64,000 nucleotides of DNA. Source: Hyaloraphidium curvatum SAG 235-1. Its lineage: Eukaryota; Fungi; Monoblepharomycota. This document shows positions 1 through 64,000 of this stretch, piece by piece. The stretch spans positions 412,667 to 476,666 of the forward strand of contig JAIVFI010000040.1 in the NCBI GenBank assembly GCA_025558095.1, in the 5' to 3' direction. Position 1 is the first letter of the stretch; every line of letters starts with the position of its first letter. Both the position numbers and the translations under genes were made by a program. Below the pieces are notes generated by a model. That model saw only the letters and a program-made list of their open reading frames with translations. It had not been told where the DNA came from and did no database searches.

Positions 1-562
1 CGCCGAATCGCGGCACAAAAGCTGGCGCGTATGCCTCTTGGTCTCTCTCTGCTGCGGAAACCTGAGCAGGAAGATTAGTCCCGCACGGCCTCTCCCCTCC
101 CATAAGCTTTGCCGGGGAGCTGAACGTCTTCTCCGGCGGAGGAGCCGGTTCGGTTTTCGAACTTGTCGCGCAAAGAGACCCTGAGAAGAGCGGGGTGTTT
201 TGGCGGGGGCTGGTGAGCCGAGTAGTAGGGGCCGCATCGGAGACCGTGGGGCCCAGAACCGGGCTGACGGCCGGCGGTCCGATCCCGCCGCGGCAGACGA
301 TCGGGTCCTGGGGGGCGGCGACAGGAGCCGGAGGTCGAGCCAACGGGCATGAACGGGTCGTGCCGAGCCATCCGATCCTCTGGCTGTCCTGTGGTGTCTA
401 AGATCGGCAGAGGCTCAGTTGCGGGCGGGCGGGATCTAGGTCAGGGTCCACGAATCATCATCGCCGCTGGTCCCTCCCCAACCCCGATCTTCACGAACCG
501 GTTCTCGCGGCGGGACGAGGACCTCAGCGCTCACCGAGGTCGCAAGGTCAATCGTCGCCCCG

Positions 563-1777
563 ATGTGCCGCCTGCTTGCGTTCCAGTCGGTCGAGCCCGT
601 GCCGCTCGCCGACCTCCTTCTCCGCCCGTCCAACTCGCTGCGGCAACAGGCCTCGGACGCGGTCTGCTTCACGCCTTGGCTGCCCCCCAACCCCGCGCGC
701 AACCGCGCCGTCAACCCCGACGGGCACGGCTTCGGGTACTACGCCGGGGGCGCACCACCCACCGTGTACCGCTCGCCGCTGCCGGCGTGGACGGACCCCG
801 GCCTGGAACCGGCAGTGGGTGACGCTTCCACGGCCATGTTGTTGGCGCACGTGCGGGCTGCGTCGCCGGGGCTGCCCAAGTTCGCCCCCGACTGCTGCCA
901 GCCCTTCCGTTTCGGCCGCATGCTCTTCACAGAGAACGGAGGCATCGGCGGCTTCAAACCCGGCGGCGAGCTTCAGGCGGCGCTGCAGAAGGAGATGGAC
1001 CCCGACGTGCTCGCCTGGCTGGGTAACTCGGTCAGCGACACCGCGCACGTGTTCGCGATCTTTCTCACCGTGCTCCGGAGGCGCGGCGGGCGACCCGGCG
1101 AGGCCTGCAACCCCCCCGCGCTGCTCGCCGCGGCCCTGCGGGAGGCCGTACGCTGGATCGGGCTGATTCAGCTTGCCTCGGACCTGCCCCGCGAAAAGCT
1201 GGCGAGCAGCTTCAACCTGTGCCTCGCGGACGGCGCCTGCATCTTGGCCACACGGGGCAGATGCGCGTTCGGCCCCGAGGGATTCGAGCTGCAGGAGGCG
1301 CCGTCGCTGTACTTTGCGCACGGGACGAGGGTCTGGTTCGACGAGGGGGCAGGGGACCTGAGGCTGAAGCACGACGGGGGCCGCGCCAAGGTCGCCGTGG
1401 TGTCGTCGGAGCCGCTCGTCATGGGCGACGTCGAGGGGTTCAGCGACTGGGGTTTCGAGGTCGTCGATGACAACTCAATGGTCATTGTGGAGCGCAGGAC
1501 GTACAGGGACGGGTCGGACTACCTCCACGTGCAGCGGAGCGAGCTCTTCCTTCCCCTGCAGGTCGAAGGCCTTGGAGGATTGCCCTTGGACCTCCTCGGC
1601 GTTCGCCGCTACCTATCTTGCGCGGAGTTTTGCGCGCTCTGCGAAGCGTCTTTCGAATCCCTCCTCGCTGCAGCCATCCACCGCACATTAGGACACACGG
1701 ACGACCTCCATTTCTTTGGCGAGCAGGCGGATCTGCGGCCTCCGGGACTGCTGCAATGCGTTGCCGGCGAAGGATGA
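563..1777 (+). CDS. Class II (Ntn) glutamine amidotransferase, DUG3/EgtC/YafJ-like
   Basis: Begins Met-Cys (MCRLLAF); motifs NPDGHGFGYY, LAHVRAAS, CQPF, ENGGI, SDT, VSSEPL. Confidence 0.85.
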   Translation: MCRLLAFQSVEPVPLADLLLRPSNSLRQQASDAVCFTPWLPPNPARNRAVNPDGHGFGYYAGGAPPTVYRSPLPAWTDPGLEPAVGDASTAMLLAHVRAASPGLPKFAPDCCQPFRFGRMLFTENGGIGGFKPGGELQAALQKEMDPDVLAWLGNSVSDTAHVFAIFLTVLRRRGGRPGEACNPPALLAAALREAVRWIGLIQLASDLPREKLASSFNLCLADGACILATRGRCAFGPEGFELQEAPSLYFAHGTRVWFDEGAGDLRLKHDGGRAKVAVVSSEPLVMGDVEGFSDWGFEVVDDNSMVIVERRTYRDGSDYLHVQRSELFLPLQVEGLGGLPLDLLGVRRYLSCAEFCALCEASFESLLAAAIHRTLGHTDDLHFFGEQADLRPPGLLQCVAGEG

Positions 1778-2215
1778 ACATGGCACCCCTGGAGACGTGC
1801 GAAAAGCGCTCCACGCAAGCATCAGGCTGGAGCCCCTCCAATCTAAGAATCCTGCTATCATACTGCTTTGGAGAGTAGCGTGCTGGCTGCACGCGGCCCC
1901 TATGCACGGCAAGTGAAAAAGGCGGAGGGAGCGAACCGCACCGCCACTGCTGCGAGAGGCACCCCGGGTATATGGAATTAGTTTTCAGGCCGGGACCGGA
2001 CAGCCCAATTGTCAATTGCGAGAATATACTGCTGCTCATTCCTGCTGGATGGATGAGATCCGCGTTTGGTGTGAGTCGGTGGCGAGGCTTGCCGACGCGA
2101 CAAACCTCTCCCCGAAGCGTCGACCTCGGAAGCGCAACGACGACGGCCGGGAACCGGGATCCGCTGCTTTGTCCGCAGCCACAGAACTTGAGCGGGTCGC
2201 CGTCCGAGATTGGAC

Positions 2216-3251
2216 ATGAACTTCGCCGGGAAGCTCGCCGCCATCTCCGGCGGGGGCGCCGGCATGGGCCGCGAGCTCGTGCTGCGGCTGGCCAAGGCCG
2301 GCTCGCGCGTGGCATTCTGCGATTTTCTGCCCAAAAATATCGGAGAGACGCTGGAGATTGTCGGGAAGGAGGTGCCCGGGGCGAAAGTTACGGGCCACCG
2401 GGCCGACGTGACGAAGGAGGAGGACTGGAAACGATTTCGGAAGGAAACACTGGAGCAACATGATTCGGAGCACGTGAGATGGGCCGCCGAGGACGACAAG
2501 CGGCTCCCTGACAAACTGCGTGACCCTCTCTGCTCCTTGGGACCTCTCGGCCCCCAACCGACCCTCCGAACCGCTCTCGTTCGACTAGCTGGACCTCCTA
2601 TTCAACAATGCGGGCATCGGGATCCCCACCAGCATGGTCACCACACCGCGGGACCAGTTCGACAAGGTCTTCGACGTGTGCTACAACGGCGTCTACCTGG
2701 GCTGCCGGACCTTCATGGGCGACCTCGTGAAGTCGCCCGAGGCACGGATCGTCAACACCGCGTCGGCAAACGCGTTCCATGCCGTGCTGGGGATCCCGCC
2801 GGGGTGGCCGCACGTGTCCTGTGGGTTTCGTCCGGCGCGGACTTCGATCCACCCCTGATCGTCAGTTTTCTCAGACTCTGCCGCCAAATTTGCCGTCCGC
2901 GGACTCACGGAGGCCCTAGTCGTGGACCTTCGGACGAACGCGCCCAATGTCAAGGCGCACCTCGTGATGCCCGGCCACATCGGTACCAAGATCGGCTCGC
3001 ACACCTCCCAAGTCATGGGGGGCGACAAGGTGCCGGACGAACTGATGGACGGGTTTGTGAACAAAGCGGCCACGTCGCCGAAACAGGCCGCGGAAATCAT
3101 CCTGAAGGGGGTTAAGGAGGGGAGGTGGAGGATCCTGGTGGGGCCGGACGCAGAGTTCATCGACGCCAAGGTGCGCGCGGATCCGGAGCGGGCGTACGAG
3201 CCAGAGTTCATGGCCGAGATTGCGGCGGCGGGGATGGAGGTCAAAGTCTGA
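2216..3251 (+). CDS. Short-chain dehydrogenase/reductase, 2 introns (2474-2588, 2821-2874)
   Basis: SGGGAGMG Rossmann motif; splicing restores LLFNNAG and the catalytic YSAAK across the second intron. Confidence 0.9.
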
Positions 3252-3869
3252 CGGCGAGGCTATGGGCTGTATTCGGCGCCGGCTTCAGACGGGACCTTGT
3301 AGATCTCTTGGATCTCGCGTTCTCTCCGGATCACCTATAGAACATCTATTGAATCTCCCCGCTCCGACGCAACCGCATAACATCGCATTCCAAGCGGCAG
3401 TCGGGAGGACGCAAACCCGCCCGCCGCCGACCGCCCGAGAGCCACACAGATGACTCGCATTCCGCGCTCTGGTCGCATGCTGCGCCAGATAGCTGTCCGC
3501 GACTCCATGACTCCTGCCTAGCTCAGCGTGATTGGCTGCCAGCTTTAGAGGACGGTGTCCGATTACCATTCCGGGAGGACTGGTCACAAAGAGTAGCGGA
3601 CCCTACGACGCCGCAAGTTTACGCCTTCCGAGGCGGTGGAACGCCGGTTGCTTCAAGCTCCTTCAGAAGTCGCACGAGGAGGAAAGCATTATGCCGACAC
3701 ACCAGGAGTGCCTCGACGCCAAACCTTTTGGGGCGCGGACGGCCTTGACTCATCACCGGCATCGGCCAGTCGGAGGTTCGTTCTAGGCCCGCCGAGTCAG
3801 CCTCGAATTGTGCCGCCGTCCAGAAGAGAAAGAGAAAACGGCCCCTCCATCAGTGCCCTTACTGGAGCT

Positions 3870-5032
3870 ATGCGGCTTCTCCTCGTTTTGACCCTGCTGG
3901 CAGGCTCTGTGGCTCGTGGCCCGCCGGTGGCGTCGGCGCCGACAACGAGGTGGGGGGCGAAGTGCACGCAACGCAGCGAAAGCTGACCGACCTCGGTGCC
4001 CGTGCGCGGTGCGCTCCTCTGTACATCCTCAGCGTGGAGAGCCTGCGTGCCGCCCCCGCGAATCCGGTTGCTCACGCAGGCTCGGCGCCCGGGGCGGGCG
4101 GCCGCTTGCCGAGGCGAGCGGGGGACGATGACTCGGATTCGGCTCGGGGAGCGAGCACTGGTTTCGGCCGAGGCGCGGCGGGCGGCATCGTATTCCGGCG
4201 CTCGTGCGAGGAATGCCAGGGCTACTGCGAGTACGCGTACCCAGGCGCGCCGCCCGACCACGTCGCGTGCACGGACGACGGAGGCAGCATGCATATCCTA
4301 TACGAGCGCTACGGAGGCGTGGGTTTGCCGCTTGCACCGGCCCCGGCAGTTAAGGAGATTCTAACGGTGATGCCAAGGCCGACGTCACAGCCGACCCTTG
4401 CTCCGCTTCGCCTTGCAGAAACGGCGGCACATGCAGTGCTACAGGCGAGGCAACCTTCAATTGCGCGTGCACGGAAAGTTTCACGGGCCCCAGTGGGTGC
4501 GGCTGTCAGAAGCATGGCTCGTTTGCTGATCCCGAGGACCTCAGCGTGCGAGAGCATAGTCAACTTCTGTCTGGTGGGCAAGTGCCAGAACGGAGCGTCA
4601 TGCACCTTCCTCCCGCTCACGTCGCCATATTTCTTCTGGTACGGTGGAGCCCAGGTCCTCTGTGACTTGCACATCTCAGCATGTAGCGTAACTGCACCCT
4701 CCGATCCACGATTCTACGGACGCTCAGCACTTGCTCTCCGGGCTTCAACGTTACGACCTGTCAGAACGCGTACTTCAAATGCTCGGCGAGCGGCTCCGAG
4801 GCGGACCCAGACAAGTGCTACAAATACTTTGTTTGCAGTGGTGCGGGTGGGTCCTTCACCCAAAAGAGCTGCCCCAAGCTGGGCACAGACCAGGTGGGCC
4901 GCCGCGCTCCCACAACGGTGCGGCGTTAATGCTCCCGATCCACTTCGTCAGTACTTTTTTGACCTAGTCACGAGACAGTGCAAAAGCTCCAAGAAGAACC
5001 CAACTGTGTTTCCCGGCTGTTCCTTGACCTAG
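3870..5032 (+). CDS. Secreted protein: signal peptide, 2 EGF-like domains and a C-terminal chitin-binding type-2 (CBM14/peritrophin-A-like) domain; about 5 introns
   Basis: MRLLLVLTLLAGSVA signal; exons 4391-4492, 4545-4638, 4728-4893, 4952-5032 splice in frame to DPCSASPCRNGGTCSATGEATFNCACTESFTGPTCE / FCLVGKCQNGASC...YFFCTCSPGFNVTTCQ / FKCSASGSEADPDKCYKYFVC...SCP...YFFDLVTRQC...C. Confidence 0.8.
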
Positions 5033-5339
5033 GCCCCACTGCGGATTGCTGTAAAGAAACTACCTTCGTCCGCTTCGTCTCGAAAACCAGGTTGGGGATA
5101 AGGACCATCTCATAGAACCTAGATCGAGCTATTGTGAGGCAGAGCTTTGACTAAATGTCAGTGTGTTTGTGGCGTTTGCGGAGCAACATCTTGCCAATGC
5201 AATGTGCGCCCCGTGGCGGCACGGATGCGCCGCGGCTTCTGACGCCATCAGACCATGATGTAGATGATGCGTTTCGGTCCCGTGCTGCCCTGAAGGACAT
5301 GAAACCCTGGAAAATTCCGATCTTGTAGACGATCTTGCG

Positions 5340-5407
5340 AAGCCGAGTTCATGGCGCCGATATCGCGGATGCGGGGATGGAGGTCAAGGCCTAACAGCGG
5401 AGGCAAT
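5340..5407 (+). repeat. Degenerate direct copy of the 3' end of the SDR gene (about 3198-3263)
   Basis: gagttcatggc..gatatcgcggatgcggggatggaggtcaaggcctaac matches gagttcatggccgagattgcggcggcggggatggaggtcaaagtctgac. Confidence 0.8.
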
Positions 5408-5614
5408 AGAACGATATCGATCAATTATAATCCCGATTGATTAGTGCATGAGGGATGGCGATGTCCAGGCTCTCGGTGACTCGATGAGGAGGGTGACGTG
5501 GCATCCCTACTCAACCGCGACTCAGCAAACAACCCTGTTTCGCCCACGGCCGCCGTCGCAAACCTCTTCCACGACTCTTTCACGTCACCCGCTACCCGCG
5601 TAGAACCAAGCACA

Positions 5615-6496
5615 ATGTCGGCTCGCCGCACCGACCCCCTCGAAAGCACCACCTCGTCGTCCGGCATCACCGGCGTCCCCACCAGCGGTGCCGGCGTCAC
5701 CTCTTCTTCCATGCCCGGTGCGAGCCTCTGCTCTCCCGCGCTCAGCCTGTCGCTTACCTTTCGGAGCAGCGGCGGGCACCGACAGCCCCATCCGCATGAT
5801 GGAGAGCACCTCCGGCCACCCGACCACCGAGCACGGCATGCCCGGGGTGTCTTCGGGCGCCACGGGCGGGTACGGCAGCATTGCTGGCACCGGGTACTCC
5901 AGTACCGCCGGCACGACCGACTACGGCACTACCGGGGCCGGCACGGGCCTCGCCGGGGACACCAGCCGCGGCTTCTCCGAGAGCGGCGTGGGCTCCGTCC
6001 CCGGATCGACCGGATACGGCTCGCACGGGATCACCGCCGCCGGGGTCACCGGCACGGGCACGGACGCGTACGGCCAGCCGACACCCGTGGCGCACGAGGC
6101 GGCCAAGCCTTCCAAGGTCGGCGGGGCGATGGACAAGATGATGGGGTCGGTCAAGGTGGGGCGTGGCCTGCCCCATGGGCGGAAAACGGCTACTGATGCC
6201 TGTTTGTCTGCAACAGGAAGGGCTCGGGAGTATGACCGGCTCGCACGGCATGCAGGCCGCCGGGCACGAGCAGAAGCTCGAGGGGCAGGCCAGGATCGAC
6301 GCCGCCAAGGTACAGTCCCCTCCTTCCGTCCCCTCCAGCGAGCTGCGCTGACCCCAGATTTCCATAGGCGGAGAAGGAGATCAAGGGCACCCAGAAGGTC
6401 GCCGAGGGCGACATGAAGCAGCACTACGGCACCATGGGCCAGGGGGTCACGGGCACCGCCGAGGAGGCCGTGGGGCACACGCGGAGGATGCACTGA
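5615..6496 (+). CDS. CsbD/LEA-like hydrophilic stress protein with Gly/Thr-rich N-terminal extension, 3 introns
   Basis: KPSKVGGAMDKMMGSVK|EGLGSMTGSHGMQAAGHEQKLEGQARIDAAK|AEKEIKG; introns 5718-5769, 6156-6216, 6310-6367. Confidence 0.75.
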
Positions 6497-6953
6497 TCAG
6501 GCAGAGGGGAGATCTTGAAGCTGCTTCGTTTCCTTTTCTTCGCGCGATGGCGCTGTACATGTCTTGATGCGTCCTGCTGAATAGCTTACGTCGCTTCCAC
6601 CCCCGTTCTGCCTCCCCCTCGTCCAGCCTGTCCTCATCACACCTCATCGCCAGTTCCTCCAACACTTCCTTACGAGCCTCTTCCTTTGGTTCCCGACTCG
6701 CTGGGACTCCGCTCAGAGGGAAGGCAATTCGGGAGTGCGGTGCAACGGGCCTGTCACATGCTGCGGCTTCGGGCTTCGGTCCTCCGGGCTTCGCTTCCTG
6801 TCCGGATTGGTGGTTCGGGCTTGTGGTTCGGGCTTCGCTCCTCGTCCGCATTGGCGGAAACTGGGGGGCGGCGGTGGCTGTGGGGAGGCTTTCGGGTGCG
6901 GTGTCCCAGCGCGAGGGAGACGCAACGCCACGGGGCTTTCCGCCGCAAGTCGA

Positions 6954-6960
6954 TATATAA
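6954..6960 (+). promoter_or_regulatory. Probable TATA box of the short CsbD-like gene
   Basis: TATATAA about 90 nt upstream of ATG 7046 in otherwise GC-rich DNA. Confidence 0.55.
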
Positions 6961-7045
6961 GCTCGCTCTCCGACCTTCCGGCAGTATCACCACCGCTGCG
7001 CAATCAACCATTCGCACGTCTACGCAGCCGCCATACCGCATCGCC

Positions 7046-7466
7046 ATGTCGTCGCACACCACCACCTCCGGCAAGCCTTCCACGGTCGGTGGGACTGTGG
7101 ACAAGATGGTCGGGTCCGTGAAGGTGGGACATTCCTTGCTGCGCGGGGTGGGAGCGGGGTTCTGACGGCCGCTTTCCGTTCGACGTAGGAGACCGTCGGG
7201 AACGCGACCGGCTCGCAGTCCCTGCAGGCCGAGGGCCAGCTGAAGAAGCTCGAGGGGGAGGCCAGGATCCAAGCCGCCAAGGTGCCGCGCCTCCTTCTCC
7301 CCCGACTCGGGCCGCGCTGACAAACGTTCCCGCGCAGGTCCAGAACGAGATCGAGGGCACCAAGAAGGTCGTCGAGGGCGACCTGAAGCAGCGATTCGGC
7401 ACCGCGGGGCAGGGCATCTCGGGCGCCGCCGAGGAGGCCGCGGGGCACATCCAGAGGGGGCACTGA
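7046..7466 (+). CDS. Short CsbD/LEA-like stress protein, tandem paralogue of 5615-6496, 2 introns
   Basis: KPSTVGGTVDKMVGSVK|ETVGNATGSQSLQAEGQLKKLEGEARIQAAK|VQNEIEG; same two intron positions as the paralogue. Confidence 0.8.
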
Positions 7467-7679
7467 GGCGGGAGCGTGGTCTTCAAGCAGTAGCTCTCCT
7501 TTATCATTAGGCGGTGAAAACGCGCGCATCTTACTACAAGTCGATTAACTTAGCGTCGCGTGGTCCGTTTTTCCTCTGTTGTCCTCCCGGTCCCTCCCTG
7601 GCGCTCCTTCTACCCCGCCCGGTAGCTCCCGCCCCAACGAAACTTGCCCGCATCCGGCACGTGAACACCGTGGCCGCCT

Positions 7680-8759
7680 TCAGAGGGCCACGAAGACCGC
7701 GCCGACGGCCGCCACGGCGCCGATCACGCCCGCCGAAACCCTGCCGGCCGAGGCGGGGCGCGAGGTCGTCGTGGGGGCCGCGGTCGTCGGGGCGGCGCTG
7801 CTGGTGGCAGGAGCAGATGTGGTGACAGTAACAAAGGACGTGCGGGTGGTGGGGGCCACCGTGGCGGTCGCGGTGGCGCTGGTAGCCGGGACGTCGACCT
7901 TGGCGCACTCTGGGGCAAGGAGGAAGGAGCACGAGGTCAGAAAAGGCGAACGGGACCGCGCGTAGGCGGGCACCCACTTCCTTCAGCGCTGAAGGTGCCG
8001 ATGGGGATGACGCTGCAGTTGCCGTTCAGGACGATCTGGATGCCGGGGATGGGCGACGCGCAGGCGGTGTCGGTGAAGGCGTCAATCACGCCGGTGCCAT
8101 TGGCGTTGCAGGTTGCCTTGCCCGAGCCGGGGATGCCGATGGCGCTCAGCGAAGTGCAGGAGCCGGCCCTGACCGCGGTGACGCCGAGGGTCTGGCTCAG
8201 GTCCGTGGTGTTGCAGTTGGTGTTGAGGAAGATGCGGCCCTCGGCAAAGTCGCCGACCGTGCCGGGCGGGTAAACGGGGGCAAAGGTTGTCGAGCACGTG
8301 GTGATGTTGGAGGCGGCGCCGTCGACGTTGCACTTTCCGGTCTGCGCGATGACGATGGGGTCCGTGCACGACGGCACGCCCTGCACGGGCACGACGGTGA
8401 TGACCTGAGCCTGGCCTGCAAGTAAACTGGTCAGAACGTGCTTGAAAACACGATGACCCCGTTACGAGCAGCCTTTCTGGCGCAGGCCGCCCGCCGACGA
8501 ATGGGGGACGGGACGCGGGGACGCGCCACCGCTCATAACGCGCGCGGGCAGGGCCACAACGCGACGCCCCGTTGCGGGCTCAATCTCCGTCCTTTTCTCG
8601 GCAGCCTGCCTCCCAAGACGCGTCGCTTTCGTGCTCACCGCTGCAGTTGGCGTTCGGGAATGTGGCGAACGAGAAGTAGAGGAGGTTCTGCGCGGCAGCC
8701 GGGCGCGCGCACGCGGCGACGACGAGGGCGGCAAGGAGAACGAGCGCGGCACGGGACAT
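7680..8759 (-). CDS. Secreted Cys-rich cell-surface protein, probably GPI-anchored; ectodomain paralogue of the receptor kinase
   Basis: Signal MSRAALVLLAALVVAACARPAAA; introns 8416-8638 and 7910-7977; Cys-rich domain, Thr/Ala stalk, terminal hydrophobic SAGRVSAGVIGAVAAVGAVFVAL* with no cytoplasmic tail. Confidence 0.8.
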
Positions 8760-9066
8760 GGCGCGGGAGGGTTCCAAAGGCGCGTGAAAACGGGGGGACG
8801 AAAAACTGATGGGGACGGTGGAGACGTTGCCGCCGTGCCCAACACGCCGTGTGGCCAGACCACACGAACATTCGACGGGGCGCAGCAGGCTCTTTAAAGC
8901 TCAAGGCGAGAGACAAGAAGAAAAGATTCGTTGACTGCAATCCACAAGTCTTTGCGGGTTGGATGGCCCTCACGCCCGCCGACTCCTTGCCCAGGGACAA
9001 GGCGGATCAAGACGACACACACGACCGCCAACACGACGCCGTTCAACTTGCAGCCACGGCATCCGA

Positions 9067-10209
9067 TCAATCCGCCTCGGGCACCCCGAACCTCTCCACC
9101 AGCTCCGGCCAGAACCGCCTCGCCACGCTCGGGTACTGCCTCGTCCTGTTGAGCATCCACCTCTCCGCGTCCCCCGCGAGGTCCTGCCCCGTCCAGCCCG
9201 GCTCGGCGTCCGTCCGCGCGTTCAGAGCGAGGGGGTTGCGCTCGGCGGGCAGGACGGATTCCGGAAGTGGTTCGACGCGGGTTTCGAAGGATGGAGAAAG
9301 GAAGTAAGGGAGGCTGATGCGTCCGCCGCGGACGAGGAGGGTGTTGACGCGGTGGGTGGTAGCCGGGCAGCGCCCTCGACTAAAATGGTCAAATGGAATT
9401 GCTAGGTTGACGGCGACGGTGCCGGGAATGTGAGGCACGTCCGTCCAGTCCCCGCTCCAGTTCTGCACCTGAAGCCCCGGTCCATCCGAGACGACCAGGG
9501 TGATCCAAGAGGCCGCGTCGCGGTGCGGGCCTAGTCCCTGGACAAAGTCCTCGTCCCCCTGCTCGTCCGCCCCGAGTGCCGGATAATGCGACAGCTTGGC
9601 GAAGAGGAACGGCTCGTTCCGCACAAAGTGTTCGTCCATGTAGACCTCCGGCAGCCCCAGCGTCCGCATCATGAGCGCGTTGACGGCGTGGAACGTCGCC
9701 CTGCAAGCGTCCCAGTACCGCTCCATCGCGGGCCTGAAATCGGGCAGCGCCTTCTCGTCCGGCCACACGTTGGGCCCCTGCAGCACCCTCTTCCACAGCG
9801 GCGCCTCGGGGTCCGTGCACGGCGGCCGGTCGAAGCCGGCGTCGAAGTTCTCGCGCCGGTTGGGCCGCCACATGGTGCGCTCCTCGCCGAGGGGCATCCA
9901 CCCGCGGAAGTGCGGCGAGAGGCGGCAATCCACTTTAGCTTTTTCCTCCTCGGGGAGGGAGAAGAAGAAGCGGGCCTGTTGAATGGCCTCGGCGGCGATT
10001 TCCTCTGTGACGGGCGAGCCGGCGACGAGGAAGAACCCGACGTCGAAGAGGGCTCGGTGCATGGTGCGGAGGAGCTCGGGTTCGCGCGGCGTGCCAAGGA
10101 GGGAGAGGTCGGCGATTGGGATAGCCGGTTCCCCGGGGGCAGGGGCGGAGGGGTGCTTGGAAGGGGCAGTGTCTCCCGCGGCTGCGGGGGCGGCGTCGCC
10201 GTCGGGCAT
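9067..10209 (-). CDS. 2-oxoglutarate/Fe(II) dioxygenase (IPNS/DIOX-like)
   Basis: IPIADLS, VGFFLV, QGPNVWP, HYP, GPHRD (HxD), ATTHRV, RISLPYF. Confidence 0.9.
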   Translation of the reverse strand: MPDGDAAPAAAGDTAPSKHPSAPAPGEPAIPIADLSLLGTPREPELLRTMHRALFDVGFFLVAGSPVTEEIAAEAIQQARFFFSLPEEEKAKVDCRLSPHFRGWMPLGEERTMWRPNRRENFDAGFDRPPCTDPEAPLWKRVLQGPNVWPDEKALPDFRPAMERYWDACRATFHAVNALMMRTLGLPEVYMDEHFVRNEPFLFAKLSHYPALGADEQGDEDFVQGLGPHRDAASWITLVVSDGPGLQVQNWSGDWTDVPHIPGTVAVNLAIPFDHFSRGRCPATTHRVNTLLVRGGRISLPYFLSPSFETRVEPLPESVLPAERNPLALNARTDAEPGWTGQDLAGDAERWMLNRTRQYPSVARRFWPELVERFGVPEAD

Positions 10210-10644
10210 CGTGCGCCTTCGTTCCTCGGAGTACACGACGTCGACTCGGTGCTCGGGAGGAGAGGAGGAAGAAAACGGTGTGCCGATGCTGCCCACCCTG
10301 GGCTCAGGGGATTTGGAGGCGAAGATGGCGCAATGGACGCGGGCCGTGCGTGGTTACGGTTGTTTGCGGCGCCTCACCACCGCCAGCGAAAACGAACTTC
10401 GGCAACTTCGTCAGCATGCCGCGCCCGCGCCCTAGGCCCGGGGCCAACCAGTTCATTCCGCCGCCTTCGGGGGACGACGAAAACGACGATTGATGATGCG
10501 CAGGGATCTGATGCGCACGGAGGGAAAAGACGATTCCTGAAAAGCAAGGAGGCGCGCGACCGAGGGAAAAAGAATGTGTCGCATGTAATGGTGCAGAATA
10601 GTCCGCGAATCTCGAGCCCAGCCCAATCTCAATGCCATGGTGGA

Positions 10645-11284
10645 TCACTCCGCGTCTGCAGCCAGCTCCGATGCCACGTTCGTCCTCAGCTTGATGTCGT
10701 TCCGCGGGTAGGCGACGCAGGCCAGCACGTATCCCTCCCTGATCTGATCCTCGTCCAGGAATCCCTGCCCGCCCTGCTTCACGTCCCCGGGCTTGCTGCC
10801 CCCGACCAGCTTGCACGCTGCTCCGCGCGTCAGCACCGAATGCCGGCCCCGTGGCGCGCGGGGCCCACCGCACTGGAGGCATCCCCCGTTCCGGCACCCG
10901 TCGTCGAACGGCAGGTCGATCCCGGCCTCCTGCGCGGCGTCGAGGATCGAGTGGTGCTCCGAGATGGGGATGGTTTGGGCGATGTCCTTTGGCGGGGAGG
11001 GGATCAGGAGCGGCGGGGGCGAAGATGCGTCCGGGGCACCTCGTCCTGGATCAGGGTCACTGAAAGACACATCGGGCGTTCAGCAATCACGATGGGCGCG
11101 GACGGAGGGGCGTCCCACCGCGGTACACCTTCGGCACCCTCCTCGCCGGCTCCGCGTCCTTCACCGCAGTCTCCGGGCCGACAAGGCCGTACGCCGCCGG
11201 CCCCGAGCCCGTGGCTTCGGTGGGCACGGAATCGGCGGGCAGCGCGGGGCGCTCGCGGAGCGTGCGGACGTCGACTTCCTCCAT
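10645..11284 (-). CDS. Plant/cyanobacterial-type [2Fe-2S] ferredoxin with N-terminal extension; 3 introns including a 20-nt microexon
   Basis: Spliced KVYR|VTLIQDE|DIAQTIPISEHHSILDAAQEAGIDLPFDDGCRNGGCLQC|ACKL...QGFLDEDQIREGYVLACVAYP; CX4CX2C...C. Confidence 0.85.
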
Positions 11285-11388
11285 TGGGGGACCGAGCGGG
11301 GATTCGGGAGGGGTGCGGAGAAAGCGGGGCTGACGTCCCGCGCAAACTTCAACTGTCCCTTCTAGTTCCGCTGCGAGGTTCTCCTCCG

Positions 11389-13694
11389 TCACCCTTCCTT
11401 CATGGCGCTGAGTTCGTTGAAAACGGCGATGAAAGCTGGTCGCATGGAGGGGTCGTGATCCCAGCAACGCTCCATCAAGGACCACAGCCGGTCGTCGGTT
11501 CCTGGCGGCTTCTCGGGCCTTTTCCTGAGGACCGCAACTTGGTACATGAGCTGGTGTGGAGAGACTTAGGGCGGGGCCCAACAGCTCCGGGATGCCGTGC
11601 CACTCACCGCTGGAATGTTGGTCGCGTTCTCAAACGGATACCTTCCCTTGCTGACGACCTCGTACATCAGCATGCCGAACGCATAGACGTCGGCGGGAGC
11701 CCGCAATGGCTGTCCCTCTAGGATCTCGGGCGCGACGAAGCCGGGGGTCCCCGAAATCCCGCCGGGAGCCGTGGTCGCCTTGGAAGCGTGGTGCCGCATC
11801 CGCGATAGTCCGAAGTCCGCAATGACGGCCCTTTCGCCGTCCACGAGGACGTTTGCCGCCTTGATGTCGCCGTGCAGGATGTTCCGGGTGTGCAGGTAGA
11901 CCATGCCCGCCGCGGCGTCGCGGAGATACCGAATCCCCGTTTGCGGATCCCAGTTCTTCGCGGCAATAGCTTTCCGCAGGTTCCCGTCCGGCATGAATTC
12001 CGAGATGAGCATTGGAGGCGACTGGCAGAACGCCATTAGGGGCAATACTGTTCGAGTGCGTGTCAAAAGCGCAAGCAGACAACGCTGGTCATTACGCACC
12101 GTTCCGATGGATGAGACCGTGCCACGTGCGTGCTTCCTTCAAAAACACGGCCCAGCCTTCCGCATCCAAACCGCCCCGGAGCGTCTTGACGGCGACTCTA
12201 GTCGTGCCAAACAGGATCCCTTCGTAGACCGTGCCGAAACCCCTTTCTCCGACAGGCTTCGTCGAGTCCACAACGATCTGGCCGGGCTCGATGAGAAGCT
12301 TGTGAAGCGGATCGGATGTTGCGACGAGGTCCGAGGGCTCTCCCGGGGAGCTAGACGGAGAGATGGCCGCCGCAGCAAGAATGCCCGAACCAGCTCCCAG
12401 TGGGGATTCTGGAGCGTCTGTGACATCAACCGGAAGGACAGCTGGGGATGCTCCGGCGGGAGTGCTGGAAGATTCCGACCCTGGCTCCTTCTTGGGAGGC
12501 AAGGCGACGGCGGTGTTCTGCGTCTCCTTCGAAACAACGGTGTTCTGCGAGAGAAGAAGTTGGCTGCGTTCCGCCATCGTCTGCGAAGGTGCTCACCATG
12601 GCAAGTGTAGGCACATCCGATGATGCGGAGTCCGGAACACTTGCAACAATGGCCATAGCTGGTCTAGCAGTAGCGGTTGATGTGATATCTTTGGCCGTTC
12701 CCTTATCCTGTCCTTGAAACCTAGCAGGCGCCGCAGGTGGTGGGGCGCCTCCTTTCTCAGTCTCCTTAGAAACGGTGGCGGCAGCAGGAGCCTCGGATTT
12801 CCGGCGCCGCGACCAGAGAATGAAACCGAGGATGGCTCCAACCGCCGCGAGGCCTCCGATGACACCGCCAAGTATCGCTCCGATCGGCGCTCCACCTCCG
12901 CCCGTATCGGGGGGCGGCACCACTGTAGGAGTCGCGGTTGTTGAGGTTGTGGTTGTTGTCGCGACCGTCGTCCTCGAGGTTGAAGTCGCCAAGGCTGACG
13001 TCGTGACGGGGTCGCTAACTCTCGCGCAGTCTGTATTGATCCGGTAAGCGGCTCGTCACTGCCCGCAAGCCACTGTGAAAACGCCTACTTCCGATGGCGC
13101 TGAAGCTGCCGACGGGAATGACGCTGCAGTTGCCGTTCAGGACGATCTGGATGCCGGGGATGGGCGACGCGCAGGCGGCGTCAGTGAAGGCGTCGATCAC
13201 ACCGGTGCCGTTGGCGTTGCAGATGGCCTTGCCCGAGCCGGGGATGCCGATGGCGCTCAGCGAAGTGCAGGAGCCGGCCCTGACGGCGGTCACGCCGAGG
13301 GTCTGGCTCAGGTCCGTGGTGTTGCAGTTGGTGTTGAGGAAGATGCGGCCCTCGGCAAAGTCGCCGACCGTGCCGGGCGGGTAAACGGGGGCAAAGGTCG
13401 TCGAGCACGTGGTGATGTTGGAGAATGGGCCGTCGATATTGCACTTTCCGGTCTGGGCGACGACGATAGGGTCCGTGCAAGAGGGAACGTATGGGCACCA
13501 CGGTGATGACCTGCGCCTGACCTTAGGGCGACCAGGCCTTAACCAAAGGCCAGGCCATAGAACAACGAAGGTTTGCCCCACCAGCGCAATTGGGGTCCGC
13601 GAAGGTCGCGAACGAGAAGTAGAGCAGCGTCCCCTGAGCCGCCGCGGGTCGCGTCAAACAGGCGAAGGCCAAAAGAACGATAGCACGCTGCCAT
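11389..13694 (-). CDS. Single-pass receptor-like kinase (Cys-rich ectodomain, Thr stalk, TM, TKL-type kinase); 5' end apparently damaged or remodelled
   Basis: Introns 13031-13088, 12545-12596, 12048-12099, 11551-11607 join the ORFs in frame; TM IGAILGGVIGGLAAVGAILGFILW-SRRRK; GERGFGTVY, VAVK, HGDIKAAN, DFG, GTPGFVAPE, DVYAFG, CWDHDPSMRP; start codon uncertain. Confidence 0.8.
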
Positions 13695-13920
13695 AGCGAG
13701 GAAGCATCGTCCCGAGACTGCTGCCGGCGAGGTCTTGGCGAGGTGGGGACCCTGCCACCTCCCGAAAGTGCCGGCGGGGAGACGGGAATCCTGCGCCGTG
13801 GAGAGGTGGGGCAGCGCGGCGGAGGCGCGGTCGAGGGTTGTCGCATTCCTCGGAGTGAGATTCGACCGGCGTTTTGGACAGTGGGCGCCGTCGGTGTCTG
13901 AAGGCGAGAGAGACGGAGGC

Positions 13921-14450
13921 GGGGCACGATCAGCATCACCTCGTCCGGGTCGACGGGCCGGCCGCAGGGGAAGGTGATCTTGAGCGCGCGGACCCATCGG
14001 GCGTTGGAGAGCAGCCCCTCGGCGGTTTTGATCCAGAAGACCTCGGCCGGACAGCTGATCTATGCGGGGCGCACGCGCGGCTGCGTCAGCGCGGCGGCCC
14101 AATCGCCGGCGTCGGCAGATCGCAGGTCCAGCTGGTCGAGCGCGGCGGCGTCGCGCGGGTAGGCAGAGAAGTCGGGCATGTTGCGGCCGAACGTAAGGCA
14201 GAGATGGCGGAGGCGCGGGCAGCAGCGGTCGAGGAAGGCGATCAGCGGCTGGAAAGCCTCGCCGTCGGGGCCGCCGAGGTGGAGCTCATCCAGGGTTGCT
14301 GCGGTCCCGACGGCGTCCTCCATGCGGCGTGCAAAATTAGTCGCCCCGTCGAGGTCGTGGGCGGTGGCGTAGAACACCTTCAGCTTGCGCGCAGAAGCAG
14401 GGAACTTCCAGAGGTCGGGGAGGTGACCGCTGCCCGCAAAGGAGAGCGAA
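13921..14450 (-). pseudogene. Truncated inverted copy of the F-box/LRR-like gene (matches about 27631-28159)
   Basis: Near-identical peptide (ELHLGGPDG..FQPLIAFLDRCCPRLRHLCLTFGRNMPDFSAYPR); GAG changed to TAG at 14060-14062; lacks both ends. Confidence 0.85.
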
Positions 14451-14501
14451 TAGCTGCTTCTCGACATCGATCGTCTCTTCAGTTGCCGTGTGATCTGCTG
14501 G

Positions 14502-15287
14502 TCAAGAGTTCACTCCTTGCCAAGGCCGCCAAGAGCGGATAGTCGCGACCACTGACGAAAGTGGCCAGGTCCGTCCGAATACACCGTCCGAGGGGGATGC
14601 GCTCCTAACCTCCGGAGCAGGTAGCTCGCGCCTGCGATAGTACTTGCTGGTCCGTCCGAGAATGTAGCAGCCGTGCACGAGACCCCTCTCCCTGTCCGGC
14701 ACCGGATCATCGTCCCGGATGACTGGCAGCGCGTCCCAGACGTTCGGTTGGAGGGCCCTCTTCATGCTCTCGTGCGGCCACAACGGCCCCGCGAGGCGGA
14801 GCTCCAGCGTCCCGCGCCGCTCGGCGGAGAGGTTGAGCGTTTTGGCGGTGGCGTTCTTCAGGCCGGCACCATCCGTGGCGTGCCCGAGGAGAACGCCCCC
14901 AAAGCTGGGGCCGTCCTCGGGGAGGAGCACGTACACGTGCGGCTTGTCGAGTCGCCCGTACTTCTGGAAGACGGTTTGGGGGGGCGGTGCTGGTGCGGCC
15001 GGGCCGTGAAAGTCGTGCGTCCGCCCGACCACGAATCCGGGCTCGGGGACGTCCCCGTCGCCGATAGGCGCCGCGGCCGCCCAGAGCACGTCCGAGCCGC
15101 CGTCCGTCGGGCGGAGCGGACCGGCGCTTCGGAGCTCCAGCGTAAGGCGGCGCGACGGGGACAACGAGAAGGCGTCCCCAACCGCCGCAGCGAGCTGCGC
15201 GCCCGTCGCGGCCCCGGGGACGGCGACGGCGACAAACTCCGGCCCTGACTCAGGCAAGCATACGGAGAACACGGCGCCGGTCGCCAT
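14502..15287 (-). CDS. Protein with two tandem ubiquitin-fold-like (Crinkler header-like) repeats
   Basis: Internal repeat V.LPE.GP.F......A..GA.L..A....L.LS..RR.TLELR.AGPL.P...W.A...I.D.D.....G...GRT. Confidence 0.55.
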   Translation of the reverse strand: MATGAVFSVCLPESGPEFVAVAVPGAATGAQLAAAVGDAFSLSPSRRLTLELRSAGPLRPTDGGSDVLWAAAAPIGDGDVPEPGFVVGRTHDFHGPAAPAPPPQTVFQKYGRLDKPHVYVLLPEDGPSFGGVLLGHATDGAGLKNATAKTLNLSAERRGTLELRLAGPLWPHESMKRALQPNVWDALPVIRDDDPVPDRERGLVHGCYILGRTSKYYRRRELPAPEVRSASPSDGVFGRTWPLSSVVATIRSWRPWQGVNS

Positions 15288-15579
15288 TTGACGCAAGGGC
15301 GGGCAGGGAAGGCCGAAGCTGTTCACCGCTCCACCGCTGATCACCCTTTACCTCCTACGTCGCCCTCATAAAAGGACGCGAAAGCCAGGGCGCAACCCGC
15401 TCGATCTATTTCGTCCAGACTTTCTCGATGACGACGAGAAGGAAGCCGGTGCAGAGAGTGGTTACAATCGTCCGCCCCCACAGCTTCCACAGTCTCTTGG
15501 CCTGCGCCCAAACTTGAGATGACCAAGGCACTTCGACAGCTGGAAAGGAGTGAGATCGAAGCAATCGTAGGCCATGGGT

Positions 15580-15921
15580 TCACGCACCTGTCCGGACTTC
15601 GCTCTCGTTCGGCGCCGTCGTCGCCAGCACCATGAAGCCAGGCTCAATCAGCCCAGCAAGGGAGTCGAAATCCGGTTCCGTCCACATCGACCGACCAGCA
15701 TTGGCGAGTTCAAGAATGTGCGTCTGATGCTCTTGATCGAATCGCAGATTGCCGTTCACCATGGGCGGCATCGGCACCTTGTGAAGCGTGACGCGAGCGA
15801 GCGGAACGCTCAGTTCGTCCGCGCACCGCCTGCGGAGGTCACCAATCGAGTTGAATTGGTTCCGATCCAGTTCCAGACGGCGGAAGGGGTCCGTCGCCAG
15901 CGCAAGGTGAAACGACGACAT
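15580..15921 (-). CDS. Small Crinkler-N/ubiquitin-fold-like protein
   Basis: SIGDLRRRCADELSVPLARVTLHKV resembles CRN T(V/I)GDLK...LTLWKV; EPGFMVLAT echoes EPGFVVGRT of the neighbour. Confidence 0.45.
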   Translation of the reverse strand: MSSFHLALATDPFRRLELDRNQFNSIGDLRRRCADELSVPLARVTLHKVPMPPMVNGNLRFDQEHQTHILELANAGRSMWTEPDFDSLAGLIEPGFMVLATTAPNESEVRTGA

Positions 15922-15949
15922 GTTGTTGACGTGGCGATCACGACAATTG

Positions 15950-16730
15950 ACCGCGAGGTCCTAATCGGACCACTGGACAACGACACCACTCGTGACGAGA
16001 TGTTGTACTGCCTTGGTATTGCGCCGGGGTGGTTGGCCGCCTTCCTCGCAGACGGCCGTTGCCGGTGCACGCTTGACTGTGGACGGGCCCCCCTGGACAT
16101 GGCTGCCTTTGTCCATCCGCGCGTCTGCTCGAAGGTCGGCACCGGCCAGCGGCACAAGCGTTACGTGACGCACCTTGCGAGCGGCTTCGCCGAGGGGCTG
16201 ACGCCTCGCGGCGCTCACGTTGCCTGCCATCATACGGAGTACCTTCGCCACGCATGGACTTATCACTATCCAACTTCAACCTGCGACCGTTCGTGACCAA
16301 GGTCGGGATGCTGCTGACAACGTCATCCTCCAGGTCTGCTGGCGCCCTGTGCTAATCGACCCCACCGTGGTGACTCCAGCTATGCTCCCGCACAGCACGC
16401 ACGACCGGCCTTGTCGCTTCCAAAGCCGAGGCGGACAAGATCACGCCGCTGCACCAGCGGTTGCTATTTCCGACCCCTCCCCTGTCGACTTTTAACCGGC
16501 GGCTCTGGAAACCTTTGGTCTGCTTGGCCCCAAGGCCAAGGCTCTTATTCAGGCCGCCGCTTGGCGCGCCATCAGATCCGGCAGGGTGCCGAGGGCAAGG
16601 ACGTAGACGGTGACGAGCTGATGGCCCGCTACACGGGTCGGTTGCGCGCCCTCGCAGGGGTGGGGCGTATGGGATGCCAGGCTCAGATGCGGAAGTTCCG
16701 CGAGGCTTGCCTTGTCCGCGGCCATCTTCC
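15950..16730 (+). mobile_element. Decayed, 5'-truncated RLE-type non-LTR retrotransposon (CRE/Cnl1/MoTeR-like): zinc knuckle plus restriction-like endonuclease
   Basis: CRC..CG...D...VHPRVC....QRH knuckle, then ADNVIL..VLIDPTVVTP, VASKAEADK, F*PAALETFGLLGPKAKALI, broken by frameshifts and a stop at 16493; lower GC. Confidence 0.7.
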
Positions 16731-17216
16731 CGCGCCTGCCCTCAGCGGTGGAGAGATGTGTAGGCCCGGGAGAGTAGAAGTGATCAGACCCGGTCGCGGC
16801 ATGGAAAGCAAAGGCCGGGTCTGGGGACCGGCAAATGGGCGATGGGTGCACTGGTTCCTTGCCAAACGCATCCCGCTAATGTCAATGATGAGCCACCGAT
16901 TTCTCCTCTATACTTCCAACTACAGCTGGCGCTCAGGGGAGCCGGTGGATGGGCTCCATTGGAGCGGACATTCCGACTCGGCTCAGCAGGCGCTCGGCGG
17001 CCGCCCCGGCCGGATTTCGGCGCTTTGGTTATGCGGGAGAGGGCCTATGAAAGGCGGCGTCGAATCGAGAGCTTTCTCTTCCGCCATTAGCTCTCACGGG
17101 TCGCTCAATGACGGGCTTTTCCGCCGGAATTGAGGATTCACCTCCGCGAGTCCGCCGGACAGGTAAACCTACATTACGAACCGCAATTGGCAATGTAAGC
17201 GGAGACATGAGCAATT

Positions 17217-19505
17217 TCACCGGTAATCCAGCAGGTTCGGCATCCCCGGCCCCACCGCCGGCCCCGTAACGCCCCACTCCCCCAAGACGACCCCCAGGGA
17301 CAGCTCCTGCACCTCCCTCTCCTCCTCCTCGACATGCAGCCCCGACCGCGCGGGGTACTCCTCCGCCGAATACGTCTCGCACACCTCGACCTCCTCCGCG
17401 AACCTGACCCTCCTCCCGGCCTTGCTCCCCGAAGACACCGACGCGCTCGCGATCGACCCAAAAAGCGGGCTACCCCCGGCCCCGGCATGCTCGTCCCCGC
17501 GGTGCGCCGCGCAGACCCAGCAGTGCCCCTCGCTCCCCCTCCCGGCATGCTCGCACCCCCTCGCCGCTTCCTCCCGCCGCGCCATGACGAGCATTTGCAC
17601 CTCTGCCCGGCCCAACCGCACCTCGTCCCCTTCGAGCATCGACCTCAGCAGCACACGCACGGCCTGCGTCTCGGGCTGCCTGCTCCCGTCCAGGAGATCC
17701 AGGCACGCCGAGACGTCACCGACGATGCGGGAATGCAGCTCCAGCGCCCTCGCCCGGTCCGAAAGCGGCGCCGCCGAGACCATCGCCCGGAACCGCTGCA
17801 GCACCGCCAGCATCAGGTAGGCGGCGTAGCACGCCGCGAACCCGGCGTGGAAAAAGAGCATCGAGTTGCCCAGCTCCGCGGGGGTGAACTCCGCAGACAG
17901 CTCGCGCGCGGAACGGGCGGCCAGCATCGCCGCGCGGAGGGCGGTGCGGAAGCTCGGGGTGCGCATCCACGCCCCCGCCAGCGGGTCGGCGGCGGCGTCG
18001 CTCGCGAGGCAGGTCCCACCCCCGGGGAACAGTTCGGGGGCGTTCAAAAGGATGAGCCACAGCCTGGCTCGGGAAAAGTGCCCGTGCACGATGAGCTGCA
18101 TCGCGCGGGGGACGGGCACGGCGAGGGCCATGGCGCGCACGGAGGCGGAGGAGGCGGCGGCGGCCACGTCGGGTGGGAGGGCCGAGGTGAATGCGTGGTG
18201 GGCGTCGAGGAGGAAGGCGCGGCGGCGGATGGCTTCGGGGAGGTGTGGGTTGGAGAGGAGGCGCGGGCGGTAGTCCGATGGGAGGAGATCGTCCGGGAAG
18301 GGCGGGGCGCCGGGGGCGAGGATGGCGTCGGCCACCAGCACGTCCGTCATCGAAAGGCCGGCCTCGGTGCGCAGCCACGCGGCGTACTCGGCAACCTTGA
18401 CGATGGCCAGGGAGAGGATCTTGGAGACGTTGTGCGTGCCGTCGCGCTTGATGTTGCCAACGGTGAATGCCAGGGCCGATGCGCGGGCGGCGCGGTCGAG
18501 GGGAGGATCGGCGCACGGGTCCAGCCAGCGGAAGAAGCCGCCGGATGTGGGGCGCACGGCGTCGGCGGCGAGGAGCTCGGGCGGGATGCGGTCGTCGGCG
18601 GTGCGGCGCGAGGGCGGGGGAACGCAAGCGAGGAGGGACATTGGGAGGCCCACGGGCAGCGTGGGGAACTCGTTGACGGGGTCGATAACGGGCCGCGAGA
18701 GGGTGGATGCGGCGACGACGAGGTCGAAGTTGACCGCGACGCCGTAGGCGCCGATCCAGTGCTCCCGGATCAGAAAATCGTCCAGCGTGCGCACGGGCCT
18801 GCCGACGCCGCGCTCACCGGGGACTCCCGCGCGGCGCCACACGGCTGCCACGCGCTGCGCCCCGGCCCGTGCGACGGCCGAGTTGTTGAGCACGATGTGG
18901 GCAAAGGCCAGGTTGGCGGCGAGGCAGATGGTCAGCATGAGGGTGTCGAGCGTGTGCAGGTCCACGTCCTCGCCGCGGTCCGCGCGGGCTGCCGCGGCCC
19001 AGAAGTTTGCGGCATAGTCGTTGAACAATTGTTCGAGGCGCTTTTCCAGGCGGGCGGCGAGGGCGGGCAGGGGATGGGGCGAGAAGCCCGGGTGCCATGC
19101 GGCGCCTGCGGGCAGCACGCCGGCCGCCTGGGCGCGGAGGGTGGCCAGTGCCCCGTAAAGCAGGGCCAAGGATTCCAGCAGCGGGTGCGAATAGAGCTCC
19201 GCGACCCGGCCCCCGTTGGCCGGTGTGGCCCCCCGCGCGGCGCCCGAGCCCGCCCCCGGCCCCGCCCCGGCCGGCCCCCCGCCGGCGCCGCCCAGCGCGA
19301 CCTCCTCGAACGTGTCTCTCAGGAACGGCGACGACGCCTCGGCCGGGAACGACGCCATAAAGGCGCGGAGCAGGAAGCCCCGGCCGTGCGGCGACAGCGC
19401 GGCATCGCCGCCGTCCGCCGCCGGCGCGGGCGACCCCTCGCCGCCCCTCAGCGCCGCCGCGGAGGGCGCAAGCGGCGGCGACGGCGTCGCCACCCTCGCG
19501 GGCAT
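17217..19505 (-). CDS. Fungal-TF middle-homology-like protein with C-terminal CHCC motif and RVxF PP1-docking tail (paralogue of 59791-62247)
   Basis: Uninterrupted ORF; W.RTPSF..AL.AAMLAARSAR..FTPAELG; CEH..CWVC; RRVRFAEEVEVCETYSAEEYPAR. Confidence 0.75.
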   Translation of the reverse strand: MPARVATPSPPLAPSAAALRGGEGSPAPAADGGDAALSPHGRGFLLRAFMASFPAEASSPFLRDTFEEVALGGAGGGPAGAGPGAGSGAARGATPANGGRVAELYSHPLLESLALLYGALATLRAQAAGVLPAGAAWHPGFSPHPLPALAARLEKRLEQLFNDYAANFWAAAARADRGEDVDLHTLDTLMLTICLAANLAFAHIVLNNSAVARAGAQRVAAVWRRAGVPGERGVGRPVRTLDDFLIREHWIGAYGVAVNFDLVVAASTLSRPVIDPVNEFPTLPVGLPMSLLACVPPPSRRTADDRIPPELLAADAVRPTSGGFFRWLDPCADPPLDRAARASALAFTVGNIKRDGTHNVSKILSLAIVKVAEYAAWLRTEAGLSMTDVLVADAILAPGAPPFPDDLLPSDYRPRLLSNPHLPEAIRRRAFLLDAHHAFTSALPPDVAAAASSASVRAMALAVPVPRAMQLIVHGHFSRARLWLILLNAPELFPGGGTCLASDAAADPLAGAWMRTPSFRTALRAAMLAARSARELSAEFTPAELGNSMLFFHAGFAACYAAYLMLAVLQRFRAMVSAAPLSDRARALELHSRIVGDVSACLDLLDGSRQPETQAVRVLLRSMLEGDEVRLGRAEVQMLVMARREEAARGCEHAGRGSEGHCWVCAAHRGDEHAGAGGSPLFGSIASASVSSGSKAGRRVRFAEEVEVCETYSAEEYPARSGLHVEEEEREVQELSLGVVLGEWGVTGPAVGPGMPNLLDYR

Positions 19506-20405
19506 CCGGTGGAATCCGGGATGGTGACTTCGCGCGGTCCCCACCAGCCGCCGCGGCCCGCCCGACCAGGATCCCGCGCAACGCATCCCCATCCCCGACG
19601 GCCGCACGCGAACAAGTGATCGCCGCATGCGGGCATGATCCTCGCTGTGATCGCCTGCATCTGGCCTTGTTATCCCGAGCCTTCCGCGCTCTGCCTGCCG
19701 GCAGGACGCAACCCGGCAGATCCTGGTCCCCTTCCGGGACTCGCCACCACCGCCCGCGCCCCGCACTCCGCGATCCGCACCGGCGGAATGCAGCCACGTC
19801 ACAGCCCACGTCCAGGTCACCATGTTCCCTCGGAGCGGCCCCGACTTGCCACCGGCGGCTCGGCCGCACCCATCCGTGGGGGCCCAGGCCCAGCGGACCC
19901 GCGGGACACCGGCACTTTCGCCCGCCCTCGGCAGCTTGCTCCGTGGACCCCTCTGGGAAAAGGGAGGCCGTGGGGATGGAATGCTGTGCACGGTCCGGGC
20001 GGGGGCGGGTACGACGATGCCGTGTCCTGGAAAGGGGGGAAACGATCCCCGCGTGAGTCACCGCGGGTCTGCGGCGATGCGATGCGATGGTCGGGGATCC
20101 GACGTCCGGGACGGGGCGATCGGATCGCATCCCCCGACCTCGATGCTCGCCCGCGTCGCGACTTGACCATTGTATTCGGGAAAGGAAGGAGGGGAGGGTG
20201 TCGCCGAGCTGCCGAGCTCGGGTTCTCTCGGACCTCAACACCGTCTGTGGCAGGTCGCCGCTAAAAATAAACGGAATCAGAGCAGATTGCCCCAGGGCGT
20301 CGGCCCGATGCATCGCGCTCCGTGTATCTCTGGGCTTCGACGGGGACAACGACGCTGGCCGCGCGTTACTCGCGTTGGTGGCTCTCGACTTGATTCCCGC
20401 ACACT

Positions 20406-21999
20406 ATGCCGCCCGACGATCCCCCCGCCGGCGGCGGCACGCCCCTCTTCACCGCGCGGGAATGGGCCGCGCTGTTTCCGACGGCCGCGGAGCCGGCGCG
20501 ACTGTGGTGGCGCGATGCGGCGCCGGCCGCGGGGCAGGCCGCCCTCGAACACGCCGCCGCTTTCCGCGCGGCCGAGCAGCCGGACCATCGCGCCGTGCTG
20601 GGACACATCCGGAAGGAGGGGCGCTTCCTCCAATACGCCCTGTACCGTGCCAAATTCCTCTCGCCGGCCGCGTACATCTGCTTCCTGCGATTCATGTGGG
20701 CTCCAAACACCGCCGCCGCCGTGTTCATTGCCGCCGTGCTCGCGTTCGGCGCCGCTCTCGCCGCCGCACTCGGCGGCACCGCGTTCTCGGGGCCGTCCGC
20801 CGCCATCGGCGCCGTCGCCGCGTGGCTGCCGTTCGCCTCCCTCGCCGCCCTCTACATCCTGTACACGCGGCGCATGAGGTCGCATGCCCTGCCCAAGGAA
20901 ATCGCCTTGCAAAGCGGGATCTTCGGCGCCCTGGCGAGCGTCCGCCACGACCAGCTCGTCGCCGCCGAGCCGTCGTCGCGGCTCCTCGCCCACATCCCCC
21001 CCCGCGGCGCGGCACCCTGCCCGTGCCCGAAGCCCGGTTGTGCCGGCAGGCTCATGGCTTCGGAATCGCTGACGAGGTTGGGCGATGTTGCGGCGTGGAT
21101 GCTGTTCCAGCTCGCCCTGCTGGTGCTCGCCTGCTGGACCCCCTTGGTGACCTATGCCGCGACCTTCTGGGCGACGCCGTGGATGGCCGCCCTTGGCGTT
21201 CTCGCAGGTGGGCGCACCATTCCTTCGTTGCACCCCTGCTCAAACCCCCGCGAAAGCCGCGCTGTTCTTTGCTGCCGTCGCCGCCATCGGAGTCGTCCGG
21301 GCGACGGCGATCCCCGTCCCCGCGGGGCTCGCCCTGGAGACCGCGCTGCGCGAACGCGCCGTCGCCGCCGCGCTTTCGGAGCTGCTGGACCGACTGCACG
21401 CCGGGGCCGAGTCCCCCGCGCCCGGCCCCCCACGGACCGTTCAGGCGGGCCCGGAGCACTACATGATCCTCCACTCGCTCCTCATGAGCTCCTGGGACAC
21501 CCGCTTCGCCAGGCTGTATCCCATGGTCAGGTAATTCCTCCTCGTCTTCCCCGCCTCTCTCGCCGCCGCGTTCGTCATGAACGCCGCCGCCGGTTCCTGC
21601 GTCGCGGCATGGCAGCTCGTCTACCTCGGCTTCGTGCTGTGCTGGTCGTTTGCCGAGCTGGGAATCTACGCCAGCGCAAACGCGCAGATCGCCGCCGTGC
21701 AGCGGCTTTACGCCGACGCGCGAGGGGAGATCCGGGCGCTCGCGGCGCGCATCGCCGCGGACCCCGATCCGGCGCTCTGCGCGCTGCGGAGGCAGCTCGC
21801 CGCGCACGACGCGGTGCTGGAATGGTCCACGGGCGAGGCGGAAAAGGCCGGGGCCAAGATGTTCGGGTTCCCGATCACCGGCGGCGTCATCCGGGGCTTG
21901 CTCATCACCCTCTTCACCCTGGGCGTCGGCCTGTGGACGGTGCTACGCGGCCTGGGCATCTTCCTCACGGTCGAGACGATGTGCCCCCTCCGGGCGTAG
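20406..21999 (+). CDS. Multi-pass membrane protein resembling gustatory-receptor-like/DUF3537 7TM ion channels; intron about 21208-21256; in-frame TAA at 21532 (possible pseudogene)
   Basis: About 7 hydrophobic helices; C-terminal ANAQI..V..LY...LRRQLAAHDAVL...AKMFGFPITGGVIRGLLITLFTLGVGLWTVLRG. Confidence 0.65.
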
Positions 22000-22066
22000 C
22001 TCCGATCCGGAATCCGCCTCGCTGCCCGGGCCCGGCGTCTATTCCTCCCGCCCACGCCGCGGCACA

Positions 22067-23345
22067 TCACCCCGCGTGCTCGCCCCTGAACTGCACGTCG
22101 CTCGCCTCCGAATCCTGCAGGTATATCTCGCCCGCCTCGATGATCACCGAGAGGCCGGCGGCCCAGAGGCAGTCGATCGAGATGAGGCCGCCCGAGTAGG
22201 TCGCGTGGGTCTCGAAGGGCCGGGGGAGGAGGAAGACGTCGTCGAGGCGGGCGCTGCGGGTGAAGAGGTGCAGTTGGACCGGGGACAGTCTGTCGTGGGG
22301 CGGGGGGCAATCGTCAGCCCGGATGCGCACCGAAACCGCGTGCCTCGGGGACCGCCCACCTGTCGACCTCGACTCCCCACTGCGTCCCCGCCCTCCCCAC
22401 CACCCGCAGCCCCAGCTCGTCCGCCACATCCTTGCGCAGGAAGATCCCCAGCGTCTGCCTCCCCGCGTCGATCCACGGCTCTATCCTCACCGACGGCCTC
22501 GAGTGGAGCCCCCTCGGCACGGACTTGGGCGAGAACGGCGCGTCGTCGTCCGATTCCGCGCCGTCGGCCTTGGCCGCGGCTTCCCGCGCCGAGTCCCACA
22601 CCGCGGAGACGTACATCGGGTGGCGGAACGGCGCGCGCGGGCGGACCCGCGGCGGGCTGGAGGAGTACTCCCCCGGGCGCAGCAGGTCCCCGGGCAGCTG
22701 CAGCACCAGGGGGTGCTCGTCGTGCTCCTCGTCGTCGAACGAGGCCTCCGAGGGCCGCAGGGGGCGCGGGGGCGCGGTGTACGGGTTCAGGAGGTGGTGC
22801 GGGGAGTTCTGCCTCGGCGGGGTGCCGTGCGCCGAGGGGAAGGCGGAGGTGGGTTGGTTGACGGCGGTGAGGCGGGGGGAGAGGGAGGCGTCGGAGGCGG
22901 CGAGGGAGGGCGGGCGGGGCGGGGGGTGGTCCGAGGCCGGGGGAGGGAGCTCTGCGGCATACACGGGGGCGAAGCAGCCCATCCCAAGGCAAAGGGTTGT
23001 TAGGTTCCAATGACGAAGATTCGAGCCCGAATAAATGGTACCCAGAAGGGGTTAAGCAGGGAGCGGGATGTCAGGGACCCCGCGGAGCAGATACCTGTGG
23101 CGACACCCACCCAGGCCGCCCTCCGCCGGCAGCTCGCCGCCCGCGGGCACGACGTCCGGCGAGAACGTCGGCGACGCGATGTCCGCCGCGCCGCCCCTCT
23201 CGGCCAGCGACCGCACGGTGTGCCGCCGCGGCTCGTCGTCCGCGGCGTGCGGGCGGTGCGCGCGCCGCGCCATCGCCGCGGCACCCGCGCTGATGGGCAG
23301 CGACGACGAGGCGGACGGAGCCGCCGCGTCGCCCGGGGCCCCCAT
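22067..23345 (-). CDS. Pro-rich protein with a C-terminal retropepsin-like (clan AA) domain, degenerate DAG; 5' exon tentative
   Basis: WIDAGRQTLGIFLRKDVADELGL...SPVQL...GLISIDCLWAAGLSV; intron near 22289-22360. Confidence 0.5.
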
Positions 23346-23506
23346 CCCGGCGCCCGGCTCGGGAGGTGGCGAGCGTGGGGGCAAACAAGACAACAGACCG
23401 ACAGACCCGCAATCAGCTGATCGCGCCGACCCGGAACACGTGACGGAATCTTACAAGAAGTGCCCATGTGCGCGTATATCTAGCATCCTGCGAGCCACAT
23501 CCAGCA

Positions 23507-25614
23507 TCAGGGAAGGTACTTGGACCCGCCCATCCCCCGCCCGCGCCCCGAATCCTCCACGATCAGCCCCGGGATCCGCGTCTCGTAGACGATGCCGATC
23601 CACTCCAGGACCAGCGCGCGCGTGTCCAGCGGCGACACGATCTCCTCGACCTTCAACGGGCGGGTGAGCATCCGCCGGCACCGCGCCCGCCGAAGGACCC
23701 ACATCGAACGCCTCGGCCGACCGCACCGGGCTCGACACCGCCTGCAGCTCCCTGAACAGCCTGACCCTCTCCCTCTCCCTCTCCCCCGGATCCTTGATCG
23801 CCTCGAGCTGTCCCTTGAACGCCGCCTCCACGCCCCCCGCGAGCGGCAGGCTGCCCCATTCCCCGGACGGCCACGCGAGCCGCACGTTCGCCTGCGACTC
23901 GTCGCCCTCGCCTCGCGCGACGAGGATGCCGGCGGCGACGCCGAAGGCTTTGCGGACGACGATGGTGAGCCAGGGAACGCGCGAGTCGTAGCTGGAATGC
24001 GTGGGGGATGGGTGAGGGAAAGGGGTGGTGCAAGGAGGGCGGACCCACGCGACGCAGGTGAGGCGACCGCCGGCGCGGATTGTTGCTGCTTTCTCGGCGA
24101 GCGTGCCGACAGAAAACCCGGGGCTGTCGGTCGCAGCGATCAAGGACTCTCGTCAGCGCAACAGCCAGCCAGACCCGTCCCGGGATGCGACGACCCACCA
24201 GTCGACAAAGTTCACGATCGGCAGGTGGAACGTGCTCGCGATCCCGATGATCCTCCCCAGCTTATCGCACGCCCTCGCCCCAATCGCCCCCGCGTTGCAC
24301 CTCGGGTCCCCGGCCAGCACCGCGCACGGCCTGCCCCCGAACCTCGCCAGAAACGTGCGCACCTCCTTGGCCCACCCGCCGCCGATCTCGAACAGCGAGC
24401 CGGCGTCAGCGAGCAGCACGAGGTACGAGAGGGGGTCGTACGGCTTGGCGTTGTTCTCCGGGATCACCCGCAGGATCGCGAACGGGTCCGCCGGGTCCGA
24501 TTCGGGCGGCACCGGCTCCGTGACCGGCGGCAAGGTCCACCTGTTGGCGGGGAGGTACGACAGGAACCTCCTGATGTCCCTGAGCGCCTCCTTCTCGTCC
24601 TCGACGATGTTGTCCGCCGTCCCGTTGGTCCCGTGGATCGCCGCGCCGCCGAGCTGCGCCTTGGTGACCGTCTCGTGGGTGGCGGGGACGACGACGGGGG
24701 GGCCGGCGGCGAAGAGGGAGCCGATGTCGCGCGGCATCACCGTGAAATGGGCGAGGGTGGCCTTGGCGGCGCCGAGGCCGACGGCGGGGCCGAGGCACGC
24801 GGCGGCGACGGGGATCTCGTCGAGCATGCGGACCGAGTGGTTGAAGCCCCGAAGGGTGGGGATGTAGCTAGGCGGCGGGGTGAATGGCGAGTGTGGATCA
24901 GAAGGGGAAAGGAAGCGGCACGGATGGTGCAGGTCCCACCTGTGGCCCGTCTTGAGGATCGTCGCCACGCTGTGGGGAGAAAACGACACTCGATGAACAC
25001 CTTGAAGAGCGCTCGCGAGCCGGTTGTCCCCACCTCCCGCCGCCCGAGCTCCCGTCCACCAGCCTGATCAGCGGCACCCTCAGCTCCCTCGCCAGCATCT
25101 CGGTGTAGAGCGCCTTGCGCTGGATCGCCCCGTCCGCGTGGCCTCCCCTCACCGAAAAGTCGTCGCCGCCCACGACCACGGGCCGCCCGCCGATCTCGCC
25201 CCGTCCGCAGATGTGGTTCGCGCGCTGGAACCGGACCAGCTTCTCCGGGTCCTGCGGGTCGTACCCCGTCGCGCCGGCGATCGTGCCGTGCTCCCTGAAG
25301 CTCCCCGGATCCAGCAGCAGCGCGAACCGCTCCCTGACCGTCAGCTTCCCCTGCGCCCTCTGCCTGGCGATCCCGGGATCGGTCTCGGGCAGCGCGCGGG
25401 ACAGCTCTGCGCGGCCCGCGAGCAGCGCCAGGCGGGCGGCCCACGGGAGCGCCGGCGGGGGCAGCGGGGCGACGGGCGCGTAGGCGGAGGCGACGGCCGG
25501 CTGCGCGGCGGCGAGCGGGGCGGGCGCGGCGGGCGGCGGGGGCGCGGGCTGGAAGTGCAGGGCGACGCGGCGGAGTCGCTCCGCGGGGGACGCGGCCGGC
25601 GCGTCGGAGGGCAT
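23507..25614 (-). CDS. Acyl-CoA carboxylase carboxyltransferase (beta) subunit, multi-intron, with PTS2-like N-terminus
   Basis: GKLTVRER..LLDPGSFRE.G, GDDFSVRGG, DGSSGGGSV, LFAAGPPVV, LGGA.IH..NG..DN, FHLPIVNFVD, AWPSGEWGSLP, VEEIVSP.DTR. Confidence 0.9.
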
Positions 25615-25814
25615 CGCCGGTCAGACGCGGCTCAAGAACGAGTTTTGGCAAGGAGGAAATCGGATTTAGGCGGCGGTCCCTGGGTTGGGCGTGCGTGGTG
25701 CGGGGATGTTCGGCGCGTCCTCTGCCGACAGACGCGTCTGTCTCCCACCCCATTTCCGGCACTCCCAGACAGCACGAATTGCCCCTGCCTGCTCCCAAAA
25801 CATCCCATATAGCG

Positions 25815-26842
25815 ATGAGCACCATCTCCACGACCTGGCCGCGGGAGGGCGTCGCCCTCATCACGATGACGGACCCCAAGACGCCGCAGCACAACGTCTG
25901 TCGTCTGGCGTCGGCCCGCGTGTTCCTACTGATTCCTGGTTCCTTCGTCAGGTGACGTGGGCGACCGTCGACGCCCTCGCCAAGGCCCTCGAGGCCGCAC
26001 GCACGGAGGGCGCCCGCGTGGTGGTGCTGACGAGCGGGCAGCCCGGGTTCTGGCTCAACCACGCCTACCTGAAGGACCTGCGCGACCTCATGTCCGGGGA
26101 CCCCAAGTTCATCAACGACCCGGACCGGAAGCGTGGGTTCCGGGGAGCATGCTGCCCCTCGGAGCGGTCTGACGTCCAGAAACGCAGTGACGACGACCGG
26201 GTGGATGCAGTGCCAGGTCGAGCTCGAGCAGCAGCCCGTCATCTCCATCGCCGCCATCAACGGCGACTGCTCCGGTGGCGGCCTCGAGCTCGGATGGTCG
26301 GTTCCCCCTCTGGCCCGTGCCCCCTTCCGCCGTGGCTCACCGTTCCCCCGTCCGTGCACGGCAGGTCCTGCGACCTCCGCATCGCCGAGACCGGCTGCCT
26401 CCTCTCCCAGCCCGAGGTCGTCATGGGCTTCCCCCCCGGCATCGGCGGCACCTCCCGCCTCCGCCGGCTCATCGGCCGCGCCGCCACCTACGAGATGGTC
26501 CTCCTCGGGAAGCCCATGTCCCCCGAACGGCTGCAGCAGCTCGGCGCCATCAACCTCGTCGTGCCCAAGGGCGACGCCGTCAAAACGGCGCTCGAGTGGG
26601 CCGACAGGCTCGCGGGGATGCAGCCCGCCGCCCTGGCGGCGGCCAAGAAGCAGCTGACGTTCGGGGAGGACGTGCCGCTGGCGGAAGCGTTGGTCAACGA
26701 CCAGAAGCTGGCCTCGGGGCTGTTCGGGGCGCCGGCGTCGATGGAGCTGATGAAGCAGATCCAGGAGAGGTACGATGCGGGGGAGCACATGCGCGAGATT
26801 TTCTCGACGGGGAAGCTGCCCAAGCTGGAGCAGAAGATGTAG
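25815..26842 (+). CDS. Enoyl-CoA hydratase/isomerase (crotonase family), about 3 introns
   Basis: IAAINGDCSGGGLELGW|SCDLRIA, SQPEVVMGFPPGIGGTSRLRRLIG. Confidence 0.9.
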
Positions 26843-26958
26843 ATCGTGCGTGCGCGTGGAGAAAAGCAGAGTGTGTGCGGGGGATGATCCACCTTATGCA
26901 ATTTGGTCGCGCAGACTTGCAAGACCGCGCAGACCGCATGCAGTGCGGAATGACCGCA

Positions 26959-28410
26959 ATGGAAAAGACGGTCGATGTCGAGAAGCAGCTTTCCTCCCTC
27001 GCCCTGGGCGACTCCGCGGGGCTCGGGGCCCCGTCGCCGCCGCCGCACGCCCCGCCGCCCCCTGAAGCTCTCCCGACCCTTCCCGGCGAGCTGCTCCTCA
27101 AGGTGATGCACAAGCTCGCCGCCGAAAACGCCAAGGCATCGCTGGCGCGGCTCATGCGTGCTTCCAAGGCCTGCTACGACCTCGGGCTTCCGGTGCTCCA
27201 CCGCCACGTGGCCATGTTCGAGCGCCGCGGCAGGCCCACCGTCGACATGTGGGTGCGGTACCTGGAGCGCAAGAGCGCGCCGTACTACGGCATGATGCGG
27301 GCGCTGTCCGTTACGGTGCCGGGGCTGCACGGCACGGCGGAGCAGGGGCTGCAGACGCTGTACGCGTGGAGGCGCGTGGTGGCCCGCGCGTTCAAGAAGC
27401 TGACGGGGCTGGAGAGCGCCAAGCTGGACCTGGGTGCCGCCATGCTGCCGCCCGAGCGGTGGGCCCGCGTGGCGGGGCTGCCGTACGACGACACGCTGGT
27501 GTTTTCGACGTGGGGGATGCCGGCGACCCTCCGATCGCTCGACATCGAGGTCGGCGAGGGTTACCCGGCGGGATGCTACGGCATCCTGAAAGCTCTGGAG
27601 CGCCATGCGGCAGGACCTGTGTTCCGGTCGCTCTCGTTTCATTGCAGCGGCAGGCTTCTTCCCGAGCTCTCGAAGTTCCCTGATTCGGCGCGCAAGTTGC
27701 GGGTGCTCTACGCAACCGCCTACGATCTCGACGAGGCGTCCATCTTCATACGCGGACTCGCGGACGCCGTCGGATCTCAGGCAGCGCTCGAGGAGCTCCA
27801 CCTCGGCGGCCCCGACGGCGCGGCGTTCCAGCCCCTGATCGCCTTCCTCGACCGGTGCTGCCCGCGCCTCCGCCATCTCTGCCTCACCTTCGGCCGCAAC
27901 ATGCCCGATTTCTCCGCCTACCCCCGCGCCGCCGCCGCGCTCGACCAGCTGGACCTGCGATCTGCCGACGCCGGCGAGTGGGCCGCCGCGCTGACGCAGC
28001 CGGGCGTGCGCCCCGCCGAGATCAGCTGCCCGGCAGAGGTGTTCTGGATCAACACCGCCGAGCGGCTGCTCTCCAACGCCCGATGGGTCCGCACGCTCAA
28101 GATCACCTTCCCCTGCGGCCGGCCCGTCGACCCGGACGAGGTGATGGCGATCGTGCCCCTGTCGCTGCCGCCCTGCCTGGTGTCGCTGAGTATCGACGTG
28201 CACACGGAGCTCGTTCCCGGCGATCCGAGGTGGTTCGTCGACGGGATGGCGGAGGGGCTGCCGAGCTTCGGCCTGCCGTTTGCGCTCGAGGTGGTTGAGT
28301 GGGCGATGGCCCCGGGACCCACGGGAGGGCACCGCCGCGTGGCGACGGAGGAGCGGGTCTGGAGGTGGAGGAAAGTAGGGGGTTTGTGGGATTTCGTGGA
28401 CGAGTCTTGA
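26959..28410 (+). CDS. F-box-like/LRR (RNI-like) protein
   Basis: LPTLPGELLLKVM..LARLMRASK..YDLGLPVL, followed by LxxLxL repeats (LRSLDI, LEELHL, LRHLCL, LVSLSI). Confidence 0.75.
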   Translation: MEKTVDVEKQLSSLALGDSAGLGAPSPPPHAPPPPEALPTLPGELLLKVMHKLAAENAKASLARLMRASKACYDLGLPVLHRHVAMFERRGRPTVDMWVRYLERKSAPYYGMMRALSVTVPGLHGTAEQGLQTLYAWRRVVARAFKKLTGLESAKLDLGAAMLPPERWARVAGLPYDDTLVFSTWGMPATLRSLDIEVGEGYPAGCYGILKALERHAAGPVFRSLSFHCSGRLLPELSKFPDSARKLRVLYATAYDLDEASIFIRGLADAVGSQAALEELHLGGPDGAAFQPLIAFLDRCCPRLRHLCLTFGRNMPDFSAYPRAAAALDQLDLRSADAGEWAAALTQPGVRPAEISCPAEVFWINTAERLLSNARWVRTLKITFPCGRPVDPDEVMAIVPLSLPPCLVSLSIDVHTELVPGDPRWFVDGMAEGLPSFGLPFALEVVEWAMAPGPTGGHRRVATEERVWRWRKVGGLWDFVDES

Positions 28411-29201
28411 GGCGCTGCCCAAATAGCCGAGTCCGATCTTTGTTGGGATCTCCGATTCTTCAACCAACACGCTCTCCATAAGTTCTTTCGGTCCCGAAAC
28501 CGAATGTCAGTCTCCTGCATTGTCCCGGGCTTGGGTGTTTCTGTTTTGCGGATCGTTGGGAGGCTTATTCGTGCAACGCTCTACTCTACATGCCGCTTGA
28601 ACTTTCGAGCAGTCCCTCCCCTCGGCGACTCATTGCGGCGAACGACCAGCAAGCAACCAGCGAGTGTTTGCGCTCGAACCTAATCGACGTACGCTGACGT
28701 GGCGCTGGGGCCGCTCCTCAGCGATGCTCCGAGCGCAGCGAGACGAGGGCCTCCCCCGCTCGGAGCCGTCCACCGGCACCCCGAAGACGCCGTTGCCGCC
28801 GCCGTCCAGGCGGTGCATCTGCCCGGGTGCCGGCACGGACGTGATCAACCCCTTTCTCGTCGTCCCGGACCTCGAGCTGCTGGTCACGGTGGAAGGCTGG
28901 CCAGCCGTCGTGGAGGGCAAGGAACTTTCCCGGGAGCAGCGGCCCGCACCCACCTGTGTCGATCCATCACCGCGATCGGGGTGTGCGGGGAAATGGATCG
29001 CACCCTCAGGGAGGTTCCCGCCCGAAGACGCTTGCTGCAAAAAGCGTGCCTTCAGCAACGCAGCTATCTCCCGATCCATGCTACGAGGTGTCTGGTGCTC
29101 GCCAATCAGAATGAACGCGCTGTAGTTGACCGAGGGGTAAAGCGGAAGTCATCAGGCGTCCTTGCGCTGGACCCATCCACCTTCCACCGTGCTTCACCCC
29201 A

Positions 29202-29858
29202 ATGCCCCGCGCGGCCGTCTTCCTCGCGCTCTGCGCCCTAGCGCTCCTCGTGCTCGTCGTCGCGCAGCCGGCGCTCGCGCTTCCCGGCCCCATCAGCGCG
29301 CGGCACAGCCTGGGTGGGTGGCTCCTGCCCGCACACCGCGTCCCTCCGCCCGCCGAACGCCGACAATACCGCCCGCAGATCTCGCCAAAGGGACCGGGTT
29401 CCTCGCAACCAGGAGCGCCGGAGATGATGATGACGACGACGAGGGCGGGGAAATAGGGGACGCGGTCTCCTGGGACGCTCTTCCGCCCCCGCCCCCGCCC
29501 CCGCCGCCGCCGCCACCCAAGATCGCCAACGGTCCGACGCCAGCCATCGCCCGCCCGTTTCCGGCCGTTGCTGACGCCCCCCTCCCTCCCAGGCCACGAA
29601 TGCACGACCAGCTCCGAGTGCGCCAGCGGATGCTGCTACGTCCACGGCGGCAGCCGCAAATGCCGGATCTTCGACACCGACAAGATCAACCCGGCCTTTT
29701 GCAGGGGCTGGACGGCTCCCGGGGCCCCGGAACGCGAGCCGTTCTACGGGACGTGCCGCAGCAACGAGCCCTGCCAGTACCAGTGCTGCGACAGGGACCA
29801 CAGGAGGTGCACCGAGGCTCTGAACAACAGGTGGTCGACCAACTGCATGCTGTCGTGA
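29202..29858 (+). CDS. Small secreted protein: acidic/poly-Pro prosegment plus two knottin-like Cys repeats, 2 introns
   Basis: Signal MPRAAVFLALCALALLVLVVAQPALA; CTTSSECASGCC...C and CRSNEPCQYQCC...C. Confidence 0.75.
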
Positions 29859-29952
29859 GTGTTTCAGGAAAGGAGTGGGAAGATGCTTCGTAAAACTACC
29901 ATCAAGCGACGCCAATACATTACGACACTACCTTACTTCCTTCCCGGCATCC

Positions 29953-31366
29953 TCACCACGCTTTCGGGCACACCGCAATCCCCTCCGCCATCACCCCTCC
30001 CAGTACCGTCTTTCCCGCCCCCGAATCCGCAGCCGCCGCCGTCACGTCCGCCAGCACCGCGCCGTCGTCGTGGTAGACCAGCTCCCACCCCTTCTCGGAC
30101 CCGGGAACGAGCCTGCCGACCCCCGAGGGGGCGGGGCTGGAGGCGGGCGAGGTGTGGTGGAAGTGCAGGTAGAGCTGCGAGCGCGACGGGAAGAGGGCAA
30201 AGAGGGTGGTGTTGGTGCGGGGGTCGTGGGAGAGGTTGTCGACGCCCGAGCCGATTGCCTGCCACCAGAGGGGTGACCCGGTGAGCGAGCGCCAGGAATG
30301 CGGACACGGCGAGGTACCCACCACGCGATCCCGCTCCGTGAGCGAGCCGTCCGCCGCGAGGTCAAACACCCCGATCGATCCCCCGCGGGAGCTGCACACC
30401 CACGCAGTGCGCCCGTCCGGGGAAACCAGCACGCCGTTGGCCGCGATCAGCCCCGTCGCTACGCGCCGGCATTCCGGCTCGGCGTCGGGAAGGTCCGAGA
30501 AGGTGCAGTGCGCGACCGAGGTCACGGGGAAAGGGCCGTACCGGTCCTCGAGGGTGCGGAGGGGAGGGAGGAGGAACATGTGGTCGTTGGTGACGAGGAA
30601 CGAGTTGGGGGAGGTGGGGGCGACGTCTTTGAGGGGCGGCGACGGTCAGGATCCATAACACGGGCCTAGCGGGAAGCCCACCATTCGGGCTGACGATGTC
30701 GGGATGGCACACGTCCCTCACCCACGCCGCCTCGGCGCTACCCAGGGTATGGTCAAACACGGTCACGCACGATCCGGAATGCTTGTGGTTCACGGCGAAC
30801 ATCCTTACCGACGCGTCCTTGGGCGCCTTGCCCGCCCCGAGCGGCTTGGACGCGTACCACAGGCCCAGCCCGTGGGTGCGCAGCTCTGGAACCGCGCCGT
30901 CGGGGTACTTGAGCGACAGCGGCGTCAGGGCTCCGCCGCGGGTCCACGCGCGGAGGTTGTAGGCGAAGAGCTTGTCCAATGCGGGGTCGGGGTTGCCGCG
31001 CCACGCCAACGGCGGAAACCACGCCCGTCGTGCTTCCAATGAGGATGCGCAGGCGAGGAAGGCGGTGCTCGACGGGTGGTGGATTTCGACGTCCTCGCAG
31101 CCCGACAGCCGCGTGTCGACCCAGCACCCCTGGCGGCCCAGCCCGACGGTGTCGTTGTGCCCCTCCATTTTAAGCACGTTGGGCTCCACGCGGCCGAGCA
31201 GCGGGGCGACATGGGCCGCGACTGGGTCCAGATACGGGAACACCGAGGGCGGGACGGCGACGGGCGTGTTTGTCGCGTGGAAAACGAGCAGCGCCGTTAG
31301 CGCCGTCACGGGCGCCGCGAGCAGGAAGAGCAGGAACGTCGTCGCCGCGGACGGCCGGTCGGACAT
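29953..31366 (-). CDS. Paraoxonase/arylesterase-like beta-propeller with N-terminal anchor, 2 introns
   Basis: GCEDVEI, THGLGL, FAVNH, SPN|DV, FLVTNDH, ANGV, VDNLS. Confidence 0.85.
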
Positions 31367-31433
31367 CGCGGGAAGCGTGGGGGAGACAGCAGACGGGGCG
31401 GTCCCTCGCCCTGACTCGCTATCCGCACACTAA

Positions 31434-34247
31434 TCACGCCGCCCCTTGCTTCGCGGGGAGGATGATCCGTCGCGCCGTACAAGCCATCCTGAACCCCTCT
31501 GGGTCCACACGATGGTCGTACCGCGACTGCAGCTCGGCTCCCCGCATGATCAGCACGTCCCCATGTCTGGCGCGATCGGCCACGTTAGCACCCTCGCGCG
31601 GCACCGTCACGGGTAACCCACAGCAGCAGGATCCGCAGCACCTTTCCCCCTCCCTCTCCCACGTCGGCCTTGGCACCCCGCGGCTTGTGCTTGCTGCGGA
31701 AAGACATGACGCACGGCGACCCCATGCTCCACGTCGCCACGGTGCCCTGCACCCCGGGCTCGCCGTCGTCGTGCCAGTCCATCTTGGAGCTGCGCGCGTA
31801 CAGCGCGATGAGCATCTCGTTGAAGTCGACCCGGGATTCGGAGGAGAGGAAGGCGAGGGCGGGGAGGGTGGAGAGGTGGAAGGGGGAGGGCTCCATGAAG
31901 TACGAGTGGCCGTACTCCTCTGTGGACGGATGCGGCGTCAGCAAGTTCGCACCGCTCCCCGCCAGCCTCGCGTGCACGCACCGCCAAAGTTAACGCTGTA
32001 ATGGCTCGTCACCGTACCCTTCCCCAGCGGGCTCTGCTTGAGCACCCTCCTCTCGAAGCCGATCCCTCCGTTTTCCGGCCCCAGCGAACCGTGCAGCTGC
32101 AGATCCCTGAACACCTCATCCGCCCGATCCACCAATGGGGTGCCGTGGGCCCGGCGGTGCTCCACCGTGCAGCCGTTCGGGAACGCGTACACGGTCTCGC
32201 GGCGCCCGTCCGGCAGGAACCCCGAGCTGATCCCCAGCACGTGCCCAGCATCCGGTTTGCCGAGGGACCCGTCCCCCGCCACCCTGCCCTGCCCCGTCCA
32301 CGCCGTCGACACGTCGCCCACCGGCCTCGCGATCGCGGCGGTGCGGCCGCAGCCGAGGCAGGTCCAGCCCGTCCAGCTGCGCGAGCAGGAGATGCGGCCG
32401 CAGGTGCGGCAGTGGAACGCGGTGCGGTCGAAGGTGCCCGGCGGGGAGTATGCTGGCGGGGGGGCGGGGAGGATCGGGAACGGGGGCGTGAAGAGGTCGT
32501 CCGGTTCCAGGACGGGGAGAAGGAAGGTGGGGTGGTAGTGCAGCTGCGTCGGCGGCGGGAAGAGCACGTACGCGGGGGGTTGCAGGGAGGCGTCGAGGGT
32601 GCGGAGCTTCCACCACGCTTCGCAGTCGAGGTTGCCGCACATCCAGCCTTCCTCCCACCGACGCGGACCCTTCCACCCGCAGAGGTGGCACGCCTCCACC
32701 GGCTTGGCTGAGGTGGCGAGGTACGGCTCCCAATCGGGGTTCCACGCCGTCGGCATGGCCGCCTGCACGAGGCGGGGGGCGGTGCCGTCCGACATGACGT
32801 AGCGCAGGGTCTGGGGTGGGGTGGGAGGGTTGGAAGCACGCCGCTTGCGCTTGCGGTCCGCGGCCTCGGGCGAGATCGGCGTGGGCGGAGCGTGCCTCGG
32901 CCGCGTCCGCACGACCACCTGGCCGTCCACAACATCCAGGTATTCCTCCACGTCCTCCCCATTCGCCCGATTGGGAAGCGCACCCCGCTCCACGGGCCCC
33001 TCGATCGCCGCCGGCCCCCCGTCCATGTAGCTCCGCACGCTGCCGTCAGGATCCACGCGCTGCATGACCAGGTGCGGCCACCACCTGCCCGCAACCGAGC
33101 GGTCGGTGTCGGGGGAGCCGGTGCGGATGAATTCGGCGCGGAACTTGTAGCGCAGGGCCGTACGGGGTCCGGGGGCGGGAGAGTCCGGGGCGGGCGGGAG
33201 GTCGTCCGAGGGCGGAGGGGAGGGGAGGTGTGATTCGGGGGGCATGCTGTCAACTGTGCTGGCATCGCCGGGGTCCATAGGCTCAAGCTTGATCGCTGGA
33301 TCCGCCGTCGGAGCGGCGAGGTTGTCGGGCTGTTCGATCTTCACCGCCACGTCGGCCTTGATCTCGCCCTTGGCCTCCTTGCCCGGCTTTTCCGGAACCC
33401 TCGATCGCCGCCCCGTCTTCGGCGCCTTCTTCCCCTCGGGCAGCGCGGGCTCGGGTTCGATCCAGTAGTCCGTGATCTTGGCCCACCCCATCACCACGTA
33501 CCGGGGCTTCATCCCGTCGGCCACGCCTCGTGGTCCCGTGCCCGCGGGCAAACCCCCGGCAAGGCGATCCCAGTCCAGCGGACACTCGTACCGCGTCCCG
33601 AAGATCGGCAACACAGGTGTTCCGTTGCGGTAAGCGTCCAGGAACAGCCTCCGCGAGGGATCCTTCTCGCTCTGCGAGCTCTTCATCGCGCCCGAGGAGG
33701 GATCGAAGTGGCCCCCCGTGTGCGAGATGAGCACGTTGCCCGTAAACACGTCCGCGTTGGCGATGCTCGTCGTGGAATCGATCAGCCAGACCGGCACGCG
33801 CTCCGCCCCCGGCGCAGCTGGGTCCTCGCGGGCGGGGTCGAAGGGCAGGGGGACGGGGTACGTGCCGCCCTGGTAGGAGCGGAAGTACTTGGAGCCCTCG
33901 CAGATTTCCTGGCGCGTGGCGGACCACACGGGCGGGCGGAGCGGGGGAGCCGGGGGAGGGGGCTGGTCAGGGGCCGGGGGTTCGGGCGGCGCATCGCGGC
34001 CAAATGGCCGTCTTGGGGTCTCCTTCGGCCCCGATGGGCGCATCGTAATCGGATCCATAGAATGGCACGGAGATTCGCGGTAGGAACGAACGGCAAAGAG
34101 CGCGAGCGCCGCGTTAACCTCGTCGGGCGCGGGGGACCCCGCGGGCAGCGGCTCCCGCGGCGCATGAAATGCAGGCGCCGCCGCCGCCGGTGTGGGAGGC
34201 AGAGGCGCGATGTCGCGGAAGAGCTCGCTGATCGGGGGGAGCCGCAT
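31434..34247 (-). CDS. Fungal SRA-like + Cys-cluster + AlkB-family 2OG-Fe(II) dioxygenase, 2 introns
   Basis: PPVWSATRQEICEGSKYFRSYQGG, RYVVMGWAKITDYW; CxxC clusters; FNEML..Y....MDWHDDGE, LHGDVLIM.G..LQ..YDHRV.P.GFR.ACTAR. Confidence 0.85.
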
Positions 34248-34371
34248 CGCGCGGGGGGCAGGGGGAGCGCGGGGTGGTCCCGAGGATGGCCCACTGGCGG
34301 CTGCAGCTTTCGCAAGTGCAACTTGCAGACGACATTTCGAATCTATCTCAGGATTACACGTCCCGTCCCTT

Positions 34372-36739
34372 TTACGGCGACGGAACGAACCGCCTGGTAG
34401 TCCATTCCCCCACGAGCTTGCCCCTGGCGCGGGGATCGCGACGCCAATAAGTCACACGGATCCTCCGAAACGATCGAAGGACGCACCACTTCTCCAACCC
34501 CTTACCCGCGTCCTGCCTCCCGATCCGACACTCCACCAGCCGCACGCCCTTGCCGGCGAACGCCTCGTCGAAGGACTTTTCGAGGGATTCTGGGGTGTCC
34601 GCCAGGTAACCGCGGCCGCCACCGAACAGAGCAGGGAGGGCGGCGTAGTCCCACGACGGGATTGAGTTGTAACTCCCCTTGTGCAACACCTCCTGCGACG
34701 GAAGCAAAGCAATCAGACCTCTCTACGAGCCCGCGCAGCACCCTGAAACTCGCCTCGATGGTGTTCCCGCTGTTGTTCTCGAGCACGATCAGAACGTCGG
34801 CACCCGATGCGATCATGGTGCTGATGGCCTGCGCGGTGACCTGCAGCGCGCCGTCGCCGACCAGCAGGACGACCTCTCGGGTGGGGTCGCCGAGCGCGAA
34901 GCCGAGGGCTGCGATTGCGGTCAGAAAGCATCGATCGGGTTGGAAGCAGACGGGAAGCCCACCAGCAGGCGTTGCGTACCCGATCGCGCCGTACTGGAAC
35001 TGCATCTCCGCCTCCACGTCCTGCAGCCTCAACATCGCCCCGTCGAACTGAGAGTTGCCGATCTCCAGCACCAGGGCCGACCCGGGCCTCAGCCTGTGCT
35101 GCAGCGCGTCGACGATCTCCTTCCTCGTGAGGGGCGCCTCGCCGCGGGACGTCTCGGAGTTGGGCTCGTGCGCGCGGGCGCCGCTGCCGGCGAAGGCGTC
35201 CCAGCTTGCCGGCTTCTGGTGGAGCTGTGCGTCCAGGAGGGCGGAGAGGAGAGCGGGCATGGCAATGCGGGCCTCGCGGCCGTCGGGGAGCCGCACCCGT
35301 TCGGGGCCGACATCCAGCACCCTGTCTTCCTTGAGCTTGGTCTGGAACCCGGCGGTCGAGTAGTCGCTCCACTGCCCGCCCACGCACACCACCAGATCCG
35401 ACGCCTCGACGATCCGCGCCAGCTCGGCGGAGGAGGAGCACGGGCCCCAGTACGTCCCCGCGAACCGCCACCCCGGGTTCTCGGGGACGCAGCCCTTGGC
35501 GTGAGGCTGGATTGCAACGGCGCAGCCGAGCTTGGGGAGGAACGCGTGGACGGCGGTGAGCGCGGAGAAGCGGCGGGTCTTGGGGCCGATCAGGACGACT
35601 GGGGAGGAGGAGGCGTTCCAGACGGCGGTGAAGGCCGAGGCGGCGGCGTCGAGCAACGAGGTCGGCGGGGTCTCGTAGATGGGGTGCAGGAGAGGGAAGG
35701 GTGAGGCGAGGCCGGTAGGGAGGGGTTGCAGGGCGAGGTTGGTGGGGATCTCGATGTAGGATCTGTCGAGAAAAGAAGGTGCCGTACGTGAACAAAACAG
35801 GCCAGCGATACCTTGAGCCGAAACGCGCAGGTGAAGGCCGAGGCGGCGGCGTCGAGCAACGAGGTCGGCGGGGTCTCGTAGATGGGGTGCAGGAGAGGGA
35901 AGGGTGAGGCGAGGCCGGTAGGGAGGGGTTGCAGGGCGAGGTTGGTGGGGATCTCGATGTAGGATCTGTCGAGAAAAGAAAGTGCCGTACGTGAACAAAA
36001 CAGGCCAGCGATACCTTGAGCCGAAACGCACGGCTTGCGGCAGAGAATGGCTTCCGAGATGGCCTGATCAATCATGGAGACGGCGTTCGTGGGTGTCCTG
36101 TGGGTTTGGAAAGAGGATTACGTACGTCGAAGGCTTCGCTCCCTCGGCGACTCCACCGACCACCCACTTTATCCGCCCGGTCCAGCAGGTCATGCCCTTC
36201 ATCGTTTCGATCGCCAGGTCGTACCGTCCTTCAAGCCCGGTCGTGTGGTGCGCCACCCTCCCCGATCCGAACTCCCCGGTGTTGACCGACCCGCTCACGA
36301 CCAGCAACGCCACGTCCTCCGCGAAAGCCCCGGCCACGGCGTTGCACATTCCCAATGCCCCGACCGTGAAGGTGACAACAACGACTCCGAGAGGAGGACG
36401 AGTCTGGCCCGGCGCGGAGGATATGCTTCTGGACAGGCCATCGGCAGCATAACCGGCCTGGAGCTCGTTGGCGCAGCCGATGTACCGGAGCCGCTTGCCC
36501 TTCTGGAGTTCGTCGAGGATCCCGAAGTTGTAGTCTCCTGCAAAACAAGTGAGAAGCGGAAACGCGGTTGCCTGCTGGGGGCACGAGGAAAGGGACCGAC
36601 CCGGGACGCCGAAGAACTCCTTCACGCCCGCTTCCTCGAGGCGGTAGGCGAGGTAGCGCCCAACGGTGACCTGGTTCTCGGCAATTGGGTGCGGCTCTAT
36701 GCGGGGGAAGGTGCCGGTCTCCTCCAGCGCGACGGGCAT
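34372..36739 (-). CDS. PDC1: Pyruvate decarboxylase (TPP enzyme), multi-intron, with an internal 203-bp tandem duplication
   Basis: FGVPG|DYN, CANELQAGYAADG, TFTVGAL, HHT, SDYST, QYGAIGY, GDGALQVTAQ.ISTM..N..GNTIE. Confidence 0.9.
35627..36029. repeat. 203-bp tandem duplication (35627-35826 / 35830-36029) of a PDC intron plus exon
   Basis: Copies identical apart from one intronic difference seen (agaaggtgcc vs agaaagtgcc). Confidence 0.95.
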
Positions 36740-36965
36740 CGTGTTCGGATGAGGAAGATGAGGTAGTGGGGAGAGGTGACTGTGCGGTCCAGTCATCGCG
36801 CCCGGGCGTCCGAGCGTGTCCAATTCTCCCGTCCCGCACCGACTCACTTAAACCTCGAAGGAACGGCTGCGAACGGACGCAACTCAAGCTCCTCAGCTCT
36901 CGTGCCTCGCTCCACCCGGGGAGCGTCAAGCCGCATCATCCTCTCGCCGCGCCCCGCTCAAGACC

Positions 36966-37536
36966 ATGTCGAGCAACCCCGCGCAGCTCGTCGGCACGGA
37001 CCCTCGGGAGATGCACACCATCACCCCGCACCTCGTCTGCGCCGACGCCGAGAAGGCCATGGACTGGTACGCCAAAGCCTTTGGCGCCAAAGACTTGGCG
37101 CGCCTCCGCTCGCCGGAAGAAAGGCTGCTCCACGGCTCGATGGAGCTCGGCGACTCGCGCATCATGCTCGTCGACGAGATGCCCGAGATGGGGGCGCGCG
37201 GGCCCAAGCTGCTCGGAGGGAGCCCGGTCACGCTGCACATCAGCTGCCCGAACGTCGACGCGGCTTTCGCGCGCGCGGTGGAGGCGGGGGCCGAGATCGT
37301 GGTGCCGGTGGCGGACAAGTTCTGGGGTGCGTTTTTCAGCACGCGGGGAAGAGTCCGGATCGCTGAATGTGGCATTCCCGTCCACAGGCGACAGGTACGG
37401 CCAGGTCCGCGACCCCTGGGGCCACGAGTGGTCCATGGCGACCCAGATCCGCAAAGTCACCCTCGAGGAAGCCGAGAAGGCGATGCTGCAGGCGATCGAG
37501 GCGCGCAACGCCGGCGTCGCTGCCGAATCCGAGTAG
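36966..37536 (+). CDS. VOC/glyoxalase (PhnB-like) protein, intron 37328-37388
   Basis: HTITPHL...A.KAMDWYAKAFGA, HGSMELGDSRIML.DE.P, DKFWG|DRYGQVRDPWGHEWS. Confidence 0.9.
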
Positions 37537-37757
37537 GCCGCCAAGGCCACGAGGGACGGGCATGGGGCCTGAAGTGGGTTCGCGCTTGAAACATCAATCG
37601 GATGACATCTAGCTAACGCCCCGCGCAGCCGTGCCGAGCACTGGATCCCCGAGCATGCGGAAGCGTCTTCATCTTTGGAGCGACAATAGCAGAACTGCGG
37701 ATGAGGTAGCTCCTTCTGGCCAGTGATCTTGTCAACATGTCAGTTCCCCCGCGCTCC

Positions 37758-38921
37758 TCAGGCCTGCTTGGCTACGGCCTTCGCGATGGCGACAATCAGC
37801 GCCCCATTCTCCCCGTCCTTGTTGCTTTCCTCCCCCATGGTGGTCCCGTACAGCCTGTTTGCCGACAGCTTGACCACCACCACGCCCTCCTGCGGCGCCA
37901 CATACACGTTCTGGTTGTAGACCCCTTCCGCGGAATAGTGCGGCCCGCCCGGCCACAGCCACCACTGGTACCCATAGCCTACGGGGAGCTTGTGCCCTGC
38001 GATCTCGGTCTGACCCGGCATGAGGTGATCCGCGTCGGCCTTTGTGGATGCGGCGACCCAGTCCGCGGGGACGACCTGCTTGCCGTCCCACTTGCCGCCG
38101 TTGCGGTAGAGCTCCCCGATCTTGGCAAAGTCGCGCGCCGTGAGCAGAAGCCCGCCAAAGGCCATCTCCCGGCCCTCCGTGTCGATGAGCCAGTACCCGG
38201 TGTCCTCGAACCCGAGCGGCCCGACGAGCTTCTCCGACATGTACTCGGCGATCCCCTTGCCCGTCGCGCGCACGAGCAGGTTTCCCAGGGCCTGGGTGTC
38301 GCCCGAGTTGTACCTGCACAGCGTGCCCGGCGGGACCTCCTTGGCCATCTTGGCGACGAAGTTGTCCAGCGTGTTGCCGCCGGTGAAGCACGCGCCGAAC
38401 TTCATGATGTCGCTCTCTGGGTCGGAGTAGTCCTCGACCCAGCGCGCCCCGGAGGACATCTGGAGCACGTCCTTGATGCACACCCCGTCGTACGCCGAAC
38501 CCGGCTCCGCGGAAATGTACTTGGAGATGGGCTCCTCGATCGAGCCGATGAGGCCCTCGGCGACGGCGATGCCTACCAGCGCCGAGGTGAAGGATTTGGC
38601 CACCGACATGGACGGCCAGACCACGTCGCGGCCGCCGGAGAGGAAGTAGCGCTCGTGCACGACCTTGCCGTCCCTGAGGACGAGCAGCGCGGCCGTGTCG
38701 GTCGCCTTCAGGGAATCCTCGACGGCGAGCGTCTTTCCGTCGAATTCGAACGTCTCCGGGAGGACGGCCGGCTTGCCCTCCGGGAACGGGCGCGGGGAGG
38801 CTGACGGCGGCATCGCCTTGTTCGCGAACAGCTCCTTGAAGCGCGCAAAGTTGTCGTGCTGCGGCACGCCCTGGAACATGCCGATGTCGAGGAACGACAG
38901 GCGCGCCGGAGGGGCCGCCAT
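37758..38921 (-). CDS. Beta-lactamase-fold serine hydrolase (6-aminohexanoate-dimer hydrolase/NylB-like), intronless
   Basis: SMSVAKS (SxxK), VLQMSSG, YNSGDT, ARDFAKIG, YGYQWW. Confidence 0.9.
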   Translation of the reverse strand: MAAPPARLSFLDIGMFQGVPQHDNFARFKELFANKAMPPSASPRPFPEGKPAVLPETFEFDGKTLAVEDSLKATDTAALLVLRDGKVVHERYFLSGGRDVVWPSMSVAKSFTSALVGIAVAEGLIGSIEEPISKYISAEPGSAYDGVCIKDVLQMSSGARWVEDYSDPESDIMKFGACFTGGNTLDNFVAKMAKEVPPGTLCRYNSGDTQALGNLLVRATGKGIAEYMSEKLVGPLGFEDTGYWLIDTEGREMAFGGLLLTARDFAKIGELYRNGGKWDGKQVVPADWVAASTKADADHLMPGQTEIAGHKLPVGYGYQWWLWPGGPHYSAEGVYNQNVYVAPQEGVVVVKLSANRLYGTTMGEESNKDGENGALIVAIAKAVAKQA

Positions 38922-39157
38922 CGCCGCGATTCCTGCCGGAGTGGTGTGGGGGACGCGGCGCGGAGAGTGAGGTGTTGGTTGACCCGCTTCCGCTCCGGGA
39001 GCCGCGATCGAAGCCCGGACGACCCCGACGACGCCTCGGACGTCCGACAACGACCCCGCCTTTCGAAGACGACTCCGAAACCAGCGTCCGGTGCCCATAA
39101 TGAATAAGCCGACAGTAAGCCCGACACAAGCCGTCCAACCCCGTTCTCTCCCCGCCA

Positions 39158-40758
39158 TCAGACGCTGTAGCTCGTCCTCCTCCACGCCGGGCACCGCTTC
39201 TCCTGCCCCGGAACCTGGCCGTACCCCGCCTTCTTGAGCTCCGCGATGAACCGGTCCATCCGCGCCACCACGTCCTTCATCTCGGCCATCTGGACGAGGA
39301 TGCCCTTGGCCCGGCGGGTGCCGACGAGCTGCGCGAGGGTCATCGGCTTGTAGGAAGGGTTGAACCACGAGGGTTTGGAGGATTGGATGAAGTTCTGCGC
39401 GGCGGGCGGGCGGTGTGGTTAGGCCCGTCCTCCGGGTGCGGGGAAGGCAGCGAACCTTGAAGGCAAGGAGCTCCTTGTAGTAGAGCGCCAGTGTCGCCCA
39501 CGACTGCTCCGGGATCCCGGGCTCCAGCATCTGCTCCCACGCGTGCTCGTTCCCGTGGTTGACGAAGTTGCTGTCCGGGCGCGGATCAGCGTTTGCCGGC
39601 GACCCCCCCGCGCCGCGGGACCCACCACTCCTTGGGCGACCACGACACGCGGAACAGCTTCGGCCCTGCCTTGTACATGGCTGTCAGCCGCTTGTCGCCG
39701 CAGTAGTAGTGCGATGTCCTGTCCGCCAGCTGGTGCAGGTAGATCCCGTAACGCACCCACAGCTCCGGGATCGTCTGGCCAGTCGCGTTGTCCTTGCTCG
39801 TGGGCAGCGACGCCATGTAGGCGCCCAGCTGCCTGACCTTGGTGATGTTGGTGATGGTCGCCGGGTTGGGGTAGTCGCAGTTGGGGTCGTTGGGGCAGTC
39901 GTAGTCGATGATCTGCTCGCCGAGCGTGGTGTTGGCCGCCGCGGCGGGGATGGGGCCCTGGATGATGGTGCCGAGGATGGGCGGCCTGATGGTGTTGTCG
40001 ACGAAGGAGCCGTCGTCGAGGCAGCGGTCGCCCTGGACGGGATGCGGGGGTCAGCGGGCCCAGGAGAGCGATGCCGCACCGCGGGCCACCTTGAAGTAGT
40101 TGCCGTTCTTGGGGTAGGTGATCCCGCACGTGCACAGCAGGTCCGACCTCCCGAACGCCCACGTGCGGGCCTGCGCCAGCATTCCCTCGGAGTTGTAGTC
40201 CTGCACCCTGGGGTTGAGCCCGTTGGTCGGCGGGCGCGTCAGGCCGTAGAGGATGCCGAGGTGCCGGATGTGGCTGCCCGTGAGCGTCGAGATGCGCATC
40301 ATGCCGCGCATTTTGGGGGGGAACCACTGCACGGGCAGTGGAGTCCCACATGAGTCCGTCGGCGTCCATTGCACCTGTGGGGGGGTTGTCAGCGGGGGCG
40401 ACGGACGGCGGGGCAGCTGAGGGAGGCCCACAAAGTCGATGGTGTTGGAGCTGGCGGCGAACCAGTAGGCGGCGTCGCGGGTGAAGCCAACGGCTTGGGC
40501 CGTGAAGAAAATCGCGTCAAAGTGGAGGAAGCCGCGGCAGGTGTCGGCGCCGAATGTCTGGCTGCCCGAGGCGAGGTTCGTCGCGGTGCACTGCGGGTCG
40601 TTTGCGTCGACCTTGCAGTTGAGGTCGATGGAGGCCTGGAACAGCGCCGTGACATTGTTGCGCCCAAAGCATGTCTCCTCGACAAAGGCGGCGGCGGGCG
40701 GCGCGAGGGCAAACAGCGCCGCGAGGGCGAGCGCGGCGGCGAGCGCGGCGCGCCTCAT
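39158..40758 (-). CDS. Secreted protein with phospholipase C/P1 nuclease-like Zn motifs, about 4 introns
   Basis: Signal MRRAALAAALALAALFALAPPAAA; LHFDAIFF.AQAVGF....A..FA..S..ID and YGIYLHQLADRTSH. Confidence 0.6.
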
Positions 40759-41247
40759 CGCGGCTCGGATCGTGCGGGGCGACGCCGGGGGCGCTGAGCA
40801 GAGGCAGATAGGCCGGCAGTCCGCGAGCCGTCGCGCGCGAGGAGTGGGGACAGGCCGCCCGAGTTGTTGAGGGACGAGGACATTCCGCCCAAGCCACGCC
40901 GCGTGAACTGGATGACGAAGCCGCCCGGCGGCGTCCCAAAGAACACGAAGGCGGCCGCCAGATGTGCTACAAAGCACGCACTACGAAGATCCGGTTGCTG
41001 TCGAGATACTTCGGTGATGCTGGGCCGCCCGTCGCCCATGCACCGGCGGTGGACACGACGAAGAGGCTTCCGGCCGCGACCCATCAGCGCCATCCGGCTG
41101 GCAGCGAGCCGCACGGCCATCTCCGTGTGATCCTTCGGACTGATGGAACGGTACGGTGCGTGCTGGGTCCACGAGGCTCGCGGGATGCCGCTCGTCCGCG
41201 GAAGGCAATCAATTGGCCGGCCGCCCGGCTCCCCCGATCCGCTCGCG

Positions 41248-42399
41248 ATGCCCCCCACGCTCACCGCCGCCGTCCTCGGCGCCAAAGGCTTCCTCGGCTC
41301 CGCGCTCGCCGCGTCAATCCTCGCGGCCGGCCGGCTCTCGGATGCCCGGGGGGGCCCGGCGGACGCGCGGCTGCTCTGCCCCGTCGGGAAGCTCGTCCTG
41401 TTCGACCTCGCGCTGCCCGAGGCGCCGCCGAACCCGCACGGGATCGAGGTCGTCTGCCTCGCCGGGGACATTTCCAATGCAGAAGACGTGAAAACGGCCG
41501 TGGAGGGGGCCGACGCCGTGTTCCATCTCGCGGCGGTCGTCTCGGGGCAGGCGGAAAGAGACTACGCTCTGGGCCGGAAAGTCAACGTGCGGGGCACCGA
41601 GAACGTGTGCGAGGTGCTTTCCGAGGCGGCCAAGGGGGGGAACAAGGCGAGGGTGGTGTTCACTTCCTCGGTGGCAACGTTTTCGGTGGACGACGCGGCG
41701 CTGGCGTCGGAAACCAAGGGTTGGCTGTCGGACGACGCGCCGCAGAGGCCGCTAAACACGTACGTTGCCAATTACGGCCATTTGGGCCGGTTTACAGTGG
41801 GATCTGACGCGTCTCCCGCCCTCTGCCGCAGATACGGCTCCCAAAAGGCCGCCATGGAGCTCCTCCTCACCGACCTCTCCCGCCGCGGCGCGCTCGACGC
41901 CGTCACCGTGCGGCTGCCCACCGTCTCCGTCCGCCCTGGGCTGCCCAACGCGGCGGCGAGCTCCTTCGTCTCGGGGATCGTGCGGGAGCCGCTGACGGGG
42001 AAGAGGGCGCGGTGCCCCGTTCCCAGGGGAGAGATCGAGGAGACGAGGATCTGGATCTGCAGCCCGTCGGCGGCGGTGGAGTGGTTGCGCTGGGCCGCCG
42101 TCGTGGATACCTCGGTCCCGGGTTGGGGAGCCTTCCGCTCGGTCACCCCGCCAGGCATCTCCGCCAGCGTCGCCGAGATGCTGGATGCCGCCGAAGCAGC
42201 CAAGCCGGGCGCCAAAGCGCTGGTGGATTTCGAGCCGGACGACGCGGTGATGGCCATCGTGCGGAGCTGGCCTCCCGGCTTCCACACCGAACGCGGCAAG
42301 GCCCTCGGGTTCGCCCCGATGGAGGGGGGGATCGCGGCGGTGGTGCGGGAGTTCCTGGAGAGCGGGGTCGAGGCGACGCTGCGGGCCAGGGGGGAGTGA
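41248..42399 (+). CDS. NAD-dependent epimerase/dehydratase, D-erythronate dehydrogenase (DenD)-like; in-frame intron about 41760-41831
   Basis: GAKGFLG, VFHLAAVVSGQAE, T|YGSQK, RLPTVSVRPG.PNAAASSF.SGI.REPL.G. Confidence 0.85.
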   Translation: MPPTLTAAVLGAKGFLGSALAASILAAGRLSDARGGPADARLLCPVGKLVLFDLALPEAPPNPHGIEVVCLAGDISNAEDVKTAVEGADAVFHLAAVVSGQAERDYALGRKVNVRGTENVCEVLSEAAKGGNKARVVFTSSVATFSVDDAALASETKGWLSDDAPQRPLNTYVANYGHLGRFTVGSDASPALCRRYGSQKAAMELLLTDLSRRGALDAVTVRLPTVSVRPGLPNAAASSFVSGIVREPLTGKRARCPVPRGEIEETRIWICSPSAAVEWLRWAAVVDTSVPGWGAFRSVTPPGISASVAEMLDAAEAAKPGAKALVDFEPDDAVMAIVRSWPPGFHTERGKALGFAPMEGGIAAVVREFLESGVEATLRARGE

Positions 42400-42801
42400 T
42401 GAATGGGCGGACGGGGTGACGACGGTGGGGGCGGGGCGGGGCCTGGCGAGGGATAGCTGGCACGGGCTGATCGACAGGAGGACTCCCAGATCCGATGCCA
42501 TCCACGTGCGCGATCGTCCATCCGAGTTCGGGAGAATCCGATCCGCGCGGAAAAGCCCCCCGGGGGAGGGCGGCCAGGGGTCGGCCGTCTCGGCCAGCGC
42601 GGGTCGGCGCGGCCGGCCGAGGGATCCCCGACCGGCGAGGGGACCAAACAGCCCGCGCCCTCCGCCGCGCGCCGCCGGGCACCGGGAGCCGGCGGGCGGC
42701 GTCGGCGCGGCGGCGGGGATTTTCCGCGCAGGCCGAGGGGCCGGAGGACGGAGGAGGAGCGCCGACCTGCCGCCGACACGGCCACCGCCCAACCCGGAGC
42801 G

Positions 42802-45356
42802 ATGGCGTCGAAGGCGTCCCCGCGGCCGCCGCAGCCGCCCGGCCGCCCGCGGATGGGCTGCTCGTTCTGCTCCAGGCGGAAGCGGTGCGTGGCCAGTCGC
42901 CCCCGACAGCCCCGGGATCCCCTGCTCACCCACCCGGGCCTCCCCTTGAATCAATTACAGGAAATGCACATTCCCCGGCGACGGCGGCCCGTGCGACGAA
43001 TGCTCCGCCCGCGGCATCGAGTGCGTGCAGCCGGACCCCAACGTCGTGGGTGGCCGTACGCCTCCCTCCCCCGACCCCCCGCTGACTCCCGGCCTCCAGT
43101 CCCGCCGGCAGCGCGAGCGACTGGAAAGGATCGAGCAGCAGCGGCAGCTGGCCTCGGTCGTCGAGCAGCGGCGGCGGTCGTCGGCGTCGTCGGCAAACTC
43201 GCCCGCGTCGCCGCCGTCGGCGCAGCTGGCCTCCGCGCCGTCGCGGTCGCCCGCGGCCGGCCACGCGGCCATGTTTCCGCCGTTTGCTCCGTATCCCGGG
43301 TACTCCCCGGCAGGGCCGGGCGGGCCGCCTGCGCCCCAGGGATACCCCTTCCCCGGCGCCCCGGCCTTCCCGCCCTTCTACAACCCCCCGCTGGGACCGG
43401 CCGGACACCACCAGTACTTTCCCCAACCCTCGCCGCCCTTCCTTCCCTCGCCATCGCAGCCCCAGCCGTGGAATCCCGAACCCCCTGCCTTCTCCCGGCC
43501 GTTCCACTACCCCTCCCCCGCCCCCGGCTACCCTCCCCAGCAGAGCCAGCAGCAGGCGTTCCCCCCGCCACTTCCTGCCGGCCGCCCGCCGCAGCAGGAT
43601 GCCACGTCGCTGGCGCAGGCCGTGTACGGGTTCGCGCCGAGGAACGAGGACGGGAGGGGGAAGATGGGGCTGGCGCTGATGATTGGCGGCGAGGACGCGC
43701 CGCCTCCCGGTACGTCTCCGGCAGCGCGCACGCGACCGATCGCCGCTGATCCGGATTGCTCCCCCCCCCTTTCCTCCCCAGACCTGATCGAACCCGCGCT
43801 CGAGGCCTTCTGGCACCACACCCACTCGTGGGGCCCCATCGTGCACCGCGCCACCTTCACCGCCGCGCTCGCCCGCCCCTGCCCCGTGTACCGCCGGCGC
43901 CCGCTCGCGCTGCTGCACGCGATGGCGGCCCACGGCGTGCGCGAGGCGGCCGCGGTGCCGGAGCTGGACAGGGAGCGGTGGGCGCGGTGGCATGCCGACC
44001 GGGCCGCGGGGGAGCTGGACGCGCACTTTGCCGGGACCGGATCGGGGGCGACGCCGCTCGAGGTGGTGCAGGCCACGCTGATCCTGGTCATGTTCAGGGT
44101 GGCGGGCGGGGATGCCGAGGCCGGGCTGGGGATCCTGTGGCGCGCCGCGTCGACCGTGCGCGGCATGTGCTTCCACCCCGGCGGGGCATGGAAGCCCGCC
44201 GATCCGTCGCTCCCCCCGCACGTGGGCTGGGCCGAGGAGGAGATGCGCGCGCGCGCGCTGCTGGGCTACTTCTCCTCGGACGTGACCTTTTCGTACCACG
44301 CGCGGCGGACCCCCGCATTGGACTACCGCGCCGTGGCCTTCAGGATGCCGTGCCACCAGGCCTACTTCGACGCCTCCGACCCCGAAGCCGCCTTCGCGCT
44401 GCTACCCCCGGGGGGGATGCCCGAGTTCCGCGTGGGCCCGCTGGTCGACGGCCCGCCCGAGGCGCGCAGGGCGGTGCTCGAGGCCAGCGTCGGCCGGGCG
44501 TTCGAGGGCGGCGCGACGTGGCAGGCGCTCTCGGCCGTGGCGTCGTCGATGCGGCTCGCGAGGGTGGAGCTGCGCGCGCTGCAGGAGGCGGCGGGGATCG
44601 ACGTCTACGCGCTGGCGGCCAAACACGGGTCCGAGTCCCCCGAGGCGCTGGACGCATCCGAGGAAGCCTACCTCCGCGGGACCGCGGCGCTCGACGACAT
44701 CGTTGCCGGTGTGAACGCTCTCCTCCCGCCCGAGCTCCGGGGGGTGGCCGACGGCGACGCCCGCCCGCTGTACGCCCACGCCGCGCGCGCCCTGGGGGCC
44801 CGCGAGCACGCCGGCGGCGCGCTCATCTCGCTCGTCTCGCTGCACACGGCCCGCGTGCAGTCCTGGATCGGGCCCGAGGTCGCCTCCACCGCCCGCTTCG
44901 GGACCGACCTCCCGTTCGCCTCCTCCCCGCGCTTCCTCGCGGTGCTGGAATCCTCCCTCCTCGTCGCCCGCTTGCTCGCCACCGCGCTGGATGCCGACCC
45001 GGACCTGACGGGCGTCCATTTCGCCGCCCTCCCCGGGGTGCTCGCCGCCGGCGCCGTTGCCATCGCCGCGTGGCGGATGCACGCCGGCTTGGGCGCGGGC
45101 GAGGGGTACGAGTGGGATGCGAGCGCGGTCGGGAGGTTCCTCGAGGTGCTGGGGCGGAGGTACAGGCCGTACGGTGGGTTCGGTGGGTCTGCCTCCTGCG
45201 AGGTGCCGGGAAGGGCTGACGGTCGTGCGGGCGGCAGGGACGCAGTTCTGCAAAGAGTTCAGGAGGATGCTGGAGGATGCGGGGATGGGGGAGCAGATGC
45301 CCGGGGAGGGAGGGTCGGGGGCAAAGGCGGTGAGGCAGGCTTCGGCCGTGGAATAG
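42802..45356 (+). CDS. Zn(II)2Cys6 transcription factor with middle homology region, about 4 introns
   Basis: Spliced CSFCSRRKR|KCTFPGDGGPCDECSARGIEC; PIVHRATF, LEVVQATLIL, EEMRAR. Confidence 0.9.
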
Positions 45357-45578
45357 GCCGGGGGATCGAGGGATCGGGAGCGGGGAACGGGCATGCCTGG
45401 AGAAGATCGCAAGGTTCGGTTTGTAGTCTCGAAACGATGCGGATCCGTGCTCTATTTGTTCGTCCCCAAAGCGGGGAGCGGTCTCTGAAATGGATCTGTC
45501 TGGCGAGAACGTGCATCGAATCCAAACCGAGGCAGCGGGATCGTGTAGCGGAGGTGTCCCTGGACATTTACCGCTGAG

Positions 45579-48096
45579 TATGAAAACCCGAAAATGCGAG
45601 AGACCGGTACGCGAGGGTCGATTTGGAGGGGCGGTCCCGATTGGGTTCGGCGTTGCGGTCCCGACCCTGGCAACAAAAAAAGAGCAAGGGCCGCTTCGAA
45701 GAACCCGTATCCACCCTCCCAACGACCTCCGAGCGTCCCACTGCGGCCGCCCGCGATGCCGGTGCAGTTCGAGCTCGCCGGCGCGGCGTGGGGGCTGGCC
45801 CCCGCCGCGCTGCACGGCGGCGCGCGCGAGGCCCCGAAGCGGCAGAGCGTGCCTCCTCTGCGCCCAGCGGAAATCGAAATGCGTGTGGCCGTCCGACGAC
45901 GCGTTGGCGTGCGAACGCTGCGAGGACAAGGGGCTCGTGTGCGAGCAGCCGCCGCCCGATCTGGTTGGTGCCTTCCTGTTCGCCGGTCTGAGCGTGTGGC
46001 AAACCTCGGGCCCTGCAGAGCCGACGCCAGAGAGAGCGGATCGAGAAGGAACGGAAGTTGCGGCTGGCGAGGCTGCAGCGGGGTCCGCGGGCCCGCCGCG
46101 ATGCCCTGTCGTACTCGCCCCCGCGGGCCGTGGCGTCCGAGGCCCGGAGCACACACTTCCTCAAGGCCTCCCTGAACTTGCAATGGGACGCCTTGGCCTT
46201 CGATTCCGCGCCGGCCACCGTCTCGCCCGCCGCGCTGAGCCCGTTCGGTGCCCAGCTTGCCGCCGGCCTGCCCTCTCCCCCGATCCTCGCCGCCCCGCTG
46301 GTGCGCCCCGCAGCACCTCTTTCCGCCGGAGACGCCGGATCCCACTCGGACCACCTGCTCACAGCCCTCGCCGCGTACTGGGCCTACAAGAACCCCACCG
46401 CCGCGCAGATCCACCGCCGCACGTTCGAGGAGGCATTCCTCCTTACGCGCTGCCCGCTGTACGGCCGCAAGCCCGTCGCTCTGCTCTACGCCCTCGCTGC
46501 CAACGGCATGCTGCACGCCGACGTGCCGGGCCTCCCCGATCGCGACCGGCGCCGCGCGGGGATCTGGTTTGCGGAGAGGGCAAAGGACGCGCTGCTGGCG
46601 GGCTTCTTCGGTTCGCCCGCGGATGGCAGGGACAAGATGGGCGGGCTCGAGGCGATCCAGACCATCCTGCAGATATTCATGTTCACGGTGTCTGCGGGCA
46701 AGGGCAACGCCGCGCTGCCGCTGCTGCAGAGGGTCGCGGCCGTCATCAAGGACCTCTGCTGGGACGAGGCGCGCGGCCAGTTTCGGGGAGCGGGCGAGCT
46801 CCCCGCCACCCCGACCGACTGGCTGCTCGACGAGATGCGGATGCGCTCATGGATCTTTTACTTTACCGTCGATTGGTGAGTCTGCACTGCTCTTCGGGGA
46901 ACGGAGCCTGACCATCCGCTCTTCCAAGCACGTTTGCCTACATTACCAACCGCGACACGCTGCTCGACTACGAGCATTACCAGTTCCGCGTCCCGTACTC
47001 CGAGTACGCGTTCGACAGCAGGTCCTCCGACGTGGCATACGACCTCGTATTCCGCCGCAACGACCCCGCCGAGTACGGTGCAGTGGTCGACCTGCTGCCG
47101 CTCATGTGGGAACCCTGCGACGAGACCCGCGCCGACATGCTCCGCGAGTTCGTGGCCCCCATCTTCCAGCGCAAGCGCAGCATCAACGCCTTCCTGCTCC
47201 TCTCCGTCCTGATGCGGTGGTCGCGGATCCGCCTGCGGAGCTTCGCCTCGTCCCACGGAATCGTCCCCTTCCTCCTGGCCTCCAAGATCGGGCTCGGGCA
47301 GCCCCTCACGGACGAGGAGGCAGAGTACCGCGGCATGGCGGACTGCTTCCCCCGCTTCCTCGCCGACCTCCGCGCCGCCCTGCCCGCTGATCTGGGCCCC
47401 TCGTTCTTCAACGGCGACCCCGCGGTGCTCTTCTCGCACGCCCCGCACTACTTTGGCGACCCCTCCCTCGCGCACTGCCCCCTCCTTGCCGCATGCGCGA
47501 TGCACTCGGCCGTCCTCGAGAACTGGTGCGACGACGACATCGCCACCACCGGCGTCTTCCGCTCCCCCGCCGGCATCCCCTCCGCCCTCCCCGGATTCCT
47601 CGCCTCCCCCGCCTTCGCCGACTCCCTCGAAGCCGCCATCGTCATCTCCCGCCTCGTGGCGGGACAGCTGGCCGCCGAGCCGGGGCTGCGGTACAACCAC
47701 GTGGCGACAATGTTCGGGACGCTGCGGGCCGGGGGGCTGCATCTGGCGTCGTGGAAGCTGTATGCGCGCGGCGGGGGGCGGGAGGAGCTGCGGGAGGGGC
47801 TGGTGGCGGACGTGCGGGCGGTGGCGAGGTGGATGGACGTCATGGCGGAGAGGTACAGGCCGATCGGTGCGTCCGCCCGGCAGCTGGCGGCAACCGGATA
47901 CACGATGCTGACCCGCGGATCGATCGCAGGCACCCAGTTTGCCGACATCTTCCGGCGCCTCGTGCGCGACGCCGGGATTGGCCGGCCCGGACCGGCGCGG
48001 GAAGGGAGCCGCTTCGTGGTGCAGGCGGACGTGATGGACGCGCTGCGGTTCCGGAGGGCCGTCTCGGGAGCCGATGGAGAGGACGAAGAGCAGTAA
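45579..48096 (+). CDS. Second, tandem Zn(II)2Cys6 transcription factor; start uncertain (possible frameshift near 45843)
   Basis: RACLLCAQRKSKCVWPSDDALACERCEDKGLVC; same intron position before SRRQRER as the upstream paralogue; QIHRRTF, LEAIQTIL, DEMRMR. Confidence 0.85.
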
Positions 48097-49705
48097 ATCC
48101 CGTGCGTTGTCGATCCGGATTCGCGGCTCGCTCGGCGGAAGCGCGCTCGGAACTCCCAGCCGGCACCGGTTTCTGTAAATGATGCTACACAGTTGTCTTA
48201 ATTGTTTCCATCGTACTACCCGGGAGAAGCATGCCAGCTCGCATGATGGCCGGCGCGTGTGTTTGGCGACGCTCCAGGTGGCGGCGAAGATCGAGCTGAG
48301 TCACACTCGACCCAACTTCCGGGCCCCGAAGCAGCAGCCCATTCGCCTTCAGCTCCGTGAGGAGCATTAGACTGCGATGCTATCCGCGATGCGCTCCTCG
48401 CCGGCGGGCATCGCGCCCGCCCTGGCCCGCGCCGCCCGCTGCCAACCTCCCTCCCTCCCGCGGCCGCCCGCCCACGCGCGGGCCGCCACCCGGCACGCCG
48501 GCAGCTCCGCCGGCCGCATCGGCCCGCTCTCCCGCACCCTCATCGCGCAGGAGGACCGCTTCGGCAGCCACAACTACGCGCCCCTCCCCGTCGTCTTCTC
48601 GCGCGGCCGTCCTCGAGAACTGGTGCGACGACGACATCGCCACCACCGGCGTCTTCCGCTCCCCCGCCGGCATCCCCTCCGCCCTCCCCGGATTCCTCGC
48701 CTCCCCCGCCTTCGCCGACTCCCTCGAAGCCGCCATCGTCATCTCCCGCCTCGTGGCGGGACAGCTGGCCGCCGAGCCGGGGCTGCGGTACAACCACGTG
48801 GCGACAATGTTCGGGACGCTGCGGGCCGGGGGGCTGCATCTGGCGTCGTGGAAGCTGTATGCGCGCGGCGGGGGGCGGGAGGAGCTGCGGGAGGGGCTGG
48901 TGGCGGACGTGCGGGCGGTGGCGAGGTGGATGGACGTCATGGCGGAGAGGTACAGGCCGATCGGTGCGTCCGCCCGGCAGCTGGCGGCAACCGGATACAC
49001 GATGCTGACCCGCGGATCGATCGCAGGCACCCATTTTGCCGACATCTTCCGGCGCCTCGTGCGCGACGCCGGGATTGGCCGGCCCGGACCGGCGCGGGAA
49101 GGGAGCCGCTTCGTGGTGCAGGCGGACGTGATGGACGCGCTGCGGTTCCGGAGGGCCGTCTCGGGAGCCGATGGAGAGGACGAAGAGCAGTAAATCCCGT
49201 GCGTTGTCGATCCGGATTCGCGGCTCGCTCGGCGGAAGCGCGCTCGGAACTCCCAGCCGGCACCGGTTTCTGTAAATGATGCTACACAGTTGTCTTAATT
49301 GTTTCCATCGTACTACCCGGGAGAAGCATGCCAGCTCGCATGATGGCCGGCGCGTGTGTTTGGCGACGCTCCAGGTGGCGGCGAAGATCGAGCTGAGTCA
49401 CACTCGACCCAACTTCCGGGCCCCGAAGCAGCAGCCCATTCGCCTTCAGCTCCGTGAGGAGCATTAGACTGCGATGCTATCCGCGATGCGCTCCTCGCCG
49501 GCGGGCATCGCGCCCGCCCTGGCCCGCGCCGCCCGCTGCCAACCTCCCTCCCTCCCGCGGCCGCCCGCCCACGCGCGGGCCGCCACCCGGCACGCCGGCA
49601 GCTCCGCCGGCCGCATCGGCCCGCTCTCCCGCACCCTCATCGCGCAGGAGGACCGCTTCGGCAGCCACAACTACGCGCCCCTCCCCGTCGTCTTCTCGCG
49701 CGGCC
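47507..49705. repeat. 1097-bp tandem duplication (TF 3' end + intergenic + OAT 5' end) with CGGCC microhomology at the junction
   Basis: 47507-48603 repeated at 48604-49700; one substitution seen (CAG at 47935 vs CAT at 49032). Confidence 0.95.
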
Positions 49706-51010
49706 AGGGCACGCGCGTGTGGGACGCCGACGGCAACGAGTACATCGACTGCCTCAGCGCGTACTCGGCCGTGAACCAGGGGCACTGCCACCCGCGCCTG
49801 GTGCGCAAGATGGCGGAGCAGGCGGGAAGGCTCACGCTGTCGTCCCGCGCGTTCTGCTCGGACCAGCTGGGCCCGTACGCCGAGTTCATAACAAAGATGT
49901 TCGGCTACGACCGCGTGCTGCCGATGAACACCGGTGTGGAGGGCGGGGAGACGGCGGTGAAGCTGGCCAGGAGGTGGGGGTACGACGTCAAGGGGGTGCC
50001 CAAGGACAAGGCCGTCGTGCTGTTTGCCACGGGCAACTTCTGGGGGCGGACGCTGGCGGCGTGCTCCACATCGGACGATCCGGATTGCTACGGTGGGCCG
50101 TCCCTGTCGCGAGCGCGGTCGACGGCTCTGACGATCCGGGGCTCGGATCAGGCGGCTTCGGGCCGTTCCTCCCCGGCATGGGCAAGGTCACCTACAACGA
50201 CGTTTCGTCCCTCCGCGCCGCCCTCGAATCCGACCCCAACATCGTCGCCTACTTCGTCGAGCCCGTCCAGGGCGAAGCCGGCGTCGTCGTCCCCGACCCG
50301 GGCTACCTCGCCGCCTGCGCCGAGCTCTGCAGGAAGCACAACGTGCTGCTGATCTGCGACGAGGTGCAGAGCGGGCTGTGCAGGACGGGGCGCATGCTGG
50401 CGAGCGACCACGAGGGGGTCAGGCCGGACGTGCTGATTTTGGGGAAGGCGCTGTCGGGGGGTATGATGCCGGTGTCGGCGGTGCTGGCGGACGACGAGGT
50501 GATGCTGACCATCAAGCCGGGGCAGCACGGGTCGACCTACGGTAAGCTGCGGCGGGGCGCGTGCTGGAGATGCTGCTAACAGGCAGGTGGGCAGGTGGCA
50601 ACCCGCTCGCGTGCGCCGTCGCGACCGAGGCGCTCCAGATCCTCGTGGACGAGAAGCTCGACGTCGCCGCGGACCTCCGCGGCGCGCAGTTCCGCGCCGG
50701 CCTGCACGCCGCCGTCTCCCGCCACCCCACAATCCTCGAGCTCGCCCGCGGCAAGGGCCTGCTCAACGCGATCGTCGTCCGCGACGACGCCGCCGACCGC
50801 AGCGGGCGGAGGATCACCGCCTGGGACGTGTGCATCGCGCTCAAGGACGCCGCGGGGTACGGCGCGCCGAGGGGGGTGCTGGCCAAGCCGACGCACGGCA
50901 AGGTGATCAGGCTGGCGCCGCCGCTGGTGGTGACCGAGGAGGAGGTGGCGGAGCTGCTGGGGACGCTGGATGCCGTGCTGGGGGGCTTGCACGAGGGGAA
51001 AAGGACATGA
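49474..51010 (+). CDS. CAR2: Ornithine aminotransferase, 2 introns
   Basis: [71 protein letters not shown]|GGNPLA. Confidence 0.95.
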
Positions 51011-51230
51011 GGGCCGGCATCGCCGAACATGTAAATAGCTGGCGAGCCTCTGAGTAGCCTGCTTCGTCCGGGACCCGAAACTCACTCTGCCGATTGATCG
51101 GACGAGCGCGTTGAGTCAATGCTCGGAGGGCCGGACGTGAGTAATCGCCGCACAGCCTCCCTCGTCACTCCACGAATCCCACCCCGCAAGCGGCCTTTCC
51201 GGCGCTTCTCCCACCGCCAATCAAAGCAAA

Positions 51231-52337
51231 ATGACCTCCGCGGAACCCGCACCCGCCCCGCCCGCCCCCGCCGGCCGCGGCCTCTTCGGCAGCCTGCTCG
51301 GCACCTTTGCCGCGCTGCAGATGCTCCCCCCCGGCGTCGCCGACCTGCTGCAGCTCGACGCCAAACCCGCCGAGACCAAGCCCGCGAGCGCGGCGGCGGT
51401 CCGTCTGCAGGCGGCGGCGGCCAAGGCGCGGGCCGCCAAGGCCGCCGAGGCGGATGCTGCGGAGGAGGCCGAAGTTGCCAAGGCCGGGGATCCCGAAACC
51501 AAAGAGGCCTCCGAGCCGGCTCCCCTGACCGCCCCGGCTCCCCTGCCCGCCGGAGACGGCGAGGCCGCCGCGCTGCGCGCCGAGCTCGAGCTTGCCAGGG
51601 CCGACCTGCACCGCGTCCGCGTTGCCCGCGAATCCTTGCGCATGCAGTTCGACCTGGACCACGAAGCATTGCTCGCGGAGCGCGATTCGCTCGCTGCCGC
51701 CCTGCAGGAAGCGCAGGTGGAGAGGGGGATGATGGAGGCGGAGATGGAGGCGCTCAGGGCGCAGCTGGAGGAAGCGCAGGGCAGGGAGGGCGTCAGCATG
51801 GAGGAGCACGGGCGCGTCGTGGCGGAGCTGCAGGCCAGGGAGGAAGCCGACGCGCAGAGGGACGCCGCGCTCGCGGGCGTCAACGGGATCCTGGCCAGGT
51901 GGGGCATCCCGCGATGACGACGCCGATTGGCGCTGATGGGGTCGTTTCCGACCAGTTGGGCCGAATTGGTGCACGGGATCGACGCCCGGATCGCACCCTA
52001 CGCCAGCGGCACCATCACCTCCATCTCCGAACGCCCCCCTTCCCCACCCTCGCCCTCGCTGGGGCTGCTCAAGTCCTTCCGCAAGTCCAAGCGCGCGCCG
52101 GCTTCCCCGACCGCCGCGACAGGCCCCGCCAAGGACGACGCCGACTGCGCCCTGTCCACCTCGACCTCCGGCTCGGCCGACGACGAGGAGGGCAAGCCGC
52201 TCCCCGGCGTCGGTGCGGCGTGGGAGCTGCTTCCCGCCGCCGAGGCGCTGGCGAGGGGGCTGAGGGAGCTGGAGGAGCGGAGCATGAAGGTGCCGTACGG
52301 GCACGTGCTGGCGCTCGGCAAGGTGGGCGGGCATTGA
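51231..52337 (+). CDS. Coiled-coil protein of unknown function, intron about 51899-51955
   Basis: Ala/Glu-rich heptads, gene-like codon use; GT..AG joins the two ORFs. Confidence 0.55.
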
Positions 52338-53392
52338 GCCGCGGGTATCGATGGGAGGCGGGATGGGGACGGGGGGGCGGAGGAGGTGGGGAGGGATGGG
52401 GAGGGTGTACAGATACCGCTGGGCCGGGGGGGGCTGCCATTCATCATTTGGGGACAAGCATTCGGCACGGTGTACAAAATGACACCCTAGAATTGGACGT
52501 TTTGGCCACCCAGATTGGTCGAGGGGCAAAAGCCGCGGTCCCGCCGCCAGGAGCACGTGAAGGTGTCCCCGTGCGGCAGGAGAGGAAGCGAGGGATCCAT
52601 GACCGATCGGGGCATGCATGCGCGGGTTCGCCGGCAGATGGCACGCCGAGGCATGACAGGACGCGTGCTGCCCCCAAGTAAGCGGCGAGGGGCGCGGCCG
52701 GCGGCCGTTTTGGGTCGGCCCGATGCGGCGTTTGCGGTGTCGTGTCCGCGGGGGATGCACGGCGCCGAACCGACGGCGGACGTCCGATTCATTCACGTGG
52801 TCACTTGAAGATGCCGGAGCGGTCGGTTGCTCCCGAGCGGACGGCTGCAGAGGCGGGTCGGGCAGATAACGGGCGGGCCCTGGGCGGGCGGGCGGCCGGG
52901 TGTGGCCAAACAGCGGCCTCCTCGGCGGGACGCGGGCAAGGGGGCGGTCTACCGAATCGAAGACGATGGAGAGAAGCCGCACATCTCCCGTGGGCCGGAT
53001 CCCCATCCTTGTCCGTTTGGCCGTCCGGATCTGCTTTTCGCCGGCGTCAGGGTGGCAAAACGGGCTGGTTGGCCGTTGCGCCCTTGCGTGTTTGCTCCCC
53101 CGTCCGCCCCGGATCAAACGCTCGTGCGCGCTCCGGGGGCTGTCGGCAAACCGGTGCTGCTCTCCGCGTGCCTTGCGAGCGGATAGGGCGCCGCGGATCC
53201 GGGCAGGAGCGCGTGCAGATCCGGAGGGGACCCTGTGCCGCCGCCCGGATCGTCAACAACCGCAAGCACGCCCGGCCGCACTCCCGGCGGACCGCCAGCG
53301 GCTCCCCGGACCCGCGCGGGCACGCCTGAAATTCATTCGGCGCGGGCGATCGTCTGCGGTGCCGGGCGGCGCGGCGGCGGGACCGGCCCGCG

Positions 53393-55256
53393 ATGGGATC
53401 CCCGCTGAGCCCGAGCTCGCCGACGTGGGGCGCGCCGCGCGGGTGGCGGCTGCTCCAGCGGTCGGCGGTGTTTGCTTGGTTGGGTCTCGCGTGCGCGCTG
53501 GTGCTGCTCGCGAGGGAGTGGGCGGCCAACGGGGACTGCCCGGGCTGCGCGCGGTGGGGGCGGGCGGCGCTGGAGGAGCGGGGCGCGCGGCCGCCGGCGC
53601 TGCTGCCGCAAACACCCTCCCCCTCCGCGACCCGCTCTCCCTCGCGGAGCCCCTCCCCGCCTGCACCGCCGGGCGCGACCCCCTCCCCGTCTGCACCGCC
53701 GGGCACGACCCCCTCCCCTCCCGGGGTCGTCGACCCCCACTTTGCGCCCCTCGCCGCCGCCCTCTCGCGCCTCGGGCCCCCGCAGCCCTCTTGCTTCGTC
53801 GGCCCGCCCGCCCCGCGGCGCTTCGACACGGTGCTCGTCGTCGCGCAGGGCCGCTCGGGCAGCACCTCCCTCCTGCGGTTGCTCAACACGCTGCCGTGCT
53901 ACAACATCCGCGGCGAAAACCCAGAGATCTTCTCGTTCCTGCTCGGCGCCCCGGCGCCCCGCCCGCGCACCCCGCCGCCCGCGCGGACCGAGCCCCCCGA
54001 GACCCCGCCCGTCGCGCGCTCGTTCCGCGACGCCGCGGCGCAGCTCGCCCCCTTCTCGCCCGCGGACCTCCCCTGGTCCGACGAGCCCAAGGTCAAGCCG
54101 TCGTGGTTCAACCGCGTGGACCTCGGGCGGACCGACGCCGCGCTGCGCCTGCTGGCGGGCGAGGTCTTGCAGCACGTGCCCGGGAGGGTGACGAGCGGGT
54201 TCAAGAGCATCACGCTGTTTTCGGGGAAACCGTTCGACTACGCCGCGTCCCTGGCGTTCCTGGACGACTGGATCCGGCTGTTCCCGCGGACGGCGGTGGT
54301 GTTCATCACCCGCGAGGGGGCCGAGAGGTCGGGGTGGTGGCGGCAGACCCGCAACGCGGCGGGGTTGCTGCGGCAGCAGAAGGCCGGGTTCGCGCGCTTC
54401 GCGGGGGAGGTGCGCAGCGGCAGGTACCGCCATGTGGCCGGGGCGGACGTGCGGGTGGCCCACGTGGACTACGGCGGGTTGGTGCGGTGCGATGGGGGGA
54501 ACGGGACGGCATTGGGGGGCATGTACGCCGCGCTGGGGGAGGCGTTCGACGCGAAAAAGTGCGCGGGGGTGATGGGGAGGAACGTGGAGGACTTTGGCGT
54601 GGCCATGAGCGACAACGACTACCAGCCGGTCCAGGTACGGATCGTGCGGCCGCCACCTTGGTTGGCAGCTTACCCCCCGCCGCGATCCGCAGTCCGCCAG
54701 CGGATGGAACTACGGCTTCCGGCACTTCCCCGTCGCCGGCGCCCAGCCCGTCCCCCGCCCCACCTTCGGCCGCTTCCTCCCCGCTTCCTCCCTCCGCCCC
54801 GCCGTCTCCCCCTCGGACCCCGCGGAGTTCCACGCCTCCCCGTGGTCCACCCCCCCGCTCTCGATCGGCCGCGCGCTGCACCATCCCGCCCTGAGCCCGG
54901 GGAGGAGGACGGCCGCGGTGCCGTGCCGGAAGTGGCGGGCCGGGGCGGAGATGGATGCCGAGGCCGAGGTGAGGGTGCCGCCGCTGCTGCCGGCGTGCGG
55001 GACGCACGCGCACGCGGGGTACGATTTCCACCTGCTCGTCGACGGGCGCCACCTGCTCACCAAGAGGTTCGCCCTGGGGACGGAGGGAGGGACGTTCAGG
55101 GCCGCGGTGAGGGTCAGGAGCGGGACAGAGGTCGAGCTGTGCCCGGCGCCGGTGATTCCCGGGAAGCGGAGGGGGGATGCGGACCACGGGATATGCCAGC
55201 CGGCGGTGGCGGTGCTTGCGGTGCTGAGGCGGGCGGCGGCTGCTGCTGCAGCGTGA
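53393..55256 (+). CDS. Type II membrane PAPS-dependent sulfotransferase (Stf0-like) with an extra C-terminal beta domain; 1 intron near 54634-54692
   Basis: N-terminal TM, Pro/Ser stalk, AQGRSGSTSLLRLLN..IRGE, GFK.I, VVFITR..S.WW. Confidence 0.75.
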
Positions 55257-55419
55257 GGCGTCGTCGGGGGGTTGGATTTGGGGACGGGCTTTTCGCGATC
55301 GGGAGGGGGGAGAGAGGGGAAGATTCTAGACGCAATACCCGCAGATCCTGTAATGTATCCACGGGCCGATGTAGGCAAGTATATCGATCGCGCTGCCCCC
55401 CATTGCTTGGGCGGGCCCG

Positions 55420-55629
55420 CTGCGGGGGCAGCTCCTGGACAGGGAGCGGGCCCTTTCGGCCGCCGCGGCCGATGCGGAGAGGATGCGGGCGAGGTTCCTC
55501 GGGGTCGTCGTGGACGCGGGGGTCGTGCGGACGCTGCTGGTGACGGCGCTGACGGTGGGCGTGGCGCTGTTTGGCATCCTGCGGGGCTGGGTGACGGTGA
55601 CGCTCGAGAGCGTGTGCAACACGGCTTGA
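55420..55629 (+). pseudogene. 3'-terminal remnant of a second 7TM (gustatory-receptor-like) gene
   Basis: LRGQLLDRERAL...ARFLGVVVDAGVVRTLLVTALTVGVALFGILRGWVTVTLESVC* aligns with the C-terminus of 20406-21999; no upstream exons evident. Confidence 0.75.
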
Positions 55630-55720
55630 TCTGGGGCGTCATCACGACCGTGACTAAGAGTGTCATGTATTGTTGGATAATCTGAACGACTTGGTGGCAT
55701 TCTCGCTCGACCTCTGCTCC

Positions 55721-57421
55721 CTAGCTCTTGGCGGGAGGGACGCCTCCGTTCCCCGCCCCGTCTTGCGGCTCATCCGGCACCCCATACCCCAGCATCTCCA
55801 GCACCGCCGCGCGGTCCAGGTACAGGTCGTTGGTCAGCCTGTCAACGGTCTCAAGGTGCGCCGTCCTCCTCGCCAGATCGCGGCTGGCGCCGGCCTCGAG
55901 CGCGGCGATTCGTTCCGCGAGGGCGAGCAGGGCCGCGGCCATGTCGGGATCGGTCCCGCCGGGGAGGTGAGGGAGGGTGGAGGGAGGGAGGGAAGCGACA
56001 GGGGAGGGCGGCACGGTGGTCGTTGAGGCCCACGAGTCGGATCTGGCCCTGGTGACGGAGGCGTCCCCGCCGTCGGGTTTGCCGCCTTTGGGCCCGCGCC
56101 GCGTCATCGAACCCCTCCCCAGCTCCGGGTCCCATCCCTCCCCGTAGAGCTCCCGTAGCCTCGCCGAGTACGCCCCGCGGAGCAGGAACGCCTGCACGAC
56201 GCCGAACGGCCGCAGCCGCACCGACCCGAACAGGAAGCGGTACGCGACCAGGGACCAGGTCAGCAGCGCACCTGCGGCCGTGAGCACGTTGACGACCGTA
56301 AAGGCGTTGACCGAGGTGTCCTCCTGCACCGTGAAAAGCGCGCCGCCGCCGCCCGCGGGGGGGTTGGCGGTGGCCACGCGGAGGGAGAAGTAGCGGTAGT
56401 ACCCGTCGTCGCCCGTGGTCTCGTTGAAGCGAGCCATCCGCTCACGGGACACCTGCACCGAGTAGACCTGCCCGCCGGGGGCGCGCTGGCGGTAACGGCC
56501 GCCGCCGTCCTCGGAGCCGGCGCCCACTGTGCGGTCGATCCGCAGCGTCCAACGGGCGTCGGTCTGGGTGTTCATGTCCACGGTGAAAAAGTCCATCCGG
56601 CCCAGGGAGGGCGTTTTGCCGGAGAGGAGGTCAGCGGTGGTCCGCGGGTGCACGAGGGCGGCCCAGAGGGGCGAGTCGCGCTGCGAGACGAAGGTGGCCT
56701 CGTCGAGCGAGGGCACGGGCACGAGCATGCCCAGGGAGTAGCTGCCAGCACCGGATTCGTCCGAAGTGTTGACCTGCACGGGGGAAGTGCCCGAGATGGG
56801 GTAGAGCCAGCAGGATATGGTAGGCCCCTGGTTGGTGACGTCGACGCCCAGCCGGCCCGGCACCCGCCCGCCGCCGATGGCGAACGTGGCCAGCTCCAGG
56901 GGCACGTACGGAAACCCGGGCGACTTGGTGTTGTACATCCGGACCGCGCCTCCCGGCCCTGGAGCGAGGAAGGTCCTGTTGACGCCGAACGAAGGGAGCT
57001 CCTGCAGCCAGGTGTCCCACACCGCCTGCTCGACGGCGGCCGGCTTGTCGCAGCCCGTGCGTGCGGCCTCGTACTCGCCGTCCTGCCTGCGCTGCAGCAG
57101 CCCGCCCGCCGCGGGCCGGAAGCCGCCCTCGAGCATGGCCCCGGCCGAGCAGAACCCGCGCGTCAGGCGGTCCCCGCACAGAACCAGGTCCGGGTGCTGC
57201 AGCGGCACGACGAGCGTGGCCGACCGCGTGACGGGCGTCTGCGTGACGTACTGCTGGATCGTGAGGCCGAGATAGACCGCAGCACCGCCCGCTATAAGGA
57301 GGAGGCCGACCACGCGGGCGACGGCGAGCGACGGCGGCCCGATGCCGTACAGCGCGTCGGACGCGGCGCGGAACGGGTTCCAGCATTTTGGCTTCTGTGG
57401 CGGGGGCTGACCGGCGCCCAT
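55721..57421 (-). CDS. Two-TM protein with a large extracellular beta-rich loop; PAC(TMEM206)/ENaC-DEG-like channel candidate
   Basis: TM1 then QQYVTQTPVTRS...LQHPDLVLC; pre-TM2/TM2 VQEDTSVNAFTVVNVLTAAGALL..FLFG..LRPFGVVQ; cytoplasmic coiled coil. Confidence 0.6.
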   Translation of the reverse strand: MGAGQPPPQKPKCWNPFRAASDALYGIGPPSLAVARVVGLLLIAGGAAVYLGLTIQQYVTQTPVTRSATLVVPLQHPDLVLCGDRLTRGFCSAGAMLEGGFRPAAGGLLQRRQDGEYEAARTGCDKPAAVEQAVWDTWLQELPSFGVNRTFLAPGPGGAVRMYNTKSPGFPYVPLELATFAIGGGRVPGRLGVDVTNQGPTISCWLYPISGTSPVQVNTSDESGAGSYSLGMLVPVPSLDEATFVSQRDSPLWAALVHPRTTADLLSGKTPSLGRMDFFTVDMNTQTDARWTLRIDRTVGAGSEDGGGRYRQRAPGGQVYSVQVSRERMARFNETTGDDGYYRYFSLRVATANPPAGGGGALFTVQEDTSVNAFTVVNVLTAAGALLTWSLVAYRFLFGSVRLRPFGVVQAFLLRGAYSARLRELYGEGWDPELGRGSMTRRGPKGGKPDGGDASVTRARSDSWASTTTVPPSPVASLPPSTLPHLPGGTDPDMAAALLALAERIAALEAGASRDLARRTAHLETVDRLTNDLYLDRAAVLEMLGYGVPDEPQDGAGNGGVPPAKS

Positions 57422-57599
57422 TGTGCTTTGCCTGGTGGGGGACTTCGCGGAACGTTCGATCGGAGACTGCGCCCGCCGGCGTCGGGCGGGATGCGCAACA
57501 CCGCCGATCTTCCTTTCCGACGTCGTTGGGTACATCAGAGCCATACAAACGTCCGCTCTACCAAATAGGACGAGGCCCGTGTCCCCGCCAAAGCCCGCC

Positions 57600-58910
57600 T
57601 CACGGCTTTGCCGGGGGATGCGCGACCCTGAGCGAGCCCGTCTCGAAGTTGAAGTCGACCTGGGCGCCCGACATCATCAAGGGGTGCACCAGGGTCGACC
57701 CCGTCGTGTCCTCCTCGCCGGCGTCCGAGCCCTCGCCGGCGCTCTCGGGCGGTGCCCCACGAGCCGCAGCGACGCCCGCGTCCATCCCCGCGAGCCGTGG
57801 CGGCGGCTCGAAATCGCCCGCGGTCGCGACCAGCCACGGGTGCCGCAGCGCCTCGGCCGCGGTCGGCCTCCTCGACGGGTCCGGCTCCAGAAGCCTGGAG
57901 AGCAGGTCCGCGGCGCCGGGGGGGAAGCTCAGGGGGGGCACCACGTAGTCCGCGGCGGCGATGCGGCGGTAGAGGTCGGCGTAGTTGGCCGAGTCCTCGA
58001 AGGGCGTGCGCCGGCAGAAGAGCTGGAAGAGGAGGATGCCGGCGGCCCACACGTCGACCTTGGGCCCGTACGGTTTGCCGCGGACGACCTCGGGCGAGAG
58101 GCAGAGGGGGGTGCCGGTGGCGGTCTGGAGCGCCGCGTCCCGGGAAAACACCGAGCTCTTGTCGTCCGGCAGCCCCGCCGCGGGGCCGAAGGGCTGCGAG
58201 CTCGCCGAGTCCGGGGGCAGCACGGCGCAGCTGTGCAGGTCGCCCAGGGCGATGGAGAGCGGGTCCTTCATGTCCCGCAGGAAGATGTTCTGCCCCTTGA
58301 CGTCGCGGTGGACGATGCCCTGGGCGTGCAGCGTGGCCAGGGTGCGGAGCAGCAGCGTGACGACGCGGGCCGAGGTGCGCTCGTCCAGGGGGGCGTGGGT
58401 CTCGATGTAGCGGTGCATGTCGCCCTCGCAGAGCTCGGTGAAGATGTGGAAGTGGTTCCTGTCGTCCAGGAGCTCGAAAAAGTAGACCATCTGGGGACAG
58501 GCGTCGGCGGCGGGGCGGATCGCGAGGCCCTGCACCCGCACGCGGGAGACGGCGACGGCGGCGGCGGGGCCCGGCGGCTTCGGGACCACCTTGTGGGCCC
58601 TCCGCTCGCCGGTCGGAAGGAACTCGGCGACCTTGACGAGCGCGTTGCTGCCCTTCCCCAGGTGCCCCACGTCGTTGTAGAGCTTCAGCCGCACGCGGCA
58701 CAGGGAGAACCGGTCGGCGTCGCACAGGCCCCAGTAGCCCTGGCCCATCACGCTCTGCCGCGCCACGAGCTCCTTGAGCCGGGCGCGGTCCGAGATGGAG
58801 AGCCGGAGCGGCGGGCCCAAAGGGTCCGTTGGGGCATCGCGCGCCGCGAGCGCTTCGAGCGCCTCGGGCGGCAGGTCCGCGGGCTCTTGTTCGGCGCCCG
58901 CGTCGGACAT
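57600..58910 (-). CDS. CAMK-like Ser/Thr kinase with atypical motifs
   Basis: LGKGSNALV, AHK, HRDVKGQN, DLH in place of DFG, GTPLCLSPE, DVWAAG. Confidence 0.85.
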   Translation of the reverse strand: MSDAGAEQEPADLPPEALEALAARDAPTDPLGPPLRLSISDRARLKELVARQSVMGQGYWGLCDADRFSLCRVRLKLYNDVGHLGKGSNALVKVAEFLPTGERRAHKVVPKPPGPAAAVAVSRVRVQGLAIRPAADACPQMVYFFELLDDRNHFHIFTELCEGDMHRYIETHAPLDERTSARVVTLLLRTLATLHAQGIVHRDVKGQNIFLRDMKDPLSIALGDLHSCAVLPPDSASSQPFGPAAGLPDDKSSVFSRDAALQTATGTPLCLSPEVVRGKPYGPKVDVWAAGILLFQLFCRRTPFEDSANYADLYRRIAAADYVVPPLSFPPGAADLLSRLLEPDPSRRPTAAEALRHPWLVATAGDFEPPPRLAGMDAGVAAARGAPPESAGEGSDAGEEDTTGSTLVHPLMMSGAQVDFNFETGSLRVAHPPAKP

Positions 58911-59790
58911 GGCGGCGGCGATGCGGCGACGCCCGCGGCAGTGGCGGCGTGGAGAGAGGGACGTGAGGTGGGCGTGCGGCAGGTCCTCCGCCGCTCCGAC
59001 GCGCTCTGGTCGACTGCCGCCCGAAGCCCCACGGGCAAAAATCCTGCCGAAATCCGGCCCAAACCCATCGCATCTGAAAGAAGGCCGACGATGCCGCAAC
59101 CGCGGCCGACGGGGATGGGGCCCGGAAACCTCTCGCCGTCGTACCAAGGCTGCGAAACCACGGGTTCTTGCAGGATGGTTCGCGGATGCGGCTGGAACCC
59201 ATACGAGGGGAACCATGGTGGCTTCCAGACCAGGTATCGAAGTCCACGTACTTGTGCGGGATGCGGATGGGGTCTCTCGACGCCACGATAGCTGTTGGGT
59301 ATCGACTTCGATCCTGCAGCGAATCCGAGCCGTCCCAAAAGATTGATGACTCGGAGTCCGTGAGCAGCCGACTTCGATGGTACAAGCGGTCGGCCTTGGC
59401 GACGAGGGCCTTCCGCGTTTTCACTTCCCAACGACGAGACCCTGTCCTATCCCTTCGCGGCGAAGGTTCATGGATGACGCTCGAACCCATCGGAAAAGGA
59501 CCGTGCATCTTCCGAAAATCGATTCCGAAGTCCGCACTCGCGTCGGGGATGCGGATGCTGGTCCCTCGACGCCGAGGGAGTTGCTGGATCTACGGACGCG
59601 CGCCTCAATCCCTCGGTCCAACCCGAGCCTTCGATCGAGAGTGAAGGGTCGGAGCATGTCCGTGAGCAGCCTTCTTCGATAGGAACAACCGGTTGGCCTG
59701 GTGAGAGGGGATGCGTGGGTCCCTGGGCGCATGCGGCGCCCCACGATCCCCAAAAAGCGGTGGGACACGAACAGCGCTCCGTCCCCCGCG

Positions 59791-62247
59791 ATGGCGGGCC
59801 GCGGCAGCCCGGCGTCGACCGACGACGGCGACGACGATGCGCACCTCACGGCGTTCGGGGCGGCCGCCCTGATCCGGGCCATCTATGCCGGGCTGCCCGA
59901 CGGCGCGGTGGCGGTCAGCGAGGCCGCCATGATGGAGCTCAACGGGCCGAACCCGCCGGCCTGCGACCCGCGGATCCACGCGTTCTATACCGACGAAACA
60001 TATTTAACGACCCTGCGGTTCTGCGGGGCGAATGCGGTGCTGGCCCAGGGCGGGGATCCGCACGACCGCCGCTACTCGAGGGCCCTCGCGCTGGCCGCCG
60101 TCGCCGATCGGCTGGAACGGCGTGCAACTCGCCTCATCGCGGCCGGCATCGCTCGATTCAGGGGAGAGGCGGCGGCAGCGAAGGGAGACAGGGCCCGCCT
60201 GAGGACGCCGGCGAATCTCGCCCTGCAGTGGGCCCTGCTCACGGCGGCTTCGTGGGCAAACGCCGTTATGGCGCGTTTTGACGCTGCTCGGGCCCTGGCC
60301 GCCCAGCTGGCCGATATCTGGCGCGCCACCGGCGTCCCGAGACACGTCCTCCGCGACGACCCCGAGTGGGCCGGCTGGACCCTCGACGACCTGCTCTGGG
60401 TCGGCCTGCACGTCGACGCCTTCTGGAGCGGCATTCCCGACGAGATGATGCTGGCCATGACCACGGGGACGCCCCTGGCGTACGATCCGCCGCGCGATTT
60501 CGGAGAGGTGCCGGTAAACTGCCCCGCCAAGCTACTCTGGGAGGTCCCGCCGCCATCCAAGCGGCCCATTGGGGGCCCGATCCCGGCCCACCTGCCCACA
60601 GCCCACACGGCCTTCACCGTGCGCGACGTCTTGGGCTTCCTGGACCCCACCCTCCGCCCTGCCGTCGACCCGGCGCTCAGAACGCGCGTGCTGGACTTGT
60701 GCGTCGGCGACTTTGTCGCCTCGGGCGTGTTTCACCTCATGACAATCAGCTGTTACGCGAGCTGCAAGGTCGCCGAGTTCCTCCAGTGGCTCAAGGAGGA
60801 CGCCGGGCTCACGATCCTCGATCTCCTGCTAGCCGAGGAGATGACCTCGCGCTCCGGTGCCCTCTCGCCCCACGGCAGCGACGCCGGCGAGGCGCCACGG
60901 GCCGTCCCGGAGCACGTGCAGGGCATGGACCGCCGCTTCGTCGAGCGTATCTTCCGCCGCCCGCTCGTGAACGAGGCCCTCCGGCGCCACCGCCACTTCC
61001 GCGACGCCCTCGCCGCCGTCTTCCGCTCCCTCCCTCCCGCCGTCGCCGCCGCCGAGCGCGACAGCGACTACCGCGCCTTCGCGGCCGCCGTGCCTTACCT
61101 CGACACGGGCAAGCAGCAGCTTGTCTTGTCGTGCTTGGCCACGCTGCGGCAGACGGGCTTGCAGCTCGTCAGCCCTGCACCGTTCGAGGACCTGGACGGA
61201 TGGGGAAGGTCCCTGCAGGACGCGGGGTCCGCATCCCGGCGGGGGACGTCCCAAGACGAGGACGACGGCGAGTCCGCCAGCGACCTCGGCTCCGTGCTCG
61301 ACTCGGAGGTCCTCGCCGGGGAGGTCGACGCCCTGCGCAGCATCTGGTTCCGCTCCTCCTCCTTCTCCGTCGCCCACGCCAACGCCATCGTCATCGCCCG
61401 CTCCGCCCGCATGATGGCCGAGCGCTTCACCCCGGAGGAGCTGGGCGCCAACATCTTCATCACCTTTGTCCTGCGCGCCGCCGTCGCCGCAACCTGGCTC
61501 TTCCTCCTCATCCTGCGGCGCTTCCCCGCCCTCGCCGCCGACGCCCCGCACGAGGACCGCGCCCGCGCCGCCGCGCTGCACGCCTCGATCCTCACGGACG
61601 TCCGCGCGTGCCTGGAGCTCCTCCGCGTCTCGGGCAAGCCGGCGTTCCAGGACGTCCGCATCCTCCTGGAGCGCATCGTGGCCGAGGGCGACCCGCGGCC
61701 GCCCACGCCCGCGGAGCTGGGGATGCTCCGCGCCGCGCGGCGGGCGGCGCGCAGGTGCCCGCACGTGGATGCGCTCGGGAGCCTCGAGGGGGGCGAGTGC
61801 TACGTTTGCGCGGCGGCGAGGGCGGCCGAGGCGGAGGGCGAGGTGCTGGAGGATCCGCTGGCGCGGATCGGGAGGGAGGCGCGGGCGCGCGGTTCGGGGA
61901 AAAGGGTGCGGTTCGGCGGGGAGGTGCGGGTGTTTGGCACTTGGTCGAGGAGCGAATACCCCCGGCGCGAGCGCGACGGGCAGGAGCACGGGGAGGCGGA
62001 GGAGCTCGGATCGTCTGAGCTGGGGGCGGGGTCGTCCGACGAGCTCGAGGGCGATGGTGCACTGGGCATGATGCTGCAGGCGCGCGAGGGAACCATGGCC
62101 GAGGCCATGTGGACCTGGCAGACGGCACCCCTGAAGGGGCCGGGCCCGGAGGAAAGCGGGTCGGTCATCACGGACTCCGATGGGAGCTCGGACCTCGCGG
62201 TGGACTGGGTGGCAGGGTCGGCGGACGTCAGACCATCGATATCCTAG
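59791..62247 (+). CDS. Fungal-TF middle-homology-like protein with CHCC motif and RVxF PP1-docking tail (paralogue of 17217-19505)
   Basis: WFRSSSF...NAIVIARSAR..FTPEELG; CPH...CYVC; KRVRFGGEVRVFGTWSRSEYPRR. Confidence 0.75.
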   Translation: MAGRGSPASTDDGDDDAHLTAFGAAALIRAIYAGLPDGAVAVSEAAMMELNGPNPPACDPRIHAFYTDETYLTTLRFCGANAVLAQGGDPHDRRYSRALALAAVADRLERRATRLIAAGIARFRGEAAAAKGDRARLRTPANLALQWALLTAASWANAVMARFDAARALAAQLADIWRATGVPRHVLRDDPEWAGWTLDDLLWVGLHVDAFWSGIPDEMMLAMTTGTPLAYDPPRDFGEVPVNCPAKLLWEVPPPSKRPIGGPIPAHLPTAHTAFTVRDVLGFLDPTLRPAVDPALRTRVLDLCVGDFVASGVFHLMTISCYASCKVAEFLQWLKEDAGLTILDLLLAEEMTSRSGALSPHGSDAGEAPRAVPEHVQGMDRRFVERIFRRPLVNEALRRHRHFRDALAAVFRSLPPAVAAAERDSDYRAFAAAVPYLDTGKQQLVLSCLATLRQTGLQLVSPAPFEDLDGWGRSLQDAGSASRRGTSQDEDDGESASDLGSVLDSEVLAGEVDALRSIWFRSSSFSVAHANAIVIARSARMMAERFTPEELGANIFITFVLRAAVAATWLFLLILRRFPALAADAPHEDRARAAALHASILTDVRACLELLRVSGKPAFQDVRILLERIVAEGDPRPPTPAELGMLRAARRAARRCPHVDALGSLEGGECYVCAAARAAEAEGEVLEDPLARIGREARARGSGKRVRFGGEVRVFGTWSRSEYPRRERDGQEHGEAEELGSSELGAGSSDELEGDGALGMMLQAREGTMAEAMWTWQTAPLKGPGPEESGSVITDSDGSSDLAVDWVAGSADVRPSIS

Positions 62248-62326
62248 GCAAACGATACACCAACTCGCAGAAAATGGCCCAGCCAAGCCTTCCTCGATAC
62301 CATCGATCGCCTTCCGGCGAGTCCCC

Positions 62327-63425
62327 TCAGGGCGCCGGCGTCGGAGTGGGCGTCGGGCACCCCGGCTTCATCGCCTTGACGTCCCACTGCGTCCCGTTCG
62401 CGCTAAAGAGCCGGACCGTGACCGACCCGCTCACGTTGCCCAGCTGGATCGCGCCCATCGTGACCCCCGGCGGGGCGGTGCCTGCGCCGTTGATGCCCGG
62501 CGAGCCGAGCGAGCCGCCCGCCGCGTTGAACGTGTATGCGACGGGGAAGGCGTTGTCGTTGCGGACGCGGAAGAAGCCGGTGGGGCAGTCGGACGTCATG
62601 CGGAGGCCGGAGAACACGGGCGTCGTGGTGGTGATGGGGGAGGCCGGCCTCGTGGTGGAGGCGGTGAAGGTCGTTAGCGTGGGCCTGGTTGAGGTTGCGG
62701 AGGTGCTTGAACGCGGCGCCGGCGGAGGGGGCGGCGGAGCGGGAGCAGGAGCGGGAGCGGGAGCAACGCCCGAGCTGAGGCATCGGCACTATGGGACGGT
62801 GGGGTCAGATTGGATGAAGCCGCGATTGCTAGGGGGCATGGCCCACCTGGCCGGTCGACCAGTCGGCCTGGAACGAGCCGAGCTGGCGCCGCAGGAGCGT
62901 GTGCCGCACCCGGCCGTCGGCACCATGGGGCTCCACACTGACGTAGTACCGAGCCGCCGATCCGTCCTGCTCCAGCACGACGCCGGCCTCGTCCGCGCCG
63001 GAGGGGGAAAAGAGGAAGTCCGTCTCGGCGGCCCAGCCGCTGCGATAGGCCACGCAGAACCGGAGGGCCACGGCGGCGCCGGGCTCCACGGGCTCTGCGC
63101 CGCGCGACGGCTCGATGCGGTACCGGGCGGCGCCGTTGCGTTCGCGGGGCATCGGGGCGACAGTGCCCCCCGCGAGCGACAGCAGCTCGGGCGCGGGGCC
63201 GGCCGGGGCGGAGAGCGACAGAGTGCCCCGCCACGAGGCGGGCACCATCGCTTCATCGTTGCGGAGGGAGAGCGTCGAGCACTGCTTCCATCGCGCCCGG
63301 CCGTGCGGAACCGGGCCCCCTTCGGCCGAAATGGCGGTGCGCGCAGGCCACGACACGGACGCCGCCGCCGCCGCGAGGGCGGGCAGCCCCGCCAAGAGGA
63401 GAAGTTGGAGCAGGGCTCTGCGCAT
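62327..63425 (-). CDS. Secreted two-domain protein: CBM2/CBM49-like beta sandwich, Pro/Thr linker, small Cys-bounded beta domain; intron 62789-62846
   Basis: Signal MRRALLQLLLLAGLPALA; WKQC..L..N..SW..Y.IEP..V.PG..L.FC; LRMTSDC..FRVRNDN..DVKA. Confidence 0.65.
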
Positions 63426-63838
63426 CGCGGGACCGGCGCGGCGCTGCCGGGGCGAGAGCGGGGGCCGGGGGGGATGCGGCATCGGCATCGGAATGGGCGC
63501 AGCACCCGCCGGCGATCGTCACCTGGCATTGCGCAGGAACATGGGCACAGCGGAGGATGGAGGCCGACCGCGTTGGAAGCTGGCAGTGTATCGTCGGGGC
63601 AATACCGCCCGACGGCCGCGGTTAGGGTCGCGTGGCAGGTGCATGCCGGGCAGAGGCTGCACGAAGTGCCGTCCCTCGATGACGTAGCCGCCAGTCCCTG
63701 TTCCCTGCAACCGCCAAAGAACGCAGCTCAGAGGCGCCCAGGCCGGCCGGTCTCCCATCAAAAACGCCGTAGCTCGTCATTCGAACGCTGTCGGCGGGTT
63801 GCTGTTAGGCAGCACGCCTCTCCTTGGGCATGAAACGA

Positions 63839-64000
63839 TAGGTTAGGTTAGGTTAGGTTAGGTTAGGTTAGGTTAGGTTAGGTTAGGTTAGGTTAGGTTA
63901 GGTTAGGTTAGGTTAGGTAGGTTAGGTTAGGTTAGGTTAGGTTAGGTTAGGTTAGGTTAGGTTAGGTTAGGTTAGGGTTAGGTTAGGTTAGGTTAGGTTA
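63839..64000 (+). repeat. Telomeric repeat array (TTAGG)n
   Basis: About 32 units to the end of the window, G-rich strand pointing outward; one TAGG and one TTAGGG variant. Confidence 0.95.

Follow-up and report, generated by a model that had tools for sequence, protein, structure and literature searches.

An unannotated EGF-EGF-CBM14-fold gene of the chytrid Hyaloraphidium curvatum: a member of a five-gene family with a predicted role at the cell wall

Introduction

The CBM14 (peritrophin-A) module is regarded as mainly an animal module. The animal proteins that carry it, such as tachycitin (PDB 1dqc), Der p 23 (4zce), chitotriosidase (5hbf, 6so0) and the peritrophic-matrix and mucin-like proteins, usually contain many tandem units or a GH18 chitinase domain. 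Secreted chitin-binding proteins with CBM14 are also known from fungi, for example Avr4 (PMC3778014, PMC6128652); in a few groups of ascomycetes, the module has been described as a protein on its own (PMC3778014). The Avr4 proteins of Cladosporium fulvum and Pseudocercospora fuligena (PDB 6bn0, 4z4a) are secreted proteins of plant-pathogenic ascomycetes that consist of a single CBM14-fold module, pass as CBM14, and contain neither an EGF module nor any additional N-terminal module. In Avr4, an aromatic-Asp pair between the fourth and fifth cysteines is part of the sugar-binding face. No description of an EGF module combined with CBM14 in a fungus was found in one open-access library, which is not proof of novelty.

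Hyaloraphidium curvatum is a monoblepharid chytrid that is reported to be free-living and aquatic. The DNA analysed here is a stretch of 64,000 nucleotides from strain SAG 235-1 (assembly GCA_025558095.1, contig JAIVFI010000040.1, positions 412,667 to 476,666, forward strand). This whole stretch is referred to as the window, and positions are counted from its first letter. A preliminary description of the window had proposed a cryptic secreted protein with two EGF repeats and a chitin-binding-type module at 3870-5032. Our analysis shows that this region contains an intact gene that is missing from the annotation and belongs to a family of five in H. curvatum.

Results

Gene model at 3870-5032

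On the plus strand, positions 3870-5032 comprise a gene of six exons and five introns. The exons total 822 nt, which corresponds to 273 codons and the stop codon, and are arranged with the introns as follows:

3870..3949, plus strand: exon 1, with the start codon and a signal-peptide-like hydrophobic N-terminus (judged by eye); ends in phase 2
3950..4032, plus strand: intron 1, 83 nt, GT..AG, phase 2; brings exons 1 and 2 into frame
4033..4318, plus strand: exon 2, with a Gly/Ala/Asp-rich spacer, an Arg-Arg site and the 4-Cys N-terminal module (about 4187-4318)
4319..4377, plus strand: intron 2, 59 nt, GT..AG, phase 0; CTAAC-type branch site 12 nt 5' of the acceptor
4378..4492, plus strand: exon 3, with Cys 1-5 of EGF1
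4493..4544, plus strand: intron 3, 52 nt, GT..AG, phase 1
4545..4638, plus strand: exon 4, with Cys 6 of EGF1 followed by the first three Cys of EGF2; its final two bases are part of a split Cys codon
4639..4727, plus strand: intron 4, 89 nt, GT..AG, phase 2; splits the Cys codon
4728..4893, plus strand: exon 5, with the remainder of EGF2 (Cys 4-6), then six linker residues and the first four Cys of the CBM14-fold module
4894..4951, plus strand: intron 5, 58 nt, GT..AG, phase 0
4952..5032, plus strand: exon 6, with the aromatic-Asp motif, Cys 5-6 of the CBM14-fold module and the stop codon (5030-5032); without a hydrophobic tail

The three junctions given in the preliminary description (4492/4545, 4638/4728 and 4893/4952) are exact as a reading of the sequence, and the junctions 3949/4033 and 4318/4378 were added to them. 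All ten splice dinucleotides are intact, and there are no stops or frameshifts within the exons. The spliced product retains all of its 22 cysteines, of which four belong to the N-terminal module and six each to EGF1, EGF2 and the C-terminal module. The last cysteine lies five residues before the C-terminus, and because a hydrophobic tail is absent, a membrane or GPI anchor is not expected. The order of leader, EGF, EGF and CBM14-fold module in the product is near certain. The secreted EGF-EGF-peritrophin-A/CBM14-like architecture that had been proposed is supported, and the pattern exceeds chance, as the Pfam score of EGF1 and the paralogs show. The 4-Cys module encoded by exon 2 had been missed.

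Paralogs and the published annotation

A search of the genome (31.9 Mb in 55 contigs) with exon 5 returned four more copies, on contigs labelled here C46 (71% identity), C12 (40%), C31 (42%) and C15 (37%). Each of the four paralogs has a Pfam-grade EGF approximately 330 nt upstream of its exon 5 equivalent, opens with a comparable hydrophobic leader, and shows the same exon order and intron phases as the window gene, with frame changes at the same residues. Two GenBank hypothetical proteins, KAI9000139.1 (C46) and KAI9024668.1 (C12), are the exact products of paralogous loci, and the two models combined contain a junction equivalent to each of the five introns of the window gene.

The correspondence holds intron by intron. 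In KAI9024668.1 an intron follows directly after the leader at a split Ser codon, as does intron 1 of the window gene. The equivalent of intron 2 is in phase 0 at the same residue in the C46, C31 and C15 paralogs and in KAI9000139.1. The phase and position of intron 3 are common to three paralogs and to both annotated models, and the Cys codon split by intron 4 is also split in the C46 and C12 paralogs. The position of intron 5 is kept in the C46 paralog and absent from the C12 paralog.

The exons of the window gene that tile KAI9000139.1 do so colinearly, at 59, 61, 70, 71 and 50% identity, with breaks at the same residues. Over 111 gap-free codons of exons 4-6, comparison with the KAI9000139.1 gene gave a dN/dS of 0.24 and a dS of 1.18, and the introns of the two genes aligned no better than shuffled sequence. 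Together, the shared junctions, the dN/dS value and the unalignable introns prove the exon model by comparison and show that the gene is under purifying selection.

KAI9000139.1 represents the same family, module order and introns as the window gene, at 50-71% exon identity, from a separate locus. Its deposited model begins inside the N-terminal module and has no signal peptide, whereas the genome encodes a leader upstream. KAI9024668.1 is a member of the same family at about 45% identity that lacks introns 2 and 5. Neither of the two proteins bears a CBM14 annotation.

A word-index search of annotated proteins with the ORF 3950-5032, limited to the exon 2 module (length 198-630), found none. 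The same type of search with the 71%-identical annotated paralog (length 108-343) returned only that protein itself and two generic EGF proteins. The window copy appeared in neither search and therefore lies outside the annotated set, so that the term "cryptic" was a fair one for it. The gene is not unique, being one of five paralogs of which two were already in GenBank, and the domain families that it combines are known.

EGF modules

EGF2 is interrupted by intron 4, and the family scores for the window were computed exon by exon. The preliminary description had named Pfam EGF (PF00008) as a check, and exon 3 alone, which carries most of EGF1, scored 28.9 bits on this profile against a cut-off of 21.5; the whole-genome EGF scan scored the same place at 28.1 bits. 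After splicing, EGF1 and EGF2 each contain six cysteines with human-type EGF spacing, as read from exons 3-5. Paralog exons equivalent to exon 3 reached 26.5 and 37.6 bits on Pfam EGF, and two EGF stretches were recognised by Pfam in each of the annotated paralogs, KAI9000139.1 and KAI9024668.1. The calcium-binding EGF profile (PF07645, cut-off 27 bits), which is typical of many Notch repeats, had no match in the exons of the window gene, and its best score in a paralog was 15.5 bits, under the cut-off; both EGFs are of the type that does not bind calcium. A six-frame scan of the genome gave at least 34 EGF matches, 18 of them above the cut-off. In the H. curvatum genome, EGF is a common module of extracellular proteins rather than an exotic one.

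C-terminal CBM14-fold module

The Cys-to-Cys spacings of the C-terminal module are 11, 5, 11, 16 and 12. On Pfam CBM_14 (PF01607), exon 5 alone scored 16.6 bits (E 0.0089, 33 of 53 profile positions), which is below the cut-off of 22.1, and the C46 paralog scored 16.8 bits. At E 0.1, neither the full-length annotated paralogs nor the C12 module, which is uninterrupted by an intron, gave a match to the same profile. Because the Pfam scores are sub-threshold, the assignment to CBM14 rests on the reverse profile search and on the fold. The expectation of a CBM_14 match was therefore not borne out at the Pfam level, and it is by these two other routes that the CBM14 type is supported.

For the reverse search, a profile of 77 positions was assembled exon by exon from the five paralogs. 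Against 1.84 billion representatives, it gave 47 matches at E <= 0.001. Apart from those of H. curvatum and the EGF-linked rotifer-type ones, the matches examined were animal multi-CBM14 proteins. They include an Elysia chitin-binding type-2 protein, a Branchiostoma chitinase, a Schistocerca mucin-like protein and two Blattella hypothetical proteins. When Pfam was run on profile matches, 10 CBM_14 stretches (264 bits) were found in the group labelled P0006 and four in P0010. A sequence search of the PDB with the C-terminal profile gave only two matches, 6g9c (E 0.038) and 4zce (E 0.16), and both are CBM14 domains: 6g9c is that of a nematode-type chitinase, and 4zce is Der p 23.

The fold was tested on the module of the closest paralog, which is 71% (exon 5) and 50% (exon 6) identical to that of the window gene. 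The AlphaFold model of residues 125-196 of KAI9000139.1, based on a 34-row alignment, had a pLDDT of 81.8. In a Foldseek search of the PDB with this module, the top 10 matches were all CBM14 folds, with probabilities near 1 and E-values of at least 0.047; the CBM14 matches were Der p 23, Aplysia 8in3/8in6, chitotriosidase, tachycitin, Avr4 and Blo t 12. In an exhaustive VIA search of 48,161 representative chains, only 12 reached Z >= 2. The top eight were all CBM14 folds (Z 7.6, 6.8, 6.2, 6.0, 5.7, 4.7, 4.0 and 3.1), and unrelated chains followed from 3.0. Such modest E-values and Z-scores are expected for a domain of 70 residues.

Alignment with 20 canonical CBM14 units placed the six cysteines, an aromatic pair before Cys3 and the aromatic-Asp pair after Cys4 in register. 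The aromatic-Asp pair between Cys4 and Cys5 is retained in all five paralogs, and in the C12 paralog Cys1 and Cys3 have been lost together. Taken together, we call the C-terminal module a divergent CBM14 fold of the peritrophin-A, tachycitin and Avr4 type, with the fold modelled on the closest paralog.

The animal CBM14 proteins share with the window module the six-Cys pattern, the fold and reciprocal profile matches, and differ in that the window protein has a single unit placed after two EGFs. The two Avr4 structures matched the paralog module at Z 6.2 and 5.7, and their aromatic-Asp motif lies in the same segment as that of the window module, at an identity of 22-26%. The window protein is not a member of the Avr4 effector family, whose stand-alone CBM14 proteins protect the wall chitin of plant pathogens against host chitinases: it contains the N-terminal module and two EGFs, and its host is reported to be a free-living aquatic chytrid.

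Two further observations were made on CBM14 modules. Some CBM14-fold proteins bind other ligands, and the best structural match, Aplysia 8in3/8in6, was solved with tannic acid. The CBM_14 loci that the genome scan placed on C5, C14 and C12 proved to be C-terminal modules of LPMO-like secreted proteins and not paralogs of the window gene.

N-terminal module

The 4-Cys module is encoded by the last 44 residues of exon 2, which recur at 79 or more places in the genome, and it is carried by many secreted proteins of H. curvatum. An alignment of 25 copies showed four conserved cysteines, a Tyr/Phe-Pro-Gly-Ala-Pro core and an Arg-Arg pair just before the first cysteine. Most copies have a second Arg-Arg or Lys-Arg near the end, where the window copy has Glu-Arg. 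Many copies have an intron within the module, and at least three paralogs have a phase-0 intron after it. Searches of Pfam, the Atlas and PDB folds gave no match for this module, and its model (pLDDT 75) has three strands and a helix. The module may act in sorting or processing, or may make contact with the wall.

Transcript evidence

One public run, labelled X1, covers part of the stretch. It consists of assembled contigs, which show presence and not absence, and that they are RNA is a guess, with which the spliced joints and the lack of coverage at the 5' end agree. A contig of 2,245 letters carries the joint 4893/4952 with GT..AG ends, and intron 5 is thus spliced on the sense strand. The same contig reads unspliced through 4604-4890, intron 4 included, and also over 4490-4537, the first part of intron 3. 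A second contig, of low depth, spans 4343-4493 and includes part of intron 2. Among the contigs of this run, none covers 3600-4342 (exons 1-2 and intron 1). Of the three junctions that were to be looked for in RNA, 4893/4952 was seen, and splicing at 4492/4545 and 4638/4728 was not seen in these contigs, a type of record that cannot show absence.

An additional joint was found within the gene:

4540..4605, minus strand: antisense-type intron, 66 nt skipped in an RNA contig, with CT..AC ends (GT..AG on the minus strand), inside exon 4

An intron on the plus strand at 4540-4605 was considered and rejected, as no allowed shift of the joint yields GT..AG, GC..AG or AT..AC on that strand. A minus-strand protein gene behind the antisense RNA was likewise rejected, because no convincing reading frame was obtained when the flanks of the joint were combined and open frames were counted.

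Two contigs terminate at 4490-4493, precisely at the exon 3 donor, as would be expected where spliced and unspliced paths part. The long contig extends 1.4 kb into the downstream CsbD-like gene, and its depth of 118 is therefore uninformative for the window gene. From these contigs, we infer that an unstranded assembly merged two RNAs: an mRNA from the sense strand, present at a low level, and a spliced RNA from the opposite strand with its start within exon 5.

Genomic setting

The window has a G+C content of 68%, and that of positions 4200-5600 is only 53-63%; the gene is located inside this lower-G+C block. It is bracketed by a direct repeat of about 55 nt, the two copies of which are 2,143 nt apart:

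3213..3256, plus strand: direct repeat copy 1, which encodes the C-terminus of the short-chain dehydrogenase upstream
5356..5399, plus strand: direct repeat copy 2, a relic of this dehydrogenase C-terminus on the downstream side, 82% identical

As a sequence arrangement, this would fit an insertion or a local duplication. Two CsbD-like genes lie between the window gene and a receptor-kinase/GPI-protein pair, which is located 2.6 kb downstream (7680-13694).

Relatives in other organisms

A few single-stretch matches of the profile also extend over its EGF end. Three are rotifer EGF-like domain-containing proteins, two from Adineta steineri (CAF0807787.1 and CAF1328137.1) and one from Didymodactylos carnosus (CAF1587477.1), and the others are the groups P0008, P0046 and P0039, which are proteins on 25% GC eukaryote contigs with the same EGF-to-CBM14 junction as the window protein. 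In all of them, as in the window protein, a conserved linker, five or six residues long, connects the last EGF cysteine to a CBM14-type module. P0046 is colinear with KAI9000139.1 over the EGF-EGF-module segment (32% over 174 residues), and P0008 is colinear with it over the EGF-module segment (38% over 109 residues). The rotifer and AT-rich relatives differ in that they lack the 4-Cys N-terminal module, contain from one to seven EGFs and, in one case, carry an astacin protease domain.

P0008 was found in two NCBI assemblies, which comprise tens of thousands of contigs, and also on a metagenome contig of 377 kb with 25% G+C. Our guess is that its host is a rotifer. The PhyH gene that neighbours P0008 on the metagenome contig looks metazoan.

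At E <= 0.001, the search of 1.84 billion representatives matched no other fungus. The description of the architecture as animal-like was also apt, in that the same EGF-to-module junction was found only in proteins of rotifers or AT-rich eukaryotes, and the other matches were animal multi-CBM14 proteins. The tree of the CBM14 modules was poorly resolved. In it, a branch supported at 85/87 has the fungal modules together with the P0008 group on one side; the tree favoured neither of the two origins that had been suggested, transfer or ancient retention.

Discussion

The reading that we favor, with a probability of about 0.62, is that the gene encodes a secreted protein that binds chitin through its CBM14-fold module and is thereby fixed to the wall, and that the EGF pair forms a rigid spacer from which the N-terminal module is displayed. 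The protein would be secreted and possibly cleaved after Arg-Arg. The CBM14-fold module would attach it to chitin, most likely that of the fungus's own wall, and the EGF pair, made rigid by its disulfides, would keep the N-terminal module at a distance from the wall, acting either as a spacer or as a surface for protein contacts. The outcome would be a protein that decorates or crosslinks the wall, and not an enzyme. For the binding of chitin by the C-terminal module as such, the odds are roughly even to good.

Even with the gene model correct, the module may bind another glycan, a polyphenol or a protein, and the product would then be a soluble extracellular ligand or scavenger. This would be in line with the tannic acid in the best structural match (8in3/8in6), with the Pfam CBM_14 score below the cut-off, and with the paralog without the Cys1-Cys3 pair, which shows that the module is evolving freely. 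We consider a different ligand unlikely, though worth keeping in view, because the six cysteines and the aromatic-Asp motif have been retained, the profile retrieves chitinase-linked and peritrophin-type CBM14 domains, and the host is a chitin-walled fungus that has other chitin-directed modules. The possibility that the window protein is a diffusible EGF-type ligand of the receptor-like kinase/GPI-protein pair is of a different order and would be very surprising. EGF modules serve as ligands in animals, and it is proximity only that connects the gene with this pair; against the connection, two unrelated CsbD-like genes intervene, the four paralogs are located on other contigs, and EGF is a general extracellular module in this genome.

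A separate question is whether the window copy itself is active. It could be silent or decaying, with marginal sense RNA that is incompletely spliced and overlapped by antisense RNA, such that only the other members of the family are functional. Several results point in this direction: the copy was not found among the annotated proteins, exons 1-2 are without RNA contigs, the contigs read through introns 3 and 4 and have an antisense-type joint inside exon 4, the N-terminal module has Glu-Arg at its end where most copies have a dibasic pair, and the gene lies in a block of lower GC with a duplicated gene end on either side. Nevertheless, decay of this copy is rather improbable, given exons without a stop or frameshift, the intact 22 cysteines and ten splice dinucleotides, the dN/dS of 0.24 against the nearest paralog, and the sense spliced junction 4893/4952 in RNA, with contigs that show presence and not absence.

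In terms of origin, the conserved linker argues that the composite EGF-CBM14 unit arose once. It is tempting, though on balance doubtful, to propose that this unit is common only to rotifer-type animals and the Hyaloraphidium lineage as the result of a gene transfer between a micro-invertebrate and a chytrid, in either direction, and that the unit was then fused in the fungus to a lineage-specific secretion module, gained introns and expanded to five genes. The alternative to transfer is that the opisthokont ancestor already had such an extracellular-matrix gene, of which the present one is a remnant, with losses nearly everywhere else.

The family also exposes gaps in the published annotation, since one member was missed, another was truncated, and the chitin-binding-type module was recognised in none. 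The less expected feature of these proteins is the 4-Cys N-terminal module, which is shared by dozens of secreted proteins and merits a study of its own. With five genes that combine CBM14 and EGF in a chytrid, and with nearest relatives of the rotifer type, the family is a data point on the distribution of animal-style extracellular modules across the opisthokonts, and it bears on whether genes move between micro-invertebrates and aquatic fungi.

Genomic surroundings and transcripts of the EGF-CBM14 gene

A 2.1-kb block of lower G+C that contains the EGF-CBM14 gene is bracketed by two copies of a short repeat, and two genes labeled CsbD-like lie downstream in tandem. The features are as follows (window coordinates):

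3213-3256, stretch coding for the C-terminus of the short-chain dehydrogenase encoded upstream, first repeat copy
4540-4605, minus strand, stretch skipped in an RNA contig
5356-5399, second copy of the dehydrogenase coding end (82% identity), just 3′ of the EGF-CBM14 gene
5616-6497, plus strand, first CsbD-like gene, three exons
7046-7466, plus strand, second CsbD-like gene, three exons

Among the RNA contigs, one joins the 3′ end of the EGF-CBM14 gene to the first CsbD-like gene, and its mean depth of 118 indicates that this CsbD-like gene is probably highly expressed. Because the ends of the skipped stretch are those of a minus-strand GT..AG intron, the skip points to a spliced antisense RNA across exon 4 of the EGF-CBM14 gene.

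Paralogs

The two paralogs considered here are located as follows in the H. curvatum assembly (G000):

L009, G000:C46:108129-111293, region ~710-1093, GenBank model KAI9000139.1
L010, G000:C12:303848-307012, region 1498-1737, paralog KAI9024668.1

The KAI9000139.1 model starts at an internal Met within the N-terminal module. Upstream of this Met the locus also carries coding sequence for a signal peptide and for the module's first half, so the deposited model looks truncated. For introns 3, 4 and 5, the six-base 5′ splice site is identical, intron by intron, between the window gene and L009, and the remainder of these introns is unalignable. KAI9024668.1 is without introns 2 and 5, and Cys1 and Cys3 of its CBM14-fold module have been lost together.

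Modules in other secreted proteins

A different six-Cys module forms the C-terminal end of three LPMO-like secreted proteins, encoded at the following loci:

L001, G000:C5:380633-383743
L002, G000:C14:732026-735184
L003, G000:C12:582352-585459

The scores of this module lie close to the cut-offs of CBM_14 and CBM_19 (at C5, 25.9 bits), and the catalytic part of these proteins had no Pfam match.

The N-terminal module of the window gene (4187-4318) is conserved, with about 45 residues and four Cys, and had no match in Pfam, Atlas or PDB. Copies were found in at least 79 places elsewhere in the genome (e.g. loci L014-L020 and L024-L038), flanked in most cases by dibasic pairs, and the module is N-terminal in many secreted proteins of H. 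curvatum.

Follow-up and report, generated by a model that had tools for sequence, protein, structure and literature searches.

Plant LysM receptor kinases CERK1 and LYK5 pair with the GPI-anchored LysM proteins CEBiP and LYM. In humans, FCGR3A/FCGR3B and the TRAIL receptors with their GPI-linked decoy DcR1 are neighbouring paralogues with near-identical ligand-binding domains, one member signalling across the membrane and the other GPI-anchored, and the GPI form of FCGR3B arose through small changes at the transmembrane (TM) segment. Other animal paired receptors, such as Siglec-5/14 and Siglec-11/16, are homogenised by gene conversion. [quoted passage not shown] The view taken in a first-pass annotation of this DNA, that single-pass receptor kinases do not feature in yeast or model-mould signalling, holds for model fungi, where they are absent, but such kinases are on record in chytrids, among the early-diverging fungi. 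In the literature searched, no GPI-anchored counterpart of the chytrid and zygomycete receptor-like kinases is described.

In a 64,000-nucleotide stretch of DNA (the window) from the monoblepharid Hyaloraphidium curvatum, correctly placed among the fungi by the first-pass annotation, a kinase gene and a shorter, kinase-less GPI-type gene (the twin) carry the same ectodomain. As with CERK1/LYK5 and CEBiP/LYM, one ectodomain type occurs both on a single-pass TKL-group kinase and on a kinase-less protein with a probable GPI anchor, and the CERK1 kinase, of the same broad TKL group, was among the best PDB matches. However, the Hyaloraphidium ectodomain is not LysM and had no Pfam match, and the kinase is not of the plant RLK/Pelle type. 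The FCGR3A/FCGR3B comparison extends to the C-terminus, where the hydrophobic tail of the twin aligns with the TM helix of the kinase and the twin's stop codon falls at a Trp of the kinase gene, but FCGR3 and the TRAIL receptors are built on Ig or TNFR folds and have no kinase of their own, whereas the Hyaloraphidium signalling partner would be a kinase, from a gene that is not demonstrably intact. As in the Siglec pairs, conversion limited to a putative ligand-binding exon would keep neighbouring receptors of different output matched; fold and signalling differ, and opposed outputs of the Hyaloraphidium pair would be hypothetical. Like the chytrid and zygomycete proteins, the kinase gene represents the single-pass kinase receptors of early-diverging fungi that are absent from Dikarya models, although its ectodomain is not LRR.

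A GPI-type gene and a receptor-kinase chassis

The GPI-type gene (7680-8759, minus strand; Table 1) is intact, and its spliced model equals the public 262-residue H. curvatum protein KAI9003501.1, which runs from a signal peptide through a 10-Cys ectodomain and a Thr-rich stalk to a hydrophobic C-terminal tail. Exon 1 encodes residues 1-41 of this protein (P0001), and a rule-based reading finds a signal peptide made of MSR, the core AALVLLAALVVAAC (Kyte-Doolittle 3.3), then AAA|Q. A C-terminal GPI signal was taken as small residues at omega and omega+2, a short polar spacer and 12-20 hydrophobic residues closing the protein. The C-terminus (..TSRPA-S-A-G-RVSAG-VIGAVAAVGAVFVAL-stop) has this layout by heuristic check, with a 15-residue tail of mean hydropathy 2.7 and nothing C-terminal of it, and the layout is repeated in the C38 paralogue and in P0004. 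The kinase-less gene ending in a GPI-type tail is therefore as first described, its GPI reading being heuristic, and the product is most likely a secreted, N-glycosylated, disulfide-rich beta-domain on a Thr-rich stalk, with a probable GPI tether.

Exons 2-6 of the kinase gene (13521-11389) encode ectodomain, stalk, TM helix, juxtamembrane region and a non-RD TKL kinase, with every motif present. They are joined by canonical GT-AG introns of 52-58 nt with matching phases, and place in one frame the ectodomain, a single TM with a positive-inside flank (SRRRK) and a cytoplasmic kinase. No lesion was found from the ectodomain exon to the stop codon, and the four downstream introns are intact. In a Pfam search, PF07714 matches were strongest in exon 5 (Table 1), with E = 3e-6 in exon 6 and 1.2e-3 in exon 4, and the motifs of a TK/TKL-like eukaryotic protein kinase (Gly-rich loop GERGFGTV, VAIK-Lys motif VAVK, alphaC-Glu segment KEARTW, catalytic HxD..N motif HGDIKAAN, DFG and APE) follow in order; the kinase is classed as non-RD because its catalytic motif is HGD. 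The solved kinases nearest to exon 5 in a PDB comparison were EGFR, CTR1, CERK1, RIPK2 and Eph. The initial joining of open reading frames into an ectodomain-kinase gene at 11389-13694 stands for exons 2-6, which are clean and contain a complete kinase, but fails at the 5' end, where ATG 13694 is in the wrong frame, and the introns number five instead of four.

Table 1. Coordinates of features of the gene pair within the window
Feature	Position	Strand	Content
GPI-type gene, exon 1	8639..8759	-	ATG at 8759; signal peptide MSRAALVLLAALVVAACARPAAA|Q, then LLYFSFATFPNANCS; phase-1 donor G|GTGAGC
GPI-type gene, exon 2	7978..8415	-	Cys-rich ectodomain, 8 Cys, several N-x-S/T sequons; phase-1 donor A|GTGGGT
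GPI-type gene, exon 3	7680..7909	-	KC, Thr/Ala-rich stalk, candidate omega S-A-G, spacer RVSAG, tail VIGAVAAVGAVFVAL, TGA 7682-7680
2OG-Fe(II) oxygenase gene	9067-10296		Between the pair; Pfam
Kinase gene, exon 1 (signal-peptide-like)	13582..13690	-	Twin-homologous frame QRAIVLLAFACLTRPAAAQGTLLYFSFATFADPNCAG; homologous phase-1 donor G|GTGGGG at 13581
Kinase gene, exon 2	13089..13521	-	Bounds are those of the twin's splice sites; opening 30 nt give QAQVITVVP when read as in the twin
Net 5-nt deletion relative to the twin	13490..13491	-	GTGCCCAT-----ACGTTCCC; within a locally diverged 13/18-nt patch
Kinase gene, exon 3	12597..13030	-	NC, Thr-rich stalk, TM helix APIGAILGGVIGGLAAVGAILGFILW, basic stop-transfer SRRRK, juxtamembrane; phase-0 donor ATG|GTGAGC
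Kinase gene, exon 4	12100..12544	-	Juxtamembrane and kinase N-lobe (GERGFGTVY, VAVKTL, KEARTW); PF07714 positions 4-62
Kinase gene, exon 5	11608..12047	-	Kinase core (HGDIKAANVL, non-RD; DFGLSR; GTPGFVAPE); PF07714 E = 2.8e-30
Kinase gene, exon 6	11389..11550	-	Kinase C-terminus CWDHDPSMRPAF; TGA 11391-11389; PF07714 positions 219-258

Exon-limited similarity and the ectodomain family

The two genes are paralogues that lie ~5 kb apart on the same (minus) strand, as annotated, with two unrelated genes between them, the 2OG-Fe(II) oxygenase and a putative ferredoxin-like gene. The pair is ~50 kb from the chromosome end, and a telomere closes the window. Both genes were rightly given the same Cys-rich ectodomain and the same intron positions, the two introns flanking the ectodomain exon being co-located and of phase 1 in each. 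High similarity is confined to exon 2, where 395/429 bases are identical (~92%, rising to ~94% past the indel) and the proteins are 94% identical; identity is 57% in exon 1 (60/105 bases), 45% in intron 2 and 47% in exon 3, and intron 1 (64 vs 224 nt) is unalignable. Neighbouring paralogues identical only in a putative ligand-binding exon and diverged elsewhere show the pattern of paired-receptor conversion.

Third-position GC (GC3) is 0.88, 0.91 and 0.88 in the exons of the twin and 0.75, 0.91, 0.54, 0.66, 0.80 and 0.75 in those of the kinase gene, so that exon 2 of the kinase gene is at the level of the twin, unlike its own exons (0.54-0.80), which argues for compositional import. Exon-limited gene conversion explains why only exon 2 is ~92-95% identical, and this composition points to transfer from the GPI gene into exon 2 of the kinase gene, the direction that we infer. 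Within the exon, dN is 0.041 and dS 0.164 (dN/dS 0.25, from small counts of 9 nonsynonymous and 13 synonymous codons). Because the shared exon is near-identical, the kinase protein and its GPI twin would see the same ligand if both are made.

Neither ectodomain exon matched a Pfam family at E <= 0.1, LysM, malectin and LRR domains included, and fold comparison gave no match, which agrees with the earlier inability to assign a named family. CfaA_B_C (PF11912) was rejected, its language-model look-alike score being only 0.79 with no hmmscan match. Nine loci in the genome carry the ectodomain, four tail-anchored and five kinase-linked, the latter including copies on C25, C30 and C48 (two copies) besides the present one; C48 holds further copies with in-frame stops. 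None of the tail-anchored members on C38, C13 and C12 has a kinase neighbour, no tail-anchored neighbour was found within the 10-kb stretches around the other kinase-linked members, and the present pair is the only adjacency among the nine loci. Genome-wide recurrence, proposed as a check by the first-pass annotation, was thus found for each form but at no other locus for the linked pair; the linkage is not a recurring design and is explained by local duplication and gene conversion. A tree of ectodomain cores had one strong split (100/99), with the present kinase copy (C40) among tail-anchored members and apart from the kinase-linked ectodomains of C25 and C30.

Homologues of this gene's TM segment occur at no fewer than 26 loci genome-wide, mostly a short way upstream of kinase exons, and other ectodomains on the same TM-kinase chassis include RCC1 propellers and Stig1-like repeats. 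This kinase chassis is closest to Agaricomycete TKL-like kinases, not to the plant RLK/Pelle clade. One monoblepharid genome carries dozens of receptor-like kinases with interchangeable ectodomains on a common chassis, a repertoire that model fungi lack. With one ectodomain family both joined to kinases and, probably, set on GPI anchors, it has independently reached the logic of plant RLK/RLP pairs and of animal paired receptors.

The 5' end of the kinase gene and what the pair may be

The start codon first chosen for the kinase gene, ATG at 13692..13694 (-), is offset by +1 from the frame of the signal-peptide-like coding QRAIVLLAFACLTRPAAAQG..LLYFSFATFADPNCAG (CT ATG G CAG CGT..). Read from this ATG, exon 1 becomes MAACYRSFGLRLFDATRGG.. 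and has no hydrophobic core: its best 10-residue Kyte-Doolittle mean is 1.4, where the signal frame and the twin reach 3.1-3.3. Exon 1 GC3 is 0.75 in the signal-peptide frame and 0.57 in the frame of ATG 13694, so codon-position GC also supports the former, and the chosen start puts the signal-peptide exon out of its proper frame. No in-frame ATG for the signal-peptide-like exon was found nearer than 13846.

Exon 2 adds a second frame problem. The conserved ectodomain (CTDPIVVAQTGKC..SFSAIG) is read, from 13479 onwards, in a different frame from the first 30 nt of the exon, and each of the three differences within the 30 nt preceding the gap is synonymous when read as in the twin. Owing to the 5-nt deletion, the twin's splice sites give a frame that changes between QAQVITVVP and VPSCTDP and meets a stop at 13181, leaving a truncated product. 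No ordinary GT-AG intron was found in the gene that would leave the signal-peptide exon whole and in frame with the ectodomain; the sole in-frame GT donor in exon 1 (GTTCGC, 13613) splits the conserved LLYFSFATF and is unlike the other donors of these genes. As assembled, the sequence has no cleavable signal peptide in frame with the ectodomain, as a receptor-like kinase would have, and with the splice pattern of the twin it cannot yield a signal-peptide-led ectodomain. Canonical GT-AG paths do give open frames, from ATG 13694 or via an extra 46-58-nt intron, so the gene may still yield a working product of atypical form. Each rescue loses the signal peptide, requires a GC-AG intron or cuts out the conserved VPSCTDPIVVAQ segment and the one Cys in it.

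We give somewhat better than even chances to a locally duplicated surface-protein pair in which exon 2 of the kinase copy was overwritten by conversion and its 5' end was damaged. The genes would be local duplicates within a small family of fungal surface proteins restricted to this lineage, the longer one joining the 5' structure of its twin to the standard Hyaloraphidium receptor-kinase chassis of TM, basic stop-transfer, juxtamembrane region and non-RD TKL kinase. Its ectodomain exon would have been overwritten from the GPI gene through exon-limited conversion, and its 5' end damaged relative to its own evolved frame by the out-of-frame start codon and the net 5-nt deletion. The kinase copy may then be recently disabled or decaying, may be one such allele, or may use an unusual 5' structure; we consider its loss of function probable. 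Against decay, the gene is free of lesions from the ectodomain exon onwards, its kinase motifs and four downstream introns are intact, and the dN/dS of the shared exon is hard to reconcile with long neutral decay, small as the counts are. If dead, the kinase copy is a record of receptor assembly and loss via exon-level recombination near chromosome ends. A receptor/co-receptor relation is not needed to explain the linkage, and a co-receptor or decoy role is speculative.

A working receptor/co-receptor pair in H. curvatum is possible, and we judge such a module unlikely. The kinase would be intact in vivo, because the assembly is in error, because the gene has another 5' exon or intron, or because the TM serves as an internal signal, and would reach the surface bearing the ligand-binding domain of its GPI twin. 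The twin would serve as co-receptor, ligand-presenting partner or decoy, with conversion favoured to match binding sites, in the manner of animal paired receptors. Near-identical ectodomains at a dN/dS of 0.25 on otherwise diverged genes, the intact kinase and downstream splice sites, the open frames through canonical sites and the recurrence of both ectodomain formats all fit such a module, as does the non-RD (HGD) kinase, a feature of many plant pattern-recognition kinases. Weighing against it are the cost of every rescue, the two unrelated genes between the pair, the other kinase-linked members without tail-anchored neighbours in their 10-kb stretches, and the public protein models, where a word-based, non-exhaustive search listed many other H. 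curvatum kinases and none for this gene. If functional, the pair would be a tractable case for extracellular ligand sensing outside Dikarya and for receptor/decoy concerted evolution. The full claim appears improbable, namely a true fungal paired-receptor system in which a non-RD receptor kinase and its GPI twin act as receptor and co-receptor or decoy, their ligand-binding domains matched by conversion, within a previously undescribed modular repertoire of at least 26 genes with swapped ectodomains on one TM-kinase chassis.

It is similarly doubtful that both genes function, each on its own, with the twin as a cell-surface glycoprotein of structural or adhesive role and the kinase as one of many sensors; their similarity would then be an incidental result of ectopic recombination between paralogues that are neighbours close to the end of a chromosome. 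The solitary tail-anchored members on C38, C13 and C12 and the nearby telomere are consistent with this, and the different codon bias of the genes (GC3 ~0.9 in the twin) hints at different expression. The 5' problem of the kinase gene remains here as in the other readings, and the exact stop of identity at the exon borders is unaccounted for, save by intron non-homology. Least credible is a near-identical exon or frame break produced by mis-joined or mis-polished repeats in a long-read assembly: polishing can go wrong over near-identical repeats of 430 bp that lie 5 kb apart, and the extra G that follows ATG sits in a GG pair, but the copies differ at 34 scattered positions in a coding-like pattern and so were separately resolved, not collapsed, a 5-nt gap in a locally diverged patch is atypical of homopolymer error, and the model of the twin is exactly the public annotated protein.

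The two genes and their common ectodomain

The shorter of the two reverse-strand genes with the same Cys-rich ectodomain, here called the GPI-type gene, has two phase-1 introns, and its 262-aa translation is identical to public Hyaloraphidium curvatum protein P0001 (NCBI KAI9003501.1). H. curvatum belongs to the monoblepharid fungi, in agreement with the fungal origin assumed in the first-pass annotation. The protein starts with a signal peptide (MSRAALVLLAALVVAACARPAAA/Q; hydrophobic core 3.3), followed by an ectodomain with 10 Cys and several N-x-S/T sequons, a Thr/Ala-rich stalk, and the C-terminus ..PA-S-A-G-RVSAG-VIGAVAAVGAVFVAL-stop. By a rule-based reading, the small omega-type residues, short spacer and 15-residue hydrophobic end have the layout expected of a GPI-attachment signal. 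The first-pass annotation had described a GPI-type tail and no kinase in this gene, and the C-terminal layout, the stop and the public protein all agree with that description. No kinase remnant was found 3' of the gene at 4500-7700, where all matches were noise (E > 0.01). The hydrophobic tail VSAGVIGAVAAVGAVFVAL aligns with the transmembrane (TM) segment GGVIGGLAAVGAILGFILW of the longer kinase gene, and its TGA sits at a kinase-gene TGG, after which the frames continue as RRPR and SRRRK, respectively. This short, low-complexity alignment suggests that the GPI form may have derived from a truncated receptor.

Exons of the GPI-type gene and of the kinase gene from its ectodomain exon to the stop (window positions)
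Feature	Position	Strand	Content
GPI-type gene, exon 1	8759-8639	-	sequence-derived
GPI-type gene, exon 2	8415-7978	-	sequence-derived
GPI-type gene, exon 3	7909-7680	-	sequence-derived
Kinase gene, exon 2	end 13089	-	ectodomain; phase 1, position as in GPI-type gene
Kinase gene, exon 3	13030-12597	-	NC, Thr stalk, TM APIGAILGGVIGGLAAVGAILGFILW, SRRRK, juxtamembrane
Kinase gene, exon 4	12544-12100	-	juxtamembrane and kinase N-lobe
Kinase gene, exon 5	12047-11608	-	kinase core
Kinase gene, exon 6	11550-11389	-	kinase C-terminus and stop

Downstream of its ectodomain exon the kinase gene is clean, with GT-AG introns of 52-58 nt in matching phases. The catalytic motifs are complete, and HGD in place of HRD makes the kinase non-RD. 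Searches used the kinase-gene exons singly and the GPI-type gene as P0001; PF07714 (Pfam) matched kinase-gene exons 4, 5 and 6 in order, and these kinase matches hold per exon. The closest solved kinases (EGFR, CTR1, CERK1, RIPK2 and Eph) are consistent with a TK/TKL-like kinase. We counted five introns rather than the four claimed initially, while the reported sharing of intron positions was confirmed at the phase-1 donor of exon 1 and at the end of exon 2.

Exon 2 is identical between the two genes at 395 of 429 positions, compared to 57% identity in exon 1, 45% in intron 2 and 47% at the start of exon 3; intron 1 is unalignable (64 nt in the kinase gene vs 224 nt). Between the exon 2 copies, dS = 0.16, dN = 0.04 and dN/dS = 0.25 (13 synonymous vs 9 nonsynonymous codons). 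Across exons 1-3 of the GPI-type gene, GC3 is 0.88/0.91/0.88, against 0.75/0.91/0.54/0.66/0.80/0.75 across exons 1-6 of the kinase gene, so that exon 2 stands out in composition from the rest of the kinase gene and matches the GPI-type gene. From these sequence comparisons we infer an exon-limited conversion from the GPI-type gene to the kinase gene. The common ectodomain, its occurrence in two formats and the conversion all stand as real, and they are of interest in a fungal genome; a co-receptor or decoy role is a putative one, suggested by analogy.

The 5' end of the kinase gene

The proposal of a receptor kinase at this locus holds for the exons running from ectodomain to kinase, but the assembled sequence does not provide an intact gene at the 5' end. 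Read in the frame ..QRAIVLLAFACLTRPAAAQGTLLYFSFATFADPNCAG, exon 1 is homologous to exon 1 of the GPI-type gene and shares its phase-1 donor. ATG 13694, the start chosen in the first-pass annotation, is one base off this signal-peptide frame (CT ATG G CAG CGT), and exon 1 read from it gives MAACYRSFGLRLFDATRGG.., a sequence lacking a hydrophobic core (1.4 vs 3.1 in the homologous frame). GC3 of exon 1 is 0.75 in the signal-peptide frame vs 0.57 in the frame of ATG 13694, and this codon-position composition supports the former as the frame that evolved as coding. The nearest ATG in the signal-peptide frame, at 13846, would put 51 extra residues before the hydrophobic core.

DNA alignment with the GPI-type gene also shows the kinase gene to be shorter by a net 5 nt at ~13490, within a locally diverged patch. 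On the 5' side, the 30 nt past the homologous acceptor encode the QAQVITVVP of the GPI-type gene, with three differences that are all synonymous in that frame, and on the 3' side the conserved VPSCTDP.. lies in a different frame. Applying the splice sites of the GPI-type gene gives an out-of-frame translation that stops at 13181. When start, donor and acceptor combinations were enumerated, no ordinary GT-AG intron united an intact signal-peptide exon with the ectodomain in frame, and the only in-frame GT donor (GTTCGC, 13613) interrupts the conserved LLYFSFATF motif. The remaining rescues are a GC-AG intron running from a donor at 13585 or 13576 to the acceptor at 13521; the model presumably intended in the first pass (ATG 13694, GT 13581 and AG 13516), which lacks a signal peptide; and an additional 46-58-nt intron that would remove one Cys along with the conserved VPSCTDPIVVAQ segment. 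On this reading of the sequence, the 5' end is not intact as assembled. A word-based search listing many other H. curvatum kinases did not find a public protein for the kinase gene, a result that is suggestive, not exhaustive; P0045 comes from this contig but represents another kinase.

Distribution and structure of the ectodomain

The ectodomain matched no Pfam family, and HMMER, run exhaustively over 1.84 billion representative proteins, returned six matches, of which five are credible: the GPI-type protein itself, a paralogue on contig C38, and three proteins from public sequencing-run assemblies. The sixth, a bacterial repeat protein, was spurious. A profile search added only a paralogue on contig C13. 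In the H. curvatum genome the ectodomain occurs at nine loci, four of them kinase-less with a stalk and hydrophobic tail (C38, C13, C12 and C40, the contig of the window) and five upstream of a TM segment and kinase (C40, C25, C30 and two copies on C48). Both formats therefore recur genome-wide, but within the stretches examined the linked pair is found in the window only, with no tail-anchored neighbour beside the other kinase-linked copies. A tree of the ectodomain core has one strong split (100/99), which groups the kinase copy on C40 with the tail-anchored members, apart from the kinase-linked copies on C25 and C30, a position compatible with conversion or exon capture.

Some of these paralogues appear to have problematic public models. 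The C38 model (P0002, KAI9004447.1) begins with a non-signal N-terminus, and immediately upstream there is a good signal-peptide exon (MARLSFIVALAGAALALAVSDVSAQ..TDCSGG; L003:1130-1270), so its first exon is probably mis-annotated. The 280-aa C13 model (P0053) has no terminal hydrophobic tail; another frame at L013:5867-6001 gives ..GGAGKSVVGMGVMAAVAVASLVLML-stop, a GPI-type end, and the last exon may be mis-called. Contig C48 (30.6 kb) carries an inverted pair of receptor-kinase copies (G000:C48:3600-8600, L012) that score identically to the C30 copy (G000:C30:51000-53000, L011) and have an in-frame TGA inside the kinase-exon matches. Possible explanations are haplotigs and the decay of duplicated copies.

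AlphaFold modeling of the ectodomain from a single sequence reached pLDDT 32. When a 13-row family alignment was supplied, the mature ectodomain was modeled confidently as all-beta over residues 63-167 (pLDDT ~75-93), and the first 62 residues had no resolved structure. Foldseek comparison of the model with the PDB gave nothing at E <= 0.001, and the ESM Atlas gave TM <= 0.49, to protist clusters. The best VIA-align match, to secretin sheets, had a Z of 6.3, under the stated noise level. As modeled, the fold has no convincing library match, which is not evidence of a new fold.

Receptor-kinase repertoire and chromosomal setting

At least 26 loci in the genome are homologous to the TM segment, and most are followed by kinase exons at a distance of 0.5-1.5 kb; kinase-exon matches number at least 159 genome-wide. 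These belong with a large family of single-pass receptor-like kinases built on one chassis, in which the TM 'PIGAIVGGVVGGLAAV' is combined with a basic stop-transfer, the motif 'SKLL..D.EID' and a kinase of the non-RD HGD type (examples: L016:1039-3396 on C37, L017:2561-6004 on C19, P0008 and P0012). Other chassis members carry RCC1 propellers, Stig1-like Cys repeats or ectodomains without assignment. Public run SRR26194948 (L021, L022, L023) contains relatives of both the chassis and the Cys-rich ectodomain family, among the former a form with an RCC1 ectodomain; the organism sequenced was probably a related fungus of a zoosporic lineage. Kinases from outside this lineage come no closer than Agaricomycete TKL-like proteins, at ~38-40% identity. 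A survey of 18 fungi counted only 54 transmembrane kinases in total (PMC10463195).

The window is the final 64 kb of a 476,666-bp contig in a 31.9-Mb, 55-contig assembly, placing the two genes ~50-56 kb from the chromosome end. Between them on the same strand lies an unrelated, intronless gene for a 409-aa 2OG-Fe(II) oxygenase (DIOX_N and 2OG-FeII_Oxy; 9067-10296). The contig end (63839-64000) consists of ~30 TTAGG copies, with single TTAGGG and TAGG variants; a telomere repeat with this five-base unit is unusual for fungi.
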